IMG/VR virus record: IMGVR_UViG_3300005613_000002
Coordinates: 186,001 to 250,000 of that record
Reading direction: 5' to 3' (one strand)
Length of the DNA stretch: 64,000 bases
Below are positions 1 to 64,000 of this stretch, piece by piece. The position numbers and the translations under genes are program-made. Under the pieces are notes generated by a model. The model worked only from the letters and a program-made list of their open reading frames with translations, ran no database searches and was not told the origin of the DNA. Positions within the stretch are counted from its first letter, which is position 1. Every line of letters begins with the position of its first letter.

Positions 1-1
1 A

Positions 2-265
2 GAAACTTTTCAAATTGAATCAGATAGTGAGTCAAACGGTGAAATTGAGAGTAAAGAATTAATGAATAATATTGTTAAGGCATTTGAAGGATTAAAACCA
101 AAATATCAAAAGGTTGCAAGACTGTTATTTTTGGAACAAAAGAAATATGATGAAATTGCAGAAATTTGTGAAATGCCAATGAATAATGTTAAGGTAACAA
201 TTAACAGGTGCAGAAAAATGTTACAAGCTCAACTACAAAACCAAAAAGTTGAATATTCACTATAA
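2..265 (+). CDS. ECF-subfamily RNA polymerase sigma factor, C-terminal region 4 (5' truncated by window)
   Basis: Frame open from nt 2: ...KELMNNIVKAFEGLKPKYQKVARLLFLEQKKYDEIAEICEMPMNNVKVTINRCRKML fits the sigma70 region 4.2 HTH pattern (L+..L...R.+..L......SY.EIA..+.+...TV...+.RAR..L). Confidence 0.85.
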   Translation, partial: ETFQIESDSESNGEIESKELMNNIVKAFEGLKPKYQKVARLLFLEQKKYDEIAEICEMPMNNVKVTINRCRKMLQAQLQNQKVEYSL

Positions 266-328
266 TACACAAACCTTAAAAAAGAATGTGGGCAATGTCC
301 ATATTCTTTTTTTTTAAAACCTAAAATT

Positions 329-640
329 ATGTTATCAATTCAAGAACATTTACAAAGGGATATTAATAATAATAAAAGTATTGCTTGGTGGGCAAAAGGT
401 TTTTATATTTCAAAAGGTGGTGAACATGGTTTTGATTTAAAGATACCTTTTTTTGCTTTTAATAATAACATTGACGAATTAAAACCAAATGATACAACTA
501 AAGTATTAGTTGATTATTTGGGTTCAATGGTTTGGGTCAATGTACTAGTACATTGGTTGCATTATGGTTATGGTGTTGAAAATTCACCAAGTAAAGAGGG
601 AAAACTTATCAGATACCAATTAGAAAATTTAAAGAATTAA
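329..640 (+). CDS. hypothetical protein
   Basis: Co-oriented ORF; no family recognised. Confidence 0.7.
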   Translation: MLSIQEHLQRDINNNKSIAWWAKGFYISKGGEHGFDLKIPFFAFNNNIDELKPNDTTKVLVDYLGSMVWVNVLVHWLHYGYGVENSPSKEGKLIRYQLENLKN

Positions 641-641
641 A

Positions 642-670
642 TGTAACAATGTTCATTAAAAAACGTATAA
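642..670 (+). promoter_or_regulatory. ECF-type phage promoter
   Basis: TGTAAC-N16-CGTATAA. Confidence 0.85.
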
Positions 671-698
671 TAAGTATAACAATTTAAAACTTACAATA

Positions 699-959
699 AT
701 GGCAAAAGTAACAACAAAAAAAGAAGTTAGACCTTTATATGAGATTGCAAATGACATTGAAAAGGATTGGAAAAATATGTATTTTGGTGCAGTTCCTTAT
801 TTTCAAGCCATGCAAACATTAAATAGTATTGAAGATGACTATATACATGATTCAGCTAAAAGCATTGTACTTTATTTCTTATCCAATGCTGGAACTTGGA
901 AGGGTGAAAAAGCTAGGGAAATCAAAAAGGAATTAAAAAAATTAGCTGGTGTTAAGTAA
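699..959 (+). CDS. conserved phage hypothetical protein
   Basis: RPLYEIA..I.KDW...YFGA.PY..AM...SIV.YFLSNA.TW.G motif recalled from widespread small phage proteins; downstream of promoter. Confidence 0.75.
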   Translation: MAKVTTKKEVRPLYEIANDIEKDWKNMYFGAVPYFQAMQTLNSIEDDYIHDSAKSIVLYFLSNAGTWKGEKAREIKKELKKLAGVK

Positions 960-990
960 GTGTTTCACTAGTTGATTGGAGGGAAACCTT

Positions 991-1024
991 AAAAGGGGGA
1001 AGTATTAATTTACTTTCCCCTTTT
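991..1024 (+). terminator. intrinsic terminator
   Basis: AAAAGGGGGAAGTA-TTAATT-TACTTTCCCCTTTT hairpin. Confidence 0.75.
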
Positions 1025-1071
1025 GCTTTTAAAATAGTGATAGCACAACAATAAAAATAGTAAGTGAACAA

Positions 1072-1100
1072 TGTAACAATAGTGGTCAATGTCCGTATAA
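1072..1100 (+). promoter_or_regulatory. ECF-type phage promoter
   Basis: TGTAAC-N16-CGTATAA; only an 8-codon ORF follows. Confidence 0.8.
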
Positions 1101-1171
1101 TAAGTATGAAATATAAAGTAATGTACAAATAAGATATTAAACTTTTGTTTACTTTTATTGTAAGTGTGTTT

Positions 1172-1210
1172 AAAGGGTGAATCATTTAACCAGAATGACA
1201 CCCTTTTTTT
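1172..1210 (+). terminator. intrinsic terminator abutting next promoter
   Basis: AAAGGGTG..TCATT/AATGA-CACCCTTT stem plus U-tract running into TGTAAC. Confidence 0.7.
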
Positions 1211-1239
1211 TGTAACCTTTTTTAATTAAAAACGTATAA
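1211..1239 (+). promoter_or_regulatory. ECF-type phage promoter
   Basis: TGTAAC-N16-CGTATAA. Confidence 0.85.
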
Positions 1240-1266
1240 TAAGTATAACAATTAAAACATACGACA

Positions 1267-1602
1267 ATGAAAATTTTAACAAAAGAAATCGAAAAAGCAT
1301 TTAAAAAACAGGGTGATACTTCACAATGTTCAATGTCCGAGATTAAGATAGTAATGAAACTTTTTGGTGGTGGTTCATTTACTTGGTATCTATATGAACA
1401 TCTTGAAGGTGATATTTACATGGCATTTGTTAATCTTGGTGATAGTGAAATGGCTGAATGTGGTACTGTATCATTGTCTGAGATACAAGCGATTAAATTC
1501 CCTCCATTTGGTTTAGGTGTTGAAAGAGATATGCACTTCAAACCATTGTCCAGAACATTAAAAGATGTTTATGATACTGTTAAATCTGGTGGTCATGTGT
1601 AA
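1267..1602 (+). CDS. DUF2958-family protein
   Basis: KLFGGGSFTWYLYE...LG..EMAECGTVSLSEI..I..P.GLGVERD.HF pattern. Confidence 0.75.
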   Translation: MKILTKEIEKAFKKQGDTSQCSMSEIKIVMKLFGGGSFTWYLYEHLEGDIYMAFVNLGDSEMAECGTVSLSEIQAIKFPPFGLGVERDMHFKPLSRTLKDVYDTVKSGGHV

Positions 1603-1816
1603 TACAATATATCTTAAAATAGGTAAAAAATATAAAACTAGAAATGGTTTAATTACTGAACCATTAATTAAATCCAATAATGGAACTAGTTATATTTTTG
1701 AATCAAAACTTAATGAGCCAGAATTTAAAAGTCCTTCAGTTAGGGAGTGGTTAAAGAATGGAAAGTTTCTAATTGCTGGACATAATCACAGATTAGATTT
1801 AGTTGAGGAAATATAA
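1595..1816 (+). CDS. hypothetical protein
   Basis: ATG overlapping upstream stop; start moved from 1565. Confidence 0.65.
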   Translation: MCNTIYLKIGKKYKTRNGLITEPLIKSNNGTSYIFESKLNEPEFKSPSVREWLKNGKFLIAGHNHRLDLVEEI

Positions 1817-1841
1817 AGTATTCAATATACAATAATATTAT

Positions 1842-1872
1842 AAAAGGGTTGCACGAAAGTGTAACCTTTTTT
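1842..1872 (+). terminator. intrinsic terminator whose 3' arm is the -35 box
   Basis: GGTTGCAC-GAAA-GTGTAACC-TTTTTT. Confidence 0.8.
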
Positions 1873-1888
1873 AATTAAAAACGTATAA
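1860..1888 (+). promoter_or_regulatory. ECF-type phage promoter
   Basis: TGTAAC-N16-CGTATAA. Confidence 0.85.
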
Positions 1889-1893
1889 TAAGT

Positions 1894-2013
1894 ATGGTAA
1901 CAAAAGAAATAAATAGACCAACGACATTAAAGGAATACAATCAATCATTATTAACTGATGATAAATTGTTGAGTGGTAAAGAATTTCGTAGATTGAAACG
2001 TAAAAGACTTTAA
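1894..2013 (+). CDS. small basic protein, 39 aa, probably leaderless
   Basis: MVTKEINRPTT...FRRLKRKRL; ATG 12 nt after the C of the -10 box. Confidence 0.6.
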   Translation: MVTKEINRPTTLKEYNQSLLTDDKLLSGKEFRRLKRKRL

Positions 2014-2015
2014 TT

Positions 2016-2372
2016 ATGAAAGACACATTAACAGATGAACAGATTAATGATTTAATTGTAACAGCAATTGAAGGTGGTATTAATTATTGGTGTTGGCAAG
2101 TTTCATTAAAAGAAGGAACAATTAAACCAGAACAACAATCAAAACTAAGATATTTATCTGATTGTATTTCCCTTGGTGGTACATTAATATTACATGATGC
2201 TGAAAGTTCTGAATCATGGGAATTAACAAAAGAAAAGTTCTTAAAAGGGATTGAAAAGACTTTAGAATGGGGTGGTAGTGCTAATGTTCAAGATTTATTT
2301 GATAACCACGATGCAGACGTTGCAGACGTTTTAATTCAATTCTCAATATTTGATAAAATAGTCTTTGGATAG
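2016..2372 (+). CDS. conserved phage hypothetical protein
   Basis: TAIEGGINYW...DADVADVLIQ..IF..IVFG motif recalled from phage proteins. Confidence 0.75.
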   Translation: MKDTLTDEQINDLIVTAIEGGINYWCWQVSLKEGTIKPEQQSKLRYLSDCISLGGTLILHDAESSESWELTKEKFLKGIEKTLEWGGSANVQDLFDNHDADVADVLIQFSIFDKIVFG

Positions 2373-2373
2373 T

Positions 2374-2402
2374 TGTAACTATTTTTTATTAAAAACGTAT
2401 AA
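2374..2402 (+). promoter_or_regulatory. ECF-type phage promoter
   Basis: TGTAAC-N16-CGTATAA. Confidence 0.85.
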
Positions 2403-2407
2403 CTATT

Positions 2408-2758
2408 ATGAGCGACAAATTAGATACACAAGAATTTTATGAAGTGATGCAACAGTATCGACATTCAAATGCTAACAATCAGGAACAAGTTGTTAAATCT
2501 TTTGAAAATGTTAAAACTTGGATTCGTGATAATTTTCTTGGTGAAGTTGAAAAGAAAGTTGAGGGTTGCCCAGAATGGTTAACTTCTGATGTTCGTAAAC
2601 TTGTAAAGGAAACATGGGATAGTCATAAGGTTTGTAATGATGGTTTGACCATTAAAGCAATGAGAATAGTTCAAGCAACAGCAAAAGAAGCTGGTTATGA
2701 AATTGGTATTTCCAAAGCAATGGACTTAATGAAAGAATATTGTAATATTTACGATTAA
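2408..2758 (+). CDS. hypothetical protein, probably leaderless
   Basis: ATG 12 nt after the -10 C. Confidence 0.7.
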   Translation: MSDKLDTQEFYEVMQQYRHSNANNQEQVVKSFENVKTWIRDNFLGEVEKKVEGCPEWLTSDVRKLVKETWDSHKVCNDGLTIKAMRIVQATAKEAGYEIGISKAMDLMKEYCNIYD

Positions 2759-2762
2759 AGTC

Positions 2763-2978
2763 ATGGTTAAAACATTAGACAATACAGATAAAAACATTAA
2801 AGACTTAGAAAGTCAGGGTTATGTTAAAAGTAGTGTAAGCAAACCATTTAATTATAATAAGGTATTAAGATATGATACTAAACGTATGGTATACTGGTTT
2901 AGTTCAAGTACTGCTGCACATATGAGTGATTGTTTTTTTACTAGACAAAATGTTGGTACTATAATTATAGGTTTTTAG
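2763..2978 (+). CDS. hypothetical protein
   Basis: Co-oriented ORF. Confidence 0.6.
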   Translation: MVKTLDNTDKNIKDLESQGYVKSSVSKPFNYNKVLRYDTKRMVYWFSSSTAAHMSDCFFTRQNVGTIIIGF

Positions 2979-2979
2979 T

Positions 2980-3008
2980 TGTAACCTTTTTTAATTAAAA
3001 ACGTATAA
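2980..3008 (+). promoter_or_regulatory. ECF-type phage promoter
   Basis: TGTAAC-N16-CGTATAA. Confidence 0.85.
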
Positions 3009-3036
3009 TTATTATAACACACTAAAAGTAAATATC

Positions 3037-3348
3037 ATGGATTTATTTGAAACATTAGGAAAGACATTAAAACCTGTAACAACATTAACTAAAGAATTTA
3101 AGGTTGGGGCAGTATCAGTAAATTCCAATTCATTTGGATTAAAGCAAATGATTATGGTTGCCAAAGATGGAACAGCATTTAAGGCATGTTTTAATTATTT
3201 GAATGTGAAGAAAGAAAAGGAAACTATTAATGCTTCTATAATTTTAAATGAAGATGGAAAAGTAATATCAACTTCATTTGTTGGTGGTGAATTAATTGAA
3301 CAAATCAGTGATGCACCAAAAGAAATAATTGAAGAACTCTGGAATTAA
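3037..3348 (+). CDS. hypothetical protein
   Basis: First gene after promoter. Confidence 0.7.
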   Translation: MDLFETLGKTLKPVTTLTKEFKVGAVSVNSNSFGLKQMIMVAKDGTAFKACFNYLNVKKEKETINASIILNEDGKVISTSFVGGELIEQISDAPKEIIEELWN

Positions 3349-3359
3349 AAATAACAGTA

Positions 3360-3572
3360 ATGGAAATTTTAAAAATAAAACAATTAGAACATAGTGGAAT
3401 AGGTAATAATGCTATTCATATTAAAGTGATTGATAAGTTTAGAAAATCAAAAGAAGATGGATTGAAATATTGTAAACTCAAAGGTTTTGATGTTTCTATA
3501 ACTGATGTTTTATTAACAGTAAAACAAAATGTAATGTATGGGTTTAAAATGTCTGCATTAATTACTAATTAG
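3360..3572 (+). CDS. hypothetical protein
   Basis: Co-oriented ORF. Confidence 0.65.
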   Translation: MEILKIKQLEHSGIGNNAIHIKVIDKFRKSKEDGLKYCKLKGFDVSITDVLLTVKQNVMYGFKMSALITN

Positions 3573-3573
3573 T

Positions 3574-3602
3574 TGTAACTATTTTTAATTAAAAACGTAT
3601 AA
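3574..3602 (+). promoter_or_regulatory. ECF-type phage promoter
   Basis: TGTAAC-N16-CGTATAA. Confidence 0.85.
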
Positions 3603-3626
3603 CTATTATAACTAAAACACAAAGTT

Positions 3627-3944
3627 ATGAAAAAGCAATTAAAAGAAATATTGAATAATTGTCCACTTTCTGCTAAATGGTTAAATATGAGAGAATGGCA
3701 AAAAGAAAAATTCTCTACAGTTTTTGAAATGTGTGAAAATGAAAATATTAAAATTCACAATCGAAATCAAAAAGGTTGTTCAGGATTATTGAAAATATAT
3801 TACGATTATGGACAAATGAGAGTGATTAGATTTTCAAGCATTAGTAATATTGAAGCTGATTTGGTTAATTTGTATGCACAAAAATGTTTATATTTAGGTG
3901 ATAAATTTAAAATAACTCACAGACTTAGGAACTATTCAAATTAA
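3627..3944 (+). CDS. hypothetical protein
   Basis: First gene after promoter. Confidence 0.7.
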   Translation: MKKQLKEILNNCPLSAKWLNMREWQKEKFSTVFEMCENENIKIHNRNQKGCSGLLKIYYDYGQMRVIRFSSISNIEADLVNLYAQKCLYLGDKFKITHRLRNYSN

Positions 3945-3954
3945 AAATATACCA

Positions 3955-4149
3955 ATGAAATCAATAAACGTAAAGAATTTACAAATTCAGTTTGATAGCT
4001 TTGACGAAGGAGCAGACAAACACACGGCATTAAACATGCTTGAAGAAATCAATGGTGCATTACAAGAAAGATTCCCAGAGAACACACCTCAAATTTTTGT
4101 TGGTGCAGTTGATGACGATGACATTGAAATAGCAGATTGTAAAGAATAA
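3955..4149 (+). CDS. small acidic hypothetical protein
   Basis: Co-oriented ORF. Confidence 0.65.
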   Translation: MKSINVKNLQIQFDSFDEGADKHTALNMLEEINGALQERFPENTPQIFVGAVDDDDIEIADCKE

Positions 4150-4154
4150 TCATA

Positions 4155-4310
4155 ATGAGACCATTTAGCACTGATAATTTCAAACATAAAGAAATTCTAA
4201 GGAGTACGACAAAAACAGCAAAATTAGTAGCAAAAAATGCTGATAGGTCGAAAAAGAAAACTGTAAGGAATAGATTAAAAAATGAAATGAATAGGGAATT
4301 GGATAATTAA
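4155..4310 (+). CDS. small basic protein, 51 aa
   Basis: MRPFSTDNFKHKE...; fills the gap, not in ORF track. Confidence 0.55.
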   Translation: MRPFSTDNFKHKEILRSTTKTAKLVAKNADRSKKKTVRNRLKNEMNRELDN

Positions 4311-4331
4311 AATTTGTTACAGTTTTTAATT

Positions 4332-4364
4332 AAAAAGGTTGCATGAAAGTGTAACCTTTTTTTT
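4332..4364 (+). terminator. intrinsic terminator whose 3' arm is the -35 box
   Basis: GGTTGCAT-GAAA-GTGTAACC-TTTTTTTT. Confidence 0.8.
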
Positions 4365-4378
4365 GTTATTACGTATAA
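4350..4378 (+). promoter_or_regulatory. ECF-type phage promoter
   Basis: TGTAAC-N16-CGTATAA; no ORF follows. Confidence 0.8.
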
Positions 4379-4383
4379 TAATT

Positions 4384-4437
4384 AGGCTGGATAATACTAG
4401 GGTGCAGTAATCCACTCCTGCCTGAAAGTCTGACTTT
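4384..4437 (+). ncRNA. candidate small structured RNA
   Basis: GC-rich island starting at predicted +1; nested stems AGGC/GCCT, TGGAT/ATCCA, TACT/AGTA; possible loop pseudoknot AGGG/TCCT. Confidence 0.5.
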
Positions 4438-4481
4438 AGAATCATTCTACATTAATACTATAAATCTTTTTAATTAAAAAC

Positions 4482-4510
4482 TGTAACAAATTTTAATTAG
4501 AAACGTATAA
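4482..4510 (+). promoter_or_regulatory. ECF-type phage promoter
   Basis: TGTAAC-N16-CGTATAA. Confidence 0.85.
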
Positions 4511-4538
4511 TAAGTATAACATTTAAAGATATACTATC

Positions 4539-5429
4539 ATGACAAAAAAAGTAAAAAAAGGAACAGAAATTTGCACAATTGAAGACTTAATGTTTCCAGT
4601 TGAAATGAGGGAAGAAACTATGGCTTGTAATAAAGAGTATTGCCGTAGGATTGTTGGTCAAATTAATGGTGAAGACTTTTTATTGAATCAGTGTTCAGAT
4701 GTTTATACATTGATTGAAAATAAGGATATCTTTCCAATGATTGAAGAAGTGCTAACTAACAATAAAGTTGAGTTTACACCAACTTACAAACATTTAAACC
4801 ATGTTCGTTTCTATGCTGATTATGATATTACTGATACCCGTTTTGGTTATCAAATGAAAGATTCATTTGATGTTATTCGACCAATGTTGAGGGTTCAACA
4901 CAGTTATAACGGTTTAACCAAGTATAAAATTATCTTTGGTTATTTCAGGTTGGTTTGTTCTAATGGTTTGGTAATTCCAATTGAAGAAATGAAAGAATTC
5001 AATTTGGCAATTGTTGGAAAACACACCGAAGTAATTCTAAAATCATTTGATGACTTGAATGAGGTGCTTATTCGTTTCACAAATGAAGCTGAAAAAATCA
5101 CGGGTGCAATTGTTAATAAATTTGAGGTTCTTCGTAGTAGGGTTCGTTCAACAACAAAAAATGTTGAAGATAGGATTGAAGAAATTTTTAAAGCTACAAA
5201 AATGTCACTTGTGGATAATAAAAATTTCAGTACAATGAATACCCTAATGTCCATAATCAGGGAAGAAGCAAATAAAACTGAATTAGGTTATGATGGTCAA
5301 ATAAATGACTGGTTGATTTACAATGCTATCAACCAATATTTAAATGATGACTCACGTAATATTGCAACACCTGAAACTAGAATGGACAAAGATTCAAAGG
5401 TGTTTGAATATATGTTACAATATGCTTAA
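4539..5429 (+). CDS. DUF932-family protein
   Basis: LRVQHSYNG...GYFRLVCSNGLV signature. Confidence 0.75.
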   Translation: MTKKVKKGTEICTIEDLMFPVEMREETMACNKEYCRRIVGQINGEDFLLNQCSDVYTLIENKDIFPMIEEVLTNNKVEFTPTYKHLNHVRFYADYDITDTRFGYQMKDSFDVIRPMLRVQHSYNGLTKYKIIFGYFRLVCSNGLVIPIEEMKEFNLAIVGKHTEVILKSFDDLNEVLIRFTNEAEKITGAIVNKFEVLRSRVRSTTKNVEDRIEEIFKATKMSLVDNKNFSTMNTLMSIIREEANKTELGYDGQINDWLIYNAINQYLNDDSRNIATPETRMDKDSKVFEYMLQYA

Positions 5430-5448
5430 TCTGAGCAATGTACAATAT

Positions 5449-5479
5449 AAAAAAGGTTGCAGAAATGTAACCTTTTTTT
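5449..5479 (+). terminator. intrinsic terminator (same family, no -10 box follows)
   Basis: AAAAAAGGTTGCA-GAAA-TGTAACCTTTTTTT. Confidence 0.8.
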
Positions 5480-5513
5480 GTGGTTAATTTTAATTAAAAA
5501 AACTTACAATATT

Positions 5514-5542
5514 TGTAACTATTTTTAATTAAAAACGTATAA
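5514..5542 (+). promoter_or_regulatory. ECF-type phage promoter
   Basis: TGTAAC-N16-CGTATAA. Confidence 0.85.
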
Positions 5543-5569
5543 TAAGTATAACAATTAAAACACACTATC

Positions 5570-6052
5570 ATGACAATTTTTGAAGCACTTCGATTAGCCA
5601 ACAAAATGATTTTAGAACATTCTGAATTAAAGAATTGGATTGCTGTTTCAAACAGACGTAAACGTGCATTTGGTTTATGTAGTTATAGAAAGAAAAGAAT
5701 TTCATTATCAGAATATTTAGTTCCAGCAATGACTGATAAAGCAATTAAAGACACAATTATTCATGAAATTGCTCACGCCTTAACTAAAGGTCATGGTCAC
5801 GATAAAGTATGGCAAAGTAAATGTATTGAACTCGGTGGTAATGGTTTACGTTGTGGCGGTACTGATAAATATTTTAATGGTTCTAAAGGTAAGAATGAAA
5901 TATTAAATGCAATATCTAAATATTCATTAACATGTCCTGTTTGTGGTCATGTAAGTTATATTAACAGGAAACCAAAAAAAGATTCATCTTGTGGTAATTG
6001 TTGTAATTATTTTAATCCTAAATTTAAATTAGTTTTAACTCAAAACTATTAG
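5570..6052 (+). CDS. SprT-like zinc metalloprotease with C-terminal Zn ribbon
   Basis: RRKRAFGLC, DTIIHEIAHAL (HExxH), GHGHD..W; CPVCG...CGNC. Confidence 0.85.
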   Translation: MTIFEALRLANKMILEHSELKNWIAVSNRRKRAFGLCSYRKKRISLSEYLVPAMTDKAIKDTIIHEIAHALTKGHGHDKVWQSKCIELGGNGLRCGGTDKYFNGSKGKNEILNAISKYSLTCPVCGHVSYINRKPKKDSSCGNCCNYFNPKFKLVLTQNY

Positions 6053-6053
6053 T

Positions 6054-6082
6054 TGTAACAATTTTAATTAAAAAACGTATAA
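6054..6082 (+). promoter_or_regulatory. ECF-type phage promoter
   Basis: TGTAAC-N16-CGTATAA. Confidence 0.85.
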
Positions 6083-6108
6083 TAAGTATAACAATTAAAA
6101 CAAGACAA

Positions 6109-6576
6109 ATGAGAGACATTAATTATTTAATACAATTATTTCCAGATAAAACAGGTAAAGAACTTTTAGCTATTCAAGCACAGGATAAACTTGATGACCA
6201 AAAAGAATTTGATGAATTGAATAAAGAAAAATTAGCATACATCAAAGACTTAAATGAAAATGGTGGTTATTTCTGTGGTAGGTTTGGAATTGACCAACAT
6301 TATTATTATCATGTTTACAATCTGGTAATGGATAATAAAGGTCGTATTACTATGGATGTTGATAAGGTTGTTTTATTTTATAATGATTCTAAAGATACTC
6401 ACCAAGTTACAAGACCAAACGAAATTCGTATGGAACGTAGAATAAAAGAATATCAAGAATTTGATAAGTATGGTTTAGAACATGAAAAGAGGGTAACCAA
6501 AAAAGAATGGGATGCAGTAAATGACTATTTAAACAAAATGTCTGAATTATTTTGGGGTCATATAAAACCTGTTTAA
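6109..6576 (+). CDS. hypothetical protein
   Basis: First gene after promoter. Confidence 0.75.
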   Translation: MRDINYLIQLFPDKTGKELLAIQAQDKLDDQKEFDELNKEKLAYIKDLNENGGYFCGRFGIDQHYYYHVYNLVMDNKGRITMDVDKVVLFYNDSKDTHQVTRPNEIRMERRIKEYQEFDKYGLEHEKRVTKKEWDAVNDYLNKMSELFWGHIKPV

Positions 6577-6577
6577 T

Positions 6578-6606
6578 TGTAACTATTTTTAATTAAAAAC
6601 GTATAA
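6578..6606 (+). promoter_or_regulatory. ECF-type phage promoter
   Basis: TGTAAC-N16-CGTATAA. Confidence 0.85.
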
Positions 6607-6629
6607 CTATTATAACTAAAATTATAATA

Positions 6630-6914
6630 ATGAAATCATATAATTATAAAATTCAATGGGTGTTTAATGTAAATGGAAATTTCATAACACCAATAAATCA
6701 ACTTAGAAAGGAATTATATTCTGTTATTAGAGCTTTAGGTGCTAAAAGTTTAACAGTGATTAATTTCTTAGATGCTGATTTTAAAAAAGTTGATTCATAT
6801 ACTAGTATGGTTCAATACCCATATAATCTTGCAAATGAAGAAACAATAAAATTCATTAAAAAGAAATTAAAAAATAATCCTAATATAATGCAAATTGAAC
6901 TATTAAGAAAATAA
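6630..6914 (+). CDS. hypothetical protein
   Basis: First gene after promoter. Confidence 0.7.
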   Translation: MKSYNYKIQWVFNVNGNFITPINQLRKELYSVIRALGAKSLTVINFLDADFKKVDSYTSMVQYPYNLANEETIKFIKKKLKNNPNIMQIELLRK

Positions 6915-6919
6915 ATATC

Positions 6920-7135
6920 ATGACAAAAATAGACGCAATACTAGCAATGGAACAAGGTCAGAAAATTACACATGTTGACTTTACACCCGATGAATGGATG
7001 ACAATGGAAGGTAAGCAATGTAATAAAAAGATTGTTCTGGAAGATGGTGTTAAATGTTCACCTATTGAATTTTGGAAATGGCGAACAGATAAATCATGGG
7101 ACGATGGTTATTCAATTTTTACTGAAAAACAATAA
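6920..7135 (+). CDS. hypothetical protein
   Basis: Co-oriented ORF; A..AM..G.KI.H motif common in small phage proteins. Confidence 0.7.
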   Translation: MTKIDAILAMEQGQKITHVDFTPDEWMTMEGKQCNKKIVLEDGVKCSPIEFWKWRTDKSWDDGYSIFTEKQ

Positions 7136-7147
7136 AAACATACTATT

Positions 7148-7357
7148 ATGAATAAAGCAATGTACACTGGTGAAGTAACAGTTACCGACCCAGATTCGAA
7201 ATTACCAGTTGAGGTATCAATGTTTAAACATGAAGGTGGTGGAATGTTTGGAATAGATAGTTCATATCTTGACCAAACATTTGAAGATGATATTGAACCA
7301 GTAATACCTGACCCTTTTAATACTGGTAAAGGGTTAATTTTAGAAGGTTTAGTGTAA
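7148..7357 (+). CDS. hypothetical protein
   Basis: Stop TAA lies inside next -35 box. Confidence 0.7.
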   Translation: MNKAMYTGEVTVTDPDSKLPVEVSMFKHEGGGMFGIDSSYLDQTFEDDIEPVIPDPFNTGKGLILEGLV

Positions 7358-7381
7358 CCTTTTTTAATTAAAAACGTATAA
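7353..7381 (+). promoter_or_regulatory. ECF-type phage promoter
   Basis: TGTAAC-N16-CGTATAA. Confidence 0.85.
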
Positions 7382-7409
7382 GTAGGTATAACAATTTAAA
7401 TCTACTATC

Positions 7410-7742
7410 ATGACAAAAAAAGAATTTAAAAAGTTGATTAGTTTTCACAAGTATGGTAATCGTAGGGATTCAAGCATAATTGCAATTTTCTTCGATTATA
7501 ATCAAGGTGAACTTGAAAATGGTGATTATTTCCGTGGTTATAAATTTTGTTTGTTTTCAAGATCAACCAATGCAACCAAAGCAGAATTAATTAATATTGC
7601 ATACGATGCAATTATCAATGAGGTTGAAACACCTTATTACATTCAGCAAATAACTGCTCAGAATGATTCACAACGTTTTAGAGTTCCTATAGTTAGTTCA
7701 GGTTTAAATAAATTAATTAAGTACGAACCTGTAACAAATTAG
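7410..7742 (+). CDS. hypothetical protein
   Basis: First gene after promoter. Confidence 0.7.
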   Translation: MTKKEFKKLISFHKYGNRRDSSIIAIFFDYNQGELENGDYFRGYKFCLFSRSTNATKAELINIAYDAIINEVETPYYIQQITAQNDSQRFRVPIVSSGLNKLIKYEPVTN

Positions 7743-7758
7743 AATAAAAAACGTATAA
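7730..7758 (+). promoter_or_regulatory. ECF-type phage promoter
   Basis: TGTAAC-N16-CGTATAA, -35 inside upstream CDS end. Confidence 0.8.
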
Positions 7759-7785
7759 GTAGTATAACAATTTAAAACAAAGACA

Positions 7786-8280
7786 ATGAAAAATCTATTA
7801 TTCTTATTACTAGCAGTTTTAACCTTAACATCCTGTCAAGAAGAACTAATTACAGAGTTAGAACAAGAGCAAGAAATTGTTATTGATAATCCAATTCTTG
7901 ATTTAGTTAATGAAGTGAGGACTGTTGATTATGTAATTAATGGTATCACATATCCAGCAAAAGATGCTTTAGTTTGGAATTCGGATTTAGAAAAGATATC
8001 AAAAATACAAACCACTCACATGGATGAAAATAATGATTGGTGTATGGTTTGGGAAGATGGAACTGATTTATCTAAAAGATTTGAAATGGTTGATTGTGAT
8101 TATAAACCAAGATTTGAGGGTTATGTAAAAATGTCAACACCAACATGTCCATCAAAATTAGCAATTGATGTATTATTTAAATCATACCATGAAATATTAA
8201 TGAGTGAAAAATATAATATTGTTGCAGTTACACAAACTGGTATATATTGGTCAATTGTCTTAGCCAATAAACCTACATGA
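7786..8280 (+). CDS. lipoprotein with CAP/SCP-like domain
   Basis: Lipobox LTLTSC; LDLVNEVR...LVWN.DL......HM...; H.EILM......V....YW pattern of CAP domains. Confidence 0.6.
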   Translation: MKNLLFLLLAVLTLTSCQEELITELEQEQEIVIDNPILDLVNEVRTVDYVINGITYPAKDALVWNSDLEKISKIQTTHMDENNDWCMVWEDGTDLSKRFEMVDCDYKPRFEGYVKMSTPTCPSKLAIDVLFKSYHEILMSEKYNIVAVTQTGIYWSIVLANKPT

Positions 8281-8396
8281 CTAGCAACCCTGTTGAGAAA
8301 TGCCCATAGTATTAACCAAAGAAAACCCGATAGTATGAACAAATCTCCCCCGAAAGGGTAAATAATTAATAAATAAGATATTGAAAATATAAACGT

Positions 8397-8431
8397 AAAC
8401 GGCAGCAAATTAATTTTGTTGCCGTTTTTTT
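8397..8431 (+). terminator. intrinsic terminator abutting next promoter
   Basis: AAACGGCAGCAAA/TTTGTTGCCGTTT plus U-tract into TGTAAC. Confidence 0.8.
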
Positions 8432-8459
8432 GTAACAATTTTAATTAAAAAACGTATAA
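8431..8459 (+). promoter_or_regulatory. ECF-type phage promoter
   Basis: TGTAAC-N16-CGTATAA. Confidence 0.85.
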
Positions 8460-8486
8460 TTAGTATAACAAATTAAAACTAGACAA

Positions 8487-9737
8487 ATGAGTACTAAAAG
8501 TGATAAAGCAAAAGAAAGTGGTGTTGTTCATTTCTCAATTGGTGAGAATATGGGTGTTAGATTAATGGAAATCTCACAGGAACATCTTATTTATGGTAAC
8601 GACCCAATTAAAGCATTAAAAGCAATTACAGACAGTTTAATTGGTTGCCCTACTGATTATGCGTTAAAAATTCTTAAAGGTGATATTGTATTGTTTGTTG
8701 ATACAGCAGACCAAACAATTATGCCAACTGAACGTATTCCAGCAATACATGATAAAATCTTTCCAAAGATTGATGTTGTTGATTACATGAAAAAATGTGA
8801 CCATAAAATTCAAAAACATTCACTATCATTAATAAACACTTGGAATATATTGAAGGGTGAAATTGCTAAAAGACATTATAGTTTAACGGTTGATTTTGAT
8901 TTTGAAGATATTTTTAAATTCGTTTCGGGTAATAATGAAGTGATTTTAGAAACATTAAGAGATTTAAAAGAGGTTGACCAAATAACAGAAATAATTGGAG
9001 CAACTAAAGCATTTATTGAACATTCAAGTAAAATTCAATCTACTTTAGAATGGATGTTTAATACTTGGAATGAATTTGAAACTTTTGATAGTGATTCAAA
9101 AGAAAATCCATATGTTGAATATATTGATATTAAAGAAAATATATCAGATAATTTAATACATGCAATGCGTAAAATGCAAGAAGTTGTTAATTTAGATTTT
9201 AAATTTCAACTTGATGCAGAAAGTGAAAGTATTGATAACTATATTAATGCAGTAAAAGAGATTGATGTTGTAATAACAGAAGGAATTGAGCCAGTTGATA
9301 TATTGGATAATTGGTCAGGTGGTTGGTTAAGTCCAGAAGGTGAGTATTATGCTTTAAATGGTGAAATTGCAAACATGTTACATAATCAAATTGCTGATGC
9401 TTTACAAGAAAAAGGAATCATTCCAATGTACGAAAATGATGAAGATAAAAGCGATAAAATTAAACTGAATCCTGATTCATGGTTAGAAGAACAAGGTTGG
9501 GTTAAAATTCATGATAATAATGTACACTTTGCTGGTTGTTTAAATGTTAAATTAGATAAACCAAATGTTAACATGACTGATATACAGATTAATATGGTGC
9601 GTGACTATATTACTGATTGTCACCAATGTATAATTAAAGCAGGTTGGAGATTAATGAAACAAAGTATTGGAATGTTCACAGCTTTAGCAAAATCTGACCC
9701 AATTGCATTTAATAAGAAATATTTTACATTTGATTAA
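8487..9737 (+). CDS. hypothetical protein, 416 aa
   Basis: Long ORF; C-terminal GWLSP.G.Y...H..IA...GWVKI module seen in phage proteins of unknown function. Confidence 0.85.
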   Translation: MSTKSDKAKESGVVHFSIGENMGVRLMEISQEHLIYGNDPIKALKAITDSLIGCPTDYALKILKGDIVLFVDTADQTIMPTERIPAIHDKIFPKIDVVDYMKKCDHKIQKHSLSLINTWNILKGEIAKRHYSLTVDFDFEDIFKFVSGNNEVILETLRDLKEVDQITEIIGATKAFIEHSSKIQSTLEWMFNTWNEFETFDSDSKENPYVEYIDIKENISDNLIHAMRKMQEVVNLDFKFQLDAESESIDNYINAVKEIDVVITEGIEPVDILDNWSGGWLSPEGEYYALNGEIANMLHNQIADALQEKGIIPMYENDEDKSDKIKLNPDSWLEEQGWVKIHDNNVHFAGCLNVKLDKPNVNMTDIQINMVRDYITDCHQCIIKAGWRLMKQSIGMFTALAKSDPIAFNKKYFTFD

Positions 9738-9751
9738 AAAACAATAATTAT

Positions 9752-9780
9752 TGTAACAAAATAAAAAATAATACGTATAT
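9752..9780 (+). promoter_or_regulatory. ECF-type phage promoter
   Basis: TGTAAC-N16-CGTATAT. Confidence 0.8.
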
Positions 9781-9833
9781 TTAAACTCAAAGTAATTAAT
9801 AATAGAAAAAGTAACAATTAAAAAAACTTTAAA

Positions 9834-10379
9834 ATGAAGAAACAATTTATTTATTTTTTAATGATTTTCGGGATGTTTTTATTAATGTCCAATTCAGGTT
9901 GTGATGATTCAACAAAACCAAATGCTGATACTGAACAGCAAAAACAAACAGAATTAGCAGCAACAGAAGGTAATCGTCAGGTTGGTATGCCCGGGATAGT
10001 TAACTATCAAGAGAAAAAAATGCTTAAATGGATTTATGAATTATGCGACCAAGAGAATTTGGTTTGTCATGCATATTTATTTAATTCAATAGAAGGTAAA
10101 GTTGGTCAATACTTAGGTGAATGTATTGGTTATGGAATTCCTTACAGTACACAATTTAGTAATCCAAATAAAGTAATTGACCCAGATCAACTCCCGGGAC
10201 AATCGTATTACAATGGTGAAGGTACACCTGTAGTAATGCCACAACCAGAACCTAATTTATTATTTAAACCAGAAGGATTATCTGCTACATGGTTAATTAT
10301 GCTTGACCCTGATACAAAGAAACCTCGACCCGTTTATGTAGAACCTGAAATTTTAGTATTTCCATATAAATTAAAATAA
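9834..10379 (+). CDS. putative phage lipoprotein
   Basis: Signal peptide ending SNSGC; GECIGYGIPYSTQFSNP...PQPEPN.LF.P...SATW...PVYVEP motifs. Confidence 0.75.
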   Translation: MKKQFIYFLMIFGMFLLMSNSGCDDSTKPNADTEQQKQTELAATEGNRQVGMPGIVNYQEKKMLKWIYELCDQENLVCHAYLFNSIEGKVGQYLGECIGYGIPYSTQFSNPNKVIDPDQLPGQSYYNGEGTPVVMPQPEPNLLFKPEGLSATWLIMLDPDTKKPRPVYVEPEILVFPYKLK

Positions 10380-10380
10380 G

Positions 10381-10725
10381 ATGAAAAATACATTAAAAAT
10401 TATAGGTGGAATACTTTTGTTCTTTGTTGTAATAATTGGTTTGTCTTATGGTTTAGGTTGGAATAAAGTTTTATTCACTAAAACAGTAGGCAAAGCACAG
10501 CAAAATGCAGAACGTGAAGTGTTTGAAGAAAACAAAAGTTTTGTTGACGGTAAACGTTCAACAGCATTTAAATACTACCATGAATATCAAACTTTACCTG
10601 ATTCAACAAAGCAATCATATGCAAGAACCGTTGCATTAGAATTTAAAGATTTTGATGAAGATAAATATTTCAAAGGTGATTTAAGAAATTTCATTCACAA
10701 TTGTAAATATAAGTTAATAGAATAG
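10381..10725 (+). CDS. membrane-anchored protein paired with the lipoprotein
   Basis: N-terminal TM helix; AEREVFEENKSFV.G. Confidence 0.75.
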   Translation: MKNTLKIIGGILLFFVVIIGLSYGLGWNKVLFTKTVGKAQQNAEREVFEENKSFVDGKRSTAFKYYHEYQTLPDSTKQSYARTVALEFKDFDEDKYFKGDLRNFIHNCKYKLIE

Positions 10726-10746
10726 AGAATAAAACAAAAAGATATT

Positions 10747-10781
10747 AAAAGGTAGTGATTAATTTCACTACCTTTTTTTTT
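10747..10781 (+). terminator. intrinsic terminator abutting next promoter
   Basis: AAAAGGTAGTGA-TTAATT-TCACTACCTTTT plus U-tract. Confidence 0.85.
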
Positions 10782-10809
10782 GTAACAATTTTAATTAAAA
10801 AACGTATAA
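10781..10809 (+). promoter_or_regulatory. ECF-type phage promoter
   Basis: TGTAAC-N16-CGTATAA. Confidence 0.85.
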
Positions 10810-10835
10810 TAAGTATAATTTAAAACTTATAAATC

Positions 10836-11237
10836 ATGTTAGTTGAAACAAATAGAAATTATGTTGAAAGAGTTGAGGGAAGTAAACATTTCCTGAATTG
10901 TCCTAAACATATATTAAACCATACGTTAGACTGTTTTTATCGTCAATTTCATGATAATAAAGCAAAAGCAATTGAAGTAATTCATTCTTATTTAAAAGAT
11001 TATAATATTGAAAGTCCGAAACAAAAAGCAATTCAATTTGTTGAATGGCGTAGCTCTATTACTATTCAGGAGTTTAATAATATCAATGTTAATTCTTATG
11101 TTGATAATTCACCTAAACATATCAATGATATGTTAAACCACCAATGTAACTGGATTGAAACTAATACAACTTATTTTCCTTTTACTGGTATAAAAAACAA
11201 ACAACCAAGTTACCCATATAAATTTAGAACGTTGTAA
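10836..11237 (+). CDS. hypothetical protein
   Basis: Stop TAA inside next -35 box. Confidence 0.7.
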   Translation: MLVETNRNYVERVEGSKHFLNCPKHILNHTLDCFYRQFHDNKAKAIEVIHSYLKDYNIESPKQKAIQFVEWRSSITIQEFNNINVNSYVDNSPKHINDMLNHQCNWIETNTTYFPFTGIKNKQPSYPYKFRTL

Positions 11238-11261
11238 CAATTTTAATTAAAAAACGTATAA
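11233..11261 (+). promoter_or_regulatory. ECF-type phage promoter
   Basis: TGTAAC-N16-CGTATAA. Confidence 0.85.
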
Positions 11262-11288
11262 TAAGTATAACATTTAAAACATACGACA

Positions 11289-11537
11289 ATGAAAAAGAAA
11301 ACACTTTACAGAACAGTAATTCAAATTGAAGTTTTATCTGAAACACCTATTGAACATTCAATGAGTACAGCAGAAATACAACAAGAATGTGATGATGGTG
11401 AATTTTCAGGAATGACTGATACTACAGTAAGCAACCAACCTATTAGTGGTAAGGATGCAGCTAAACTTGTAATTGCACAAGGTACTGATGTTGAATTTTT
11501 CAACATGGATGCTGATGGAAATGAAGTTGAATATTAA
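11289..11537 (+). CDS. small acidic hypothetical protein
   Basis: First gene after promoter. Confidence 0.7.
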   Translation: MKKKTLYRTVIQIEVLSETPIEHSMSTAEIQQECDDGEFSGMTDTTVSNQPISGKDAAKLVIAQGTDVEFFNMDADGNEVEY

Positions 11538-11555
11538 CATTTAAAACATACGACA

Positions 11556-11774
11556 ATGGCAAAGAAAAGAGTAGTATTCGAAATTGAGGTTGATGCTAAT
11601 TCAAATATTGAAGGAGCTAAAACTGTTCAGGAATGGTTACAAAACCCAAATGATAATTGGCAATATTATGTTCAAGATATTGAAACATTAAAAATTGTTA
11701 CTATTGACTTGGAAGAAGATGAATCTTGTATGGAATTACCAGCAGACAATTATTCTCCAATGATTCAAAAATAA
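11556..11774 (+). CDS. small acidic hypothetical protein
   Basis: Same 18-bp start cassette as upstream gene. Confidence 0.7.
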   Translation: MAKKRVVFEIEVDANSNIEGAKTVQEWLQNPNDNWQYYVQDIETLKIVTIDLEEDESCMELPADNYSPMIQK

Positions 11775-11779
11775 AAATT

Positions 11780-11989
11780 ATGAAAATTTATAAAACACAA
11801 TTAATTGAACTTAATAAAACTGAATTAAATAAGATTACCAAAGGTGTTCCAATTGAAGAACGAATTAAACCTTGTCCTAAATGCAAATGTACTGAATGGT
11901 GGTTACTACCAAGATTAAGTGCTAGTGTTCGTACTGGTGGTAAACATTATTGTGAATGTCTTGAATGTGGTTATCAAACACATTTATAA
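11780..11989 (+). CDS. small Zn-ribbon protein
   Basis: CPKC...CLECG; start moved from 11726. Confidence 0.65.
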   Translation: MKIYKTQLIELNKTELNKITKGVPIEERIKPCPKCKCTEWWLLPRLSASVRTGGKHYCECLECGYQTHL

Positions 11990-12018
11990 AATCTTTTTAA
12001 TTAAAAAGGTTATTAAGT

Positions 12019-12047
12019 TGTAACATATTTAAATTAAAAACGTATAT
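12019..12047 (+). promoter_or_regulatory. ECF-type phage promoter
   Basis: TGTAAC-N16-CGTATAT. Confidence 0.8.
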
Positions 12048-12080
12048 TTGAATATGTTTAACACTTACAATTTAAAACAA

Positions 12081-12887
12081 ATGACAATGAAGTTTACGAC
12101 AATTCCAAAGGCAAAGAAATTAACAGGTTTAGCTTATTTAGGTGGTGTAAATGTTTCAGCTAAAATAATTAAAAACATGAAAGTTAGCAATAACATTACA
12201 TACTCAATATATCTTGCACCTGCAATGGTTAGCGGTTATAATGTTTGTCCTAACTCAACACCTGAATGTCGTTTAGGTTGCCTTGCTACTTCTGGACGTG
12301 CAGGAATGGATATTCTTTCAGGAAAAGGAATGGTAGAAAGAGCTAGGATTAAAAAGACTAAACTATTCCATGAACACAACGATTTTTTTATGGATTGGTT
12401 ATATGCTGAACTTAGATTAGCAAAAGCAAAAGCTGAAAGAAACGGTTTTAATTTTTCTGTTCGTTTAAATGCTACTTCTGATATTGATTGGCAAAACGTA
12501 AAACGTGATAATAAAAATGTTTTTGATGTATTTCCTGATGTTAATTTCTACGACTATACCAAAAATCCAACAAAGTTTTTTGATAAACCTGAGAATTATC
12601 ATTTAACGTTTTCATATTCAGGACACAATGTTAAAATGTGTGAAAAATTATTAAATAGAGGTTTTAATATTGCAACGGTTTTCAATGTAAAAAGAGAATC
12701 AGACCTACCAAAAACCTTTATGGGTTATGATGTGATTAACGGTGATTTAACGGACTTTAGACCAAATGATGAAAAAGGTATTATTGTTGGTTTAAAATGG
12801 AAACAAATAGCTAATAAAGAGAATAACGACAAAATTAAGAACAGTATCTTTGTTGTTCAACCAAATGATGAAAGAAGTAAATATTAA
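12081..12887 (+). CDS. GP88-like phage protein (Cys-motif, radical-SAM-like)
   Basis: YLAPA...NVCP.S...C...CL..SGR; VRLNATSDI.W; FYDYTK; YHLTFS; NGD..D.R..D. Confidence 0.75.
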   Translation: MTMKFTTIPKAKKLTGLAYLGGVNVSAKIIKNMKVSNNITYSIYLAPAMVSGYNVCPNSTPECRLGCLATSGRAGMDILSGKGMVERARIKKTKLFHEHNDFFMDWLYAELRLAKAKAERNGFNFSVRLNATSDIDWQNVKRDNKNVFDVFPDVNFYDYTKNPTKFFDKPENYHLTFSYSGHNVKMCEKLLNRGFNIATVFNVKRESDLPKTFMGYDVINGDLTDFRPNDEKGIIVGLKWKQIANKENNDKIKNSIFVVQPNDERSKY

Positions 12888-12891
12888 TATT

Positions 12892-12934
12892 TAATTGGCT
12901 ATAAGTAATAAAAATTAACACTTATAGCCAATTA
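12892..12934. repeat. perfect 15-bp inverted repeat, 13-nt loop
   Basis: TAATTGGCTATAAGT / ACTTATAGCCAATTA; no U-tract. Confidence 0.85.
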
Positions 12935-12951
12935 TAACAAAAATTATAGCA

Positions 12952-13242
12952 ATGATAAATTCAAAAGATTACATTATTTCAGAACGTGAAGCAATAAAAA
13001 AAGCATTATGTATGCCAACTTCATTACCTGATACTTGGAAACTTAAAGAATTAGAACCAATTGGTCAATCCAAATTTAAAGGTGATAATTTAACTGGTAA
13101 TTGGTCAGTTAACGACCAATTTGAAATTGGAAAAGTTTACCCAATTTATGAAGGTGAAGAAGATTTATTTGTTGTTGGTGCTGATGGTGGTGGTAAAAAA
13201 ATGACACCAAAAGCATGGGGTAGGATTTTATATTTTGACTAA
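12952..13242 (+). CDS. hypothetical protein
   Basis: Co-oriented ORF. Confidence 0.7.
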   Translation: MINSKDYIISEREAIKKALCMPTSLPDTWKLKELEPIGQSKFKGDNLTGNWSVNDQFEIGKVYPIYEGEEDLFVVGADGGGKKMTPKAWGRILYFD

Positions 13243-13252
13243 AATTAAAGTA

Positions 13253-13789
13253 ATGAAAGAACCAAGAATAACTTTCTCTAATATCAAAACGTTTCGAGGT
13301 ATGGAGGGAACAGGAATAAATGCACATGTTCATATCAATGGTTTAAAATGTTTATTTATTTATGATTCAGGTGATGGTGGTGATTTAGAAATTGAAAAGT
13401 TAACTAAATCAAGTATACCTAACATTGATAAAAGAATAGAATTGCTAAATAAATTTGTTGACCAATTACCAAAAGAAAAATTTGAATTTGGTAAAACTGT
13501 GAAATATTATAAAGTCACATTGGAAAGTTATCTAAACACCAAGATTAATGATTTTATGATTGCAAAAGAAAAAGCTAAATTTCAAAAGAAGATGGAAAAG
13601 CATTTTTTAACTTGTATTGTTTTTGGTGTTCCTGATTCTGGTAGTTATCAATTTCTAAACTACAAAAAACCTTTAAGTAGTTTACCTGATATGTTTTTGG
13701 AGAATCAAATAAAGAATGTCCAAAACAAATATTGTAAAGATAATGTACAAATCTTAAATACAAATTTAGAAAAGTTTCTTTCTAATTGA
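13253..13789 (+). CDS. hypothetical protein
   Basis: ATG start chosen over TTG at 13235. Confidence 0.7.
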   Translation: MKEPRITFSNIKTFRGMEGTGINAHVHINGLKCLFIYDSGDGGDLEIEKLTKSSIPNIDKRIELLNKFVDQLPKEKFEFGKTVKYYKVTLESYLNTKINDFMIAKEKAKFQKKMEKHFLTCIVFGVPDSGSYQFLNYKKPLSSLPDMFLENQIKNVQNKYCKDNVQILNTNLEKFLSN

Positions 13790-13797
13790 TGCTAATT

Positions 13798-13837
13798 ATG
13801 CGGTGATTAAATGATCTATTCACCGCATTTAATTTTT
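13798..13837 (+). terminator. probable terminator
   Basis: ATGCGGTGA/TCACCGCAT stem then TTAATTTTT. Confidence 0.55.
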
Positions 13838-13855
13838 AATTAAAAACTTACTACA

Positions 13856-13993
13856 ATGAATGAATTCATATTTATGATGGGATTTTTTAGTGGTGCTGTT
13901 ACATGTGCAATATTATATCTTGTTGCAATGTACACTATTAAAAGAGTTAACAGGAGAAAGAGGGAGAAAGAACTGATAAGAAGATATAAATAA
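13856..13993 (+). CDS. small membrane protein, 45 aa
   Basis: Hydrophobic helix then basic tail; not in ORF track. Confidence 0.55.
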   Translation: MNEFIFMMGFFSGAVTCAILYLVAMYTIKRVNRRKREKELIRRYK

Positions 13994-13998
13994 TATAT

Positions 13999-14027
13999 AG
14001 TAACATAATTGAGCAATGTACGTATAA
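13999..14027 (+). promoter_or_regulatory. ECF-type phage promoter (AGTAAC variant)
   Basis: AGTAAC-N16-CGTATAA; spacer identical to 14699 promoter. Confidence 0.75.
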
Positions 14028-14051
14028 TTATTATAACAAAAAGAAAAAGTA

Positions 14052-14537
14052 ATGGGACAAGTAAAAGAAATGAAAAACGCTATTGAGTTTTATCTACTCA
14101 ACATTTATACCAACATTGGAATGGATAAACCATCAAACCATGATGATATCTTAGAATTCATAGCCAATGATGTAATAGAAACAGCAGACCCAATAAATTG
14201 GCATTCAGGTGATGTATCAATAGGATTTCGCAGATGGATTGAGAGCAATGTACAACCACAAGAAACAAAAATTCCAACAGGTCTTAAAGACAGTAATAAT
14301 AACATTATTTATGTTGGTGATAATGTACAACCTAATATCTGGTCACAAATAAATAGCGATCATGAAGATGAAGGTGAAATTCATATTGATGGTTATCTAA
14401 CTGATGACGATAATGAAGAAGGAACAGTAATCGCTAAAGTCAGAATGATTGATAATGAGGTTACATATTATGATGAACGTGCAAAGACTGATAAGTATGC
14501 ACAAGAAGTAATTACTGAATGTTTTAAAAGATTATAA
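14052..14537 (+). CDS. hypothetical protein with YopX-like C-terminal motif
   Basis: TGLKDSNNNIIYVGDNV resembles YopX TGLKDKNG.EIYEGDI. Confidence 0.65.
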   Translation: MGQVKEMKNAIEFYLLNIYTNIGMDKPSNHDDILEFIANDVIETADPINWHSGDVSIGFRRWIESNVQPQETKIPTGLKDSNNNIIYVGDNVQPNIWSQINSDHEDEGEIHIDGYLTDDDNEEGTVIAKVRMIDNEVTYYDERAKTDKYAQEVITECFKRL

Positions 14538-14556
14538 TTTTAATTAAAAAATAATC

Positions 14557-14694
14557 ATGGGAGCAATTAATTTACGGGATGAATATATCAATAAGATATT
14601 ATCCAACGATGATAATGATAATGATGACAATGAAGGATTTTTAGAATCATTACCATTGAGTGAACTTAAAACATTAGCTGAAGATTGTTCATAA
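14557..14694 (+). CDS. small acidic protein, 45 aa
   Basis: MGAINLRDEY...; not in ORF track. Confidence 0.5.
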   Translation: MGAINLRDEYINKILSNDDNDNDDNEGFLESLPLSELKTLAEDCS

Positions 14695-14698
14695 TTTT

Positions 14699-14727
14699 TG
14701 TAACATAATTGAGCAATGTACGTATAA
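14699..14727 (+). promoter_or_regulatory. ECF-type promoter of non-coding RNA cluster
   Basis: TGTAAC-N16-CGTATAA followed by about 400 nt without a credible ORF. Confidence 0.85.
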
Positions 14728-14732
14728 TAATA

Positions 14733-14862
14733 TAACAGTGAATAGCATAATGGAGTACGATAAGCTAAGTACAGGATGCGCAGGACTTTAAGTTTTATTT
14801 TTAAATGCATGTGGAAATAAAATTGTCGCTGAGAAGTGGGGTTGAATTCCCCAACACTGTTA
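14733..14862 (+). ncRNA. tRNA-like RNA with insertions in D-loop and anticodon loop (nominal anticodon TTA)
   Basis: Acceptor TAACAGTG/CACTGTTA; TAGCATAATGG...ATGC D-arm; CAGGA-CTTTAA then 34-nt hairpin insert then TC(G)CTG; T-arm TGGGG-TTGAATT-CCCCA. Confidence 0.6.
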
Positions 14863-14865
14863 AAC

Positions 14866-14924
14866 GGTATTGAGTGAAGTTGTTTTGGAATTCACACCAG
14901 TAGGTTCGAAACCTGCCGATACCA
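14866..14924 (+). ncRNA. 59-nt tRNA-like RNA lacking one arm
   Basis: Acceptor GGTATTG/CGATACC + A; T-arm GTAGG-TTCGAAA-CCTGC; only one other hairpin GTGAA/TTCAC. Confidence 0.65.
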
Positions 14925-14936
14925 CACCAAAACCAA

Positions 14937-15060
14937 CCGAAAGGATGCATTCTGTTTCGGCAAGGGTTATACTCTGGGGTTCTGCTTACCCTTTAAAGCA
15001 GGAGTATAAAGAAGTTGTGGGCATTATTAAGGGACACTCTTGATACGAAACAACTTCTTT
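14937..15060 (+). ncRNA. structured RNA segment (hairpin, pseudoknot, long hairpin)
   Basis: CCGAAA/TTTCGG; TTATACTC/GAGTATAA enclosing CTGCTT/AAGCAG; AAGGGT/ACCCTT; AAAGAAGTTGT/ACAACTTCTTT. Confidence 0.55.
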
Positions 15061-15118
15061 GAAATTAATTAAAAATATTTGTCTGTCACTATACTTTAAA
15101 TTGTCGTTTAGTTGTGTG

Positions 15119-15150
15119 AAATGCCGTATAGAAATGTACGGTATTTTTTT
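15119..15150 (+). terminator. terminator of ncRNA cluster, abutting next promoter
   Basis: AAATGCCGTATA-GAAA-TGTACGGTATTT plus U-tract. Confidence 0.8.
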
Positions 15151-15178
15151 GTAACATTATTGAGCAATCTACGTATAA
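15150..15178 (+). promoter_or_regulatory. ECF-type phage promoter
   Basis: TGTAAC-N16-CGTATAA. Confidence 0.85.
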
Positions 15179-15204
15179 TAATTATAACATTTAAAACATA
15201 CACA

Positions 15205-15462
15205 ATGAAATATCAAGATTTAAAAAACAGACATGACACATTAGAACAAGATATTCTTGCTGCTTTGAGACATGAAGTTAATTCCAGCAAGAAAATGTCT
15301 AAACATATTAATGATGTCGCTATTGAAGTTAATGTTTATGATTATCATGAACTTGCAATCATTCATGATGAACTTGCATTCATGGATGAAAACGGATATC
15401 AATATTCAGTTTATGCTGAATGTTCGCTTGAAGATTTAATTGACATTTTAAGTAAAATCTAA
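15205..15462 (+). CDS. hypothetical protein
   Basis: Start moved from 15112 to first ATG after promoter. Confidence 0.7.
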   Translation: MKYQDLKNRHDTLEQDILAALRHEVNSSKKMSKHINDVAIEVNVYDYHELAIIHDELAFMDENGYQYSVYAECSLEDLIDILSKI

Positions 15463-15674
15463 TGATTAAATTATTAAATATTGGAGAAATAGATGGTGGT
15501 ACTATTAGACTACAATCACAATTATTAGTTGGAAGTGATACTGCTGATTTTATCTTAGAAAATAATGAATTAAAACATTGGGAAAATGGTAATAAAGGTT
15601 TTAATTTTTATAAAACCGATATACCATATGAAATTTTCACAGATAAAAAGGATATGGTTAGGCAACGATTATAA
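15462..15674 (+). CDS. hypothetical protein
   Basis: TAATG coupling. Confidence 0.65.
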   Translation: MIKLLNIGEIDGGTIRLQSQLLVGSDTADFILENNELKHWENGNKGFNFYKTDIPYEIFTDKKDMVRQRL

Positions 15675-15689
15675 TTAAAAACAATTATT

Positions 15690-15989
15690 ATGGCATACAA
15701 TATTAATACACATGGTGATTTTAAAAATTGGTGGTGTAAAAAACAAAAGAGAACATATTGGATTCTTGGTTATTTCGGTGGTGGTTCAATAAGTATATCA
15801 GATGCATATGAGTTAGCAAAACAATATGCCAAAGCAAATAATGTTGCTATTGAAACTGTTCAAATTGATGAAGTACCAAGTTCTCGAAGATATAAATATT
15901 TCAAATTTATATTTTCAACTGCATTAGAACAAGTTCCAGCTAAAGATAGCACTGAAATGGATAATGTTTATGAATGGTTAAGAGATTAA
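15690..15989 (+). CDS. hypothetical protein
   Basis: Co-oriented ORF. Confidence 0.7.
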   Translation: MAYNINTHGDFKNWWCKKQKRTYWILGYFGGGSISISDAYELAKQYAKANNVAIETVQIDEVPSSRRYKYFKFIFSTALEQVPAKDSTEMDNVYEWLRD

Positions 15990-16045
15990 TTTTAATTAAA
16001 AATACTATTAAGTTAGGTATTAGTTCCATAATGCCTCCTTTCTTT

Positions 16046-16080
16046 AAGTGTCAGTCCCGTTAAGACTGGCACTTTTTTTT
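16046..16080 (+). terminator. intrinsic terminator abutting next promoter
   Basis: AAGTGTCAGTC/GACTGGCACTT plus U-tract. Confidence 0.85.
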
Positions 16081-16108
16081 GTAACATTAATTAAAAATTT
16101 ACGTATAA
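16080..16108 (+). promoter_or_regulatory. ECF-type phage promoter (1 of 3 tandem)
   Basis: TGTAAC-N16-CGTATAA. Confidence 0.8.
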
Positions 16109-16192
16109 ATAAGTGGTCGGCAACCTAAAGTTGTGGAAAGAATAAACCTTACTATGGATATAATTGATCTAATAAGCATTATTTAAATTAAC

Positions 16193-16221
16193 TGTAACCT
16201 TTTTTAATTAAAAACGTATAA
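16193..16221 (+). promoter_or_regulatory. ECF-type phage promoter (2 of 3 tandem)
   Basis: TGTAAC-N16-CGTATAA. Confidence 0.8.
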
Positions 16222-16267
16222 ATAATCGAAATCACAATTATTCTATTTAAAAAATGTTTTGATTAAT

Positions 16268-16296
16268 TGTAACATTTATATTTAATATACGTATAT
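16268..16296 (+). promoter_or_regulatory. ECF-type phage promoter (3 of 3 tandem)
   Basis: TGTAAC-N16-CGTATAT. Confidence 0.8.
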
Positions 16297-16329
16297 TTGT
16301 ATAGAACATAACACATTAAAAATACTATC

Positions 16330-18654
16330 ATGGAAATTAATTTACTAGAATTAAGTACACAAGGTGTTGAAAGTACAACCACTGCAAGAAAAATGGGAAT
16401 GTCAAAGAATGCACAATCAATGGTATTCCAATTGTTTACAAAAAATGTATATTCTAATCCAATTGGTACAGTTGTACGTGAAATTACTTCCAATTGTTTT
16501 GATAGCCATGTTGAAGCCAAAGTTAAATCTCCTGTACTTATCAAGAAAACCTATGATGAACAAACTAAAACACATTATATATCATTTATTGATTTTGGTG
16601 TTGGTATGTCAGAAGAAAGGATTTATGAGATTTATGGTGTATATTTTGAAAGTACCAAACGTGTTGATAATACACAAATTGGTGGTTTTGGAATTGGTGG
16701 TAAAACTCCATTAGCATATAAACGTTCAACAGGTCAAGGTGATGGTGAATATGATAATAGCTTTTATATTATCACTAATTATAATGGTACTCGTTATTAC
16801 TATTGCATATATGAAGGTGCTGATGCTCCTGTAATTTCCCCTTTACATTCTGAACCAACAACAGAAAGAAACGGAACTGAAATTCGTATTCCAGTTTTAG
16901 AAAAAGATATGGATGACTTTGCTAAAGAAATGGTACGTCAACTTTATTATTTTGAAGATGTTATTTTTGAAGGTTTTGAAGATGCTTGGAGGCATGGTGA
17001 AACCTTATCAAATGAGTATCAAATATTCAGAGGTAAAACATTCTTATTTAGAGGTGACGATTATTTGAGCAATGTACATATATGTTTGGGTAGAGTTGCT
17101 TACCCAATTGATTATTCTGTTTTAGGTTTATCTTCTGGTGAATATAATTTACCAGTTGCAATTAGACTTGAAGTTGGAGATTTAAATGTTACAGTTTCAA
17201 GGGAAAGTATTGATTATAGTGAGTCTACAATCAAGATGTTAAAAAAGAAATTGGTTGAGGTGAAAACTGAAATTATTGGAATGATGGTGAAACAATATGA
17301 AAATATTGTTACCCTTGAAGATTATTTCAAAATGAAAACCGATTTTGGAAACTATACTTTTAGCAATGGGAAAAGTATTTCAGTTGGAAATGTTGTTAAA
17401 GAAAAAGATATTGATTTTACAAATTTCAATTTCAGTTTCATGAAAATGCCAACAGATAAACAATTGTTTAATTTGTTCTTCAATGTTAAATCTTATGGTA
17501 AAAAACCTAATAGAAGTCGTTATGGTAGTAGTAGTAATGAATTCGAAGGTGGTTATAAAGAATTACTTTCAAGTTCAAACCTTTATCATTTTAATAACGT
17601 TTTTAATCGTAAGGTTATTAAACAATCTTATTTAAAATCAGAACACATATTGTACCATATCATTAATCGTGAAAATTTGTCACAACCACATTTGCGTCAT
17701 AAGATTACTGAATTGTTCAATGTACATTTAGATTCACTTGTTGATGAAAATGGTGTTCCTGTTCAATTTGTTCAATCATTAATGGCAATGCAGGATGAAT
17801 ATTTTACCATTGTACAAGATCAAACTGTATGTTACGATACTTTGGAAGTTCCAGAAGATTTTATTGCAGAAAGAAAGAACCGTAATAAAATCACTGATGA
17901 TATGAGGAAATTAACATTTCCAATAAAATTCATGTGTGAATATTCTGGAAGTCCTACAAGAGTAAAACTAGATCATTTATTTAAATTTAATATGCCTATC
18001 TTTTATGGTACTACTGACGATGAATTTAAATTAGAAAAAGCTAGTAAAATATATAGACATTTGTTTAATGAGAAATTTTTAATAACTGGTTATTCTGAAT
18101 ATGGTTATAACAATAGTGTTGATAAATTTAATAGAGTAGGACATGATTCAACACAAAAAGCTGGAATTATGTTTATCAGAATAGCAAAAGGAAATGTTAA
18201 ATATATGAAGTTTTGCAAAAATGCAAATCATATTGATACTGTTTATGATAAACTATTCAAACGTAAAGAAAAAGTAGTTTTGAATTATTTTAAAACTTAT
18301 CAATTATTTAATAGTTATAATAATCTGGATGATTTATATAAAGATAAACATTTTGGATTAATTGATGAAAATTGGGGTGAAACAATTATTAAACTCAATA
18401 CTGATATTACTAAAATTAAGGATTCTTTATTGGTGAAAGATTTGGAATATATTGAATCATCATTAAGTCATTATTTTAATATTGATAGAAATAAAATTGA
18501 TAAGAAATACGATAAATTAATAAAAGCTATTGATGATCTGGTAATGTTGGAAGAAGTAAATAAAGATATTGTTGAATTTATTCGTATTCCACATAGTTTA
18601 GAATATGGAAATAAAAAACTATTTCCACTATTGAAAAAAGTAATGATATTATAA
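16330..18654 (+). CDS. rIIA: RIIA-like protein with N-terminal GHKL ATPase domain
   Basis: VYSNPIGTVVREITSNCFDS, FIDFGVGMS, GGFGIGGK, SRESI; adjacent to rIIB-like gene. Confidence 0.85.
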   Translation: MEINLLELSTQGVESTTTARKMGMSKNAQSMVFQLFTKNVYSNPIGTVVREITSNCFDSHVEAKVKSPVLIKKTYDEQTKTHYISFIDFGVGMSEERIYEIYGVYFESTKRVDNTQIGGFGIGGKTPLAYKRSTGQGDGEYDNSFYIITNYNGTRYYYCIYEGADAPVISPLHSEPTTERNGTEIRIPVLEKDMDDFAKEMVRQLYYFEDVIFEGFEDAWRHGETLSNEYQIFRGKTFLFRGDDYLSNVHICLGRVAYPIDYSVLGLSSGEYNLPVAIRLEVGDLNVTVSRESIDYSESTIKMLKKKLVEVKTEIIGMMVKQYENIVTLEDYFKMKTDFGNYTFSNGKSISVGNVVKEKDIDFTNFNFSFMKMPTDKQLFNLFFNVKSYGKKPNRSRYGSSSNEFEGGYKELLSSSNLYHFNNVFNRKVIKQSYLKSEHILYHIINRENLSQPHLRHKITELFNVHLDSLVDENGVPVQFVQSLMAMQDEYFTIVQDQTVCYDTLEVPEDFIAERKNRNKITDDMRKLTFPIKFMCEYSGSPTRVKLDHLFKFNMPIFYGTTDDEFKLEKASKIYRHLFNEKFLITGYSEYGYNNSVDKFNRVGHDSTQKAGIMFIRIAKGNVKYMKFCKNANHIDTVYDKLFKRKEKVVLNYFKTYQLFNSYNNLDDLYKDKHFGLIDENWGETIIKLNTDITKIKDSLLVKDLEYIESSLSHYFNIDRNKIDKKYDKLIKAIDDLVMLEEVNKDIVEFIRIPHSLEYGNKKLFPLLKKVMIL

Positions 18655-18666
18655 TCATTACTTTTT
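18635..18666 (+). terminator. hairpin at rIIA stop fused to next -35
   Basis: AAAAAGTAATGAT/ATCATTACTTTTT perfect 13 bp. Confidence 0.6.
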
Positions 18667-18694
18667 GTAACAAAATTTTAATTAATACGTATAA
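18666..18694 (+). promoter_or_regulatory. ECF-type phage promoter
   Basis: TGTAAC-N16-CGTATAA. Confidence 0.85.
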
Positions 18695-18726
18695 TAATAA
18701 ACAAACATTAATAAACAATAATAATC

Positions 18727-19923
18727 ATGAAAAACATTCAAGGTGTAAAAATCGGAAATGTTGTAAATCTATCAATTGATGGTAGACTTTGCAAAAAGAA
18801 TTGTGGTAGTCCAGAAGAAGCAGATGAACTTTTTCGTTTGGTACTAAAAGCAAAAGAAAACCCAACGGATGAAAATGTGAAAAACATTCGTGTTTATCTG
18901 AATGAACAAACTCGTATTGCAATGCTTGCTGGATTAGAATCAGATGTAGATACTGGTGAAGTATTCTTAGCTGGCTTTAATACTCCTGTACCTGAAACTC
19001 TTTTGGAAGTTATTAAAGAGTACCATGAAAATAAGTATCCTTTAGATGCTGTTATCAATTTCTGGAAACTCTTAATGATTAATCCAGATACACGTGTTCG
19101 AACTTCATTGTTTGATTTTATTAAATCACATGACTTTGTTTTAACTGATAAAGGTTATATGGTGGTTTATAAAGCAGTTTACTTGAAAGAAGCAAAAGTA
19201 AACACACCTGAGAAAAAATATGTGGAATTCCTTTCAAACAAATATCTTCATGTGAAAAAAACATGGAAATGTTCACCTAACAAATATGTGGCATATAAAA
19301 TTCTTGAAGATAATTCATATGGAATTACCAAAACAGTAACTGCTGAAAAATGGGATGAAAAGGAAAAGAACATTGAAATCTTAGGTAAACTTGGTGACTT
19401 ACATAAAGCCATTATTGAAAATAAGGTTGAAGTTAAAGAAGACCTAGCACCATTGTACACCGATATGTATTCAAAAACTATGAGTATCCAACTTGGTGTA
19501 CCAGTTTGTCAAGAAAGAAAAGATTGTAATGGAAATCCAAAAATAGAATGTTCTGATGGTTTGCATTGTGGTGCAACAAAATATGTTGAAAACTATGCAA
19601 ATAGAAGTTCTGCAATCTTAGCTTGTTTTGTTAATCCTGCAAATGTAGTTGCTGTTCCAGATTACGATAAATCAAAAATGCGTACCTGTGAATATTTCCC
19701 TTTTGCAGTTGCAACATTCGAAAATAAAAAGATTGACATTATTGAACAATCATATTTTGAAGAAGATTATTGCAATTATGAATCTACCGAATTAGAAAAA
19801 CAAATTGCAAAGATCAAAGCAAATGAACTTCCAATTGCAACAGCAAAGAAAGCTGAAAAGGAAACCCGACCAATGGTCGAACTTATGAAAATACTTGAAA
19901 CAAGATTAGTTGATATTGTGTAA
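18727..19923 (+). CDS. rIIB: RIIB-like protein
   Basis: LINFW..LM.NP, LTDKG..V.YKAV, CSDGLHCG..KY, VNPANVVAVP.YD.SKMRTCEY. Confidence 0.85.
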   Translation: MKNIQGVKIGNVVNLSIDGRLCKKNCGSPEEADELFRLVLKAKENPTDENVKNIRVYLNEQTRIAMLAGLESDVDTGEVFLAGFNTPVPETLLEVIKEYHENKYPLDAVINFWKLLMINPDTRVRTSLFDFIKSHDFVLTDKGYMVVYKAVYLKEAKVNTPEKKYVEFLSNKYLHVKKTWKCSPNKYVAYKILEDNSYGITKTVTAEKWDEKEKNIEILGKLGDLHKAIIENKVEVKEDLAPLYTDMYSKTMSIQLGVPVCQERKDCNGNPKIECSDGLHCGATKYVENYANRSSAILACFVNPANVVAVPDYDKSKMRTCEYFPFAVATFENKKIDIIEQSYFEEDYCNYESTELEKQIAKIKANELPIATAKKAEKETRPMVELMKILETRLVDIV

Positions 19924-19933
19924 TGTTTGTGTT

Positions 19934-19965
19934 AAACCTTCCTGTATAATGTACAGGGAGGTTTT
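19934..19965 (+). terminator. intrinsic terminator
   Basis: AAACCTTCCTGTA/TACAGGGAGGTTT. Confidence 0.7.
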
Positions 19966-20013
19966 AGTTTATTAACAAACATTAAGGGTAATAATCGTTT
20001 TAATTAAAAAAAT

Positions 20014-20292
20014 ATGAGTAAAATATATTTATCAGCAGACATAAGGGAAATTAATAGTTTTAACTTTACAGTTGAAGTTGATGATAATCTACCTATAACA
20101 AAAGCAGTTGAAGTTGCTAAAGATAAATTAAAAGCACATCTGGATGTTCAATGTCCAAACCCTTTACAAAGTTCACCAGATAAGAATGGAATTCATTGTT
20201 ATGATTGTGAAGGTTCTGTTGAAACCGAAGACACCGTTTCTATTGATGTAAATAATACATTACATAAAATTCAATCGATAACAACAAAATAA
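20014..20292 (+). CDS. hypothetical protein
   Basis: Co-oriented ORF. Confidence 0.65.
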   Translation: MSKIYLSADIREINSFNFTVEVDDNLPITKAVEVAKDKLKAHLDVQCPNPLQSSPDKNGIHCYDCEGSVETEDTVSIDVNNTLHKIQSITTK

Positions 20293-20297
20293 TTATC

Positions 20298-20777
20298 ATG
20301 GATATCAATACTAAAAGAAAATATAAAAAAATTAGTAAAAATTTATATAAAGCAGCTACTAGTTGTATTGTATTATTTTTTATTGTTCTAATTGTATTAG
20401 GAACAAAAAAAATTGACGCATCAAATTTAAATGCTGCTTGGGGTATGGTAATAATTATGTCACCAATATTCATTGGGTTATTCTTTGCTTTCTTTGGTGC
20501 TATATATTATGAATATTTCAATAGCTATCATAAAAAAGTTATTGAATATCGTAAACGTTTCCATATTACCAAGATTTATGAATTTATTGATATTGGTGAT
20601 TTCGAGAAAGCTATTCCTATCTATAACAATCTTAAACAAAGTATGGATAAGGATATGTTGTACATCTATTTAATTAAATCTTCAATGGATTCAGATGACC
20701 CCAAACAAAAAGCTAAAGGTTTAGAGAATTATAATGTTATACGCAACTGGTATGATGTTGAAAAAGTTTTTAATTAA
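20298..20777 (+). CDS. two-TM membrane protein
   Basis: Two hydrophobic helices at N-terminus. Confidence 0.7.
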   Translation: MDINTKRKYKKISKNLYKAATSCIVLFFIVLIVLGTKKIDASNLNAAWGMVIIMSPIFIGLFFAFFGAIYYEYFNSYHKKVIEYRKRFHITKIYEFIDIGDFEKAIPIYNNLKQSMDKDMLYIYLIKSSMDSDDPKQKAKGLENYNVIRNWYDVEKVFN

Positions 20778-20779
20778 TA

Positions 20780-21028
20780 ATGGCTAACAGAAAATCAGGA
20801 AAAGAACTTAGAAAGGAATATCAAGACCTTCTGGATAAGACCAAGGCAATGCGTAAACGCATTATTAAAAGAGCAGAAGATTTAATTAAAAGATATCCAA
20901 ATGTTGTTGTAAATGATTTTGATCTATATAAACTAAATATACAAGCAGCAATGTCCATTATTGAAAAAATTGAAGAACATATTGCTGACAAACATCCACA
21001 TCAACAAACTAAAATGTTTAACACTTAA
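20780..21028 (+). CDS. hypothetical protein
   Basis: Co-oriented ORF. Confidence 0.7.
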   Translation: MANRKSGKELRKEYQDLLDKTKAMRKRIIKRAEDLIKRYPNVVVNDFDLYKLNIQAAMSIIEKIEEHIADKHPHQQTKMFNT

Positions 21029-21038
21029 AAAATACATA

Positions 21039-21449
21039 ATGAAAAAAGCTAAAGTATTAGAAATAAAAACTTCAGAAATAAAAACTTCAGTAAATAGAAT
21101 TACTGAAAAAGTAATTCTTTTAGAAAAAAAGAATAAAGATTTTTTCTTGAAAGTCAATTCATTATTATATAATCCAATATATAATGGCTTCCATGAACTT
21201 AGAAAAATCAATGATGATGATACTGTTGTCATTAGTGATTGTTGTAATTATCTTATTGACGCAACAACAACTATCTCCAATAATAAAGTAAAGGTTGATT
21301 ATTTAACTAAACTAAAACCAGTTTATAAACTTCATAATTTTATGGAATATTGTAATACTGTTAAGGCGTGGAGAGTTAAAAAAAGTTTAGGACATAAATC
21401 ATACTTGTTCTATAAAGATATTAATGTTATTAATATCTTCGAACATTAG
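21039..21449 (+). CDS. hypothetical protein
   Basis: Start moved from 20961 to avoid overlap. Confidence 0.65.
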   Translation: MKKAKVLEIKTSEIKTSVNRITEKVILLEKKNKDFFLKVNSLLYNPIYNGFHELRKINDDDTVVISDCCNYLIDATTTISNNKVKVDYLTKLKPVYKLHNFMEYCNTVKAWRVKKSLGHKSYLFYKDINVINIFEH

Positions 21450-21452
21450 ATA

Positions 21453-21620
21453 ATGTACAGAATATCTAAGAACATAAGAAAGTTTAGCTCAACACCCATT
21501 GTACGACCATACAAAGATGATAAGGGTAAAGAGAAAGAACAAATGGTTTGTGTATGCATTGGTAAGAAAAAAGAAGCTGATGCTTTAGCATTAAAAATTG
21601 TTGAACTATTAAATCAATAA
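21453..21620 (+). CDS. small protein, 55 aa
   Basis: MYRISKNIRK...; fills the gap. Confidence 0.55.
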   Translation: MYRISKNIRKFSSTPIVRPYKDDKGKEKEQMVCVCIGKKKEADALALKIVELLNQ

Positions 21621-21621
21621 T

Positions 21622-21864
21622 ATGACACACGAAGACTTACTTGAAATTGGTTTTAAACTATATGGTGAAACAGAAAATGACCCATACTATAAACTAATCT
21701 ATAGACCACCATTTAATTTTGGTATTACTTCTTTATCTGGTGTGTTCTTAGGATTAAATAATACCGAATTTTATCTTTATAATAACAACACTAGATATAC
21801 TGATAAAAAAGAGTTAAAAACATTAGTTAATATACTAGGAAATGAAATATATGGTATTGATTAA
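21622..21864 (+). CDS. hypothetical protein
   Basis: Co-oriented ORF. Confidence 0.65.
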   Translation: MTHEDLLEIGFKLYGETENDPYYKLIYRPPFNFGITSLSGVFLGLNNTEFYLYNNNTRYTDKKELKTLVNILGNEIYGID

Positions 21865-21895
21865 TGTTAAATCATAACAAATTAAATAAAATATC

Positions 21896-22039
21896 ATGAA
21901 CGATAAATCAAGAGACTGGTGGAACATGCAATCTTTAGATAACCAAATCTGGTTATTAATGAAACATGGGTTTGAAAACTTTAATCCTAAGAATGTGAAA
22001 CTTGAACAAATATCAAAATTATATAAATTAGAGCATTAA
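21896..22039 (+). CDS. small protein, 47 aa
   Basis: MNDKSRDWWN...; not in ORF track. Confidence 0.55.
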   Translation: MNDKSRDWWNMQSLDNQIWLLMKHGFENFNPKNVKLEQISKLYKLEH

Positions 22040-22131
22040 ACTTATAAACTGAAAGCTCAGACCCTAGTAAGAACAACTTTCAGTTTAATAGAATAATGTA
22101 CGTTTTACTTACAGATTAATAATTTTAAACT

Positions 22132-22599
22132 ATGATTAAATATATTAAAGGTGATGCAACATCACCAGTAGGAGAAGGAAATAAAGTAATAGCACATATT
22201 TCTAATGATGTTGGTGGTTGGGGTGCAGGTTTCGTATTAGCATTATCCAAGAGGTGGATACAACCTGAAGCACATTATCGTGCTGAAGCTAAAAAACTAA
22301 CCAAAGAGAACCCATACTTAACTCTGGGTGATGTACAGTTTGTACAAGTTGAAAATAATATTGTTGTTGCTAATATGATAGGACAACACCTAACTGTCTC
22401 AAGAACAAAAGAAACCCCAATTAGATATGAAGCAGTTAAAAAATGCTTAGAAGAAGTAAATGAATTCTGTATGTTAAATAACGCAACACTTCATGCACCA
22501 AGATTCGGTTCAGGTTTAGCTGGTGGTGATTGGAATAAGATTGAAGCAATCATTAATTCCACAATGTCCGTTGATGTTACTATATACGATTTTAATTAA
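22132..22599 (+). CDS. macrodomain (Appr-1-p / ADP-ribose processing) protein
   Basis: IKGDAT, IAHISNDVGGWGAGFV.A, PRFGSGLAGGDW. Confidence 0.9.
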   Translation: MIKYIKGDATSPVGEGNKVIAHISNDVGGWGAGFVLALSKRWIQPEAHYRAEAKKLTKENPYLTLGDVQFVQVENNIVVANMIGQHLTVSRTKETPIRYEAVKKCLEEVNEFCMLNNATLHAPRFGSGLAGGDWNKIEAIINSTMSVDVTIYDFN

Positions 22600-22610
22600 A
22601 AAAGGTTACA
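22582..22610 (-). promoter_or_regulatory. ECF-type promoter, antisense to macrodomain gene
   Basis: Minus strand TGTAAC-CTTTTTTAATTAAAAT-CGTATAT. Confidence 0.75.
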
Positions 22611-22633
22611 AATATTATTAACTAAAAACTTAT

Positions 22634-22918
22634 ATGAGTAGAATTGTTAATTACAAAGACGATAGATTATGTTTCGTTTCAGGATTAGATCATGTTTTAG
22701 GAAAGTTTATTCAACTATATGATAACGAAATTGAAACACCTGATGGTGAAGGAATTGTTTTAGATTGGACTGAACGTTTCGGAATATCAATTAACCTAAC
22801 TGGAGAATCAATAAGTAATAATGAACATGAAGTTCTAATGATGATTAGTAAATATCTCTCAAAACATAACAAAGAATTAATCATTATTACTGCCGAACAA
22901 CAAAACAATCTAAATTAA
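22634..22918 (+). CDS. hypothetical protein
   Basis: Co-oriented ORF. Confidence 0.7.
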   Translation: MSRIVNYKDDRLCFVSGLDHVLGKFIQLYDNEIETPDGEGIVLDWTERFGISINLTGESISNNEHEVLMMISKYLSKHNKELIIITAEQQNNLN

Positions 22919-22999
22919 TCATAAGCCGAATGTAATTCATATTGATATTTTTATTACATTTACATTACGATAAAATAATTCCAATAATTAGAGAGATAT

Positions 23000-23464
23000 A
23001 TGACTAGAAGAAAAAAAGAATACTCCCCTGAAGAAAACACAACATTTAATACTACCAATAATTATAACATAGAACTAGAGTTTAACCTTATCAATCATGA
23101 TAAAGAATTATCAGATGCTGAAGATGCTATCGAAACATTAAAGCTGAAGGTCATTGAAATTATTATTAATGAAACCTTAGACGATAATGTACATGAAGAA
23201 TTCTATGAGGAAATAATGAGAGTGCTCGACTATACAGGTAGACTATCAATGCAAATATTCGCAATTAATGACTTGCTTGAAGAACAATACCTGAAGAAAT
23301 ATAAAAACGCTCCTGCAATGGCTAAAGAATTATGGCTTAACCATTATGAACAATTACACCAACCATATAACAAAATTAAAAATAGATGCTTTAAACTCTT
23401 AGATCGTTTAGATAATGGTTATGTCGCATTGTACGATAAGAACCCTCCTAACTGGAATCCATAA
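23000..23464 (+). CDS. helical hypothetical protein
   Basis: Last + strand gene. Confidence 0.75.
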   Translation: MTRRKKEYSPEENTTFNTTNNYNIELEFNLINHDKELSDAEDAIETLKLKVIEIIINETLDDNVHEEFYEEIMRVLDYTGRLSMQIFAINDLLEEQYLKKYKNAPAMAKELWLNHYEQLHQPYNKIKNRCFKLLDRLDNGYVALYDKNPPNWNP

Positions 23465-23518
23465 TGTACAATCTAAAAAATAATTGTAGTTCATCACATT
23501 AATGCTACAGTGTTCTCG

Positions 23519-23556
23519 AATGTCCAGTTTATTTAATTATTTACTGGACATTTTTT
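23519..23556 (+). terminator. terminator closing + block
   Basis: AATGTCCAGT/ACTGGACATT plus U-tract. Confidence 0.7.
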
Positions 23557-23561
23557 ATTCA

Positions 23562-23619
23562 CCATTGTACACAAACTCTACAACACCCATTGTACACCTA
23601 ATATATTTTACCATTGTAC
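23562..23619 (+). repeat. three CCATTGTAC direct repeats, 24-25 bp period
   Basis: Copies at 23562, 23587, 23611. Confidence 0.8.
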
Positions 23620-23969
23620 GAAGATACATTCCCAGAGGGTGTTAACCTTTATCTAAAATAAATAAAGTAACCCCTAAGTTTATAGTTATTTATAAAATAT
23701 TATAAAATTAAGTTTCTATAAAAAATATCTATAAGGAAAGTTTGGCGTGTGGGGACTACATTTTCTTGATTTTACCATAAAAACCATTATTTTTCTTCCA
23801 TTTCATGACACAATCTTCCATTTTAAACCTTCAATTTACTGAAAGATGTATTGTACACCGTCTAACTACCTGATAATCAGTAGTACCATTATATTATAAA
23901 ATAGTACAAAATATTACAGTTTTTTAGGGTTATGGTACAGTTAAAGTTAGGTTATGTTTATATTAAATT

Positions 23970-24104
23970 TTAGATATATTCCTCACCACATTTATATATC
24001 TTAGTTTTAAGTCCTAATTCATTATAGACATCATGTTTAAATAATCTACCATTAAAGTTACAATTATTACATTTAGGATGTAAGAACCTCCAAAAATTCA
24101 TCAT
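23970..24104 (-). CDS. small Cys-containing protein, 44 aa
   Basis: MMNFWRFLHPKCNNC...KCGEEYI; starts 2 nt after upstream stop. Confidence 0.5.
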   Translation of the reverse strand: MMNFWRFLHPKCNNCNFNGRLFKHDVYNELGLKTKIYKCGEEYI

Positions 24105-24106
24105 AA

Positions 24107-24436
24107 TCACAATGAATTTAATTTTACTTTTCCTTTAACAACATTTATTTTATCTTTATTCTTTTCACCAATTTTGATATCTAAATCATATTCTCTGGAA
24201 AGCAGCATATTGTTTGCATCTTCTTTAGTTATTATTTTTAAGAATTCATTAGTCATACCAGAGTGTTCATGAATATCTTTATAAATTTTATCACCTATTA
24301 GATACTCAAGATCATATTTAAGTTCTTTATTGTCACCTCTGTCTGCTTTTCTGACATTTCTTATTATACCTAATCCATATGCACCTCTTTCAATATGGTG
24401 TACTAGTTGACCATCTTTAATGTATTTTCTATTCAT
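24107..24436 (-). CDS. hypothetical protein
   Basis: Co-oriented ORF in - block. Confidence 0.7.
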   Translation of the reverse strand: MNRKYIKDGQLVHHIERGAYGLGIIRNVRKADRGDNKELKYDLEYLIGDKIYKDIHEHSGMTNEFLKIITKEDANNMLLSREYDLDIKIGEKNKDKINVVKGKVKLNSL

Positions 24437-24484
24437 GATTATTAATTAAAATTATATTTATTTATATACCTATAACTACAAAAA

Positions 24485-24841
24485 TTATGAGTTATAGAAG
24501 TTAACTATTTTAGAATACATATCTTTAATAGTAGTCCATTTAACTGGAACTTTTTGCATATAGTATTCATTGTTATCGTCATTATTGCAAGTATTACATT
24601 CGCCACAATCACAATATTCATTGTTTGCTATTTCGATTGTTTCATTTATTTCTCCACAGAGCAGGTTTTTAGCTCCATTTTCGACAGTTAAGCTAGTGGG
24701 TAATAGATTTAGGTCTTTAACAACATTTATTGCGTCATTAATAGCTTTTACATAACCTTCTCTAAATTTAGAGTCTTCGTTATGTTCGTTAACTTCTCTA
24801 TCTATTTTTAATTGTTTAAATTTCTTTTCTGCTATATTCAT
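24485..24841 (-). CDS. hypothetical protein with CxCxxCxxC
   Basis: Co-oriented ORF. Confidence 0.7.
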   Translation of the reverse strand: MNIAEKKFKQLKIDREVNEHNEDSKFREGYVKAINDAINVVKDLNLLPTSLTVENGAKNLLCGEINETIEIANNEYCDCGECNTCNNDDNNEYYMQKVPVKWTTIKDMYSKIVNFYNS

Positions 24842-24858
24842 ATTTTTAATTAAGAATA

Positions 24859-25224
24859 TTAACGAGTAATGAATCTATCTGGGATTACAAAATAGTTATT
24901 GATTGGACTTCCAAATATTTTTCTACAATCATCAATTATTGTTTTATCGAATTTCATTTTTACAATTCTTCCAGTTGGGAGTTTATATTTACGTTTAGTT
25001 AGAATACAGACGGATAAATCATTTCCAATTGCATCGACTAAAAATGGTTGATTATATTCGATAACTTGGTTTAGAGTTATTTTGCTTTTATCTTCATCTG
25101 TTTTATAGAAAAAATCGATATCGTTTCTTGTATGAGCTTTTATAAGACCACCGTTATTTATTGTTTCATAGGTTAGGGTTTTGATGAATCTTTTTAATCC
25201 TTCATAATCTATAATGTAGTTCAT
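24859..25224 (-). CDS. hypothetical protein
   Basis: Co-oriented ORF. Confidence 0.7.
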   Translation of the reverse strand: MNYIIDYEGLKRFIKTLTYETINNGGLIKAHTRNDIDFFYKTDEDKSKITLNQVIEYNQPFLVDAIGNDLSVCILTKRKYKLPTGRIVKMKFDKTIIDDCRKIFGSPINNYFVIPDRFITR

Positions 25225-25245
25225 ATTAGATAGTTTTTATTGGAA

Positions 25246-25431
25246 TTATAATGTATCATAAGTTCCCAGATACTTATCGTTTATATGGACTTCTGCCTCT
25301 TTTTTATTTTCTTTAAAATAAATTGTTACTTTATCTTTATCTGTACCAACTAATTTTTGTATTGCTTCCAAAATATCTTCCCAGTATTCCATATAGTTTT
25401 TATTTATATAATTGAATATAATATCCATCAA
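25246..25431 (-). CDS. hypothetical protein
   Basis: Co-oriented ORF. Confidence 0.6.
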   Translation of the reverse strand: MMDIIFNYINKNYMEYWEDILEAIQKLVGTDKDKVTIYFKENKKEAEVHINDKYLGTYDTL

Positions 25432-25519
25432 TACCTTTAACTACTTTACCGATTACCAACCAATCTCCAGTAGGTGCTTGTTCATAAACATATCTTCCTA
25501 TTTGTACCATAGTTTTTAA

Positions 25520-25810
25520 TTAATAGTCAGCACTAATATGATATTTTTTATTTTTATATTCAATTTTTTCTACACGTCTTTCTATTTCATTTATTTCACC
25601 AACTGCATCGGTATTAAAATATATTGAAAAACTTCCTAGAAGGTTTAATTCATGGCAACGAACTAAATAGTTTAGAGTTTCTATTTGTAGTTCAGATAAT
25701 TCTTTTTCATCTAATTTAATAATATAACCAAAACCTTTATCTGGATTTTTAAATACATCTAAAAAGACATTTTGATTTACATTAAAATATATTCCTTTAA
25801 ATATTTGCAT
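25520..25810 (-). CDS. hypothetical protein
   Basis: Co-oriented ORF. Confidence 0.65.
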   Translation of the reverse strand: MQIFKGIYFNVNQNVFLDVFKNPDKGFGYIIKLDEKELSELQIETLNYLVRCHELNLLGSFSIYFNTDAVGEINEIERRVEKIEYKNKKYHISADY

Positions 25811-25844
25811 AGTTTTTAATTAAAAGTTTAAGCACAAAATATTT

Positions 25845-26252
25845 TTACAAATTATCAAATTCAGGAATCCATCTATTTGGCATTCTTTTAAATTCCATGA
25901 TTGCTTTACTATTTTCATGTGAATATAAGCACCATTTACTCCATTTCTTTTTATTTGTTTTTCTACTTGGTTGCCAAATAGAATAATCATCATCATTATA
26001 AAACTTCCAAATATCTCTATGATTGGTTTTTATTTCATAACTTTCTGTATGTCTTAATGAAAGGTTTACGAAATATTTATAACCTTTTTCTTTTAGTGAT
26101 TCTAAATATTTTTCAACTTCTCTAAGATAACCTTTCACTAAGAAATTACCTTTATTGGAGTATACATAAGCTAGGGTATATGCACCACCATACCAACCTT
26201 TTTTACCATCAGGTTTGATTTCGATTACATTTTTCCAAGTTTTATTTTTCAT
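25845..26252 (-). CDS. hypothetical protein (Trp/Tyr/Lys rich)
   Basis: Co-oriented ORF. Confidence 0.7.
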   Translation of the reverse strand: MKNKTWKNVIEIKPDGKKGWYGGAYTLAYVYSNKGNFLVKGYLREVEKYLESLKEKGYKYFVNLSLRHTESYEIKTNHRDIWKFYNDDDYSIWQPSRKTNKKKWSKWCLYSHENSKAIMEFKRMPNRWIPEFDNL

Positions 26253-26258
26253 TTTTTT

Positions 26259-26323
26259 AAATTAAAAAGAGACATTATTATTGGATTAATTAAGCTTTCT
26301 ATATTTAATCACTAATGTCTCTT
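26259..26323 (-). terminator. promoter-proximal leader hairpin with U-tract (attenuator or sRNA end)
   Basis: AAGAGACATTA/TAATGTCTCTT perfect 11 bp, then TTTAATTT. Confidence 0.55.
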
Positions 26324-26362
26324 ATGGGTTAATTATGCTTTTTATATATAACCACTAATTTA

Positions 26363-26391
26363 TTATACGTAAAACATTAATAAATGTTACA
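26363..26391 (-). promoter_or_regulatory. ECF-type phage promoter
   Basis: TGTAAC-N16-CGTATAA. Confidence 0.85.
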
Positions 26392-26695
26392 ATTTTAACA
26401 TATCAATTAATTCTGCTGTATTACAACCACCGCCATTATCATTTTCCCACCATACACCATCTTCTTTACTGTATGTATATTTCCAATTTTGTTTAGATGC
26501 TTTTGCTAATAAGTGATCGATGAAAACATTTTTTATTTCATCTTCAAGTTCTAACATTGCATCTAAAGTAGTTTGATATTCTGGTTGTTCTTTAATTTCT
26601 TCAATACTACAATAACTTTCATTGGTTCTATTAAGCATAGTTTTTATATGCTTATCAAGAATTTCTTTTTTTGTTTTTATTTTAATTTTACTCAT
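26387..26695 (-). CDS. hypothetical protein
   Basis: Stop TAA inside -35 box. Confidence 0.7.
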   Translation of the reverse strand: MSKIKIKTKKEILDKHIKTMLNRTNESYCSIEEIKEQPEYQTTLDAMLELEDEIKNVFIDHLLAKASKQNWKYTYSKEDGVWWENDNGGGCNTAELIDMLKL

Positions 26696-27089
26696 GGTTA
26701 ATAGTATTAAATGCTTGTTTTAAATCGTTTTCAAATTGTTCTTTAGTTCTAACATCAAAATCATCATTCAACCAACATTTAACAAAATTACTCACATCAT
26801 TATTTGCTTTTGAATAATATGAGTCTGCTAAAGAGTTTCCATATGCTTTAATTGTTATAACTTCAATTTTACATTCAAATGAACCATATACGAATGTTAC
26901 TTTATATTCGAATATTTCTTCATCCTTATTTTCTTGTTCTTTTTTCCATGTAGTCCATCTTGGAACTATTCTTATGGCTCTACGTATTCCAGTTTGGAAA
27001 TAGTATTGGGTTTCTTCTGGAAGTTCTATTTCCTTTGAATCAATTTCTTTCTGTACGTATTCGTATTGTTTTAATTTTATTGTAGTCAT
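26688..27089 (-). CDS. hypothetical protein
   Basis: First gene after promoter. Confidence 0.75.
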   Translation of the reverse strand: MTTIKLKQYEYVQKEIDSKEIELPEETQYYFQTGIRRAIRIVPRWTTWKKEQENKDEEIFEYKVTFVYGSFECKIEVITIKAYGNSLADSYYSKANNDVSNFVKCWLNDDFDVRTKEQFENDLKQAFNTINHE

Positions 27090-27106
27090 GATTTAAATTT
27101 TATTAT

Positions 27107-27135
27107 TTATACGTAAAAATAGTTATTTTGTTACA
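27107..27135 (-). promoter_or_regulatory. ECF-type phage promoter
   Basis: TGTAAC-N16-CGTATAA. Confidence 0.85.
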
Positions 27136-27136
27136 A

Positions 27137-27490
27137 TTATTCTTCATAACCACATTTTCTACATTTTGAAATTACACTACCAGTATCATAATCTGGATAC
27201 ATATCATGGTTACACTCTTTAGGTTTACAAATTTCTGCACCACCAAGGCATGATATATAATCAGAATCACCACCATAATCTGTACGTCTTATTGTTTTAA
27301 GTCTTCTACTATTTTCACCATTGGTTATTTTTTCATTTATACCAGTGATTAAAATAAAATTTCTATCGAAGATTATATGCCAGATAGCGTTTAGTCTTTG
27401 TTTAAATGGGTGAACTTCTCTAACATATGATTTATCATTTATATTAGATTTAGTTGTTGCAATATGATTTATATGGTTTTTATTACTCAT
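27137..27490 (-). CDS. hypothetical protein with C-terminal C.H...CxxC
   Basis: Co-oriented ORF. Confidence 0.7.
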   Translation of the reverse strand: MSNKNHINHIATTKSNINDKSYVREVHPFKQRLNAIWHIIFDRNFILITGINEKITNGENSRRLKTIRRTDYGGDSDYISCLGGAEICKPKECNHDMYPDYDTGSVISKCRKCGYEE

Positions 27491-27504
27491 GATTATCTTT
27501 TTAA

Positions 27505-27798
27505 TTAAGATTTATTGAATATATCACCAAACCCACTAAATGGATTATTTTTATCAAAACCTTTCCCAAAAGGATTATCTTTAAATATATCACCAAACAT
27601 TGAATTAATTTGACTATTTTCTTTATCACATTTATGGACTATTAATTGTTGAAAGTCTTTATATTTTCTTTTTAGAAACTTTTCAAATTCAACTTGTGCT
27701 TCTATGGAGTTTGATTTGTTTTTAACTATAGTTATTCCATTTTTTTTCAAGATGGAATTATTCTTTCCTTTTACGGTATATTCGATTTTATAGTCCAT
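27505..27798 (-). CDS. hypothetical protein
   Basis: Co-oriented ORF. Confidence 0.7.
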   Translation of the reverse strand: MDYKIEYTVKGKNNSILKKNGITIVKNKSNSIEAQVEFEKFLKRKYKDFQQLIVHKCDKENSQINSMFGDIFKDNPFGKGFDKNNPFSGFGDIFNKS

Positions 27799-27806
27799 GT
27801 TATGAT

Positions 27807-28244
27807 TTATTTCTTTGGTGATATTACATCATATCCTTCACTAAATAACCATTTAATACTATCCATCACATTATTAAATGTTAAATAATGGCTACGCATA
27901 CCCAGAGCAATTTGTCCTTGATACTGTTCATCATATCCTAATGCTTTACACATTGGGTTTATTTCATCTTCATTATCTAGTTTATGATAGATTGCTTTTA
28001 AACTATCACCAGAGACTTCATCTTTAGAATTTAGGTTTTGATCTAATTGAATTTGATTTAGTTTAAACTCAACCTCAGTCATTTTATCCCTAAGTTCTTT
28101 TCCTTTATCAATTCTTTCTGGTGTTTCTCTATAGCTATGGACATATGCCATTATAAATGCACCATCATAACATTCACCTAAGTGTTCGATATATTCTCTT
28201 TGGAGTTTGATATATTCTTGTTGTAATTTAATTTTATTTTTCAT
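27807..28244 (-). CDS. hypothetical protein
   Basis: Co-oriented ORF. Confidence 0.7.
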   Translation of the reverse strand: MKNKIKLQQEYIKLQREYIEHLGECYDGAFIMAYVHSYRETPERIDKGKELRDKMTEVEFKLNQIQLDQNLNSKDEVSGDSLKAIYHKLDNEDEINPMCKALGYDEQYQGQIALGMRSHYLTFNNVMDSIKWLFSEGYDVISPKK

Positions 28245-28614
28245 AATTCCATTTAATTATGTTAATACTTATTGGTTTCATTGTAATACTACTTGCCCAT
28301 TGAATTTTATTGTTAGAATTTGGGATTCTAACTACATGAAAGCTAGAATCAAATTCATCATACCCAATACAGGGAACTAATTCATGTGGAAGTTCAATAT
28401 TTATTGATGTCGGTTTCATGTTTTTTCTCAATAATAATTTACTTTCCCACAATTCACCTTCATAACAAATTTTATTTAATCCTTTTTCAGCATAATAACT
28501 ACCAACATTACAATCGTTTATCTTAGTATGGTCATCTTCATAATTAAACCTACAGTTCAAGCAGGTTTGTTTAGATTTCTTTTTGAAATATGATTTAAAA
28601 TTATTTTTTTTCAT
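28234..28614 (-). CDS. hypothetical protein, Cys-rich N-terminus
   Basis: Co-oriented ORF. Confidence 0.65.
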   Translation of the reverse strand: MKKNNFKSYFKKKSKQTCLNCRFNYEDDHTKINDCNVGSYYAEKGLNKICYEGELWESKLLLRKNMKPTSINIELPHELVPCIGYDEFDSSFHVVRIPNSNNKIQWASSITMKPISINIIKWNYEK

Positions 28615-28661
28615 TTCGTTTTATTGAGAGTTTATAGCAATTTTCTCTAACTCATTCAATA

Positions 28662-28952
28662 TTAATCGTTATTTAGTCTAATAATCATACTACCCCATTT
28701 ATTCGTACCTTTTTTATGTGGTAAACCTTTATAATGTAAAGTCATCCCTGTGAATTCACATTCTTTATTATTTAATGACTTTTTAAATAACCAATCTTTA
28801 GCTTCTTTTCTGATGATATCATTTTCATTATTACTATACCAACCAATACTGAGAATTAATTTACCTAATCTTAATTGTTTAAGTTTAGATTTCTTTTTAT
28901 GTCGTTTATTTCCGAATTCTTTAGTAATTCGAGCTAGTTCTTTTAAATTCAT
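28662..28952 (-). CDS. basic hypothetical protein
   Basis: Co-oriented ORF. Confidence 0.65.
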   Translation of the reverse strand: MNLKELARITKEFGNKRHKKKSKLKQLRLGKLILSIGWYSNNENDIIRKEAKDWLFKKSLNNKECEFTGMTLHYKGLPHKKGTNKWGSMIIRLNND

Positions 28953-29298
28953 CTTTCATGTATTAAAATAAATTATCCCAATTTATTTGCCAGATAGCCA
29001 TATATATCATAAAGATAATAATTAATAGATGTATTACTATTGGTTTTAGTTTATTTTTCTTATTACTTCTAACTAATTTAATAAAATCATAAACGTTATA
29101 TAGAATTATAAGTATAAATAATATTAAGCAAATCATAGTTTTAAGTTTTAAATATTAATTTAAACAGACCAATGAAACCAACTACAATGGATAATAATGT
29201 TGTTGAAATTAACAAGTAGAAGATAACAGTACCTGCTGCACTTATCTTTACTCTTTCTATCCATTTTTCAAATCTTATGATATATTTTTTCATAGTTT

Positions 29299-29565
29299 TT
29301 AATTAATATTTGTTAGTATTTCTTTAGCTTTTTTCTGATATACATTAGCAAATTTTGATAATTCTTTTTCTTTAACCAATTCCTTTAAGAACTTAATTAA
29401 AGTTTTAATGTGTTTAGGTTGGGATGGTAATTTATTAAATTCATCTCTGAATTCACGTAAATCTTTTAATCTCATGTGACCATATGTTGTTAGAGTAAAT
29501 TCTCCAGAATTTTCCCAACCCTCCAACTTTTTAATTTCTCTATTTACTTTAGTTATGTATTTCAT
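29299..29565 (-). CDS. hypothetical protein
   Basis: Co-oriented ORF. Confidence 0.65.
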   Translation of the reverse strand: MKYITKVNREIKKLEGWENSGEFTLTTYGHMRLKDLREFRDEFNKLPSQPKHIKTLIKFLKELVKEKELSKFANVYQKKAKEILTNIN

Positions 29566-29585
29566 AGATTTGTTTTCAAAATTAA

Positions 29586-29771
29586 TTATCTATTTCGTCT
29601 AACTTTATCTCTAGCAACTTGTTCTTGGTTACAAAAGCTAATTAATTCATCAAATTCTTTTTGAGTTAGTTCTTTTTCTTTTACCCATTTAAAGACTAAT
29701 TTAGTTCTTTCAGATAATTCATCTTCTCTGTAAAGAATATTTAATAAATGTGTTAATCCGTGTATATCCAT
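29586..29771 (-). CDS. hypothetical protein
   Basis: Co-oriented ORF. Confidence 0.6.
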   Translation of the reverse strand: MDIHGLTHLLNILYREDELSERTKLVFKWVKEKELTQKEFDELISFCNQEQVARDKVRRNR

Positions 29772-29784
29772 GATTATAATTTTA

Positions 29785-30081
29785 TTACCAAGTTAAACTC
29801 AAAATCTTTCTCACATCATCCTGACTAAATACATAACCATTAAATACTGTTCTAGTATCACCATCTTTCCGAATACTAATACTATTATTAGGTTCTAATT
29901 CTTTACCAAAATATGTAACACTATTACCTTCTTCATTCCAATAAATATGTGTTAATCCTATTCGGTCTTTTGCCTTACCATATATTTGATATGGCTTGAA
30001 TGTACTCTTGGTTTCTGATATTAATGTAAAACCAATTTCATCAAGAAACTCTGGTGTAAATATTTTTAGAAATTCACTCAT
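29785..30081 (-). CDS. hypothetical protein
   Basis: Co-oriented ORF. Confidence 0.7.
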   Translation of the reverse strand: MSEFLKIFTPEFLDEIGFTLISETKSTFKPYQIYGKAKDRIGLTHIYWNEEGNSVTYFGKELEPNNSISIRKDGDTRTVFNGYVFSQDDVRKILSLTW

Positions 30082-30374
30082 ATTAGCTTCTCATTAAACG
30101 AGATTTGAAATTCATCTTTGGTGCAAATATTACGTTTCACATATAAATCTTCATAATGCCACCAACCCTCAACTCTATTCTCCCAGATTATGGTCAATGC
30201 TTTTGTTTTATCACATTCCTTAACACAAGGATAGACATTATTTTGTTTAGTTTGAACACCTCTTGAATTTAATGCTTCTCTTTGACTTGACATTTGACAC
30301 AAATCTCCTTCAAGATAGAATGAATAATCTTCATTTTTTTCTTCTGAAATTGCTGATTCTATTAAATTATACAT
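30078..30374 (-). CDS. hypothetical protein
   Basis: ATGA coupling. Confidence 0.65.
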   Translation of the reverse strand: MYNLIESAISEEKNEDYSFYLEGDLCQMSSQREALNSRGVQTKQNNVYPCVKECDKTKALTIIWENRVEGWWHYEDLYVKRNICTKDEFQISFNEKLI

Positions 30375-30385
30375 AATTATTTGTT

Positions 30386-30616
30386 TTATTTAGTAATTAA
30401 TTCAATTGTATCGCTTACTTGATATAAAGTATCTGTGTAAATTTTGATATTATTATTATCGTTAATTTCAAGAATTACTCTATATTTATAATCTTCCCAA
30501 TTAAGTTCTTTTACACTTTTAACAATTACAGTATCTTCTTGTTTTAATTGAACCTCATTAGTACAAGATATTAAAGTTAATAATAGTCCTATTATGAATA
30601 TTTTTATTAGTTTCAT
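30386..30616 (-). CDS. small lipoprotein
   Basis: Lipobox LISC; KSV.E...DTLYQV.DT shared with 34393-34602. Confidence 0.65.
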   Translation of the reverse strand: MKLIKIFIIGLLLTLISCTNEVQLKQEDTVIVKSVKELNWEDYKYRVILEINDNNNIKIYTDTLYQVSDTIELITK

Positions 30617-30620
30617 ATGA

Positions 30621-30842
30621 TTATTTTAAAAATGGTTTAATTTCTTTCCATGATGTTAATTCAAAATTATCGGTATTCCAAGCATTAGAATCACTCCCAA
30701 CTTTTTCGGTATGACCAACATCTTTAATAACTACAGCATTGAACTGTGTTTCGCTAGGTGCTTTATCATTAATAACCATAAGAAATAATGGATATTCATT
30801 TGTTCTAGCTTTACTTTTAACTAATTTTCCAACTTTAAACAT
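30621..30842 (-). CDS. hypothetical protein
   Basis: First gene after promoter. Confidence 0.7.
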   Translation of the reverse strand: MFKVGKLVKSKARTNEYPLFLMVINDKAPSETQFNAVVIKDVGHTEKVGSDSNAWNTDNFELTSWKEIKPFLK

Positions 30843-30867
30843 ATTATTGTTTTTTCGATTATATTAG

Positions 30868-30896
30868 TTATACGTGAATATGTTTTAAATGTTACA
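30868..30896 (-). promoter_or_regulatory. ECF-type phage promoter
   Basis: TGTAAC-N16-CGTATAA. Confidence 0.85.
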
Positions 30897-31080
30897 ATTT
30901 TTCACTAATATTGCTTTTGGATTCTTCATGTGCTTGCAATATATCAAGTAATTCTTCTGGTGTTAAAGTAAATTCATCTAACATTTCATGAGTTTTGAAT
31001 TTACCACCATCACAATGAAATAATAAATTAACTTTATCATCACATGTTTTTATTTCAGTACTTATTTTATAATCACTCAT
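30892..31080 (-). CDS. hypothetical protein
   Basis: Stop TAA inside -35 box. Confidence 0.65.
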   Translation of the reverse strand: MSDYKISTEIKTCDDKVNLLFHCDGGKFKTHEMLDEFTLTPEELLDILQAHEESKSNISEKL

Positions 31081-31261
31081 TACTTATTAATCTTCTATAC
31101 TTCCTATGAGAAATAAATTTAGGGTCAGGAGCATATTGCCCAATACAATTAGCTTTAACCCATTTTGATGGGTCATTATAGTTTGCTGACATTTCAACCT
31201 CGTCACCTTCTTTAATTTCTTCACCTTTTTTAAGGTAATAATACTTATTTACTGATTCCAT
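31073..31261 (-). CDS. hypothetical protein
   Basis: Co-oriented ORF. Confidence 0.65.
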   Translation of the reverse strand: MESVNKYYYLKKGEEIKEGDEVEMSANYNDPSKWVKANCIGQYAPDPKFISHRKYRRLISNE

Positions 31262-31788
31262 AATTTTTAAATTGTTTTATAAATTCATTATATCGACTTC
31301 ACCATAATAATAAACATAATCACCAAAAGATGAACTAGATATTTTTATGTGTTCTGGTTTTATACCTTTTTTATCTAAATCATTTAGTGCTGCCGTTAAA
31401 TCTTCAATTGTTTTATACATTCCTTTATATTTCCATTTTCTAATCATAATATAATTGTATTATAATTTCTAACTAAAAAGATGTAAATAATTCACACATT
31501 TTACTTTTTTCTTCTTTATTATTCCTTCTACTTGTTTTCTATCACAAGTAGAATAAAACTTACATGAACTAATACGACATAAATCTGAATACTTAATTCG
31601 CATCAGATTTACTTGACTTTTTATTTGTGCTTTATTCAACATAATATATTAAATTTTATAATCAACACATTTATCTTTCTCAGATTCACAAACACTAAAA
31701 CATTCATCCCTGTATTTACAGACCTTTACGCTTTTATTCCATTTTAACTTTAAACGTTTAAATTTGTTTATGAGTTTATCTTTTTTCA

Positions 31789-32058
31789 TTACATCCAAAA
31801 ATTTTTCAATATTGATATGTTTAATATTTTAACTTGTTCCAATTTTCTTCTTTTTTCCAAATAGTTTTGAATATATATGTGTTCTACTTTTTTCAATACA
31901 TCTTCCTCAGTATCACCATGATTGGATAAATTAGAATATTCATTGGAATCATATGAATAAGATATTCCTGTAGTAATTCCATTAGTTTTTTCAATAGAAA
32001 AGATATTAATCATCATCCTTGATTCTATTCTTAATTTTTTTAATAGTTTTACTTTCAT
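31789..32058 (-). CDS. hypothetical protein
   Basis: Co-oriented ORF. Confidence 0.6.
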   Translation of the reverse strand: MKVKLLKKLRIESRMMINIFSIEKTNGITTGISYSYDSNEYSNLSNHGDTEEDVLKKVEHIYIQNYLEKRRKLEQVKILNISILKNFWM

Positions 32059-32064
32059 GATTAC

Positions 32065-32259
32065 TTAGTTTAATATTAATTTAGAAGCAGATATTTCAGA
32101 TTGTTTTGATTTCCTTATATAATCTTTTCTAACATCTTCCATATATTTATTAATGCTTTCAATTTTATTTAAGTCTTCTGGGGAATCCAACACTTTTATC
32201 TTACCTTCTTTATTTAATTTAGTTAATATCTTTTTGGTTTTACTTATCTTTTTATACAT
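32065..32259 (-). CDS. hypothetical protein
   Basis: Co-oriented ORF. Confidence 0.65.
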   Translation of the reverse strand: MYKKISKTKKILTKLNKEGKIKVLDSPEDLNKIESINKYMEDVRKDYIRKSKQSEISASKLILN

Positions 32260-32268
32260 AATATTTTA

Positions 32269-32517
32269 TTAACTTTCCCAAACGACTGATGAAAATCTAT
32301 CCATCCAATCTTTAGCTCTATCCATGTTATTTTTGTGAGTACTAATCCTTTTTTTTGCTTCATATAATGTTTCACAAATGACTGAACTTGGTTTAAATAA
32401 TCGTCCGATTTGCATCCTATTTATATTTAACCATATGCCACATATTTTGTATTGTGCCGTAAAATATGTTTTAGCGAAAGGATGTTCCCATTTTTTTATT
32501 CTATATTTTAGTTTCAT
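32269..32517 (-). CDS. hypothetical protein
   Basis: Co-oriented ORF. Confidence 0.65.
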   Translation of the reverse strand: MKLKYRIKKWEHPFAKTYFTAQYKICGIWLNINRMQIGRLFKPSSVICETLYEAKKRISTHKNNMDRAKDWMDRFSSVVWES

Positions 32518-32807
32518 TATTTTTGTTTTATCATTTTTTCATCTTCCATAATTTTCATCAAACCACAAAATTCTCTCCAATGATATTCAGTTATTTTCTC
32601 ACCTACTTTATTACTCATTAGTGATAAAACTTTATAAATTCCATCATAAATATTCTGTTTTTTATTTGGTGTTCTTTCTATTGATATAATATTTCTAACA
32701 CCTTCAACAATATAAAATTGTTGAATGGCATCTAAGATATTACTAGCAGCATAAGAACCTATTTCTTCCGTACCATCTTTATCAATAAATAATATTCTAA
32801 ATTCCAT
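32517..32807 (-). CDS. hypothetical protein
   Basis: TAATG coupling. Confidence 0.65.
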   Translation of the reverse strand: MEFRILFIDKDGTEEIGSYAASNILDAIQQFYIVEGVRNIISIERTPNKKQNIYDGIYKVLSLMSNKVGEKITEYHWREFCGLMKIMEDEKMIKQK

Positions 32808-33225
32808 TATTTTCTAAATTAAAAAATTCCAACCAACTAGTGATATCATGTTCAAGATTACGTTCATCGATTAAAATATATGAGTGTTTATTTTTTACTT
32901 GTTTATATAGTTTATTTTTCTTAAAACATATTTCACCATTTCTAACCATTCTTTTTGTTGTATTACAACGCCAAAATGCATCATAATTAATATTAGCTTT
33001 AGGTTTATTTATAGAATTTTTAAGAAAATACTCATAATCATCCAATATTTCATTAACATCATCAATATTGAACTCTGGTTCATTTTTCATCCATTCAAGA
33101 AGATTAGATAATTTTAAACGTTCAGATTTTTTTTCTTCAATAAATGAAGAAATTTTATATCTAATAGATAATATAATTAATGCTGTAATATATATTACTA
33201 CTCCTGCTAATATTAAATTTTCCAT
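32797..33225 (-). CDS. membrane-anchored hypothetical protein
   Basis: N-terminal TM; start moved from 33273. Confidence 0.65.
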   Translation of the reverse strand: MENLILAGVVIYITALIILSIRYKISSFIEEKKSERLKLSNLLEWMKNEPEFNIDDVNEILDDYEYFLKNSINKPKANINYDAFWRCNTTKRMVRNGEICFKKNKLYKQVKNKHSYILIDERNLEHDITSWLEFFNLENNGI

Positions 33226-33238
33226 AATTATTAATGTT

Positions 33239-33568
33239 TTAATAACAATATAAGGTTTTAGGTAAATAACCATATACGAATTTAGTTACATGACACAGCC
33301 ACACATCGAATTCATACATATCACTTTTAAGATTATATAACCCACCATCTGCTTCATCTTTTTCAAAGGTAAGAATAAATTTTGGATTTTCAACTTTTAT
33401 TTCACTGATATTGAGATGAACTACGTTTTCTCCTTGTGCGATAATATCTAACATAGTATCAGCACCATATACCATTTCAAGTTCAGCTTTATCTCCTTTC
33501 CATTCAGGTAATACTGCATACCATCTATTATCTTCTTCTCTTTCGAATTTGAAATTTTTATTTATCAT
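33239..33568 (-). CDS. conserved hypothetical protein (resembles Bacteroidota DUF6717-like family)
   Basis: WY..LPEW.G.KAELEMV.GADT.LD...WLC.VT..VYG..P..LY. Confidence 0.55.
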   Translation of the reverse strand: MINKNFKFEREEDNRWYAVLPEWKGDKAELEMVYGADTMLDIIAQGENVVHLNISEIKVENPKFILTFEKDEADGGLYNLKSDMYEFDVWLCHVTKFVYGYLPKTLYCY

Positions 33569-33751
33569 AGTATTTCTTGTTAATCCCAATGGTCAACACA
33601 AACATCTCTCTGCATTAAATCAATATATTCAGCTTTTTTCCACAATAATAACAACTATTCTTTAGTTTTTTCTTAATTTTTATTCCTCTAATCCAATATC
33701 CAATGATAAATGATATAATAATTAATATAACTGAAATATATAATTCCATTT

Positions 33752-33961
33752 TTATAGTAATTTGGTTTTAATTAACACATATTCTCCAGTATCATACAGT
33801 TTATCAGCATGTTCTTCATCTGTTAATACAAAAGTTACATTATCACTAGTTCTGTACATAACATAACAATCAGTACCTTTTTCAAGAAAAGGCAAATCAA
33901 TTTGTTCTTGATATTCTTTAACAATACTTTTTGCTTTTAAATAATCTTCTTTTTTAATCAT
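33752..33961 (-). CDS. hypothetical protein
   Basis: Co-oriented ORF. Confidence 0.65.
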   Translation of the reverse strand: MIKKEDYLKAKSIVKEYQEQIDLPFLEKGTDCYVMYRTSDNVTFVLTDEEHADKLYDTGEYVLIKTKLL

Positions 33962-34157
33962 TTTTCTTTTTATCTAATAATTTAATAAAATTCTTAACAG
34001 CAAATTCAGTATTAACATTACTAAAATATGGTGGAGGTGAATATCCTTGCCCACCAACATGTCTAGGATTTACCATTTTTATTTCATAACCTTCTTTATT
34101 TAAGAAGTCAATAAATTCTTGACAACTAACATTTTTAAGTGAATCATTATTTTTCAT
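33954..34157 (-). CDS. hypothetical protein
   Basis: Co-oriented ORF. Confidence 0.65.
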   Translation of the reverse strand: MKNNDSLKNVSCQEFIDFLNKEGYEIKMVNPRHVGGQGYSPPPYFSNVNTEFAVKNFIKLLDKKKND

Positions 34158-34160
34158 TAG

Positions 34161-34409
34161 TTATTTATTTAAACGTACATATTTTTCTAAAACAAAATTT
34201 AATTTATCCATGAATCTTTTATCTGATTCAATTTCTTTAAGCATTTCATATTGATAATTCAATTCCATTGAGTTATCATCATATTCTCCATGTGTTAAAA
34301 ATTGACGAAAATTAGCATTAATAAAATAGTCTACTTCATCAAATTCTTTAATTTCATCAATATCATCATTGATACGTTTTTTTATTTTTTCTCTATCTTT
34401 GTACCTCAT
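34161..34409 (-). CDS. hypothetical protein
   Basis: Co-oriented ORF. Confidence 0.65.
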   Translation of the reverse strand: MRYKDREKIKKRINDDIDEIKEFDEVDYFINANFRQFLTHGEYDDNSMELNYQYEMLKEIESDKRFMDKLNFVLEKYVRLNK

Positions 34410-34602
34410 GTTTTTTTATTACCTTTGTTGTGTCATTTATTTGATATAAAGTATCAACATTAAATCTAAAAAATAAATTAGAATTTCCTATTTTTAGATT
34501 AATTTCAGTAACACTTTTAATAGTTAACGTATTTTTAACACTACTACATGAAGTTAAACAAACAAAGAATATTATTAATAATATTTTAACTATTAATTTC
34601 AT
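34393..34602 (-). CDS. small lipoprotein
   Basis: Lipobox LTSC; DTLYQINDT. Confidence 0.6.
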   Translation of the reverse strand: MKLIVKILLIIFFVCLTSCSSVKNTLTIKSVTEINLKIGNSNLFFRFNVDTLYQINDTTKVIKKHEVQR

Positions 34603-34777
34603 GATTTTTATTTAAAATTTCACCCATAACTGCTCCATCTGTTTTTCTAACAATTAATTTTCGTTCAATTTTAATATTATCATTCATAAATTCAAATATT
34701 ATTTCATCTTCTGTATATCTTTGTTTTTGTGAAGAATCAACAGAAATTCTGACATTTAATATCATTTTTGGTTTCAT
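34586..34777 (-). CDS. hypothetical protein
   Basis: Co-oriented ORF. Confidence 0.6.
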   Translation of the reverse strand: MKPKMILNVRISVDSSQKQRYTEDEIIFEFMNDNIKIERKLIVRKTDGAVMGEILNKNHEINS

Positions 34778-34782
34778 GTTTA

Positions 34783-35346
34783 TTAATTATAAATTAAACA
34801 ACATTTTTTATATTTTTTTCCTGACCCACAAGGGCAAGGTTCATTTCTACCAGCATTAATTGGTTTTGGTTCTTCAAAGGAATAATCTTTAACATCTTCT
34901 TCAATTCCATTAAGATGATTAATTTCATGTTGCCAAATTTGTCCTGAAAACCCTTTGAATATATTAACATGTGGTTGTCCTTCCATGTCATAGTATTTAA
35001 CCTTAACTGCACGTGAACGTTCAGCTACAATTATTTTATCTTTCCAAGTTAAACAACCTTCAACTTTAATATCTTTAAGTCCTAGATATTCAACAATTTC
35101 TGGATTAATAATAATTGACCAATCATCAATTACCATACTACGTAAAGCAAATGCACGTAAACTAAACCTATTTCCGTCTAATGCTGTTTGATTTGCAGCA
35201 AGACCAACTCCATTATCTTTAGTTTTTGCATATTCAAGAAATGCTGAGAGTTCGACTTTATGTTTTTCAATATAGTCATTAACTAATTCATGTTGAATTT
35301 TCCCAATTTCTGGTGTCTGTTCGTTTGGTATGATTGTAAATTTCAT
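34783..35346 (-). CDS. def: peptide deformylase with C-terminal SEC-C motif
   Basis: GVGLAANQ, EGCLT, QHEINHLNG; tail GRNEPCPCGSGKKYKKCC; ATG 35346 chosen over TTG 35367. Confidence 0.92.
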   Translation of the reverse strand: MKFTIIPNEQTPEIGKIQHELVNDYIEKHKVELSAFLEYAKTKDNGVGLAANQTALDGNRFSLRAFALRSMVIDDWSIIINPEIVEYLGLKDIKVEGCLTWKDKIIVAERSRAVKVKYYDMEGQPHVNIFKGFSGQIWQHEINHLNGIEEDVKDYSFEEPKPINAGRNEPCPCGSGKKYKKCCLIYN

Positions 35347-35357
35347 GTAATTATATT

Positions 35358-35555
35358 TTAATTCCAATTATCAAAAGCGAATTCCAAATGGATTTTACCA
35401 AATTTAACTATAAAATCTAAAAATGATTTTCCTGTTATTACCCAAAACAAAATATTAATTATAGCTGATAATCCAATTATAAACATCGTCACAATTATTA
35501 ATGGGATTGAAATTACTTTTGCTAATCGAATTAATATTAATTTAATTGTTTTCAT
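35358..35555 (-). CDS. small membrane protein
   Basis: Long hydrophobic stretch; first gene after promoter. Confidence 0.6.
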   Translation of the reverse strand: MKTIKLILIRLAKVISIPLIIVTMFIIGLSAIINILFWVITGKSFLDFIVKFGKIHLEFAFDNWN

Positions 35556-35561
35556 GTTTAT

Positions 35562-35590
35562 TTATACGTAATTTATTCTCAAATGTTACA
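35562..35590 (-). promoter_or_regulatory. ECF-type phage promoter
   Basis: TGTAAC-N16-CGTATAA. Confidence 0.85.
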
Positions 35591-35591
35591 A

Positions 35592-35822
35592 TTAGTTATC
35601 AAGCCAATCTTTATTATAAATCTTCTCTACTTTATTCTTAGCAATATTAACATGATATATGTAATTTGTATTATCAGTTTTAAACACATATATACTATCA
35701 AGATAGTTATGAATTATAATACTTTCGATTGGTTCATCCACATATTTTTCAAAAAGATTAATTGCAACAGTAAGTTTTCTTTTACTAATTAATTGTGTTT
35801 TTCTATCTTTTAGAATTTTCAT
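35592..35822 (-). CDS. hypothetical protein
   Basis: Co-oriented ORF. Confidence 0.6.
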   Translation of the reverse strand: MKILKDRKTQLISKRKLTVAINLFEKYVDEPIESIIIHNYLDSIYVFKTDNTNYIYHVNIAKNKVEKIYNKDWLDN

Positions 35823-35827
35823 TGGTT

Positions 35828-36172
35828 TTATTTAAGTTTAGTAATTTTATCATTTAATTCATCGACTTCTAATTTTAATAAATCAAGTTTTGTTTTTTCA
35901 ATTTCATATGCTTCAATTTTCTCTATGTTTTCTTTAGTATTTTCAGCAAATGCCCACCCATAATTACATCGATACTTTTCTCCAGTATCTTTAACTATAA
36001 ACTCATAACTATTGTTAGGGAGTTTAACTACATTTTTAACTATAGAATTTGGTAGAATAGGGAAACCACCAAGTTCATTGGGTTTCCAAACCATATCAAG
36101 TCTGTATATGTATTCCATATCAGATTTTGGGTTTTTATTCTCTTTATCAATTAAGAAATCGAAATATGCCAT
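35828..36172 (-). CDS. hypothetical protein
   Basis: TAATG coupling to radical SAM gene. Confidence 0.7.
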   Translation of the reverse strand: MAYFDFLIDKENKNPKSDMEYIYRLDMVWKPNELGGFPILPNSIVKNVVKLPNNSYEFIVKDTGEKYRCNYGWAFAENTKENIEKIEAYEIEKTKLDLLKLEVDELNDKITKLK

Positions 36173-36882
36173 TATAATTGTTTTAGTTTTCTATCCCAAC
36201 TTTGGGAAATTTCACCATCTACATGGAATTTATAACTTTGATATGGGTTTTCTTTAATTACTTTATCATTTCTTTTTATGATATGACCTCTATATTTTAA
36301 TCCTTCAATTTCATCAAACAACACCAATTTTTCAGCGTTTAGTGTATCTAAATAATAAACATTTTGCATCTGTCTAGTCCATTCATTACAAGAGGTTAAA
36401 GTGCTGAATTTCAGATGACCATAATTCTGGTATTTATCGATGAATGAATTAAGTTCATTAGTATTTGGTAATTGCTTTTTATGAATCAATGTAGTAATTG
36501 TAATATCACTAATAAAATCACATTGCATTGGTAATTCTTTTTGATTATAAAAAGAAATATTAAAACAATCAATAATACCATCAAGTTGTTTTATTATTGA
36601 AGGTTTAGTATAATTAGTTGTAAGAATACTTTTAAAACCATATTCTTTTACTAGTTTTGCAATTTCAACAATATTTGGATGTAATGTTGGTTCTCCACCA
36701 ACTATTAATATTTCTTTTAGGTTTAAAGATTTGGCTTTATTAAGTGCTTTAATTACATTTTCAAGTGTAATATACTCATATCTACCTCTGTACTTATCAA
36801 TACAAAATCTACAATATTTATTACATTCATGAGTTACAACTAATGACCCAAATTCTGTTGTTTTCACTTTTCCATCAAACAT
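36172..36882 (-). CDS. radical SAM protein
   Basis: CNKYCRFC (CxxxCxxC), IVGGEPTLHP, LTTNY. Confidence 0.9.
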   Translation of the reverse strand: MFDGKVKTTEFGSLVVTHECNKYCRFCIDKYRGRYEYITLENVIKALNKAKSLNLKEILIVGGEPTLHPNIVEIAKLVKEYGFKSILTTNYTKPSIIKQLDGIIDCFNISFYNQKELPMQCDFISDITITTLIHKKQLPNTNELNSFIDKYQNYGHLKFSTLTSCNEWTRQMQNVYYLDTLNAEKLVLFDEIEGLKYRGHIIKRNDKVIKENPYQSYKFHVDGEISQSWDRKLKQL

Positions 36883-36884
36883 AG

Positions 36885-37181
36885 TTAGTTGTTTTTATTT
36901 ATAAAAGACCAATCAATATCAGCAATAATACATTTATCATCTCTATCACCACAAATCATAGAGAAAACAGGTAATAAACTTGGTAATAACTTGGGGTCAT
37001 TTTCTAATGTTGAAACATATAATGAACATAACACTAGTAATATTCCAGCACTTCTATCATTAATGACTTTAGATTCAAACACTTCAGATTCTAAAACGCA
37101 TTGAATTTCATTTAATCTTCTCCCAGAGGTTTCTGGTTTAGATGCCTCAACTAATAATTTATGTATTTCTTTTGTTTCCAT
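36885..37181 (-). CDS. hypothetical protein, probably leaderless
   Basis: ATG 13 nt after the -10 C. Confidence 0.65.
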   Translation of the reverse strand: METKEIHKLLVEASKPETSGRRLNEIQCVLESEVFESKVINDRSAGILLVLCSLYVSTLENDPKLLPSLLPVFSMICGDRDDKCIIADIDWSFINKNN

Positions 37182-37187
37182 AATTAC

Positions 37188-37216
37188 TTATACGTAATTA
37201 TCATTATTTTGTTACA
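37188..37216 (-). promoter_or_regulatory. ECF-type phage promoter
   Basis: TGTAAC-N16-CGTATAA. Confidence 0.85.
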
Positions 37217-37641
37217 ACTGTGAAGCCAGCATTTTCTAATGCTTTAATTCCTGCCGAATCAGTACCATCAATACTACCATTTTTTTCAACATAGTCAGTA
37301 AGTTGTTTCATCCCATTAATATATTCCAAGAGGTCAGGATATAACACTTTAGCATCACCAAGAATTTTAATTCCCCATTCATCATCATATTCAGTGGCAT
37401 ACCAATTTTTTCCACCATCCCATGAATGTATCATATAATTGAAAAATTTACCATCTTTTTCTTTATCCCAATTTGGTGGGAAATATACTGATGTACCACC
37501 TTGGTGTCTTAAATTAATCTTTGACTGTTCTTCTTGACGTTTTAACATATATTCATAATCACGCAATTTAGGAGCAGTATATAATCCTAAAGCAATTATG
37601 GTCAAACCTAATACTAATGATATAATCAATAATCCTTTCAT
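37204..37641 (-). CDS. membrane-anchored protein with one Asp-box-like motif
   Basis: N-terminal TM; HSWDGGKNW resembles SxDxGxxW. Confidence 0.7.
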   Translation of the reverse strand: MKGLLIISLVLGLTIIALGLYTAPKLRDYEYMLKRQEEQSKINLRHQGGTSVYFPPNWDKEKDGKFFNYMIHSWDGGKNWYATEYDDEWGIKILGDAKVLYPDLLEYINGMKQLTDYVEKNGSIDGTDSAGIKALENAGFTVVTK

Positions 37642-37669
37642 TTTATTTAATTTTAGTTTATTTGTATTA

Positions 37670-37894
37670 TTAAAATTTTTTATAATTAAACATTGGGTAT
37701 TTCTTATTTACAATTTTATGTTGTTCTTCTGTATATGGAATTATTTCTGATTTGTAATAAGAATTAAGTTTTTGAACTACCCCTGTGACCATTTCACATT
37801 GTAAATTATCTGGTTGACAAAAATCAACACCAACATAATAACCTAGATCATAACCGAATCCAGAATCCCATATTATTTTATCATTTTTTTCCAT
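37670..37894 (-). CDS. hypothetical protein
   Basis: Co-oriented ORF. Confidence 0.65.
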   Translation of the reverse strand: MEKNDKIIWDSGFGYDLGYYVGVDFCQPDNLQCEMVTGVVQKLNSYYKSEIIPYTEEQHKIVNKKYPMFNYKKF

Positions 37895-38033
37895 AATAAC
37901 ATTTTTATATTGTTGATGTGCAGGTGGATATTTCCATTAATGCACCAATAAATCCTAGAAATAATATAAGACATATTACACCAAAAAGTATTGTTGAACC
38001 ATATTTTTCACTAAATTCCATCATAATATTTGT

Positions 38034-38615
38034 TTATTGATAATTTTCTGTTTGAATTATTCCATATTTATGAAAATACCTAAGTGGTCGCCACTTGACA
38101 AGTTTTCCAGTTTTTTTATTTGTTACCCAGAAACCCCATTTATGATATGGTCTACTGCATAATAATATAGTCCAAGCACCACCTTTAGGGATACATAACC
38201 AATGTCTATCAGTTGCTTTAGAATACCAAATTGAATCTTGTGGATTGAAAAATGATTTCCATGAATTAAACATTCCTTCAACATGACAGAATGTTTCATT
38301 TCTAAAATGATGTGTACAACCTCTTTTTAAATCAGCACTCATATGTTTATCCATTGGTGTATCACCGATGTATGGTGTTGAATCTTCACGTGTCGGTTTA
38401 ACATTCCAATAATGACCTTTTAATACGATACTAATTAAATCAGTTGCATGGTCATGAAAGAATCTATTATCATCAGATTTAATCCAGTGATGAAGTCTAA
38501 AGGTATAACCAAATAGAATAAGTGTCCACCTATAAAGATATGGTGATTCAGGAATTCCCATTGGTTCTTTCCAACGTATTTGAAATATTCTATTAAATTT
38601 TCTAAATGGTTTCAT
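38034..38615 (-). CDS. cupin-like phage protein, probably leaderless
   Basis: PYL.RW...RLHH...DD...HDH...ISIVL.G.Y; ATG 13 nt after -10 C. Confidence 0.65.
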   Translation of the reverse strand: MKPFRKFNRIFQIRWKEPMGIPESPYLYRWTLILFGYTFRLHHWIKSDDNRFFHDHATDLISIVLKGHYWNVKPTREDSTPYIGDTPMDKHMSADLKRGCTHHFRNETFCHVEGMFNSWKSFFNPQDSIWYSKATDRHWLCIPKGGAWTILLCSRPYHKWGFWVTNKKTGKLVKWRPLRYFHKYGIIQTENYQ

Positions 38616-38621
38616 GATTAC

Positions 38622-38650
38622 TTATACGAAATTAAAGATAAAATGTTACA
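38622..38650 (-). promoter_or_regulatory. ECF-type phage promoter
   Basis: TGTAAC-N16-CGTATAA. Confidence 0.85.
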
Positions 38651-38662
38651 AATAATTAACAT

Positions 38663-38950
38663 TTAAATTTCGATATTACTTGTATCTGTAATCATATCAG
38701 GAAAAGGTTTAGACCATTGAGCACGTTTCATTGAGTTATTCTTTAACTTTAACTCATATGTTAGATTAGTTACGATCATTTTAGAAAAATCAATAACTTT
38801 AGCACTCCCTCGTCTTATATCACTAACTTGAAATTGTGTTGGTTTAATTTCTTTCTTATAAGAAAGAACATTACCACTAAGAGTTTGTGTTGAATCAATT
38901 AAATCTAAATACTTTTGAGGAATTCCTTCTTTTGAATTAATTTTTGACAT
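38663..38950 (-). CDS. hypothetical protein
   Basis: Co-oriented ORF. Confidence 0.6.
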   Translation of the reverse strand: MSKINSKEGIPQKYLDLIDSTQTLSGNVLSYKKEIKPTQFQVSDIRRGSAKVIDFSKMIVTNLTYELKLKNNSMKRAQWSKPFPDMITDTSNIEI

Positions 38951-38968
38951 TTTATTTGTTTTTAATTA

Positions 38969-39025
38969 AAAATGATAGAATTCAAGTGGGTAGTCATACT
39001 AACCATCTTAAATATCTATCATTTT
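38969..39025 (-). other. long imperfect hairpin right after tRNA-like gene
   Basis: AAAATGATAGA/TCTATCATTTT, ATTTAAG/CTTGAAT, TGG/CCA, TAGT/ACTA. Confidence 0.65.
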
Positions 39026-39031
39026 ATTTTG

Positions 39032-39238
39032 TCAACCCAACGGGGTTCGAACCAAACGTGACCTCCTGCATGTTAATACCGCCAATCTATTTCCGATTTC
39101 ATCCAAATTTCATGATATTAGCTTTATATCAATTCATATATTTTACTTTCTTATTTCCACCTTTAGTACCCCATTATCCGTAAACCGCTAAATAAACATT
39201 TAATTAGGACAGGCACTCTACCACTGAGCTATGGGTTG
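39032..39238 (-). tRNA. tRNA-like gene split by about 132 extra nt in the anticodon loop; identity unresolved
   Basis: Acceptor CAACCCA/TGGGTTG + A; TA-GCTC-AGTGGTA-GAGT D-arm; anticodon stem CCTGT/GCAGG; AGGTC; T-arm ACG(TTT)GG-TTCGAAC-CCCGT. Confidence 0.75.
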
Positions 39239-39248
39239 ATGTTTAAAT

Positions 39249-39458
39249 AAAGTAGATTAGGTAGGCTTTCGCATTATTACTTATGCACTTTCGTAATGTT
39301 ACCTTGATGGTTTGTTTCGCATTTCTATTGATTAAACAAAACCAGAGCATCATATTATCACTACCCACGAACTATCTTTCACTCATTGTGATGTTCAAGA
39401 GTCAGTCATGACTATTGTTCCCTATTTCACGACACAAATCTATGGGTTCTACTACTTT
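39249..39458 (-). ncRNA. 210-nt structured RNA of unknown class
   Basis: Closed by AAAGTAG/CTACTTT; internal ACCCA/TGGGT, AGTCA/TGACT, TCAC/GTGA, TGGTT.TTGTTT/AAACAAACCA, GGTAG/CTACC; several GAAA loops; no ORF. Confidence 0.6.
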
Positions 39459-39465
39459 AAATTTT

Positions 39466-39483
39466 CAATATTTTAAAGAACTG
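39466..39483 (-). promoter_or_regulatory. boxA-like antitermination element
   Basis: CAGTTCTTTAAAATATTG about 10 nt after predicted +1, resembling rRNA-leader boxA (GYTCTTT.A.A). Confidence 0.4.
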
Positions 39484-39497
39484 TTTTCTTATAATAC

Positions 39498-39526
39498 TTA
39501 TACGTTAGAAATAAAAAAATGTTACA
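39498..39526 (-). promoter_or_regulatory. ECF-type promoter of ncRNA/tRNA-like locus
   Basis: TGTAAC-N16-CGTATAA, preceded by a weak hairpin and T7. Confidence 0.85.
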
Positions 39527-39542
39527 AAAAAAGTGAACTATT

Positions 39543-39719
39543 TTATTTAACTTCACCAATTATTGATTCAATTCTTTTGATTATATTCAACGTATTATTA
39601 TATGTGTGAATTTTTGCGGTATGACTATATTCTGAAATATTAGGACTATTCATTACATCTGAACGATCTTGATTTTCATTTTTTAATTCTCTAACTAGTT
39701 TTTCGAATTCTAATTTCAT
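39543..39719 (-). CDS. small protein, 58 aa
   Basis: MKLEFEKLVREL...; not in ORF track. Confidence 0.55.
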   Translation of the reverse strand: MKLEFEKLVRELKNENQDRSDVMNSPNISEYSHTAKIHTYNNTLNIIKRIESIIGEVK

Positions 39720-39729
39720 TCTATTTATT

Positions 39730-39930
39730 TTAAATTAAAAACATACTTTTCCATGTAGACTCTCCACATATTTCAGTTATAACAACACTGAAATCCATAT
39801 CTTGTGTTTCTTTCCAGTTCCATGTAATTAGATTAAAGAATATTGTAAATAATAATAAGAAAATCCAAAAACACCAACCTAAAATAAATTTAAGATAATA
39901 TGCGACAATATATTTAAAAAATTTTCTCAT
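39730..39930 (-). CDS. small membrane protein
   Basis: Hydrophobic helix. Confidence 0.6.
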   Translation of the reverse strand: MRKFFKYIVAYYLKFILGWCFWIFLLLFTIFFNLITWNWKETQDMDFSVVITEICGESTWKSMFLI

Positions 39931-40127
39931 TATTTATTTGTTAATTGTTTTAATGCCAGAAAAGCGATATTCTTTTTTAAATGATGACCATCAGCTTCAT
40001 AGTCTGATTTCTCTAACTGTTCAACAATCTTTCCTAATGCACCAATTACTTCATTATTTAAATGATTCTTAGCATTACCAAGATATTTGTTAATTTGTTT
40101 TTGTGTATTACTTATTTCCTGTACCAT
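39930..40127 (-). CDS. hypothetical protein
   Basis: TAATG coupling. Confidence 0.6.
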   Translation of the reverse strand: MVQEISNTQKQINKYLGNAKNHLNNEVIGALGKIVEQLEKSDYEADGHHLKKNIAFLALKQLTNK

Positions 40128-40137
40128 GATTCTTAAT

Positions 40138-40350
40138 TTAAATTCTATTATTTAATTCAACTATAGTGTCATTCCATAATGCCCACTTAGGATTTAGATT
40201 ACCAATATACATTGGGTGACTTTCTTTCACTTGTTCAGCAATCAAAATTGCAACATTAACTATTTTATCATAAGTTAAACTATAATTTAGTTTTGCAACT
40301 AAATCTTCTAATTTATCAGCATTTTTTTGGACTTCAGTTTTCATAATCAT
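40138..40350 (-). CDS. hypothetical protein
   Basis: Co-oriented ORF. Confidence 0.65.
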   Translation of the reverse strand: MIMKTEVQKNADKLEDLVAKLNYSLTYDKIVNVAILIAEQVKESHPMYIGNLNPKWALWNDTIVELNNRI

Positions 40351-40592
40351 TATTTTTTCTTCTCAGGATTACTTGAAAAACTTTTAAGTAAAAGCATAGT
40401 GGCTTTAAATCCTACTGCACTTTCAAGCATTGATTTAAAAAGTCTAAGTTCATTTTGATTATAATTATTTTTTTCAACAAACTCTTTTAATTTATCTTCA
40501 AAATCTTTAGGGAGTTGAGCATTTAAAAACTCATTAGCTGCTTTCCAAAAATCAATACTATCATTTATTTTATTAATTTTTTTTGTGTTCAT
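40350..40592 (-). CDS. hypothetical protein
   Basis: Co-oriented ORF. Confidence 0.65.
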   Translation of the reverse strand: MNTKKINKINDSIDFWKAANEFLNAQLPKDFEDKLKEFVEKNNYNQNELRLFKSMLESAVGFKATMLLLKSFSSNPEKKK

Positions 40593-40613
40593 GATTTCAT
40601 AATTTATGTTGGA

Positions 40614-40778
40614 TTAAACTTCCTTTTCCCAAATTTCTTGAATTTCTCTCCCTGTTAAAGAGTATAGAGTTCTTTCTTTAAAATATCGTTTCTGTAGATC
40701 AATTCTATCTAATAGTCTAAGGTCAGTATTCCACCATTTCAATGCTGTTGACCTTTTGTTATGGTATTCGCTTATCAT
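40614..40778 (-). CDS. small protein, 54 aa
   Basis: ALKWWN...LTGREIQEIW; not in ORF track. Confidence 0.55.
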   Translation of the reverse strand: MISEYHNKRSTALKWWNTDLRLLDRIDLQKRYFKERTLYSLTGREIQEIWEKEV

Positions 40779-40788
40779 TTTATAATTA

Positions 40789-41091
40789 TTAACAAATTAA
40801 TTTATTTTGTACTTTACCACATCTTAAACAAGTTCTTTTTTGTCTATAATCAAAAGAATCTTTACCTTTAATTACCACATTTTCTGTGTATTCTTTCCAT
40901 TTAGTCCATTTGTGTCTAAAAAAACAATTACCAGAAATACCTTGTTCTTGAACAAGAAAATTCTTATCATTAGCATTATATCCAAATATAACTGCTAACC
41001 TAACAAATTCTTTCACCCCACCTTTTGGGTTTATGACCTTTAGTTGTTCAAAACATTCTTGACCTAATTTATCAAAATCAGTTTTATTCAT
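40789..41091 (-). CDS. hypothetical protein with C..RHKW...CxxC (DUF1660-like Zn motif)
   Basis: CFFRHKWTKW...RTCLRCG. Confidence 0.65.
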   Translation of the reverse strand: MNKTDFDKLGQECFEQLKVINPKGGVKEFVRLAVIFGYNANDKNFLVQEQGISGNCFFRHKWTKWKEYTENVVIKGKDSFDYRQKRTCLRCGKVQNKLIC

Positions 41092-41093
41092 GA

Positions 41094-41339
41094 TTATTCA
41101 ATTATTTTTACAATAAATATTCTCATTTCAGAATTAGTATCATCTGATTTTTTCCAATATATCTTATCCCAGATTTTACCAAATAAACTTTTTTCAGCAA
41201 TAACAAAACAATAATCATTCATCTTTTCTTTTTGTTTAATTGTTATCACTTTCTCTTGAATCATTTTATTTAAAAATAATTCTTTTAACTGATTACCATG
41301 TTCAGTTAAACCTGTTGCAGTCATTGTATATGCTTTCAT
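41094..41339 (-). CDS. hypothetical protein
   Basis: Co-oriented ORF. Confidence 0.65.
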   Translation of the reverse strand: MKAYTMTATGLTEHGNQLKELFLNKMIQEKVITIKQKEKMNDYCFVIAEKSLFGKIWDKIYWKKSDDTNSEMRIFIVKIIE

Positions 41340-41341
41340 AG

Positions 41342-41629
41342 TTATTTAGGTAACATTTCTTTTTTTAACTCTCCTAACATAGAAATTAAACAATCAATAC
41401 TATCTACCTCATTAAAAATGAATACTAATTCAGGTTTCATTTCATCATATGATTTGATTGATGTTTCAACTAGTTTATTTATTTGTTTAGATTCTTTTAC
41501 TGTTTTAAACCCTAACACAGTTTCTTGATTTTCACCTAATTCTGAACCAACCATCCAAACATCACCAGAACCAAACTCACAAACAACCACATTTTGAGTT
41601 TCACCAAATGTTGCGTTTTTTGTTATCAT
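41342..41629 (-). CDS. hypothetical protein
   Basis: Co-oriented ORF. Confidence 0.7.
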   Translation of the reverse strand: MITKNATFGETQNVVVCEFGSGDVWMVGSELGENQETVLGFKTVKESKQINKLVETSIKSYDEMKPELVFIFNEVDSIDCLISMLGELKKEMLPK

Positions 41630-41937
41630 TATTTTTTAGAATTAATATATTTTCGTTCTATTTTTTTTAATCTATTTATTTCATGTTTATTATTGATTAT
41701 TATTTCAATTAGTCTTTCTTTAGACATAAAATCATAATAATTTTTATAATCATTATAACTCATTGAGGATTCACCACCTCCACATTCTTCTACCATAATT
41801 ATTAATCTTTGTTCTGTTTTAACTGTTTTCGTTTTTTTAAATTATATGAAATAGTTGGAATTATTACCACAACAAATATAACTATAATTAAAATAACTTT
41901 CACTATAAATTCTATCATAATTAATATATTTCCCATA

Positions 41938-42366
41938 TTAATTATTGTCAACAGTTTGTAATATTATATTCACATCACATAATAAATTTCTCATTTCTCC
42001 TGTTGGTATGATACTAATTGCATCATTAAGCCTTTTCACTAAGTCTTTTATTGGGAGTTCATTATAATGTAATTTTTCAATTGATGAATCTTTCATAAAT
42101 TCCAATGTTTCACTTGGAATTGTATTATTTTCTTTTCTTAGAAAGATATATGCTTCTCTAATTTCTTTTTCGATTTGTTTTCTTGCATCATTAAATTCAT
42201 CATTACTAGACTCAACTGTTTTAGGTATAAGTATTTCAGCTTCATTATTTTCATCAATATGTTTAGTTGGTTGGGTTTTTCGCCAAAAATAAAACGAAAC
42301 ATAAATTATACTAAATGATAAAGTAAAAAATCCTATTATTGCAAAAATTATTATTAATATTTCCAT
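41938..42366 (-). CDS. membrane-anchored hypothetical protein
   Basis: N-terminal TM; first gene after promoter. Confidence 0.7.
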   Translation of the reverse strand: MEILIIIFAIIGFFTLSFSIIYVSFYFWRKTQPTKHIDENNEAEILIPKTVESSNDEFNDARKQIEKEIREAYIFLRKENNTIPSETLEFMKDSSIEKLHYNELPIKDLVKRLNDAISIIPTGEMRNLLCDVNIILQTVDNN

Positions 42367-42376
42367 TTTTTATTAT

Positions 42377-42405
42377 TTATACGTGTGTATTATTTTTTTG
42401 TTACA
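42377..42405 (-). promoter_or_regulatory. ECF-type phage promoter
   Basis: TGTAAC-N16-CGTATAA. Confidence 0.85.
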
Positions 42406-42406
42406 A

Positions 42407-42721
42407 TTACCACCACCTTTTTATCATTTCTTCATCTGTTCCAAGATCAACTTTAGTATCAAACATTTCGACTTCTACCCAATCACTATATGGGTCATAA
42501 TTCCATTTCCATTTTCTTTTACATCTTTCACAAATACATTTATCTGGCATATTAGTGAAATTATATTTAAGTTTATGACCTTTTATTTTACATAATATAT
42601 TATTCTTATCGAATAACCACCAACTAACCCAAAATGATATTCTCATTATCGCATAAAATAATAAAAATATAACAGTTAAAATTACTATACCATATCCGAA
42701 TTCAATAATTAATAGATTCAT
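42407..42721 (-). CDS. membrane protein with DUF1660-like Zn motif
   Basis: TM helix; LCKIKGHK...CERC. Confidence 0.65.
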   Translation of the reverse strand: MNLLIIEFGYGIVILTVIFLLFYAIMRISFWVSWWLFDKNNILCKIKGHKLKYNFTNMPDKCICERCKRKWKWNYDPYSDWVEVEMFDTKVDLGTDEEMIKRWW

Positions 42722-42731
42722 AACATTTAAT

Positions 42732-42944
42732 TTATGTTAAATATTCTTTCATAAATTTATAAAACTTATCTTTCATTTCAAATTTTAAACGTACCTTTGC
42801 CATATGGTCTTGACATGTTGTTAAGCTTGGTTCTACATGTGCCACACCTCTAATCATTCTAACTGCATTTAGAATTATTTCTACATCTTCTTCACTATAA
42901 TCTTGTTCTAATGTAACTGTAAATCCTTTAACTTTATGTCCCAT
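42732..42944 (-). CDS. conserved phage hypothetical protein
   Basis: KG..VTLE.D...D..E.I.NA+.MI+GV..VE pattern. Confidence 0.7.
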   Translation of the reverse strand: MGHKVKGFTVTLEQDYSEEDVEIILNAVRMIRGVAHVEPSLTTCQDHMAKVRLKFEMKDKFYKFMKEYLT

Positions 42945-42953
42945 GATGAATTA

Positions 42954-43178
42954 TTATAAAGGTGATGTTTGATTTTTACTTGGTTTGAAAATATCCTTAA
43001 ATATCTCATAAGGGACATTTAACTTATTGTTTTGTGAATTAATTAAGACTGCAAATGATTTTTTATCTTTAATTGAAATACTATCAAGTTCACATCTTTC
43101 ACCAGCACATGCTGTGTATCTTGAATCTTTATCCCATATTGTAACATATGGTTCGTATATTTTAAATTTGTTTTCCAT
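42954..43178 (-). CDS. hypothetical protein
   Basis: Start moved from 43259 to avoid overlap. Confidence 0.6.
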   Translation of the reverse strand: MENKFKIYEPYVTIWDKDSRYTACAGERCELDSISIKDKKSFAVLINSQNNKLNVPYEIFKDIFKPSKNQTSPL

Positions 43179-43197
43179 TCTTAAAATATTTATTGAT

Positions 43198-43389
43198 TTA
43201 TCTACAGGTACAATTCTCAACTCTTTTCCCACAACCATCACAATGCCAATGCTCACCATACCCAGAATAATGTTTATAGGTCATTGACCATTTATTACAG
43301 GTTGGACACATACCTGTTGTGGTATGTTTACCTCTACGTTGTAACTCTTTTTCAAGTTCATTTGTTGATGCTAGTCTAAGATTTACCAT
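43198..43389 (-). CDS. small Zn-finger protein
   Basis: CPTC...CDGC. Confidence 0.65.
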   Translation of the reverse strand: MVNLRLASTNELEKELQRRGKHTTTGMCPTCNKWSMTYKHYSGYGEHWHCDGCGKRVENCTCR

Positions 43390-43631
43390 TAGGTTCTTTT
43401 TTCAATTGGTAACATACAGGTAGTACAAAAATCTCTACCATTTTTAAATCTAACTTGTGGATATGGGCAAATACATGTGTCATGAACTAAAGTAATTAAT
43501 CTGGTTTCAAGTTCTTTTGCATAAACTTCCCAACCACAAGAGGGTTCATCAAAACCCTTTAAATAATAATTCATTTCAGTTATTACTTCTTTTCTTAGTT
43601 CAACTATTCCACATTTAGAATTTTTACCCAT
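43389..43631 (-). CDS. small Cys-rich protein
   Basis: CIC...CTTC. Confidence 0.6.
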   Translation of the reverse strand: MGKNSKCGIVELRKEVITEMNYYLKGFDEPSCGWEVYAKELETRLITLVHDTCICPYPQVRFKNGRDFCTTCMLPIEKRT

Positions 43632-43888
43632 TATTCAATATTTTTATTTGCTTCTTCAATAAATTTCATTTGTTCTAATGCCCATTTCCTAGCATCATTA
43701 TAATCTGACTCAATTGGTTTTCGAAAACATTTACCAAATTTTTTACTTAATAGACGAATGTGAACATCATTCTGGTTTAACTTTATTAATGGAGTTGAAA
43801 CTTTATATATTTCAGCAATAACTTTCCCATAATAAGGCTCAATTGTAAATCCATACTCTCTATTATTAATTTTCAAGTTTTCACTCAT
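43631..43888 (-). CDS. hypothetical protein
   Basis: TAATG coupling. Confidence 0.65.
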   Translation of the reverse strand: MSENLKINNREYGFTIEPYYGKVIAEIYKVSTPLIKLNQNDVHIRLLSKKFGKCFRKPIESDYNDARKWALEQMKFIEEANKNIE

Positions 43889-44061
43889 GACTTATTTTTA
43901 TTTAAAATTTTAATTCAATAACAATCCCTTCAATACCATCAGAATACTTAGTTCTTTCACGCATTTCAACAACAATATTATCAATGTTATCATCTAACAT
44001 TTTCTTTATTTCTAATTTGTCAACAACAGTACCTTTTTTATATGTTTCCTGATAGGTAATA

Positions 44062-44445
44062 CTATTTTTTGCCATGATTATAATTTTTTAATTTAAATTC
44101 ATTTACTAGATCATTAACTTTTTTCGGGTCAACAATCTCATAATCTTTTTTGAACTGCATCACATCTTCAATAGTTTTTAACCAACTAAATTTAGCACCT
44201 AATATTTGATGTTTGCTTTGATTATTGGCTTTCATCATTCTTCCAACTTCTTCCTTCACTTTAGTTTTTCTTGCTGGTCTAATTGGAAGATAAGCATATC
44301 TTTTCCCTTTATAATTAAAACTATAACCTAATAGTGTATTATTGAAAATAGTTTCATTCTTTCTAATTGAGAAATGTTTATGCGTAAATATATAAATTAA
44401 CAGAATAGAGTTAATAATTGTAATTATATAATTTAATATCATCAT
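44062..44445 (-). CDS. membrane-anchored basic protein
   Basis: Start moved from 44487. Confidence 0.65.
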   Translation of the reverse strand: MMILNYIITIINSILLIYIFTHKHFSIRKNETIFNNTLLGYSFNYKGKRYAYLPIRPARKTKVKEEVGRMMKANNQSKHQILGAKFSWLKTIEDVMQFKKDYEIVDPKKVNDLVNEFKLKNYNHGKK

Positions 44446-44455
44446 AATTTTAAAA

Positions 44456-44670
44456 TTAAATAAAAAGAATATTACCAAATGAAACAATATCTTGCAACAT
44501 CATCATTCCATTATCACAACGACATTGCTTTAATACTGGACGATTACTGTGTTCAATAATCCAATTTTTAAACTGTTCTTTAGTTACTTGGGATGAACCC
44601 CAAAGTGTGTCCTTGTTATTTTTCCACAAGCTCTACATTTTACATCATATTCCCAATTTCTATCTTCCAT
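44456..44670 (-). pseudogene. Zn-binding gene split by a frameshift at a G4 run
   Basis: MEDRNWEYDVKCRACG...HFG then continuation in -1 frame ...KQCRCDNG...NILFI. Confidence 0.55.
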
Positions 44671-44684
44671 AACTGTATCTTATT

Positions 44685-44744
44685 TTATACCCTTAAAGGT
44701 ATAATTATTAGTTTTTTACTCTCATTATACCCTTAAAGGTATAA
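44685..44744. repeat. two identical 20-bp palindromes, 40-bp period
   Basis: TTATACC-CTTAAA-GGTATAA at 44685 and 44725. Confidence 0.85.
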
Positions 44745-44748
44745 ATGA

Positions 44749-44979
44749 TTATGATGTTAACATTCTTAATATAGTATATTTCACATCATCAATAATAATG
44801 AGATCATCATAAACGCTAACACCCATTAGATTACTTTTACGTTTATCACCATTTTTATTTACCATAAGAAATATATCCATATAACTATCATAGGTTTCTA
44901 CTCTGACTAAATCATTATCAACAACAGCATTATTTTTTATGTTAGTTGTTGGGGTGAATACAATTTTACTCTTACTCAT
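44749..44979 (-). CDS. hypothetical protein
   Basis: Co-oriented ORF. Confidence 0.65.
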   Translation of the reverse strand: MSKSKIVFTPTTNIKNNAVVDNDLVRVETYDSYMDIFLMVNKNGDKRKSNLMGVSVYDDLIIIDDVKYTILRMLTS

Positions 44980-45253
44980 TTGTTATCGTTTTATTACGTT
45001 CAGCACAATATTTACAATTCCCCTTATGTGCTAAACTTTGATTATCACTTGAACCATCACGTAAAATATATTCACAACTATCAATTTCAATTATTTTAAC
45101 ATTGTGAGGTAAATTAAATTCAATACGATTTGATTTATTCTTTTCTGCTTCTTTTAATTCTTTCAATTTAGTTTCATGATATTCAATATCATGAACACAT
45201 CCAACACTAAAAAATAGTGTAATTAAGAATAAAAATTTAATTAAATTTTTCAT
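44972..45253 (-). CDS. small lipoprotein
   Basis: Lipobox SVGC; IDSCEYI...AHKGNCKYC. Confidence 0.7.
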   Translation of the reverse strand: MKNLIKFLFLITLFFSVGCVHDIEYHETKLKELKEAEKNKSNRIEFNLPHNVKIIEIDSCEYILRDGSSDNQSLAHKGNCKYCAERNKTITNE

Positions 45254-45254
45254 T

Positions 45255-45446
45255 TTATTTATCCTTTTTAATTAATATATGTGGACTATTTTCTGCATTA
45301 ATTTGACTACACATCTTATCAACCTCATTTAGGAACTCATTCATAAATGGTAAATTGTTCGGAAATATCCAAGTACCATCCGTACCTCTAAAGTGATATT
45401 CGAGTCTTTGTTTAACTATATCAGATTGTTTTTTTAAATCGCTCAT
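45255..45446 (-). CDS. hypothetical protein
   Basis: Co-oriented ORF. Confidence 0.6.
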   Translation of the reverse strand: MSDLKKQSDIVKQRLEYHFRGTDGTWIFPNNLPFMNEFLNEVDKMCSQINAENSPHILIKKDK

Positions 45447-45454
45447 TATTTCTA

Positions 45455-45811
45455 TTAGGTTATAATCATTAATTCTTTTAAAACTTCAACATATCTTTCT
45501 TTACTCATTGCCATAACTACTGAATCATCACTAGTATCAGCATAACAATCGAACTTATTTTCAAAAATCTGTTTAAGTTCATTTTCACTATATTGCTTAA
45601 TTCTATTTAAGATTTGTTCATTGGTTTGTAAATCTTTAACTGGAATATCTTTCGATGAATTATTAGCTAGAATAGCATCATCTTTACCTAAATAATATGC
45701 TTTATGTTTTAAACTATTATTACGGATTCTAAAAGTATGTGATATTAACTCATTTAACCCATCCCTATAACCCCACATATAATATTCCAATAAATCTTTA
45801 TCTGTTATCAT
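45455..45811 (-). CDS. hypothetical protein
   Basis: Co-oriented ORF. Confidence 0.7.
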   Translation of the reverse strand: MITDKDLLEYYMWGYRDGLNELISHTFRIRNNSLKHKAYYLGKDDAILANNSSKDIPVKDLQTNEQILNRIKQYSENELKQIFENKFDCYADTSDDSVVMAMSKERYVEVLKELMIIT

Positions 45812-45819
45812 TTTTATTA

Positions 45820-46110
45820 TTATTGATTACATTCACAAGTTTTACAATCTTCATTTAAACAATCGTGATATCTTGTTGCTTTCAGAAAACCACCATTATA
45901 ACAAATTAAATTATTAATAGTGCTTTTTATTTCAATATCTTCTAACTTCTTTGCTTTATTAAATGAAACATCTGGAATTAAACCAGCGTCATAACATTTC
46001 AAGAAATGAATGAATTTATCAACTTGAATAAGATTCCACCATAAAATAATTAATCTTTGTCTTTTAGTTAAAGATTTAAGATATTTTATATATTTCGATT
46101 CTTCTTTCAT
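45820..46110 (-). CDS. hypothetical protein, probably leaderless
   Basis: ATG 13 nt after the -10 C. Confidence 0.65.
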   Translation of the reverse strand: MKEESKYIKYLKSLTKRQRLIILWWNLIQVDKFIHFLKCYDAGLIPDVSFNKAKKLEDIEIKSTINNLICYNGGFLKATRYHDCLNEDCKTCECNQ

Positions 46111-46116
46111 AATAGA

Positions 46117-46145
46117 TTATACGAATACTAATAAAAAATGTTACA
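46117..46145 (-). promoter_or_regulatory. ECF-type phage promoter
   Basis: TGTAAC-N16-CGTATAA. Confidence 0.85.
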
Positions 46146-46338
46146 AACTTTTAATACCAATTTTTCTCATTGTTTTACATCTTTCAACTAAATCCTTAAA
46201 ATCAGTATCAACAAAAAAGCATTGAAAATATTTTTGAGGTTCATCAACTAGAATCACCTTAATATAGTTATTATTGGTATTATCAATAATTGCTATTTTA
46301 TTTGTTCCCTCATAAAAATCATGTACGTCTTGTCTCAT
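46141..46338 (-). CDS. hypothetical protein
   Basis: Stop TAA inside -35 box. Confidence 0.65.
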   Translation of the reverse strand: MRQDVHDFYEGTNKIAIIDNTNNNYIKVILVDEPQKYFQCFFVDTDFKDLVERCKTMRKIGIKSL

Positions 46339-46647
46339 TACTCATTATCTTTAGTACGCACAACAATATAACCATATGTATTTTTATATTCATATGCTTC
46401 ACTTGCATAGTCACAATAAAGATTACCTGCTGGTGTTATTACTGTCCATGCTTTTTTTTCTGTTCTTGATGTTGCCATAGTATTATTTAATTAATATCAT
46501 AAATAAAAATAATAAGTATCCAACTTACTACTATTAACATTATCAAATGATAACGTAAAAACCATGAATACTTAAAATATCTACGTTCTTTCCTGAAATA
46601 TTCAATAAAAAAACCAATATATGGAATAAATGAAAGTATGTTTTTCA

Positions 46648-46833
46648 TTATGTTTTTTCATTTAAAATTTCAGCATCAGAAAAACTAATTATTCCAGTTA
46701 AAAGTCCTTCATCAGTTTCAACCTTATAACCATGTTTGTGCGTTTCTTTACTAACTTCAACGGTTTTTCCAACTTGATCTCTATACCAATAAGTTGGTTT
46801 ACTACATTTTATGATTTTAACCAACAATCCCAT
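46648..46833 (-). CDS. hypothetical protein
   Basis: Co-oriented ORF. Confidence 0.65.
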   Translation of the reverse strand: MGLLVKIIKCSKPTYWYRDQVGKTVEVSKETHKHGYKVETDEGLLTGIISFSDAEILNEKT

Positions 46834-47080
46834 ATATTATATTTAAAATCTTTTTCTTAGTTAAATATCCATCATAATCATAATTATGAAGACATATTAT
46901 TTCAGTTACATTTTTTTCATCTTGGTCTGATGTTTCAGTGATGAACATCATTTCATTAGGTGTTCCAACAGCAGCAACACTTATTTGTCGATGTCTACCC
47001 AATTTATAGATATGGGAATTTGAAACAGTAAAATGTGGAATAGGTTCAAAACCTATTAATACTAAATCATCACTAGTCAT
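46817..47080 (-). CDS. hypothetical protein
   Basis: Start moved from 47110. Confidence 0.65.
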   Translation of the reverse strand: MTSDDLVLIGFEPIPHFTVSNSHIYKLGRHRQISVAAVGTPNEMMFITETSDQDEKNVTEIICLHNYDYDGYLTKKKILNIIYGIVG

Positions 47081-47081
47081 T

Positions 47082-47333
47082 TTAATTTCTTTTAATGAAA
47101 AGTCTTTCAACTCTATTATTTACATCTTTTTCATAATATCCAGCAAACCTACTTAAATTTCCTTTTGCTGAATTTTCAGCTTCACTATATCCACAATTAT
47201 GTGTCATTTGGATATATTGGATATAATCTGCCATATATTGTTTAGCATCAGCTTCATCAGTAATTAACATAGCTGGTTTTAATGTCTCGCTATATGATAA
47301 TTCTTTTTTGTTTTCTGGATTAAATTTTGTCAT
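47082..47333 (-). CDS. hypothetical protein
   Basis: Co-oriented ORF. Confidence 0.7.
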   Translation of the reverse strand: MTKFNPENKKELSYSETLKPAMLITDEADAKQYMADYIQYIQMTHNCGYSEAENSAKGNLSRFAGYYEKDVNNRVERLFIKRN

Positions 47334-47342
47334 GATAATAGT

Positions 47343-47690
47343 TTAAATAATTGGAATTTCTTTATATCTAAATTTTGGTATTTGTGCTTTATCATAAAAA
47401 CCAATAGACCAACAATCATTCACAGTCCAGAATCCTTTTGATTCACAAAACTCTTTAGCTTCATCTTCTGTTAATTTATAACCATATGGCTTATAACCAT
47501 CAGCGTTTCTATTTTCCATTGGGTCAATCCAACCCTTTTCAATTAAGAATATTGATTTGAATTCTCTTTCAGAATTAATTATAGCTTCTTTAATTTGGAA
47601 TTCAGCATACTCTTTTTGTTGTTCATCTAAACCAACACGTTTGTTAATCCATTCAACCCTTTGTTTTGCATCTGCTTCAATACTTTTCAT
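47343..47690 (-). CDS. hypothetical protein
   Basis: Co-oriented ORF. Confidence 0.7.
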   Translation of the reverse strand: MKSIEADAKQRVEWINKRVGLDEQQKEYAEFQIKEAIINSEREFKSIFLIEKGWIDPMENRNADGYKPYGYKLTEDEAKEFCESKGFWTVNDCWSIGFYDKAQIPKFRYKEIPII

Positions 47691-47696
47691 TTGGAT

Positions 47697-47927
47697 TTAT
47701 TTTACAACCAATTCAAAATCAACATCTTTTTTACTACATGTAGTATAAAATTTGAATAAATATCCTTTATTAAAACATGCTTCTCTTAACCTATCGGCAA
47801 ATTCACTACCACCTTCATCATTTTCTGGTTTTAAAACATCAACCTTATCAATAGGTATTGTTAGAAATGGTGGTTCTTTAATTGTTTCATCATATCTTGT
47901 TATGATACATTTTTTTAGAATTTCCAT
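47697..47927 (-). CDS. hypothetical protein
   Basis: First gene after promoter. Confidence 0.7.
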   Translation of the reverse strand: MEILKKCIITRYDETIKEPPFLTIPIDKVDVLKPENDEGGSEFADRLREACFNKGYLFKFYTTCSKKDVDFELVVK

Positions 47928-47942
47928 GTTGTTTTTTATTTA

Positions 47943-47971
47943 TTATACGAAGATTATTATTTTTTGTTACA
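47943..47971 (-). promoter_or_regulatory. ECF-type phage promoter
   Basis: TGTAAC-N16-CGTATAA. Confidence 0.85.
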
Positions 47972-48434
47972 ACCATTCACCATTTTCATCACATTTTACT
48001 AAATCATTAGCAAAATAAGCTGAAACTCTATCTTCTTTACCATATGGTTTAAAATATAATTGACCATCTTCTTTTTTATATATTTTTTGTGCTCCATCTT
48101 TCTGCACATCAACATAATCATCTTCGTTTAATTCTCTTTTAAATTTATCATAACATTTAATAAATTTTTTACCTGCTTCACAATCACATTGAATATATTT
48201 TTCAAATGGTTCAGAATAACGTGAGCCACTATCCTTACATTTCTCACATTTATATACTGTAGGTATGAAATGAATTGTTAAATTATCTAGTTCTCCATCA
48301 TCGTATTCATTCCAACTAATTGAGTCAACTGAACATAGGTTAATACCCATATAATTAGGAATTACATGTAATGGTAATGGGCATTTCTCATTGTTATTAA
48401 TTATATCATCAACTTTTTTTATAATTCTTTTCAT
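47967..48434 (-). CDS. hypothetical protein with CxxC/CxC Zn motif
   Basis: Stop TAA inside -35 box. Confidence 0.7.
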   Translation of the reverse strand: MKRIIKKVDDIINNNEKCPLPLHVIPNYMGINLCSVDSISWNEYDDGELDNLTIHFIPTVYKCEKCKDSGSRYSEPFEKYIQCDCEAGKKFIKCYDKFKRELNEDDYVDVQKDGAQKIYKKEDGQLYFKPYGKEDRVSAYFANDLVKCDENGEWL

Positions 48435-48440
48435 TTGGAT

Positions 48441-48707
48441 TTATTTTAGATTTTTTATTGGTATACCAGTATTCTTATCATATTTACTCATAATTGATAG
48501 TCTTTCTTCATCAGTTAAATTCTTAAACGCACATACTACAGAATTCTTTTTATGTGATTTAATTAATTCATGAACTGATTTAGCTACACCAGATGAATCA
48601 AATTTAAAATATGCTTCTAAATATTTTACATGTTCATCAAGAGTAAAAAACTTATTGAAGTCTATAAATTCTGCATGTTTTATTTTCTTTTCGTCTTTCT
48701 TACTCAC
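48441..48707 (-). CDS. hypothetical protein
   Basis: Co-oriented ORF. Confidence 0.65.
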   Translation of the reverse strand: MSKKDEKKIKHAEFIDFNKFFTLDEHVKYLEAYFKFDSSGVAKSVHELIKSHKKNSVVCAFKNLTDEERLSIMSKYDKNTGIPIKNLK

Positions 48708-48955
48708 TTTAAACTATCTTTATTTTTTGCATATTTTCTTGCACCTTTACTTAATGGTTTAACTAGAACATTAATTCCATATTCTGCTTTTCCATTACTT
48801 GAAATGCTTGGGATTTTAAAACAAACTTTTTTAACTACCTCAAATTCCCAACCAGTATTATCAGGTAAAAAAACATCACCTTTATTTAGATATTTGGCAG
48901 CTTCTGCATCTGCTAAATATTCAAAAGTTTTATATATTCTTACGTGTATACTCAT
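48704..48955 (-). CDS. hypothetical protein
   Basis: ATGA coupling. Confidence 0.65.
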   Translation of the reverse strand: MSIHVRIYKTFEYLADAEAAKYLNKGDVFLPDNTGWEFEVVKKVCFKIPSISSNGKAEYGINVLVKPLSKGARKYAKNKDSLK

Positions 48956-48964
48956 GTTTTATAA

Positions 48965-49207
48965 TTATACAGACCATGCTTCATCCATGTCTGATTTAAC
49001 GTTACTTAATTCAGTTTGGATATTAATTAATAGTTCGTGATATTCTTGTTGTTTAGCATCGATTTGTTCATCTGCGAACTTAATTTTACCTATGACATCT
49101 TCTTTATATTCATAAGCAATACTAAGTTCATCTTTTAGTTGAACCTGCTTTAGTTTCAATTCATCTAACTTTTTTAATCTTTTTAAATATTTTTCTGGAA
49201 ATCCCAT
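48965..49207 (-). CDS. coiled-coil hypothetical protein
   Basis: Co-oriented ORF. Confidence 0.65.
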   Translation of the reverse strand: MGFPEKYLKRLKKLDELKLKQVQLKDELSIAYEYKEDVIGKIKFADEQIDAKQQEYHELLINIQTELSNVKSDMDEAWSV

Positions 49208-49209
49208 AA

Positions 49210-49674
49210 TTATTTTTCTTTAAAAAAACAACTAACGATATTTGATAATTCATCAGTTATTTCAGTTTGTATTTCTTTACCGATATTATTCCACCAATCA
49301 TCAAAACCACTTCTATCATTTAATGCAAATATCATTCTACCAACGACTTCTTTTGTGTCTTTAGTGTTAATGTTTTCACATTCTATGAAAGCATATTGGA
49401 GTTTCTTTTTATATACATCACCAATAATTTTAAAGAAATATTCATTAGAATAAATCCCAATATATTTACCAAAATCAGCAATTTGTGTTGTATTATCTGG
49501 TATATTTATAGTTTGTGTATCTTTAAATTGATTTTTAATTACACATTCTAATCCAACACCACCAAATTTTGCAGATTCAATTTGATTTAAAATACATACT
49601 GGTAATTTTTTCAGTAATTCCTCTGCTTTTTGAAATGTTTCAATATCTTGAGCAGTAATATTAATGTTTTTCAT
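49210..49674 (-). CDS. hypothetical protein
   Basis: Co-oriented ORF. Confidence 0.7.
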   Translation of the reverse strand: MKNINITAQDIETFQKAEELLKKLPVCILNQIESAKFGGVGLECVIKNQFKDTQTINIPDNTTQIADFGKYIGIYSNEYFFKIIGDVYKKKLQYAFIECENINTKDTKEVVGRMIFALNDRSGFDDWWNNIGKEIQTEITDELSNIVSCFFKEK

Positions 49675-49676
49675 AA

Positions 49677-50102
49677 TTATTTTTTTTCAACTTTTTTATA
49701 TTTGACCATTCCAGTATATTTGTTTGTCTTTTTCATTACGTCACAACAAACACTTATTGGTTTTGATTCATAACCTAAAAATGGATTGGATGTGGTCTTG
49801 GTATATCTCTTGTCAGCTTCATAAATTTCCCATTTAGTCCACCTGTTAAAAATTCTATTAAGAAAATTGAAACTAAAGAAACGTTTCTTTATCTTTTTAG
49901 GGTTATCAATATCATACCATTTATTAAACAATTCATTCAGCTTATTAGCATCGTTAACTTCCAGACTTAGAGCAACACATGTAGAATTATCACCAATTTC
50001 ATAAGGATTGCATTTAAAACGTGCTGTAGGTAAATTAGTCCTGATAAAAGACTTTAATTCTGTAAGTCTATGAGTTTTTATATTAAATGTTTGTTCTACC
50101 AT
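49677..50102 (-). CDS. hypothetical protein
   Basis: Co-oriented ORF. Confidence 0.7.
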   Translation of the reverse strand: MVEQTFNIKTHRLTELKSFIRTNLPTARFKCNPYEIGDNSTCVALSLEVNDANKLNELFNKWYDIDNPKKIKKRFFSFNFLNRIFNRWTKWEIYEADKRYTKTTSNPFLGYESKPISVCCDVMKKTNKYTGMVKYKKVEKK

Positions 50103-50113
50103 TTTTCACAAAA

Positions 50114-50266
50114 TTAATCATTATTTGAGTTAGCTCTTTCTTTTATATATTCTTCAAGCTTTTCATAGAATAAACCTACGTCATTCCATTTATTATGAAT
50201 TTCTCTCACTTGTTCTTCACACATGTCATAATCTCGTGCCGTTTGTTTAATACAATTATCGTTCAT
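50114..50266 (-). CDS. small protein, 50 aa
   Basis: MNDNCIKQTARDY...; first gene after promoter, not in ORF track. Confidence 0.6.
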   Translation of the reverse strand: MNDNCIKQTARDYDMCEEQVREIHNKWNDVGLFYEKLEEYIKERANSNND

Positions 50267-50291
50267 GATTATTATTTTAAATTATATTAAA

Positions 50292-50320
50292 TTATACGTA
50301 TATTTTAAAATAATGTTACA
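50292..50320 (-). promoter_or_regulatory. ECF-type phage promoter
   Basis: TGTAAC-N16-CGTATAA. Confidence 0.85.
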
Positions 50321-50675
50321 TTTTCTCTTGTTTATCTTTATCACTCTCAATTTCGTCTTCAATTTGTTTTTTCATTTCATCCATGAACGTTCCAAAATGA
50401 TAAACATATGCTGCTTCAAACCCATACATTCTTAATGGATTATCCATATTCAACATTACGTCAAACTCGCTTTTTGGTAATATGTTTGTTTTTTGTAATT
50501 CAGTTAGATTAAGATTAAATAAATATTTAGCGAATTCAATTCTAACTTCATTACATTCATCATTACTAATTTCAACACCATCATACATTTTTCTAATGAA
50601 ATAACGGAATAATCCCTCAGAACATAAAAATGATTCATATGAATCATTCTCGGTTTTTTCTTTTTTATTTTTCAT
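50316..50675 (-). CDS. hypothetical protein
   Basis: Stop TAA inside -35 box; start moved from 50696. Confidence 0.65.
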   Translation of the reverse strand: MKNKKEKTENDSYESFLCSEGLFRYFIRKMYDGVEISNDECNEVRIEFAKYLFNLNLTELQKTNILPKSEFDVMLNMDNPLRMYGFEAAYVYHFGTFMDEMKKQIEDEIESDKDKQEKM

Positions 50676-51081
50676 CTGATTTTTGTTTAGCTTCACAATG
50701 TTTATTGATTTTTTCTTGAGTTTCCAAATATGTTAACTCACCATTATTGAATTTATCCATGAATTCTTGAGTTTCTGGATTATTTTTCACATAATCAACA
50801 ACATACCAAGAAAAATATTTTTGATCTGATTTTTTACAATGGGATTTCAATCCTTCTGGACTTGTCCCACCAGAATTACAACCATTACTGTTTATAGTAT
50901 GTTCACAATCATCACATAATGGAGCACCACATACTAAACCCATTGTTTCAGAACATTCATGAGTTGCTTTAGCACCACAACTACAACACATAATATCTTT
51001 ATGTTCTTCACAATAACCTGATTCATCGGCATCATTTTTACATTTACCAATCCATGCTTTATCAAATTTACATTTTTTCAT
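50665..51081 (-). CDS. Cys-rich Zn-binding protein
   Basis: C..C..C.EH...CCSCG...C...CG..LC..C. Confidence 0.7.
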   Translation of the reverse strand: MKKCKFDKAWIGKCKNDADESGYCEEHKDIMCCSCGAKATHECSETMGLVCGAPLCDDCEHTINSNGCNSGGTSPEGLKSHCKKSDQKYFSWYVVDYVKNNPETQEFMDKFNNGELTYLETQEKINKHCEAKQKSDEK

Positions 51082-51083
51082 GA

Positions 51084-51290
51084 TTATTTGTTGTTATTTA
51101 ATATTTTAATACAGTCAACCCATTTATTAAATGAAACACATGGTATAGTTCCACCACCGATAATACTTTTCATTTCTCTAATACGGTCATTATCTTGAAG
51201 TGATTTCTTCCATTCTTTACCATATAATGCCAACCATGCAGCAACAAGGGTATCATCATCATAAGTTATTGAATTTATTTTTTGTTCCAT
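51084..51290 (-). CDS. hypothetical protein, probably leaderless
   Basis: ATG 13 nt after the -10 C. Confidence 0.65.
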   Translation of the reverse strand: MEQKINSITYDDDTLVAAWLALYGKEWKKSLQDNDRIREMKSIIGGGTIPCVSFNKWVDCIKILNNNK

Positions 51291-51296
51291 AATTGA

Positions 51297-51325
51297 TTAT
51301 ACGTAATGATGAATATTTTGTTACA
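51297..51325 (-). promoter_or_regulatory. ECF-type phage promoter
   Basis: TGTAAC-N16-CGTATAA. Confidence 0.85.
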
Positions 51326-51536
51326 ATTCTTTTAATTTTAGTTTAAGTTTATCAACTAACATATTTTCTAAATCAACAAACTTACTTGCCATTTCTTTTG
51401 TTGTTTCATCAAGTATTTCATTAGATGTTGTATCTTGTATTACAATTAATACCTCAACAAATTTTTTTCTTGTTGATTCAATAAAAATAATAGTTTCATC
51501 AATATCCCTTACTAATTCAATATTTCTATATTCCAT
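51321..51536 (-). CDS. hypothetical protein
   Basis: Stop TAA inside -35 box. Confidence 0.65.
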   Translation of the reverse strand: MEYRNIELVRDIDETIIFIESTRKKFVEVLIVIQDTTSNEILDETTKEMASKFVDLENMLVDKLKLKLKEL

Positions 51537-51879
51537 AATAACTAATTTTTATTTTTAGGTTTTTACTTTTTGCTAAATCTATCATATGTTTACTTCCTTT
51601 ACTTTCACCATCCCAGAAAATGATTAATGCGTCAGCATATTCACTCATTTTCTCATTTCGAATATAACCTGCTTTTCTACCGAGTAAATCCCAATTAGCT
51701 GGAAATTGTTTTATTGGATATCCTTTTTCATTAGCATAATTTTCACCAAGTTTATCAGCACCATTTGCTGTTCCACTAACTATTTCAATATCAGTTTGGT
51801 TTGATAACATATGATTACAAACTTTACGTAGTTTATTATAATCATTAAAATCTCTACCACCAGCAATTATTACTTTCAT
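51526..51879 (-). CDS. SLOG-superfamily protein (DUF2493 / YspA-like)
   Basis: MKVIIAGGRDF.DY, IVSG.A.GAD.LG..YA, AG..RN..M..YADA...FWDG.S.G+.HMI. Confidence 0.85.
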   Translation of the reverse strand: MKVIIAGGRDFNDYNKLRKVCNHMLSNQTDIEIVSGTANGADKLGENYANEKGYPIKQFPANWDLLGRKAGYIRNEKMSEYADALIIFWDGESKGSKHMIDLAKSKNLKIKISYYGI

Positions 51880-51899
51880 TTGATTAATATTTAATCAGT

Positions 51900-51935
51900 T
51901 TTACTCCCTCATTTACTCCCTCATTTACTCCCTCA
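51900..51935 (-). repeat. 12-bp tandem repeat x3
   Basis: TTTACTCCCTCA x3 on +; reads (ATG AGG GAG TAA)x3 on -. Confidence 0.9.
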
Positions 51936-51941
51936 TATAGT

Positions 51942-52005
51942 TATCAGGATAACACAAACAATTAGTTAAAAGCTATAATTGCTATCAGAATAACACAAAC
52001 AATTA
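51942..52005. repeat. 23-bp direct repeat, 1 mismatch
   Basis: TATCAG(G/A)ATAACACAAACAATTA at 51942 and 51983. Confidence 0.85.
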
Positions 52006-52123
52006 ATAGAATATTAATTAATCTTTGTTTACGAAACTCATAATATCCAGTTGCTCGACCACCATAACATGGTGTGCCTGTTTCAACAAATTTATACCAA
52101 AAACGTTTCCAAGATTTATTCAT
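51962..52123 (-). CDS. small membrane protein, 53 aa
   Basis: C-terminal TM helix; not in ORF track. Confidence 0.55.
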   Translation of the reverse strand: MNKSWKRFWYKFVETGTPCYGGRATGYYEFRKQRLINILLIVCVILIAIIAFN

Positions 52124-52134
52124 AACTATCATTT

Positions 52135-52353
52135 TTAATTAAAACCATCAATCCAGTTTTTCATTTGGTGAGCATTCGATAAATTACCAGATATTAACAA
52201 CATAGTACCCATTTCTAATGCAAGATGATTTTCTGTTTCTGGATGTTTACTCATATCACTATGAAAACTAGCAAATGCACCAGAAACATCACCCTTATCA
52301 ATACATTCATTTGCTCTTTCTTTACACCAATTTAAATGTTCTGCTCTATTCAT
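52135..52353 (-). CDS. conserved phage hypothetical protein
   Basis: RAEHL.WCKERA.E..D.GD...AFAS..SDM.KHPET..H. Confidence 0.7.
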   Translation of the reverse strand: MNRAEHLNWCKERANECIDKGDVSGAFASFHSDMSKHPETENHLALEMGTMLLISGNLSNAHQMKNWIDGFN

Positions 52354-52355
52354 AA

Positions 52356-52592
52356 TTATTTTTTATCAATTAAACGTTCATCCCATAAATTTTGTGCTTG
52401 CTCTGAAATATTTTGAGCCATATGATGTCCATTCCCATGCAATCTTTTACCGTCAGTAAGTTTACCATGTTCCCCAATATTCTCATAAAATTGAACACTT
52501 GTCTTATAGATAGCATTACCTAATTCTCTCTTTGCTGTTTCCGAATCCATTTCTTCTGGAATCATTATTTTTATTTCTCTAAATTTTTTCAT
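52356..52592 (-). CDS. hypothetical protein
   Basis: Co-oriented ORF. Confidence 0.65.
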   Translation of the reverse strand: MKKFREIKIMIPEEMDSETAKRELGNAIYKTSVQFYENIGEHGKLTDGKRLHGNGHHMAQNISEQAQNLWDERLIDKK

Positions 52593-52849
52593 TTATTTTC
52601 TCTTTTTTATTTTATCAATCATATGTTCCAATTCATGATACAACATTGTAAATTTATTTACTTCACTTAATCTATTTTCACACAATAAAGTAATAACAAG
52701 TAATTAGGACGATGAAAACATATCATTTGAATTAGCCTCTAAATGCTTAATATATAATTCTAATGCGTTTGAATATTTCTCATAATCATATCCACCAAAT
52801 GGTGATATCATATTTCCCGAAGTACTAAAATCTTCTAATTTTGGTTTTT

Positions 52850-53209
52850 TCATTTTATATTGTGTTTTTTAATTAAAATTGCATCATCAAAAGGACATCT
52901 AATACTACCATTACCCATCCCACCTGAATCAACCCAATAACCATGTTTTCCAACAATTTGTATATAACCTCTTTTAGGTTCACCGAAAAAATCAAATTCA
53001 ATCAAATCTTCAACTTCCAATCTTTCTTTTATTGGTGCTGGTGGATATGCCCTTTTCTTTGTCCTAAATTCTTTAAACTCACATTTTTTATTAATATATG
53101 GATATTCAGAACAACATCTAGCACCAATACCCAATAAAGAACGTTTAATGTTTTTATTGGTGCACCATGCTCCATTATTATTGAATTTACAATTAATTTT
53201 AGAAATCAT
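52850..53209 (-). CDS. hypothetical protein, Cys-rich N-terminus
   Basis: Start moved from 53275. Confidence 0.6.
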   Translation of the reverse strand: MISKINCKFNNNGAWCTNKNIKRSLLGIGARCCSEYPYINKKCEFKEFRTKKRAYPPAPIKERLEVEDLIEFDFFGEPKRGYIQIVGKHGYWVDSGGMGNGSIRCPFDDAILIKKHNIK

Positions 53210-53222
53210 TTTAGTTTCACAA

Positions 53223-53645
53223 TTAAAATTTACAATTATACTTGAATACCCAATAAGGATATCCAGAACTAACATTACAACCAGTCATAATTCCAACCAG
53301 TTCTAACTCTGGTTTATTGTAATAATCACGAAGAAATGCTTCAATTTGTTTAAAACCTCTACCATCCCAATACTGTCCTTGATTACCAAAATGTTTTTCA
53401 CAAAATTTATCATGTTTTTTTGAATCCCATTGATAAAGTCGATCTGAATAAACAGCATGTTCATACTTATCTGCCTTTTTTGAAACAACATAAGCATCAT
53501 AGCTATATCTATATTCATCTCGTGTTCTTTTTACAGGATTCCCATCCCAATCTTTATATCTGCTTTCACCTTCGAAAAAACATAAACCATCACTTGTGTA
53601 TATTCTATTATTCATAGTATTATTTTTACTGCTTATAATTTTCAT
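53223..53645 (-). CDS. conserved phage hypothetical protein
   Basis: YSYDAYV..YSDRLYQWD...HFG..GQ.W...IE.FL..Y...C.VS.GYP.W; start could be 53615. Confidence 0.75.
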   Translation of the reverse strand: MKIISSKNNTMNNRIYTSDGLCFFEGESRYKDWDGNPVKRTRDEYRYSYDAYVVSKKADKYEHAVYSDRLYQWDSKKHDKFCEKHFGNQGQYWDGRGFKQIEAFLRDYYNKPELELVGIMTGCNVSSGYPYWVFKYNCKF

Positions 53646-53682
53646 TAATACTGCTCAAATGTTTAATTAATGAGCAGTATTA
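53646..53682. repeat. perfect 12-bp inverted repeat abutting start codon
   Basis: TAATACTGCTCA / TGAGCAGTATTA, 13-nt loop. Confidence 0.85.
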
Positions 53683-53735
53683 TAATATGTTTCGATCATA
53701 ACCTTCAACCAGTCGAATTTTTCGACCACTTTAAA

Positions 53736-54155
53736 TTAATCCATATAATCAACATCTTCTTGAGATATTTCAAGACAATCGATTTTATCTAAACAATTTT
53801 CAAGATAAACATGAATAAATGGTTCACTTCTACGTGGCATGAAACCTCTTACGAATGTGTGTCCTTCTTTAGATAAATATTTCCATACTGGTATATTCCA
53901 CTTATCAAAAATCCAATCAGAACTTTTAAATGTATCATAAATTGTTGGTCTCACATTTTTAAATGCGCCAAGTCTATCAAAACCTTTTGGCATTCCTAAA
54001 AAGAAAGACCCAATAAATGAACCAATTGTTCCTGCTGTATGTTTACCACAACCAATTCCACCAATAGTGTTTGGTTCAAAACATGAAATATTCCTTCCAC
54101 AAATACATCCAGTACACTGGTATTCTTCGATTGCTAATTTAAATTTATCTTCCAT
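53736..54155 (-). CDS. hypothetical protein, Cys-rich
   Basis: First gene after promoter. Confidence 0.75.
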   Translation of the reverse strand: MEDKFKLAIEEYQCTGCICGRNISCFEPNTIGGIGCGKHTAGTIGSFIGSFFLGMPKGFDRLGAFKNVRPTIYDTFKSSDWIFDKWNIPVWKYLSKEGHTFVRGFMPRRSEPFIHVYLENCLDKIDCLEISQEDVDYMD

Positions 54156-54182
54156 TTTATTTTTGTTTTTGAATTATACTAC

Positions 54183-54211
54183 TTATACGAATATAATAGC
54201 TTTTTGTTACA
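54183..54211 (-). promoter_or_regulatory. ECF-type phage promoter
   Basis: TGTAAC-N16-CGTATAA. Confidence 0.85.
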
Positions 54212-54230
54212 AAAATTATTATTTATTTCC

Positions 54231-54419
54231 TTATGGTAATTTCAATATGAAATAACAATCAGATTTATGAATCCCATCAGTGCAACCACAATATTCACAT
54301 TTGTTATTAATATATTTCCTCTCAAAATTATTACTATCACTAGAACAACAATCACAATATTTTGGGGAATATGGCTCATGTTTACATCCAGTACAAACTT
54401 TTTGTTTATTAATTTTCAT
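54231..54419 (-). CDS. small Cys-rich protein
   Basis: CTGC..C.CC..CEYCG..H..C. Confidence 0.6.
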   Translation of the reverse strand: MKINKQKVCTGCKHEPYSPKYCDCCSSDSNNFERKYINNKCEYCGCTDGIHKSDCYFILKLP

Positions 54420-54425
54420 TCTTTT

Positions 54426-54602
54426 TTAATTAATAATAACTGCTTCAATTTCATCAATATCAATAGTGAAGTTTTTATTACCAGTCCAATTCATTGAACG
54501 ATTAGTGTTTCCACTTAATTTATCAATTGTAAACGTTTTAAATCTTACAGTTATTTTATTCCCGCTTTTCATATAGAAAGTAACCTTAATTTTTTTTCCC
54601 AT
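54426..54602 (-). CDS. small protein, 58 aa
   Basis: MGKKIKVTFYMKSGNKI...IDIDEIEAVII; not in ORF track. Confidence 0.6.
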   Translation of the reverse strand: MGKKIKVTFYMKSGNKITVRFKTFTIDKLSGNTNRSMNWTGNKNFTIDIDEIEAVIIN

Positions 54603-54613
54603 GATTAATATAA

Positions 54614-54892
54614 TTAAATAACTGTTGTTAAGTCAAAGTTTGTTGTTTTTATTTTATAGCAGTTTCTCCAAAAACCAGTAACTAAATCAATTTTACTATT
54701 ATCTAATACTCTATCATTTTGATTGATTTCATATTTCATTTCTTCTGTTAAGCATTTTTGAACATCAGCAATACCTGCAAAAAAGAAAATAAAGTAATCA
54801 TCAATTTCAATTGGTGTTGTATTATCTTCACAAGTAAAATCAAATTTCTTATTTGAATCAGAACTATCTACTTTAGTTTTAAAATTTTCCAT
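54614..54892 (-). CDS. hypothetical protein
   Basis: Co-oriented ORF. Confidence 0.65.
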   Translation of the reverse strand: MENFKTKVDSSDSNKKFDFTCEDNTTPIEIDDYFIFFFAGIADVQKCLTEEMKYEINQNDRVLDNSKIDLVTGFWRNCYKIKTTNFDLTTVI

Positions 54893-54894
54893 AA

Positions 54895-55167
54895 TTACTT
54901 ATCTTTGGTTTTATCTCTTGATAATAATAATCTTAATCCCATAACAGGACGTATTGGTGTCATTCCGAGGTCAACATCATCCAGTAAATGATTACAACAA
55001 TCTAACAAAGCATCGTAATGAATTTTTTCATCAGATTTTAAAGTTATTTCATTTTGTTCTTCCAAATGATTTATATATTTTTCTAATTCATCGTAATACT
55101 TATTAAGTTGTTCACGATATTCCATTTGGTTTGATGTCTGATAATCTTTTATGTTTGGTCGTTTCAT
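54895..55167 (-). CDS. hypothetical protein
   Basis: Co-oriented ORF. Confidence 0.65.
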   Translation of the reverse strand: MKRPNIKDYQTSNQMEYREQLNKYYDELEKYINHLEEQNEITLKSDEKIHYDALLDCCNHLLDDVDLGMTPIRPVMGLRLLLSRDKTKDK

Positions 55168-55382
55168 AATACATATGTTGTTTTACTATTTACAAATGAT
55201 AATCTAAGACCAATCTGACCTTCAATTAAATCACTTCGTAATTCCCAATTATTTTTAAAATCTGGTCTTAAAAATTTACAATTATTACACAAATAATGCC
55301 CATCACCCCAACATTTACCATTTGGTTCACCAGAAGTGAAATCTTCCGTAGGACAATCAATATGTTCTTGCATGTTCTCCAT
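55164..55382 (-). CDS. small Cys-containing protein
   Basis: CWGDGHYLC..C. Confidence 0.65.
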   Translation of the reverse strand: MENMQEHIDCPTEDFTSGEPNGKCWGDGHYLCNNCKFLRPDFKNNWELRSDLIEGQIGLRLSFVNSKTTYVL

Positions 55383-55672
55383 TAAATTTTCATTTTTTTA
55401 ATGAAGCACCAATATTCTATAATAACTGGTCTTAAATTTTGATGTAAAAATCGTAGATATTTAATATCTGGAATTGTTGCTTTTTCTTCGAAAGTTGGAT
55501 TACTTTCCCACCTTTTCATTTCTTCCAATGATACAGGTTCAATATCTTCAATCACCATTTTTTTTAGTAGATGATATCCTGTTGATTGTGAATGATCTGG
55601 TAAATTTGGTAAATATAATTTATCACATAATTTATAACAAAATTCATCAAAAGTAAATTCTCTGATGCCCAT
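55382..55672 (-). CDS. hypothetical protein
   Basis: TAATG coupling. Confidence 0.65.
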   Translation of the reverse strand: MGIREFTFDEFCYKLCDKLYLPNLPDHSQSTGYHLLKKMVIEDIEPVSLEEMKRWESNPTFEEKATIPDIKYLRFLHQNLRPVIIEYWCFIKKMKI

Positions 55673-55675
55673 GTT

Positions 55676-56221
55676 TTATAATTTAAATAGTTTAGTTTCA
55701 CCAGTAAGTTTATCTATTCTAAGAATACCACGTTTGGTTTTATCTTTATCATATTCATTATTCAAGAAGATAAAATCTTTAGATTTCATTCTTGAATAAC
55801 TGGTACAATAATATTCATCAGTTTCAATATTATAATATTTATCACCAATTGAATAAACACAACCACCAATCAAATAAGGACTATCTGATTGAGCAAAAAC
55901 CTTTTTCTCCACACCATCGTTATCAATAATACAAGCACAATTCGCAAGATGTCTTGGATTGCTATCAAATTTAGTGCCTTGCTTTTTATTGAAATCTTTA
56001 GATGAATCCATAATTGATTTATCATAAAAAGATTCAACTTGTTTAAGTATCATAAAATACTTATCTTTGGGATTAAAACCAAAACCACCAACTCTATATA
56101 GAGTGTCATTAAGTTTCACACCATTTTTATATAGGTTTACAAAATCAGTTTGATTTACACGCCACTTTTTACGATATTTTTCATCTAATTCAACTGGTTT
56201 TACTTCGATTAAATTTTCCAT
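55676..56221 (-). CDS. hypothetical protein
   Basis: Start moved from 56278 to first ATG after promoter. Confidence 0.75.
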   Translation of the reverse strand: MENLIEVKPVELDEKYRKKWRVNQTDFVNLYKNGVKLNDTLYRVGGFGFNPKDKYFMILKQVESFYDKSIMDSSKDFNKKQGTKFDSNPRHLANCACIIDNDGVEKKVFAQSDSPYLIGGCVYSIGDKYYNIETDEYYCTSYSRMKSKDFIFLNNEYDKDKTKRGILRIDKLTGETKLFKL

Positions 56222-56240
56222 GATATTATCTTTTTTTAAC

Positions 56241-56269
56241 TTATACGTGGTATCTAATAAAATGTTACA
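56241..56269 (-). promoter_or_regulatory. ECF-type phage promoter
   Basis: TGTAAC-N16-CGTATAA. Confidence 0.85.
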
Positions 56270-56462
56270 ATTTACCACCTTTAATTACATCATGCAATAA
56301 ACCAATGAATTCATCATCCTTTTTAAATTTCTCTCTCCATTTAAGAATACACTCGATTTTTTCAACAGTCGTTGATTCTTGCGACATAATTTTTATATCA
56401 GCAATAAGTCTCTTATTTTCCTCTTTTACTTTTTGATATACACTTCTGCTTACATTACTCAT
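56265..56462 (-). CDS. hypothetical protein
   Basis: Stop TAA inside -35 box; start moved from 56522. Confidence 0.65.
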   Translation of the reverse strand: MSNVSRSVYQKVKEENKRLIADIKIMSQESTTVEKIECILKWREKFKKDDEFIGLLHDVIKGGKL

Positions 56463-56472
56463 AATATGGATT

Positions 56473-56742
56473 TTAATCGTCAAATACAAACATAATTCTT
56501 TGCATGAATGGATGTGCATCATAAAAATTATTAATCCATTCTACACTAAATTCAGTATTGTGAGATGCTTTACTTATTTTTCCAACATAATATGTTTTTC
56601 CATCTTCACCAAACATTTTACTATCTCTACATAAATCACATAGTTGATTCCAATCATAATCAGAATTAGCTTCAATAAATTTAACCATATCAGCTTCTGA
56701 TACATAATATATTGCTTCGTTTACATTAATTACTGATTTCAT
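56473..56742 (-). CDS. hypothetical protein
   Basis: Start moved from 56778. Confidence 0.65.
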   Translation of the reverse strand: MKSVINVNEAIYYVSEADMVKFIEANSDYDWNQLCDLCRDSKMFGEDGKTYYVGKISKASHNTEFSVEWINNFYDAHPFMQRIMFVFDD

Positions 56743-56744
56743 AC

Positions 56745-57128
56745 TTAAACAGTTATTTTTAATACGTTTTTCACCCAACTTTTACCTTGTAAGTACATCC
56801 CTAGATTAAAATATTTATTCATTTTTTTATCGATAATTATTTCAGTCCCATCTTTTTCACTAATCACAACAATTTGAGCTTTCATTATCTCGTTTTTAAA
56901 TGAATCACCTGTTATAATAAGCGTATCACCTTGTTTAATATCATAAATTGTTTTTATTGATATTATTTTAACTGTATTATTCTTGGGATATAAGAAATCT
57001 ATACTCTGTTTTAACACATCAATAGTATGTTTCTTTTCTAATGAAAATTCTGGCATATGTTTATTCAATGCCAGAATGTCTTCATCAATCAATTTTTGAT
57101 ATGTTTCTTTATTTAATTTAGTTCCCAT
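56745..57128 (-). CDS. hypothetical protein
   Basis: Co-oriented ORF. Confidence 0.7.
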   Translation of the reverse strand: MGTKLNKETYQKLIDEDILALNKHMPEFSLEKKHTIDVLKQSIDFLYPKNNTVKIISIKTIYDIKQGDTLIITGDSFKNEIMKAQIVVISEKDGTEIIIDKKMNKYFNLGMYLQGKSWVKNVLKITV

Positions 57129-57132
57129 AATA

Positions 57133-57375
57133 TTAACTAATTTCTAGTCCTTTTAACCAATTTATTGAAAATCTGTAAAGTACAGTCCCATCAGTACCAG
57201 TTATAGCAAAGTTATTACCTCCGTCAACTGGAAATATTTCAGTTTCAGTAAAAGGAATATCATTATATGTTGTCCTATATTTTAGATAAAGTCTTTTTTC
57301 ATTAATTCTTAGTTCCTTTAACCAGAGTTTATTTCCGCTATTATCTGCTGGTATACATGCTATTTTAATTCCCAT
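57133..57375 (-). CDS. hypothetical protein
   Basis: Co-oriented ORF. Confidence 0.65.
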   Translation of the reverse strand: MGIKIACIPADNSGNKLWLKELRINEKRLYLKYRTTYNDIPFTETEIFPVDGGNNFAITGTDGTVLYRFSINWLKGLEIS

Positions 57376-57377
57376 AG

Positions 57378-57713
57378 TTATTTTTTTAAATTAAATTCAT
57401 TAAGATATACTTTGAATCGTTCTTGTTTTCCATCAATATTAACAACAACACTAATGTAATCACCAAAGGAAGCAAAACCACCACCCATTTCAATTAATCT
57501 ATTTTTATAATAGTATTTGGTTTCACCCCATAAACCTTGAATATTGTTAAAATGTTTTGTTTTAAGATATTTAACTAATTCTTCTTTTGTTGACATATCA
57601 TTAAATTTTAATTTCTTTCCAGATATTATACATTTCTTCTGTAGTATGTTTTTTTTCGTAATTATCTCCCCTGTAAGTCCATTGATGTCTCTCTGCTCTA
57701 ATTCCTTCAACAT
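57378..57713 (-). CDS. hypothetical protein
   Basis: Start uncertain. Confidence 0.55.
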   Translation of the reverse strand: MLKELEQRDINGLTGEIITKKNILQKKCIISGKKLKFNDMSTKEELVKYLKTKHFNNIQGLWGETKYYYKNRLIEMGGGFASFGDYISVVVNIDGKQERFKVYLNEFNLKK

Positions 57714-57748
57714 CAATCCATTCTGCAAAACCTAATACATCATCAATA

Positions 57749-57973
57749 TTACTCATTATTCAAATCTTCGGTATATAAAGCATAATCAACACCCTTTTCA
57801 CGACCCATGTAATTAAGGAAGTCAGTAAGCACAGCATCAACATGTCGTTGTTGAATCTGTTCACCATCTTCAATTTCATTCATATGGTTATTACGAACTA
57901 AACTTTCTTGTGCTTCTTTCCTATATTTAATTGCACTTTTTTTTGCTAAATCTAAATATTCTAATGCTCCCAT
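57749..57973 (-). CDS. hypothetical protein
   Basis: Co-oriented ORF. Confidence 0.7.
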   Translation of the reverse strand: MGALEYLDLAKKSAIKYRKEAQESLVRNNHMNEIEDGEQIQQRHVDAVLTDFLNYMGREKGVDYALYTEDLNNE

Positions 57974-57980
57974 AATATTA

Positions 57981-58232
57981 TTAATTGTTTATTGATTCCC
58001 ACCATTCACTAAAATGTTTAATTACTTTTTCACTAGCATTCTCACCACCTAAAAAATATTCATAATAATATGGTGATTTCGTTTCTCCATCAGCATGTCT
58101 TAAACCACTTTTGATAGTGCAAAATCCTGCACCTTCATGAATTTCGAACCAATCAATCATTGTCATATGACCATTAAATTTAAACTCAGGTCTTAGTTTA
58201 AGAATTTGTTTTCTTGTTAAAATCTTACCCAT
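57981..58232 (-). CDS. hypothetical protein
   Basis: Start moved from 58340. Confidence 0.65.
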   Translation of the reverse strand: MGKILTRKQILKLRPEFKFNGHMTMIDWFEIHEGAGFCTIKSGLRHADGETKSPYYYEYFLGGENASEKVIKHFSEWWESINN

Positions 58233-58233
58233 T

Positions 58234-58827
58234 TTATATATTATTTGCTTCGATAAACATCTTAGATCGAAACCATCTATGATGTTCAAGTGAATATACA
58301 TTATCAAAATGCTGAATAATTGGTAAACAATGTGTTGCAATTATTAATTGAACGTTTCTATTCGCAGCATTTTCAATTTCTTTTGCTAATTTATATTGAT
58401 TCCTAAGTGATAATGCTGCTTCTGGTTCATCTAAGTATAATACACAATCTTTAGTATCTTTAATTCTATTAACTGTAAATTCTTTTAATACTTCACCATG
58501 TGACATGAAATGTGATTGCATAGCAGCACCAACACCAATACCTCTTGATGTTCCATTAGGATTAGTATACATTTGTAAATCAACAATTCTTGGATTCATT
58601 TTTTCAGCATCAAAATAAAAAGTGTTAATTCCTTTTTTTATTGTGTCTTCATGCAATTCGACTTTAATTATATCTGAATTTTCTTGAAGTAGAGTGAGAA
58701 GTGTGCTTTTTCCACAACCCTGTTCTCCAACTAACAATGTAACATGATTAAACTCAATTTTTAATCCTTTGTTTAAAGAATATTTATCAGCTAATAATTC
58801 AACTGATTTAAGATGTATATTACTCAT
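58234..58827 (-). CDS. stand-alone ABC/AAA-type ATPase
   Basis: Walker A GEQGCGKST, signature SHGE, Walker B LYLDEPEAALS, H-loop IIATH. Confidence 0.9.
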   Translation of the reverse strand: MSNIHLKSVELLADKYSLNKGLKIEFNHVTLLVGEQGCGKSTLLTLLQENSDIIKVELHEDTIKKGINTFYFDAEKMNPRIVDLQMYTNPNGTSRGIGVGAAMQSHFMSHGEVLKEFTVNRIKDTKDCVLYLDEPEAALSLRNQYKLAKEIENAANRNVQLIIATHCLPIIQHFDNVYSLEHHRWFRSKMFIEANNI

Positions 58828-59041
58828 TTTCTTTTCGTCTTTTATAAAGTTCAAGAAGCATTTCTAATTGAATCTTTTGAACTTTATCTTTATTTTTTAT
58901 TTCTAAAAGCCAACGTCCGAACTCAATGATTTCATTATCAAATTCATCATAAATTTTATCAATTTTAGACATGATTGCTTTAGGTTTCCCATAGCTATCT
59001 TTATCATCTCTAAACATTTGTTTTGCTTCTTTCCTTTTCAT
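58820..59041 (-). CDS. hypothetical protein, near-leaderless
   Basis: ATG 14 nt after the -10 C. Confidence 0.65.
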   Translation of the reverse strand: MKRKEAKQMFRDDKDSYGKPKAIMSKIDKIYDEFDNEIIEFGRWLLEIKNKDKVQKIQLEMLLELYKRRKENE

Positions 59042-59048
59042 TATTATC

Positions 59049-59077
59049 TTATACGTAAGATTTTATCTTTTGTTACA
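59049..59077 (-). promoter_or_regulatory. ECF-type phage promoter
   Basis: TGTAAC-N16-CGTATAA. Confidence 0.85.
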
Positions 59078-59078
59078 A

Positions 59079-59315
59079 TTAATAATAATCACCAACACCA
59101 ACAAAAAGTATCCTATTATGAAACAGATATTTAACCTTAACATTATTATCAAAAATATCTTCAAAATCACCAATTAAACTTCTACGTTTATCCATTTTTT
59201 TTCCATTGAAATGAATTTCTTTGCATGACAATTTAGCTTCATCGATTAATGACATAAAATCTTCAAAAGAATTAGAAATCTTTAGATTTTCTACGGTTTT
59301 AGTTTCAGTTAACAT
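59079..59315 (-). CDS. hypothetical protein
   Basis: Co-oriented ORF. Confidence 0.65.
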   Translation of the reverse strand: MLTETKTVENLKISNSFEDFMSLIDEAKLSCKEIHFNGKKMDKRRSLIGDFEDIFDNNVKVKYLFHNRILFVGVGDYY

Positions 59316-59318
59316 ATT

Positions 59319-59549
59319 TTACTTTTTAATATCAAATGGTCTACTATCCCTCCTAATATAATCTTCAAACATTATTTGTGTTTGTTCTGCCGATAATATT
59401 ACTTGTTCGAATACATCATATATATCCATCCCATCAACCATCATATGGACAGTTTTATTAAAAACAGCATTTCTCCTATATAATTCTTCACCATTTTTAA
59501 ATTTACTAATTATTTCAGTAATTTTATTGTATCGTTCAGTTTGATTCAT
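59319..59549 (-). CDS. hypothetical protein
   Basis: Co-oriented ORF. Confidence 0.65.
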   Translation of the reverse strand: MNQTERYNKITEIISKFKNGEELYRRNAVFNKTVHMMVDGMDIYDVFEQVILSAEQTQIMFEDYIRRDSRPFDIKK

Positions 59550-59872
59550 TATTTTGGTTCTTTAGGTTCTTTAGATTTCCATTTATTAAATCCAACACAT
59601 TCTTTACCACAATTAATAGTTTCAGATATATAGTGTTCACATGTTTGACAAGATACCGAAGATATATGTGGGAATTCATCATTATAAAAGAACTTCATTT
59701 TAATTGGAACATCTTCATCAGAACCCCAAACAATTCCTCTATCACAACTTCTACATGTTTCAGGTGTTATATCAGTTGTAGAACCACCATAACCACCATT
59801 AATTTGATTGTAAAATCCGTTTGGGACTTGACTTGTGCCACTACATACGGGGCAAACAAATGGAATCTTCAT
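59549..59872 (-). CDS. protein with DnaJ-like CxxCxG zinc finger
   Basis: CPVCSGT...CRSCDRG; second CQTC..C..C. Confidence 0.65.
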   Translation of the reverse strand: MKIPFVCPVCSGTSQVPNGFYNQINGGYGGSTTDITPETCRSCDRGIVWGSDEDVPIKMKFFYNDEFPHISSVSCQTCEHYISETINCGKECVGFNKWKSKEPKEPK

Positions 59873-59879
59873 AGTTTTA

Positions 59880-60101
59880 TTATTTATTTAATGTTTGTGA
59901 AAAACTTGGTTGTTCAGAATGACCTTCAAACCCTCTTAATACACAATCTTGTAATGGATGAACCAAATTTTTACACTCAATAGCATACATACCAGCAGTT
60001 ACAGTATTAATCTTTTCAAGAACATCATGTCGAAAATGTGCACAATTATTACAATTAAATTCTGGTAAGACTGTTGTTCTTAATTGTTTATTATCTATCA
60101 T
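59880..60101 (-). CDS. small Cys-rich protein
   Basis: CNNC..C..C. Confidence 0.6.
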   Translation of the reverse strand: MIDNKQLRTTVLPEFNCNNCAHFRHDVLEKINTVTAGMYAIECKNLVHPLQDCVLRGFEGHSEQPSFSQTLNK

Positions 60102-60103
60102 TA

Positions 60104-60382
60104 TTAATTATTTGATGGTTCATATGCTTTTGTAATATAAACTGATTGTGGTTTATATTTTGATGTTAAATATACATAACTTGCACGTTCCATTTGATTT
60201 GCGCTTAGTTCGTAATTCATTATTGTTAATCCTTCATTAAAGACACGACTAATTACGTCTTTATTTTCGATCATAAACTCACCAACTGTCATTTCCTCAT
60301 TGGTTTTTATCGTTTTTGAATACATCACCATTGTGCTATGGGCGAAATAAATCATTAATCTGTATTTTTCACTCATTTTCAA
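60104..60382 (-). CDS. hypothetical protein
   Basis: Co-oriented ORF. Confidence 0.6.
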   Translation of the reverse strand: MKMSEKYRLMIYFAHSTMVMYSKTIKTNEEMTVGEFMIENKDVISRVFNEGLTIMNYELSANQMERASYVYLTSKYKPQSVYITKAYEPSNN

Positions 60383-60896
60383 GATTTTTTATGTTTCCAG
60401 ATAAATATTCAATACACCTTTTAGAATTAATTATTTCTTTTTTAATGAATTCATCAATTTTAGGGTCTTTAATATTTGATTCAAGTAATGCGATTAAATT
60501 AGTAATTGGTGTCAATTTATTTCTAATATCAGGAATACTTAACACTTCAACATCATCACCACTTTGTTTGTGATACCACATAATAACATCATCATGTGTC
60601 ATTCCAATACCAACATTATCTGTATCAATAAATGTTGTAATATGGTCATTATATAATAATAGTGAGTTTAAAATGTTAATATTTTTTTCCATTGTTAAAT
60701 GAACTTGATGACAATCAACAATACTTTCATCTTCAAGTATAAATGCTTGTTTGAATGAGTGTGGATTTGTTGTAATATTAACAACACGTTCAATTTGTTT
60801 ACCACCTTTAAATGGTTTCTTTGAATGTTTAATCACATCACAACCAACCCAATTTTCCCAATCATCTTTATGTTTAAATTTATCGACTTTCATCAT
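60369..60896 (-). CDS. hypothetical protein with HisKA-like C-terminal helices
   Basis: IPDIRNKLTPITNLIALLE...EFIKKEIINSKRCIEYL. Confidence 0.7.
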   Translation of the reverse strand: MMKVDKFKHKDDWENWVGCDVIKHSKKPFKGGKQIERVVNITTNPHSFKQAFILEDESIVDCHQVHLTMEKNINILNSLLLYNDHITTFIDTDNVGIGMTHDDVIMWYHKQSGDDVEVLSIPDIRNKLTPITNLIALLESNIKDPKIDEFIKKEIINSKRCIEYLSGNIKNLENE

Positions 60897-61200
60897 TTAA
60901 CCAATTAAGTGAATTACATTCTACATAACTATCGCTACTTAATGCAGAATAACCTTTTATTTTGAACATTCCTTCACATTTAACACTTCTAAATATTGAC
61001 TCCAGTTCTGGTGAATTATAAACATTTTTGTTTACATTTTTTATAAACTCGTCTTTATCAACATCAGAAACTTCATGAACTACATCAAAAAGTTTATTTA
61101 CATCAATCACATTTTGTGTGATAGGAGTAAATCCGTTAAAACTTACACTAACTGTAAATTTCTTGCAAAGTTCTTTTAATTTTTCAATATTAATTTTCAT
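60880..61200 (-). CDS. hypothetical protein
   Basis: Co-oriented ORF. Confidence 0.65.
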   Translation of the reverse strand: MKINIEKLKELCKKFTVSVSFNGFTPITQNVIDVNKLFDVVHEVSDVDKDEFIKNVNKNVYNSPELESIFRSVKCEGMFKIKGYSALSSDSYVECNSLNWLNDESR

Positions 61201-61400
61201 TATAGTTTAATTTTAATATGTTTCCTAACGTTTTTCAAACACACAACATCAACTTCAACAGCATGACCCCAAATTTCATTATCAGCATATGTACATAACC
61301 AATGTTTAGTATGTAATTTTAAATCATCAATTAGTGTACTTTCTAATTCTTTAAGTTTTTCTAATGATAGTTTCTCAAGTGTCTTATTATCGTAAATCAT
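61200..61400 (-). CDS. hypothetical protein
   Basis: First gene after promoter. Confidence 0.65.
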   Translation of the reverse strand: MIYDNKTLEKLSLEKLKELESTLIDDLKLHTKHWLCTYADNEIWGHAVEVDVVCLKNVRKHIKIKL

Positions 61401-61416
61401 TATTATTGTTTATTAC

Positions 61417-61445
61417 TTATACGTTGAATTTAAAATTTTGTTACA
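61417..61445 (-). promoter_or_regulatory. ECF-type phage promoter
   Basis: TGTAAC-N16-CGTATAA. Confidence 0.85.
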
Positions 61446-61833
61446 ATATTTTAACAATAGATTTTTGAAAGCTATCTAAAGTATGAAATTGGATGTTATG
61501 ACCAAACAAATTAGTACTGATAAATTTTAAAGAATTTTTATAAAAAACACCAGATTGTTTATACATTTTAAACTTTTTTTGTGACCCAAGAAACTGTGGT
61601 GTTTCAATAACACAGTTAATAACATCAACATTAGGTATATTTGTAATTTTCTTTTTTGTGGTTTTAGTAAAAATCTTTTTAATTAAAAATTTGAAACCAA
61701 CTTCTTTCTGAGCAGATTCCATTAAGTTTAACACTTGATTAAATGATAACAATTGAGCAGATTCACCCCAATTTTTAACCAAACCTAAGTGTTGTTCATT
61801 TATGATGTCTTTATTTGTTTTCATTTTATTCAA
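61441..61833 (-). CDS. hypothetical protein
   Basis: Stop TAA inside -35 box. Confidence 0.65.
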   Translation of the reverse strand: MNKMKTNKDIINEQHLGLVKNWGESAQLLSFNQVLNLMESAQKEVGFKFLIKKIFTKTTKKKITNIPNVDVINCVIETPQFLGSQKKFKMYKQSGVFYKNSLKFISTNLFGHNIQFHTLDSFQKSIVKIL

Positions 61834-62029
61834 TTTCTGATAAACGATTAGTCATTGTGTCCCATTCTGAAAGATTGTCAGGAGTTTTTATCCTACAAAA
61901 TAGTTTCCCATATATTCCAACTAATACAATTTTAAAACCACCACGATGATTTTTATCTAAGATATAAGATTTACCAACAGTAAGCTTTATACCTTTATTT
62001 GTTATAATTTCAGTTATTGAATTAATCAT
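61826..62029 (-). CDS. hypothetical protein
   Basis: Start moved from 62059. Confidence 0.6.
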   Translation of the reverse strand: MINSITEIITNKGIKLTVGKSYILDKNHRGGFKIVLVGIYGKLFCRIKTPDNLSEWDTMTNRLSEIE

Positions 62030-62348
62030 CGTCAAAGAGTATTGTGTTGTTACCAACAATTTTAATTGCTTTTAATATTTTCTCTTGGTTATCATATAGA
62101 ATTTTCATTCTATATTCATTACTATTAAATTCAGCAAGACTTAATTGTGTTAATTGAATATTGTTAAGTTCTTCTAGTGACTTAATAGTTTTGTTTGCTT
62201 CATTATCTTCCCTTTGTAATTCTTCCAATACTGTTACAGCAGCAAACATAGTCGCAAAACTACCATCTTCATGACGAATTTCAAATGGACTTTCACATTC
62301 AATTATCCAACCATTTCTTTCTAATAATTTAATTTCTTTTTTATCCAT
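62022..62348 (-). CDS. hypothetical protein
   Basis: GW.IECESPFEIRHEDGSFAT..AA motif. Confidence 0.7.
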   Translation of the reverse strand: MDKKEIKLLERNGWIIECESPFEIRHEDGSFATMFAAVTVLEELQREDNEANKTIKSLEELNNIQLTQLSLAEFNSNEYRMKILYDNQEKILKAIKIVGNNTILFDDD

Positions 62349-62349
62349 G

Positions 62350-62571
62350 CTATTTTATTTTTTCATTTAATATCTTAATTTCATTTTCAAAAAAATCATT
62401 ATCAACACCTCGTTTAACATCATTAATGTAAATATAAAGAGATATTGCTACAACCCAAATAACATTCAATTCAGTTAACCAGAATAATATAGAAAACGGA
62501 AAAATTAATGAAGTTATGTGCCAAATTAAATTAAAACCTAAATGTTTTATCTTCTTTTTATTGTTTCTCAT
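62350..62571 (-). CDS. two-TM small membrane protein
   Basis: Hydrophobic helices. Confidence 0.65.
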   Translation of the reverse strand: MRNNKKKIKHLGFNLIWHITSLIFPFSILFWLTELNVIWVVAISLYIYINDVKRGVDNDFFENEIKILNEKIK

Positions 62572-62608
62572 GATTTTATTATTTTAATCAAGATATGATT
62601 TTACATCA

Positions 62609-62995
62609 TTATAATTTATCTAAGTCAAATCTTTTATTTCCTTCATCATCAGTAACTTTGGTACATGCAATAAGACCACAAAGTGTATGGATTGCACGTT
62701 CAATTGGTAATTCAGAATCGTTTGATAATCTTTTTTGGAAGGTAGATGAAAAAACATCTTTAATTTGTTGAAAGTTCCCACTGAAATCTTCTTTAATTTT
62801 CAAATGAACATCAAGAAGTTTATAGAAAATCACTTGTAGATATTGTTGGTAGTTTTCATCAGGATTCACTCCATATACTTCAAAATACCAAGGTTTAATT
62901 GTGTTTTCCCATTTACCTGTTAAAGGATATTTATCAGTTAAATGTCCTTTACAAAGTAAAATCAATTGTTTATCATATTTATCCAGTTTAATCAT
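62609..62995 (-). CDS. hypothetical protein
   Basis: First gene after promoter. Confidence 0.75.
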   Translation of the reverse strand: MIKLDKYDKQLILLCKGHLTDKYPLTGKWENTIKPWYFEVYGVNPDENYQQYLQVIFYKLLDVHLKIKEDFSGNFQQIKDVFSSTFQKRLSNDSELPIERAIHTLCGLIACTKVTDDEGNKRFDLDKL

Positions 62996-63013
62996 AATAT
63001 TGTTTTTTATTGA

Positions 63014-63042
63014 TTATACGTAGATTAATTATTTTTGTTACA
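63014..63042 (-). promoter_or_regulatory. ECF-type phage promoter
   Basis: TGTAAC-N16-CGTATAA. Confidence 0.85.
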
Positions 63043-63046
63043 ATTT

Positions 63047-63265
63047 TTATCCTGTAAAGTCAGAAAATGTTTTATGTATATCATTAAAGAAATGAAAGTA
63101 ATTTAAATTCTCTTTTTCTGTCCATAATTTTTGTGCTTGTTCAATTGTTTCTGTATGGTCAACTATTTTCAATCCTTTTGTATTATCATCAGGACAATAA
63201 TCAGTGAAAAATCTAGTACCCCTATCAATATGTTCGAAAACTGTGTATTTGAATTTCTTTTCCAT
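63047..63265 (-). CDS. hypothetical protein
   Basis: Co-oriented ORF. Confidence 0.65.
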   Translation of the reverse strand: MEKKFKYTVFEHIDRGTRFFTDYCPDDNTKGLKIVDHTETIEQAQKLWTEKENLNYFHFFNDIHKTFSDFTG

Positions 63266-63266
63266 A

Positions 63267-63887
63267 TTATAATTTTATTGGTTCAACTATATCAAAATCT
63301 TCATATTCACAATTAATTTTATTCTTTAGTAATTTATAGGCTAATTTCCCATTATTTTCATTAATTGATTTAAGAACTAAATCATAATAATTGTTATTTT
63401 CTTTATATTCTTTTAAAGTATTAATATAATTATCCAATTCAATTCTTGCAGCTTTTTGAATTCCTGCTGGCATTTCTTTAATATCAGACTCTATGAAACC
63501 TAATTCATTAAGTTTAATATTTCGTTTTTGTATATAACCATTATCTATTCGTTGTTTTAATACATGAATAGATACTTTATATAAATCATTTAACGTAGGA
63601 ATTGAATAAATCATGTCGCCATGTTTTTCCCTAAAAATTATAATTTTATTTGTAATGACTTCATCATCAGCAATTCTTAATAAAAATTCTTCAAAGAAAT
63701 GATATGGTGAAGTTTCAAGAAGTTTTTTACCTTCCTCACATATTTCTTTAGATTTGTTTTCAATTATATTTACCTTCAAAACCCTATCAAACAAAAAATA
63801 ACCATAATCAGTTTTCTTTAAATATAATCTATCAAGAATCATTGGGTTAATTGACCCAATTCTAATTTTTTCTGTATAGTCTTCCAT
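63267..63887 (-). CDS. hypothetical protein
   Basis: Co-oriented ORF. Confidence 0.75.
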   Translation of the reverse strand: MEDYTEKIRIGSINPMILDRLYLKKTDYGYFLFDRVLKVNIIENKSKEICEEGKKLLETSPYHFFEEFLLRIADDEVITNKIIIFREKHGDMIYSIPTLNDLYKVSIHVLKQRIDNGYIQKRNIKLNELGFIESDIKEMPAGIQKAARIELDNYINTLKEYKENNNYYDLVLKSINENNGKLAYKLLKNKINCEYEDFDIVEPIKL

Positions 63888-64000
63888 GATTAACTTTTGA
63901 TTAATTTTAATGAATAGTTTCTTAAATGTGATAATTTTTTATCTTTTGTTCGACTAATAACACCCTTATTTTTCTTATAGCGAAAACCATAATAAACTAT

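What the first reader, a model, noticed from the sequence alone, without database searches (positions are those of the whole stretch)
39032..39238. tRNA gene split by a 132-nt anticodon-loop insertion that fits no known intron class
Seen: textbook 5' half (acceptor, GCTC-AGTGGTA-GAGT, CCTGT) and 3' half (GCAGG, AGGTC, T-arm with a TTT bulge, complementary acceptor) separated by a 139-nt loop. It is too short for a group I intron and shows no P7 core, usable terminal G or bulge-helix-bulge. Depending on junctions, splicing could yield anticodon TAC, AAC or TAA, each with atypical C33. It is followed at once by a 57-nt hairpin. Automated callers would probably miss it.
Basis: partly seen in the sequence, partly recalled or inferred. 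Interest (0 to 1): 0.8.

Follow-up and report, generated by a model that had tools for sequence, protein, structure and literature searches.

The report
Jumbo-phage valine tRNA mimic with structured insert
A giant bacteriophage carries a conserved valine-tRNA-like gene whose anticodon loop holds a folded 132-base RNA module of no known intron or RNA family, giving the unexplained "tRNA introns" of huge phages a defined family to test.

Summary
On the minus strand, 39032-39238 encodes a complete tRNA cloverleaf interrupted by 132 nt. The window lies in a 321.6-kb jumbo phage. It is not a decayed one-off: more than 30 related phage contigs carry the same gene, usually just upstream of the same cupin gene. 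All share C1-G72, A73 and a fixed NAC (valine) triplet before the 3' anticodon-stem strand. The extra sequence always sits on the 5' side of the loop and ranges from 1 to about 155 nt. Many members also have a bulge or insert in the T stem; the window has UUU. The 132-nt insert is as conserved as the tRNA body and has four covarying helices that form a three-way junction with the anticodon stem. It matches no Rfam family and is not group I, group II, bulge-helix-bulge or a known small ribozyme. Across the family U33 and purine-37 are not conserved, whereas A35, C36 and A73 are invariant. I therefore read it as a non-canonical tRNA-Val mimic carrying an RNA module. Whether the module is retained (my preference) or spliced out is unresolved, because no RNA data were available.

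The parts
39032..39238 (-). Whole tRNA-Val(AAC)-like gene, 207 nt from C1 to A73; no CCA is encoded
   Evidence: Sequence; ARAGORN -i call; cloverleaf covariation in homologues
39209..39238 (-). 5' body: acceptor strand, U8 A9, D arm and the 5' strand of the anticodon stem (CCUGU)
39077..39208 (-). 132-nt structured insert, between the anticodon-stem 5' strand and the heptamer UUAACAU
   Evidence: Covariance model R1 and pair counts; about as conserved as the tRNA body
39170..39208 (-). Pa domain. The outer helix pairs 39206-39208 with 39170-39172. It encloses a hairpin whose loop UUUAGCGG (39185-39192) is conserved
   Evidence: All three outer pairs covary: C-G, G-C, U-A, A-U
39165..39169 (-). 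Pb 5' strand (GUACU). It pairs with 39076-39080 and closes the rest of the insert next to the heptamer
   Evidence: All five pairs show double changes on alignment A7
39143..39158 (-). Conserved single-stranded purine-rich motif GGAAAUAAGAAAGUAA
   Evidence: Nearly invariant in WIN, L042, L038, L036, L003, L048 and L175
39113..39131 (-). Pc hairpin: 6-bp stem and a 7-nt loop AAAGCUA. The loop core RGCY is self-complementary in all members
   Evidence: Five of six pairs show double changes; loop comparison
39088..39107 (-). Pd region. A short helix pairs 39105-39107 with 39092-39094 around the conserved GAUGAAAUCGGAAAUA
   Evidence: 3 pairs, 88.5% of cells paired
39070..39076 (-). Heptamer UUAACAU: an anticodon-loop equivalent (U33, AAC, A37, U38), left as the single strand of the three-way junction
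   Evidence: A35 and C36 are invariant in all 32 family members, while N34 varies
39032..39069 (-). 3' body: anticodon-stem 3' strand GCAGG, AGGUC, T arm with the UUU bulge between positions 51 and 52, acceptor strand, A73
   Evidence: The same bulge occurs in L042, L038, L046, L048 and L027; longer inserts sit at or near that site in L009, L031 and L036
38968..39025 (-). Long hairpin followed by UUUUU: a terminator-like end of the transcription unit
   Evidence: MFE fold. The simple terminator scan did not call it
39249..39458 (-). Conserved upstream RNA-like element of about 210 nt with closing stem AAAGUAG/CUACUUU.
   Evidence: Conserved in L042 and in a second copy in this genome whose closing stem covaries
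39494..39528 (-). Promoter-like motif TTTGTAACA, 15 nt, CGTATAAGTAT
   Evidence: The same motif precedes the homologous units in L042, L036 and L175 and the paralogous element. Inference only
38034..38615 (-). 193-aa cupin-fold protein gene, the conserved downstream neighbour of the tRNA-like gene
   Evidence: Found with the element nearby in at least 24 of 30 IMG/VR loci; phrog_4786; AF2 model and fold search

Best explanation
It is a real, single-copy, conserved gene for a non-canonical tRNA-Val-like RNA (a tRNA mimic) of a 322-kb jumbo phage. Shown: the tRNA body is under structural selection. A 132-nt module with four covarying helices (Pa, Pb, Pc, Pd) and conserved purine-rich single strands sits on the 5' side of the anticodon loop. 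Pa and Pb form a three-way junction with the anticodon stem, leaving the heptamer UUAACAU single-stranded. Orthologues in more than 30 phage contigs keep C1-G72, A73, A35 and C36. Inferred: the RNA is transcribed from its own promoter together with an upstream element of about 210 nt and ends at a hairpin plus U-run. It is cut out like a tRNA (RNase P at C1, 3' trimming, CCA addition). It is recognised by valyl-tRNA synthetase through A35, C36 and A73. The module and the UUU T-stem bulge stay in the mature RNA as expansion segments, so it is not an ordinary elongator tRNA. On this reading the tRNA shape supplies processing, stability and synthetase recognition, and the module carries the specific but unknown activity. 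The co-located cupin protein is one candidate partner.
For: The gene is real and conserved: ARAGORN -i and cloverleaf covariation in 15 of 21 pairs. Orthologues were recovered through the neighbouring cupin gene in IMG/VR, JGI and Logan contigs. Module structure: model R1, built from 5 sequences, recovers L048, L004/L049 and L031 at E<=0.003. On that alignment 93.6% of cells pair, 20 of 22 pairs have double changes, 0 of 500 shuffles reach this, and slid controls give 32-54%. The insert is as conserved as the tRNA body: 87% against 91% for WIN-L042, 88% against 75% for L038-L036. Arguments for a mimic rather than a decoder: in 32 members A35-C36 and A73 never change, but N34 is A15/U9/G6/C2, N33 is U in only 15, and N37 is a pyrimidine in 9. 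Members without the module have 8-nt (L027, L024) or 12-nt (L028c) loops. Removing Pa through Pb from L036 would leave an 8-nt loop that differs from L027's only in its first base. Loop length runs almost continuously from 8 to 160 nt. A second expansion site lies 3' of the variable loop: a 3-nt bulge after position 51 of the T stem in six members including the window, too short to be an intron; 16-31 nt at the same position in L031 and L009; about 9 nt near it in L036; and about 85 nt just before an intact T stem in group B. The genome already has a canonical tRNA-Val(UAC).
Against: There is no transcript evidence at all: no RNA run was listed. In this phage the heptamer UUAACAU is a perfect anticodon loop. 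AAC matches GUU, which is 57% of valine codons, and the genome has another A34 tRNA, Leu-AAG. A spliced decoding tRNA therefore remains viable here. Related phages carry about 100-nt inserts at position 33/34 in otherwise canonical Arg and Ser tRNA genes. That suggests this phage group has some way of removing inserts. The phage encodes Rnl1-like and Rnl2-like RNA ligases. Synthetase recognition, RNase P processing and any link to the cupin are inferred, not tested. The covariation counts were made on a model-fitted alignment, which leans towards the structure.
Confidence: 0.45

Rival explanations
1. The module is a true intervening sequence of the 'enigmatic huge-phage tRNA intron' kind. An unidentified endonuclease removes it and the phage Rnl1/Rnl2-type ligase seals the halves, giving a tRNA-Val(AAC) that reads the phage's dominant GUU codon.
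For: Removing the 132 nt gives a 76-nt tRNA-Val(AAC) with loop UUAACAU. GUU is 57% of valine codons and Leu-AAG shows that A34 tRNAs are used. An Rnl1-like ligase lies inside the tRNA array, there is an Rnl2-like ligase elsewhere, and an Rnl2-like gene sits just upstream of the L038 orthologue. Related phages have inserts of about 100 nt at 33/34 in canonical tRNAs. The module is present in some orthologues and absent in others. Lak megaphage tRNA introns are a precedent (PMC6784885).
Against: No endonuclease candidate was found: there is no tRNA-splicing endonuclease or RtcB gene and no bulge-helix-bulge. Protein-spliced tRNA introns normally do not need conserved intron sequence, yet this one is as conserved as the exons. 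Close relatives would give loops with U37, C37 or A33. The T-stem bulge would remain. Module-free orthologues have 8-nt loops.
Confidence: 0.3
2. The module is a new small self-splicing or self-cleaving ribozyme intron of about 130 nt. After self-cleavage the ends would be joined by a host or phage ligase.
For: Covarying helices around strongly conserved unpaired purine-rich strands resemble a catalytic core. The insertion site is fixed. No protein candidate for cleavage was found.
Against: No match to any Rfam ribozyme or intron model at E<=10. There is no conserved terminal G or U.G at the junctions, and the P1-like pairing fails in L031 and L026. The fold is no more stable than shuffled sequence, z = -0.3. 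The prior is low.
Confidence: 0.1
3. The tRNA shape is mainly a processing signal. RNase P and RNase Z cuts there would release the upstream 210-nt RNA and define the 5' end of the cupin mRNA, and the RNA itself would have no further role.
For: The element ends 0-50 nt before the cupin start codon in many loci. In the window it directly follows a conserved upstream element.
Against: This does not explain the invariant A35-C36, or a 132-nt module with conserved sequence and structure. In the window a hairpin plus U-run and another ORF separate the element from the cupin gene.
Confidence: 0.08
4. It is a decayed tRNA pseudogene disrupted by junk or by a remnant of a mobile element.
For: Default callers miss it. 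The T stem has a bulge.
Against: There are compensatory changes in every stem of the body and of the insert. It is conserved across phages whose cupin proteins are only 47-84% identical to this one. It is single-copy in the genome.
Confidence: 0.02
5. It is a degenerate or miniature group I intron in a tRNA gene.
For: The location in a bacterial-type tRNA anticodon loop is where group I introns are found.
Against: At 132 nt it is well below known tRNA group I introns (about 200 nt or more, from my own knowledge). There is no RF00028 hit at E<=10, no conserved terminal G and no P3-P9 core. The site is 5' of the anticodon.
Confidence: 0.02

Closest known systems
'Enigmatic' introns in tRNA genes of Lak megaphages and other alternatively coded jumbo phages (Devoto et al. 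2019, PMC6784885; PMC13037316)
   Same: A phage-encoded tRNA gene with an insertion in the anticodon loop. It is missed by bacterial-mode callers, has no Rfam class, and the insert sequence is conserved between related phages.
   Different: This phage fits the standard code. The insert has a defined covarying fold and lies 5' of the anticodon. The host tRNA is itself non-canonical (T-stem bulge, C1-G72, variable 33 and 37). Here the gene is defined as an orthologous family linked to a cupin gene. Those papers did not establish splicing either.
Bacterial tRNA group I introns (cyanobacterial tRNA-Leu(UAA), Azoarcus tRNA-Ile)
   Same: An intervening RNA with conserved structure in the anticodon loop of a bacterial-type tRNA gene.
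   Different: It is much shorter. There is no group I core, no terminal G and no Rfam match. Its position is 31/32-32/33.
Archaeal tRNA introns at non-canonical positions (bulge-helix-bulge, cut by the splicing endonuclease)
   Same: Extra sequence at several sites of the tRNA across the family: anticodon loop, variable/T region and D loop.
   Different: There is no bulge-helix-bulge at the junctions and no endonuclease gene. The phage carries a tmRNA, which points to a bacterial host. The insert sequence is conserved, which such introns do not require.
tRNA mimics with retained extra domains: tmRNA, bacterial and phage Y-RNA-like YrlA, and the valine-accepting tRNA-like end of turnip yellow mosaic virus (from my own knowledge)
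   Same: A tRNA-shaped part is used for processing or synthetase recognition and is joined to a functional non-tRNA domain. The plant-virus case is also valine-specific through its anticodon-loop bases.
   Different: There is no sequence or model match: ARAGORN finds no tmRNA here and Rfam gives no YrlA hit at this locus. This RNA keeps a full cloverleaf including the D arm and anticodon stem. Charging with valine is untested.
Engineered 'tRNA scaffold' RNAs, in which a structured RNA is inserted in place of the anticodon loop for stable expression (from my own knowledge)
   Same: The architecture is identical: a structured RNA is grafted onto the anticodon stem of an otherwise intact tRNA.
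   Different: This one is natural and conserved, and it retains the anticodon heptamer beside the insert.

Membership tests
Canonical bacterial elongator tRNA (Rfam RF00005) | Match to the tRNA covariance model or to a default tRNA caller | tested here: not met
   No RF00005 hit at gathering score or at E<=10, and default ARAGORN finds nothing. It is called only after the 132 nt are removed.
Canonical bacterial elongator tRNA (Rfam RF00005) | Acceptor, D, anticodon and T stems kept by compensatory change; G18 G19 and a UUCRA T loop | tested here: met
   15 of 21 pairs show double changes. D-loop GG and T loop UUCGAAC are present.
Canonical bacterial elongator tRNA (Rfam RF00005) | 7-nt anticodon loop with U33 and purine 37; uninterrupted 5-bp T stem | tested here: not met
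   The encoded loop is 139 nt. Across 32 orthologues U33 occurs in only 15 and position 37 is a pyrimidine in 9. Module-free members have 8- or 12-nt loops. The T stem has a UUU bulge.
Group I intron | P3-P9 core with a guanosine-binding site; match to RF00028 | tested here: not met
   No hit at E<=10 on 38500-39800. The helices found (Pa-Pd) do not form such a core.
Group I intron | Conserved terminal G, and a U.G pair at the 5' splice site within P1 | tested here: not met
   The last insert base is A. A possible U.G/P1-like pairing exists in the closest members but fails in L031 and L026.
Group II intron | Six-domain structure of several hundred nt with domain V | tested here: not met
   The insert is 132 nt and matches no Rfam group II model.
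Archaeal/eukaryal bulge-helix-bulge tRNA intron | Two 3-nt bulges separated by a 4-bp helix at the splice sites | tested here: not met
   The junction is a three-way junction with strands of 1 nt, 0 nt and 7 nt.
Archaeal/eukaryal bulge-helix-bulge tRNA intron | Splicing endonuclease, and RtcB or Trl1-type ligase, available | tested here: not met
   No PF01974 and no PF01139 in the complete phage genome. The host is unknown, so host enzymes could not be tested.
Small self-cleaving ribozymes (hammerhead, twister, pistol, hatchet, HDV-like) | Match to the family model or core motifs | tested here: not met
   No Rfam hit at E<=10. The junction strands do not match the hammerhead core, by inspection.
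tmRNA | tRNA-like domain without an anticodon arm, plus a tag reading frame and pseudoknots | tested here: not met
   ARAGORN finds no tmRNA in the window. The phage's tmRNA is elsewhere, at genome 132007-132367. This RNA has a D arm and an anticodon stem.
Y-RNA-like (YrlA) | Match to RF02553 | tested here: not met
   No hit at the locus. In related loci there are only sub-threshold hits over ordinary tRNAs.
Huge-phage 'enigmatic tRNA introns' (a descriptive class, Devoto 2019) | Phage tRNA gene with an anticodon-loop insertion, no known intron class, conserved among related phages | tested here: met
   literature.
Huge-phage 'enigmatic tRNA introns' (a descriptive class, Devoto 2019) | Insert actually removed from the RNA | not testable with these tools
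   No RNA run was listed. No joined-exon or insert-free allele of the window's exon type was found in viral or metagenome contigs.
Valine-accepting tRNA or tRNA mimic | ValRS identity elements A35, C36 and A73 (established for E. coli tRNA-Val; from my own knowledge) | tested here: met
   All three are invariant in 32 members while N34 varies freely. For the group B members the 3' stem strand was chosen with the NAC criterion, so those rows are partly circular.
Valine-accepting tRNA or tRNA mimic | Aminoacylation with valine | not testable with these tools
   This needs biochemistry. The phage encodes no class Ia synthetase of its own.

The most novel reading that the evidence does not exclude
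The 132-nt module is a new class of small catalytic intron, self-splicing or self-cleaving with ligase sealing, that targets the 5' side of tRNA anticodon loops in jumbo phages. It would be smaller than any known self-splicing intron.
Probability: 0.1. Interest if true: 0.9.

Novelty: new variant of a known kind. Interest (0 to 1): 0.6.

Why it matters
Insertions in the tRNA genes of huge phages have been noted since 2019 as 'enigmatic introns', with no mechanism, no structure and no family definition. This locus provides four things. It gives an orthologous family traceable across many jumbo phages. It gives a secondary-structure model supported by covariation. It gives a fixed insertion site. 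It also gives a conservation pattern that separates synthetase recognition (A35, C36, A73 kept) from ribosomal decoding (33, 34, 37 free). Together these turn a vague annotation problem into direct experiments: is the RNA spliced, is it charged with valine, and what binds the module? If the module is retained, this is a natural 'tRNA scaffold' RNA and a new kind of phage tRNA mimic. If it is spliced, it is a new intron type in bacterial viruses.

Tried and rejected
- Rfam found nothing for the element, at gathering score on the whole window, at E<=10 on the locus, and at E<=0.5 on seven related loci.
- BLAST of the locus against GenBank phages gave no match.
- An exact search for the 5' junction in IMG/VR gave none.
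- Folding energy is uninformative: z = -0.3 for the gene and -0.9 for the upstream element.
- A group I-like P1 with a U.G pair at the 5' junction fits the closest members but is not conserved, so I rejected it.
- A kissing interaction between the Pa-hairpin loop (UAGC) and the Pc loop (GCUA) fits WIN, L042 and L038 but shows no consistent covariation in L003, L031 or L025. I left it as an idea.
- Pairing of the insert's UCGGA with the T loop involves only invariant bases, so it cannot be tested.
- Public runs: one weak DNA holder and no RNA run.
- The insert motif pattern gave 92 hits in species-representative genomes and more than 120 in metagenome contigs. The covariance model accepted only L052, L153 and L175, so the rest are chance.
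- A search for insert-free or joined-exon versions of the window's exons found none.
- The cupin has no Pfam or PDB sequence match and only a generic cupin/thiol-dioxygenase-like fold with TM below 0.5, so no function can be assigned.
- The phage genome has no RtcB, no splicing endonuclease and no class Ia synthetase.

Full report
**Observation**

The feature lies on the minus strand. Read 5' to 3', 39238 to 39032 gives a complete cloverleaf:
- acceptor strand CAACCCA, then UA;
- D arm GCUC/AGUGGUA/GAGU, then G;
- anticodon-stem strand CCUGU, 139 nt, then the complementary GCAGG;
- AGGUC;
- a T arm ACG-UUU-GG / UUCGAAC / CC-CGU;
- acceptor strand UGGGUUG and A73.

Default ARAGORN and Rfam find nothing in the window. 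Rfam at E<=10 on 38500-39800 gives only three chance-level hits to unrelated families. When the 132 nt are removed in silico, default ARAGORN calls a 76-nt tRNA-Val(AAC).

**Genome**

The window is bases 186001-250000 of a 321,624-bp IMG/VR virus record with direct terminal repeats. GC content is about 27%. The standard code fits: ORFs of at least 100 codons cover 90% of the genome. The phage carries 46 other tRNA genes, a tmRNA and a CUA-anticodon tRNA, all at 43-44 kb and 122-160 kb. The candidate stands alone at 225 kb, co-oriented with a run of small minus-strand genes.

The candidate is followed by a long hairpin plus UUUUU at 38968-39025. After that come a 95-aa ORF and a 193-aa cupin-type gene at 38034-38615. 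About 2.7 kb further on lies a peptide deformylase with a SEC-C motif.

**Relatives**

Using the cupin protein as a handle returned 30 loci from jumbo-phage contigs of up to 676 kb. In at least 24 of them a tRNA-shaped gene of 74-228 nt lies close by. It usually ends 0-50 nt before the cupin start codon. Closer relatives came from metagenome and Logan contigs encoding cupins 70-78% identical to the window's: L036, L038, L042, L046, L048, L050, L051 and later L175. L042 has the same acceptor stem as the window, with 91% identity in the body and 87% in the insert.

All members share three features:
- They start with C1 paired to G72, followed by A73 and usually C.
- The three bases at the anticodon position, counted back from the 3' stem strand, are always NAC (valine). 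A35 and C36 are invariant. N34 is A in 15, U in 9, G in 6 and C in 2.
- The extra sequence is always on the 5' side of the loop.

The total loop length is:
- 8 nt in L027 and L024, and 12 nt in L028c;
- 28-71 nt in a second subgroup ('group B': L005-L008, L010, L011, L013, L015, L017, L032);
- 51 nt in L009 and 77 nt in L022;
- 109-160 nt in the window's subgroup ('group A').

In nine homologues, 15 of the 21 cloverleaf pairs show compensatory double changes. This is not a decayed or unique insertion.

**The insert is a structured module**

Among the group A members the insert is as conserved as the tRNA body. It contains near-invariant motifs: a loop UUUAGCGG, the single strands GGAAAUAAGAAAGUAA and GAUGAAAUCGGAAAUA, and a hairpin loop with a self-complementary RGCY core.

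Four helices can be traced.
- Pa starts one base after the anticodon stem.
- Pb starts immediately after Pa and pairs with the bases just before the heptamer.
- Pc and Pd lie inside Pb.

A covariance model built from five sequences recovers members that were not used to build it: L048 at E = 1.6e-7, L004 and L049 at 3.8e-4, and L031 at 2.8e-3. On the resulting alignment 93.6% of cells are paired and 20 of 22 pairs have changes on both sides. No shuffle out of 500 reaches these values, and sliding the partners by 1-3 columns gives 32-54% paired. The alignment is fitted to the model, which favours the structure, but the margin is large.

Pa, Pb and the anticodon stem form a three-way junction. 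Its only long single strand is the heptamer UUAACAU. The module is single-copy in this genome. The model accepted none of the 92 chance pattern hits in species-representative bacterial genomes.

**What it is not**

- It is not a group I intron. There is no model hit, and no conserved terminal G or P1. It is also about 70 nt shorter than the shortest tRNA group I introns I know of.
- It is not a group II intron.
- It is not a known self-cleaving ribozyme.
- It is not a bulge-helix-bulge intron. The junction geometry is wrong, and the complete phage genome has no splicing endonuclease and no RtcB.
- It is not a tmRNA or a Y-RNA-like RNA.

**Intron or retained expansion?**

No RNA data could be found, so this rests on inference.

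For splicing:
- In this phage the heptamer is a perfect anticodon loop.
- AAC matches GUU, which is 57% of valine codons.
- The genome uses another A34 tRNA, Leu-AAG.
- It encodes an Rnl1-like ligase inside the tRNA array and an Rnl2-like ligase elsewhere.
- Related phages L005 and L008 carry about 100-nt inserts at 33/34 in otherwise canonical Arg and Ser genes. Those inserts hold a nested T-arm minihelix, much as Devoto et al. described for Lak phages.

For retention:
- Across the family, the positions needed by the ribosome are not kept. U33 is present in 15 of 32 members and position 37 is a pyrimidine in 9. The positions known to specify valyl-tRNA synthetase recognition (A35, C36, A73) are invariant.
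- The 'module-free' members still have 8- or 12-nt loops. Deleting Pa through Pb from L036 would leave an 8-nt loop that differs from L027's only in its first base.
- Loop length forms a near-continuum from 8 to 160 nt.
- A second expansion site lies 3' of the variable loop. Six members, including the window, have a 3-nt bulge after position 51 of the T stem, which cannot be an intron. L031 and L009 have 16-31 nt at the same position, and L036 has about 9 extra nt near it. Group B has about 85 nt just before an intact T stem.
- Protein-spliced tRNA introns do not normally need conserved intron sequence, yet this insert is as conserved as the body.

I therefore prefer a non-canonical valine-tRNA mimic that keeps its module (0.45). 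The alternatives are protein-dependent splicing (0.30) and a new ribozyme intron (0.10). Either way the mature RNA is unlikely to be an ordinary elongator tRNA.

**Likely working**

The following steps are inferred.
1. Transcription starts at a promoter-like motif: TTTGTAACA, 15 nt, CGTATAAGTAT at 39494-39528. The same motif recurs before the homologous units in L042, L036 and L175.
2. The transcript runs through a conserved upstream element of about 210 nt and the tRNA-like gene, and stops at the hairpin plus U-run.
3. RNase P cuts at C1, the 3' end is trimmed and CCA is added.
4. ValRS recognises A35, C36 and A73.
5. The module, the T-stem bulge, or both keep the RNA out of normal decoding, and the module provides an unknown binding or regulatory activity.

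The conserved cupin neighbour is a candidate partner, but its fold is generic and gives no functional clue.

**Comparison and novelty**

The closest published description is the 'enigmatic introns' of Lak megaphage tRNAs (PMC6784885), together with the statement that most alternatively coded jumbo phages have tRNA 'introns' (PMC13037316). Neither paper gives a structure, a family or a mechanism. I found nothing in the searched literature describing this valine-tRNA-like family or its module.

In how it may work, it resembles natural tRNA mimics with extra domains and the engineered tRNA scaffold. It is a member of none of those families. I rate it a new variant of a known but unexplained kind.

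**Limits**

- There is no expression evidence and the host is unknown.
- The covariation statistics rest on 11 distinct sequences.
- The assignment of the anticodon stem in group B used the NAC criterion.
- ValRS recognition and RNase P processing are inferred from general knowledge.

Noticed in passing
window 39249-39458 (minus strand); second copy at L002:1505-1737 (minus strand) = genome about 252.74-252.97 kb; homologue at L042:668-888: A conserved RNA-like element of about 210 nt lies directly upstream of the tRNA-like gene. Its closing stem AAAGUAG/CUACUUU covaries in the genome's second copy (AAUGUAG/CUACAUU). Conserved blocks include GUGAUGAUAUGAUGCUCUG and two GAAA-capped hairpins. 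Each copy has the same promoter-like motif.
   Followed up: partly
G000:C1:122564-148015 (outside the window; tRNA array): The phage encodes long-variable-arm (class II-like) tRNAs for His, Gln, Trp, Cys, Asn and Met. Several of the arms are capped by GAAA. For His, Gln and Asn they sit beside normal-length copies of the same isoacceptor.
   Followed up: no
G000:C1:148144-148272 (outside the window): Another tRNA-shaped gene has an odd anticodon loop (UGAUAAC) and a region of about 57 nt between the anticodon stem and the T arm. ARAGORN -i calls it Leu(taa) with a 33-nt intron. It shows that expansions at the variable site also occur in this genome.
   Followed up: no
G000:C1:129984-130057, 151233-151303, 159544-159617 and 132007-132367 (outside the window): There are tRNAs with 6-nt and 8-nt anticodon loops, a CUA-anticodon (amber-reading) tRNA and a tmRNA. 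Yet ORF statistics fit the standard code, and only 16 of 217 long ORFs end in TAG.
   Followed up: partly
L005:2398-2576, L005:2685-2861, L008:3211-3386, L008:7241-7398: Otherwise canonical Arg, Ser/Asn and Pro tRNA genes of related jumbo phages carry 80-105-nt inserts just 5' of the anticodon. In the first three the insert follows a canonical C32 U33 and begins with a shared AUACRG...GAAA(A)CG hairpin. All contain a nested acceptor/T-arm minihelix (GUUCGAAU). This is a different insert class from the window's.
   Followed up: partly
L006:3768-3957, L007:3587-3791, L010:2705-2908, L011:3759-3959, L017:3600-3805: The group B orthologues have a roughly 40-nt hairpin carrying a conserved CCAUGACGAUGG (or CCGUGACGAUGG) tip in the anticodon loop. 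They also have about 85 nt between the variable loop and the T arm, with conserved UUCUAGA and GAAGUAGUU. The UGACGA/UGAUGA-type motifs look like C-box or kink-loop motifs, but this was not tested.
   Followed up: no
L038:2084-2266: Immediately upstream of the L038 orthologue lies a second tRNA-shaped gene. It has a Leu-like D arm, a stem with a 4-nt loop in place of the anticodon loop and about 100 nt of extra sequence. An Rnl2-type RNA ligase gene lies about 650 nt upstream of it.
   Followed up: no
window 34783-35367 (minus strand) and 36172-36882 (minus strand): A peptide deformylase fused to a SEC-C motif and a radical-SAM protein lie downstream in the same gene run. The order cupin then deformylase recurs in L036 and L038.
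   Followed up: partly
L033 (G000:C1:135924-136481) and L034 (G000:C1:270596-271156): A T4 Rnl1-like RNA ligase sits inside the tRNA array and an Rnl2-like ligase lies elsewhere in the genome. The genome has no RtcB.
   Followed up: partly

What the first reader, a model, noticed from the sequence alone, without database searches (positions are those of the whole stretch)
39249..39492. 210-nt multi-stem RNA behind a boxA-like element, co-transcribed with the split tRNA
Seen on -: promoter, CAGTTCTTTAAAATATTG, then an ORF-free region closed by AAAGTAG/CTACTTT with at least five internal stems and repeated GAAA loops, ending 10 nt before the tRNA-like gene. Known: large ornate phage RNAs (GOLLD, ROOL) associate with tRNA genes, and boxA marks stable-RNA operons. 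I see no RNase P, tmRNA or group I/II signature. Inference: a new ncRNA class, perhaps the trans-acting partner that processes the split tRNA.
Basis: partly seen in the sequence, partly recalled or inferred. Interest (0 to 1): 0.7.

Follow-up and report, generated by a model that had tools for sequence, protein, structure and literature searches.

The report
Orphan structured RNA cassette in jumbo phage
A roughly 210-base folded non-coding RNA sits just behind a phage early promoter; I found only three copies (two in this 322-kb T4-like phage, one in a related metagenomic contig), it matches no known RNA family, and it is not needed by the odd tRNA-like gene beside it, so it is real and new but rare and of unknown function.

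Summary
The element is real. On the minus strand (window 39458-39249) a ~210-nt ORF-free stretch, closed by AAAGTAG/CTACTTT, lies behind a genuine phage promoter (GTAAC-N16-19-CGTA[TA]A: 60 copies in the genome, 0.35 expected). It ends 10 nt before a tRNA-shaped gene with a 132-nt insert.

A diverged paralog (64% identity) lies 27 kb away in the same genome, in front of an ADP-ribosyltransferase-like ORF. An ortholog (80%) lies in a Logan contig, again just before the tRNA-like gene.

The three copies share a two-domain fold of 44 pairs. 96.6% of cells are paired, and 13 pairs show compensatory changes against 2 or fewer in slid controls. The loops and junctions are invariant. Single-sequence folding energy is unremarkable (z -0.5 and -0.9).

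There is no Rfam match. No homolog turned up in 74 related phage records (13 complete genomes) or in pattern scans of IMG/VR, JGI metagenomes and GTDB genomes.

Three related phages carry the tRNA-like gene directly behind the same promoter and GTTCTTT leader, without this RNA. So here the RNA is an inserted cassette, not an obligate partner of the tRNA-like gene.

Function is unknown. My best guess is a self-contained early RNA that binds some factor. A cis-acting leader and a mobile element remain open.

The parts
39497..39527 (-). Phage early-type promoter: TTGTAAC (39527-39521), 16-nt spacer, CGTATAAG (39504-39497). The start site is inferred at about 39490.
   Evidence: Sequence. The motif GTAAC-N16-19-CGTA[TA]A occurs 60 times in the genome against 0.35 in Markov shuffles, mostly 6-34 nt before an ATG. 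The start site is not measured.
39469..39481 (-). It is the native leader of the tRNA-like operon and not part of the RNA fold.
   Evidence: The same motif lies between the promoter and the tRNA-like gene in L229, G021 and G019. It occurs 4 times in G000, always in ORF-free stretches. Copy 2 does not have it.
39452..39458 (-). P1, 5' strand (AAAGTAG)
   Evidence: Pairs with 39255-39249. In copy 2 the pair is AATGTAG/CTACATT, one compensatory A-U to U-A change.
39369..39451 (-). 5' domain. Helices: Pa (39449-39447 with 39371-39369), Pb (39437-39433 with 39390-39386) and Pc' (39423-39420 with 39401-39398). Pc' has an 18-nt loop holding a palindrome (AGTCATGACT), followed by the conserved stretch CUGANNNUUGAAC.
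   Evidence: compensatory changes in 1 of 3 Pa pairs, 3 of 5 Pb pairs and 3 of 4 Pc' pairs. The alignment of this domain is less certain, and L230 lacks its first ~40 nt.
39258..39367 (-). 3' domain. Helices: P2 (39367-39364 with 39261-39258); junction RAGUGNNRAUA; P3a (39352-39348 with 39309-39305); CUCU bulge; P3b hairpin of variable length (39343-39336 with 39320-39314); P4 (39304-39301 with 39266-39263); P5 (39298-39294 with 39276-39272), whose 17-nt loop holds the 15-nt conserved core GAAARUGCAYRAGUA; and the GAAAGCC junction.
   Evidence: P5 has 4 of 5 pairs compensatory over three copies. P3a pair 2 runs G-C, G-U, A-U. P2 varies only G-U to G-C. P4 has one mismatch in L230. The invariant columns are listed.
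39249..39255 (-). P1, 3' strand (CTACTTT), followed by a U-rich tail and a 10-nt spacer before the tRNA-like gene
39031..39238 (-). tRNA-shaped gene with a 132-nt structured insert in the anticodon arm (context, not part of the RNA)
   Evidence: ARAGORN finds it only with introns allowed. Homologs occur in G019, G021, L229 (two in tandem) and L230. The acceptor stems covary. ARAGORN's 'anticodon' differs in each of the three loci I ran it on.
38969..39025 (-). AU-rich hairpin (AAAATGATAGA ... TCTATCATTTT) followed by a T run. It looks like a terminator. The 95-aa ORF beyond it (38950-38663) has no promoter of its own.
   Evidence: Read. The generic terminator scan does not call it. No phage-class promoter copy lies between 39031 and 38950. 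Homologs of the 95-aa ORF follow the tRNA-like gene in L229 and L230.

Best explanation
This is a self-contained, lineage-restricted non-coding RNA module of about 210-235 nt.

Shown:
- It lies at the 5' end of two early-promoter-driven units in one T4-like jumbo phage, and in one related phage.
- It has a P1-closed, two-domain fold kept by compensatory changes. The unpaired junctions, the CUCU bulge and the 15-nt core of the P5 loop stay constant.
- It is a cassette. At the tRNA-like locus it sits between a conserved leader motif and the tRNA-like gene, a spot that is empty in three related phages. At the second locus, close relatives have another gene directly abutting the ADP-ribosyltransferase-like ORF.

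Inferred:
- It is made early in infection, as an RNA in its own right.
- At the tRNA-like locus, host RNase P would free it when it cuts the 5' end of the tRNA-shaped neighbour, as in phage T4 tRNA/stable-RNA precursors.
- Its constant loops and junctions bind a protein or small ligand, so it acts as a stable, trans-acting RNA and not as a helper of the neighbouring tRNA-like gene.

Cassette gain and loss fits the promoter-mediated shuffling described for the variable early regions of T4-type phages.
For: - Promoter class.
- Exactly two copies in the genome, by nhmmer and by covariance model.
- A third copy in L230 next to the same tRNA-like gene.
- Conserved fold. The opposite strand folds worse (-17.1 against -23.9 kcal/mol), and seven cells of the two-copy structure are G-U pairs, which would be A-C mismatches on the other strand.
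- No conserved ORF.
- Empty sites: G019, G021, L229. Close homologs of the ADP-ribosyltransferase-like ORF follow a 295-299-aa gene after a 23-32-nt gap.
- At the tRNA-like locus the unit begins with two non-coding RNAs followed by a terminator-like hairpin.
- The surrounding region is a run of small orphan ORFs, each with its own early promoter, like the variable regions of T4-type phages where promoter-stem-loop cassettes mediate shuffling (PMC2839356, PMC4122927).
Against: - There are no expression data. No RNA run could be listed.
- Only three sequences exist, and two are paralogs in one genome.
- Single-sequence folding energies are ordinary. The consensus fold is much weaker than each copy's own minimum-energy fold, and only two helices are shared at high probability.
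- No target or partner is known. No antisense match exists in the phage.
- Copy 2 has no terminator or tRNA after it, so it would remain the 5' UTR of an mRNA unless processed. That fits a cis-acting role as well as a trans-acting one.
- RNase P cleavage of the tRNA-like neighbour is assumed, not shown.
Confidence: 0.4

Rival explanations
1. It is a cis-acting leader. The folded RNA acts on its own transcript or on the transcribing polymerase, either as a processive antiterminator in the manner of HK022 put or Bacillus EAR RNAs, or as a ligand- or protein-sensing switch. It would control read-through or stability of whatever lies downstream.
For: - All copies lie directly behind a promoter, at the 5' end of units whose downstream ORFs have no promoter of their own.
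- There are two copies per genome behind two promoters, as with putL and putR (my own knowledge).
- A terminator-like hairpin follows the tRNA-like gene, before the promoterless 95-aa ORF.
- The 5' GUAGUAG and the 3' CCUACC..CUAC repeats allow alternative pairings (read).
- The P1 3' strand is followed by a U-rich tract in all copies.
Against: - The downstream genes are unrelated: a tRNA-like RNA in one case, an ADP-ribosyltransferase-like ORF in the other.
- Orthologous loci in relatives work without it.
- No predicted intrinsic terminator or expression platform was found.
- At 210-235 nt it is about three times the size of put RNA.
- No known riboswitch or leader family matches.
Confidence: 0.3
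2. It is a small non-autonomous mobile or selfish element, in the style of a MITE or of the mycobacteriophage MPME elements. P1 would be its terminal inverted repeat. It has inserted behind promoters, and the internal conservation would serve its own propagation and not the phage.
For: - Presence/absence polymorphism at both loci.
- An 8-13-bp inverted repeat lies exactly at the ends.
- The left flanks are similar, TTTAAA(A)TATT, at both sites.
- The insertion lies cleanly between the leader motif and the tRNA-like gene.
Against: - There are only two copies, 64% identical. Active MITEs are many and nearly identical.
- I saw no clear target-site duplication.
- No Y1 transposase and no reverse transcriptase in the genome.
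- The only TnpB-like gene belongs to a CRISPR-like locus with unrelated flanking RNA.
- The termini vary while the internal loops are invariant. Internal helices covary, which points to selection on an RNA fold.
Confidence: 0.15
3. One reading: it is the trans-acting partner (ribozyme or guide) that cleaves or splices the neighbouring split tRNA.
For: It is adjacent to the tRNA-like gene in two phages. The insert in the tRNA-like gene matches no self-splicing intron family, so some processing factor might be needed.
Against: - G019, G021 and L229 keep the tRNA-like gene with its insert but have no such RNA at the locus. None is found anywhere in the complete genomes G019 and G021.
- Copy 2 is not linked to a tRNA-like gene.
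- ARAGORN gives the insert a different position in each of the three loci I ran it on. This suggests a built-in domain and not a spliced intron.
- The conserved single-stranded stretches have no complement anywhere else in the phage genome, the tRNA-like gene included.
Confidence: 0.03
4. There is no function. It would be a decaying duplicated spacer whose apparent structure is an artefact of AT-rich sequence and of choosing the structure from the same sequences.
For: Ordinary folding energies. Very few sequences. The structure was partly derived from the data it is tested on.
Against: - The third copy was not used to derive the structure, yet outside the variable P3b tip it fits with two double compensations, two G-U to G-C changes and one mismatch.
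- Long invariant blocks survive at 64% overall identity.
- The column-shuffle z score is -6.5.
Confidence: 0.07

Closest known systems
Phage T4 stable RNAs 'species 1 and 2' (rnaC, rnaD), encoded with the T4 tRNA genes (my own knowledge, not checked here)
   Same: They are small structured phage RNAs of unknown function, co-transcribed with tRNA genes and thought to be released by tRNA-processing enzymes. T4-like phage context.
   Different: No sequence or Rfam relationship could be tested. This RNA is larger. It has a second copy away from any tRNA. It sits in the variable early region, not in the main tRNA cluster (which is at 122-160 kb of this genome).
PeSL promoter-early/stem-loop cassettes of T4-type phages (PMC2839356, PMC4122927)
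   Same: It lies in a variable early region made of small ORFs that each have their own early promoter. It sits exactly at insertion/replacement boundaries between related phages, and an early promoter is at its 5' side.
   Different: PeSLs are short promoter-plus-terminator motifs, not 210-nt multi-helix RNAs with invariant loops. Here the cargo is the RNA itself.
HK022 put RNAs and Bacillus EAR RNA, cis-acting processive antiterminator RNAs (my own knowledge)
   Same: Promoter-proximal folded RNA, two copies per phage genome behind two promoters, independent of what lies downstream.
   Different: It is about three times larger than put. There is no sequence or Rfam match. No effect on termination has been shown.
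GOLLD and ROOL, large ornate RNAs often found in phages near tRNA genes
   Same: Phage-borne, complex fold, next to a tRNA-type gene, function unknown.
   Different: Those are about 600-800 nt and widespread. The Rfam models for them do not match. This RNA is 210-235 nt and I found it in only two phages.
The 'enigmatic introns' in tRNA genes of Lak megaphages (PMC6784885)
   Same: A precedent for huge phages carrying tRNA genes with unexplained inserts. This concerns the neighbouring gene, not the RNA.
   Different: It concerns the insert inside the tRNA, not an upstream RNA. No sequence comparison was made.

Membership tests
Any Rfam 15 family (RNase P, tmRNA, group I/II introns, GOLLD, ROOL, riboswitches, 6S, Y RNA and others) | A covariance-model score at or above the family's gathering threshold | tested here: not met
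   No hit in the whole window at gathering thresholds. At E up to 10 over 38950-39600 the only hit was a 16.9-bit match on the wrong strand. Nothing for copy 2.
boxA/Nus antitermination site | A boxA-like sequence in the transcribed leader just after the promoter, conserved among homologous stable-RNA operons | tested here: inconclusive
   GTTCTTTAA resembles the E. coli rrn boxA core GCTCTTTAA (my own knowledge). It is kept in the leader of the tRNA-like operon in four phages and recurs beside tRNA genes. The 9-mer alone is only mildly enriched (15 against 9). It also lies 1 nt before a protein start codon in G017. Copy 2 does not have it.
boxA/Nus antitermination site | Binding of NusB/NusE and read-through of terminators | not testable with these tools
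   The host is unknown and no transcript data exist.
Retron msr-msd RNA | A reverse transcriptase gene next to an RNA flanked by inverted repeats | tested here: not met
   P1 could stand for the a1/a2 repeats, but there is no RVT_1 match anywhere in the genome at E up to 0.1.
TnpB omega-RNA or type V tracrRNA | Encoded at the 3' end of or next to the nuclease gene, or carrying an anti-repeat complementary to the CRISPR repeat | tested here: not met
   The only TnpB/Cas12f-like ORF lies at 141.8-143.1 kb, with its own 36-nt repeat array. Neither the model nor nhmmer matches there. No anti-repeat lies in either copy.
MITE / small non-autonomous transposon | Terminal inverted repeats | tested here: met
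   8 bp in copy 1, and 13 bp with one bulge in copy 2.
MITE / small non-autonomous transposon | Many near-identical copies, target-site duplications, and a cognate transposase | tested here: not met
   Two copies at 64% identity. I saw no clear duplication at the junctions. No Y1 transposase.
PeSL-type shuffling cassette | An early promoter plus a stem-loop at the boundaries of insertions and replacements between related T4-type phages | tested here: inconclusive
   The promoter and the indel boundaries fit. The element is far larger and more conserved than a PeSL. The promoter in front of copy 1 appears to belong to the tRNA-like operon, not to the cassette.
Riboswitch | A conserved aptamer upstream of functionally related genes, with an expression platform | tested here: not met
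   The downstream genes are unrelated. No terminator or anti-terminator was predicted. Ligand binding cannot be tested here.

The most novel reading that the evidence does not exclude
The three copies are the first members of a new class of phage RNA with an activity of its own. One option is a promoter-proximal RNA that reprograms the transcribing polymerase, a large put-like antiterminator. Another is a catalytic or self-mobile RNA that spreads as a cassette into the leaders of early genes. Its invariant junction (RAGUGNNRAUA), CUCU bulge and the 15-nt core of the P5 loop would form the active or binding site.
Probability: 0.2. Interest if true: 0.75.

Novelty: new variant of a known kind. 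Interest (0 to 1): 0.45.

Why it matters
Jumbo phages carry many unexplained non-coding stretches. This one has a defined promoter, a fold supported by comparison, strictly conserved unpaired nucleotides, and a clear history as a movable cassette. That makes it a tractable candidate for a new phage RNA function, such as control of early transcription, anti-defence, or a ribonucleoprotein.

The work also corrects the picture of its neighbour. The tRNA-shaped gene with a large anticodon-arm insert is a small family of its own. It has a conserved leader motif and does not depend on this RNA.

The narrow distribution (two phages) limits the general importance unless more members are found.

Tried and rejected
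**Searches for more copies**
- Exact-block pattern scans of IMG/VR gave only chance hits or nothing.
- The JGI metagenome scan returned only two contigs that are 100% identical to this same phage.
- The GTDB genome scan gave nothing.
- BLAST, two covariance models and a 3-mismatch core pattern were run over 48-50 related phage records per search (74 records in all, 13 complete genomes). All were negative.
- No relatives in GenBank phages by DNA. By rIIA protein there are only distant ones, under 30% identity.
- The gene next to copy 2 (77 aa) is an orphan.
- Distant homologs of the 95-aa neighbour gave no further copies.
- A scan for more tRNA-like genes found only G019 again.

**Expression**
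- One DNA run holds 5% of the words. No RNA run could be listed.

**Identities considered and dropped**
- Protein-coding.
- Retron.
- TnpB omega-RNA or tracrRNA.
- Antisense regulator of phage genes.
- Group I intron, either as the RNA or as the tRNA insert.

**Other**
- A link to the phage CRISPR repeat through shared 7-8-mers (GGTAGTG, AAGGTAAC, TACCTAA) is same-sense, is weaker in copy 2, and duplex energies are no better than for shuffled repeats. I treat it as coincidence.
- The idea that GTTCTTTAAAATA is a MotA-type middle promoter did not hold in G021, where a -10 box would fall inside the tRNA-like gene.

Full report
**Setting.** The window is bases 186001-250000 of a 321,624-bp IMG/VR virus record with direct terminal repeats. 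GC content is about 27%. The phage is T4-like: it has rIIA and rIIB homologs and a gp23-type capsid gene. Elsewhere in the genome it carries 46 tRNA genes and a tmRNA. The finding lies in a minus-strand run of small orphan ORFs.

- On the minus strand there is TTGTAAC, a 16-nt spacer, then CGTATAAG at 39527-39497. This is the phage's own promoter class. GTAAC-N16-19-CGTA[TA]A occurs 60 times in the genome against 0.35 in Markov shuffles, usually 6-34 nt before a start codon.
- About 15 nt further on comes GTTCTTTAAAATA (39481-39469).
- AAAGTAG (39458-39452) pairs with CTACTTT (39255-39249), closing about 210 nt that hold no conserved ORF.
- Ten bases later a tRNA-shaped gene begins (39238-39031). 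ARAGORN finds it only when a 132-nt 'intron' is allowed.
- Rfam 15 gives nothing at gathering thresholds for the window, and nothing meaningful at E up to 10 for the locus.

**More copies.**
- The genome holds exactly two copies, by BLAST, nhmmer and covariance model. Copy 1 is the finding. Copy 2 lies at G000 252737-252972 (minus strand), outside the window.
- Copy 2 has its own promoter of the same class, with the start site falling at an extended 13-bp P1. About 36 nt after it comes a 229-aa ORF with weak PARP/DUF3990 matches, that is, ADP-ribosyltransferase-like.
- A third copy appeared when I followed homologs of the 95-aa ORF that lies downstream of the tRNA-like gene. Logan contig L230 carries the RNA (cut at its 5' end by the contig edge; 137.6 bits). 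Three bases later comes the same tRNA-like gene (214.7 bits).
- Identities are 80% (copy 1 vs L230), 64% (copy 1 vs copy 2) and 67% (copy 2 vs L230).

**Is it a folded RNA?**
- Each copy alone folds no better than its shuffles (z -0.53 and -0.89). Only P1 and one hairpin are shared at high probability between the two ensembles. The consensus fold is far weaker than either copy's own minimum-energy fold.
- The comparative evidence is much stronger. The two-copy RNAalifold consensus has 44 pairs, all compatible, 11 of them with double changes. Column shuffles give a mean of 3.3 (maximum 9 of 300), and the energy z score is -6.5.
- On three copies, a 44-pair structure (the alifold consensus adjusted by hand) has 96.6% of cells paired and 13 compensatory pairs. 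Slid controls give 0-2.
- L230 played no part in deriving the structure. Outside the variable tip of P3b it adds two double compensations (P3a pair 2, outer pair of P5), two G-U to G-C changes and one mismatch (P4).
- Seven cells of the two-copy structure are G-U pairs, and the reverse strand folds worse, -17.1 against -23.9 kcal/mol. Both agree with transcription from the minus strand.

**Architecture.** P1 encloses two domains.
- The 5' domain has helices Pa, Pb and Pc'. The loop of Pc' carries a palindrome at the same aligned place in each copy: AGTCATGACT in copy 1, GTCATGAC in L230, GTAGCTAC in copy 2.
- The 3' domain has P2, an invariant junction, P3 with a CUCU bulge and a tip of variable length, P4, and P5. 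The 17-nt loop of P5 holds a 15-nt conserved core.
- Long unpaired blocks are identical in all copies. This points to a binding or active site.

**It is a cassette, not a partner of the tRNA-like gene.**
- The capsid protein finds 171 related contigs at 73-88% identity among the 80 kept.
- No copy of the RNA was found in the 74 records searched, 13 of them complete genomes. I used BLAST, two covariance models and a mismatch-tolerant core pattern.
- Exact-block scans of IMG/VR, JGI metagenomes and GTDB genomes returned only chance hits or this same phage.
- The tRNA-like gene does recur: in G019, in G021, and twice in tandem in L229. In each case the phage promoter and a GTTCTTT(A/T) leader lie from 1 nt (G019) to about 12 nt (L229) before the tRNA-like 5' end.
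- In this window the RNA sits between GTTCTTTAAAATAT and ATCAACCC, that is, inserted between that leader and the gene.
- At the second locus, the nearest homologs of the ADP-ribosyltransferase-like ORF (72-81% identity) directly follow a 295-299-aa gene. Homology to this genome starts only about 30 nt before the shared GTG start.
The conserved single-stranded stretches also have no complement elsewhere in the phage.

**The 'boxA-like' string.**
- It belongs to the native leader, not to the RNA.
- It is a real motif. GTTCTTTAAAATA occurs four times in the genome; my composition-based estimate is about 0.2 expected. All four are in ORF-free stretches. Three follow a tRNA gene or a terminator-like hairpin, and the fourth is the present locus, just behind an early promoter.
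- It is conserved in the leader of the tRNA-like operon in four phages.
- Whether it is a Nus-type box, a processing signal or something else is untested. Copy 2 lacks it. In G017 it lies one base before a protein start codon.

**Other identities tested and dropped.**
- Retron: no reverse transcriptase.
- MITE with a transposase: no Y1 transposase, only two diverged copies.
- TnpB omega-RNA or tracrRNA: the phage does have a 432-aa TnpB/Cas12f-like gene followed by a 36-nt repeat array. Neither the region around it nor the repeat relates to this RNA.

**What it most likely does.**
- The fold, not the genomic context, is what is conserved. It is always the first thing transcribed from an early promoter.
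- At the tRNA-like locus the unit begins with two non-coding RNAs followed by an AU-rich hairpin and a T run, before a promoterless 95-aa ORF.
- I therefore favour a self-contained early RNA that binds some factor through its invariant loops and is freed from the precursor by tRNA-type processing (confidence 0.4).
- A cis-acting role is nearly as likely (0.3), either put-like antitermination or a switch acting on read-through into the promoterless downstream ORFs.
- A selfish mobile element (0.15) fits the presence/absence pattern and the terminal inverted repeat. It does not fit the invariant interior and variable ends.
- No RNA-seq run could be listed, so expression, transcript ends and processing are all inferred.

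**Verdict.** This is a genuine, previously undescribed structured RNA module that I found in only two phages. Its function is unknown and it is not tied to the split tRNA-like gene. It is moderately interesting. Its value would rise sharply if a wider covariance-model search found more members, or if an activity were shown.

Noticed in passing
window 39031-39238 (-); L144 1472-1680 (-); L224 1502-1721 (+); L229 1780-1983 and 1985-2194 (+); L230 205-416 (+): The 'split tRNA' is a small family of tRNA-shaped genes. They have covarying acceptor stems and a conserved 107-148-nt structured insert in the anticodon arm, with blocks such as GGAAATANGAAAGTAA and GAAATCGGAAATA. ARAGORN assigns a different anticodon and insert position in each of the three loci I ran it on (Val AAC, Pro TGG, Asp ATC), so the insert may be a built-in domain and not a spliced intron. 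There is no Rfam match. L229 has two copies in tandem. A 95-aa ORF follows the gene in three phages.
   Followed up: partly
window 39469-39481 (-); G000 256292 (-), 157329 (+), 43784 (-): GTTCTTTAAAATA occurs four times in the genome (about 0.2 expected by my composition estimate), always in ORF-free stretches. Three follow a tRNA gene or a terminator-like hairpin. The same motif lies in the leader of the tRNA-like operon of three other phages. Its function is unknown.
   Followed up: partly
whole genome; in the window for example 39497-39527 (-), 38651 (-), 1210 (+), 2373 (+): A phage-specific promoter class, TTGTAAC-N16-(A/T)CGTATAAT, has 60 copies. Most are 6-34 nt before the start codon of a small ORF, and they are concentrated at 186-276 kb of the genome.
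   Followed up: yes
window promoters at about 4351 (+), 14700 (+), 16081 (+), 26390 (-): Four other promoters of this class are followed by unusually long untranslated stretches: 161 nt before a DUF932 ORF, 394 nt, 222 nt before rIIA, and 111 nt. Some are relatively G+C-rich. They are candidates for further non-coding RNAs, and none matches Rfam at gathering thresholds.
   Followed up: no
outside the window: G000 141835-143133 (+) and about 143376-143665: A 432-aa TnpB/Cas12f-like ORF (PF07282, E = 5e-25) is followed by a CRISPR-like array: four perfect and one degenerate 36-nt repeats with spacers of 23-30 nt. A miniature type V-like locus in a jumbo phage.
   Followed up: partly
outside the window: G000 122-160 kb, and 43.8-44.0 kb (-): 46 tRNA genes and a tmRNA, including a tRNA with anticodon CTA (reads TAG). 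This hints at stop-codon suppression or recoding, which I did not examine.
   Followed up: no
outside the window: G000 about 43.1-43.3 kb (-), inside a 1.45-kb ORF-free stretch (42773-44224): Downstream of tRNA-Ile and tRNA-Met lies another tRNA-like end: a GGGGAGA...TCTCCCC acceptor and an ATCGG-TTCGAAT-CCGAT T-arm, enclosing a long AT-rich insert. Read by eye only.
   Followed up: no
L002 772-1461 (-) (G000 about 252.0-252.7 kb): The ORF behind copy 2 is a weak PARP/DUF3990 match, that is, ADP-ribosyltransferase-like. It has hundreds of metagenomic homologs, and its GTG start is conserved in close relatives.
   Followed up: partly
window 39403-39412 (-); L002 about 1674-1681 (-): A perfect palindrome lies at the same aligned position in the Pc' loop but with a different sequence: AGTCATGACT in copy 1 and GTAGCTAC in copy 2. 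This suggests a kissing/dimerisation site or a protein-binding site.
   Followed up: no
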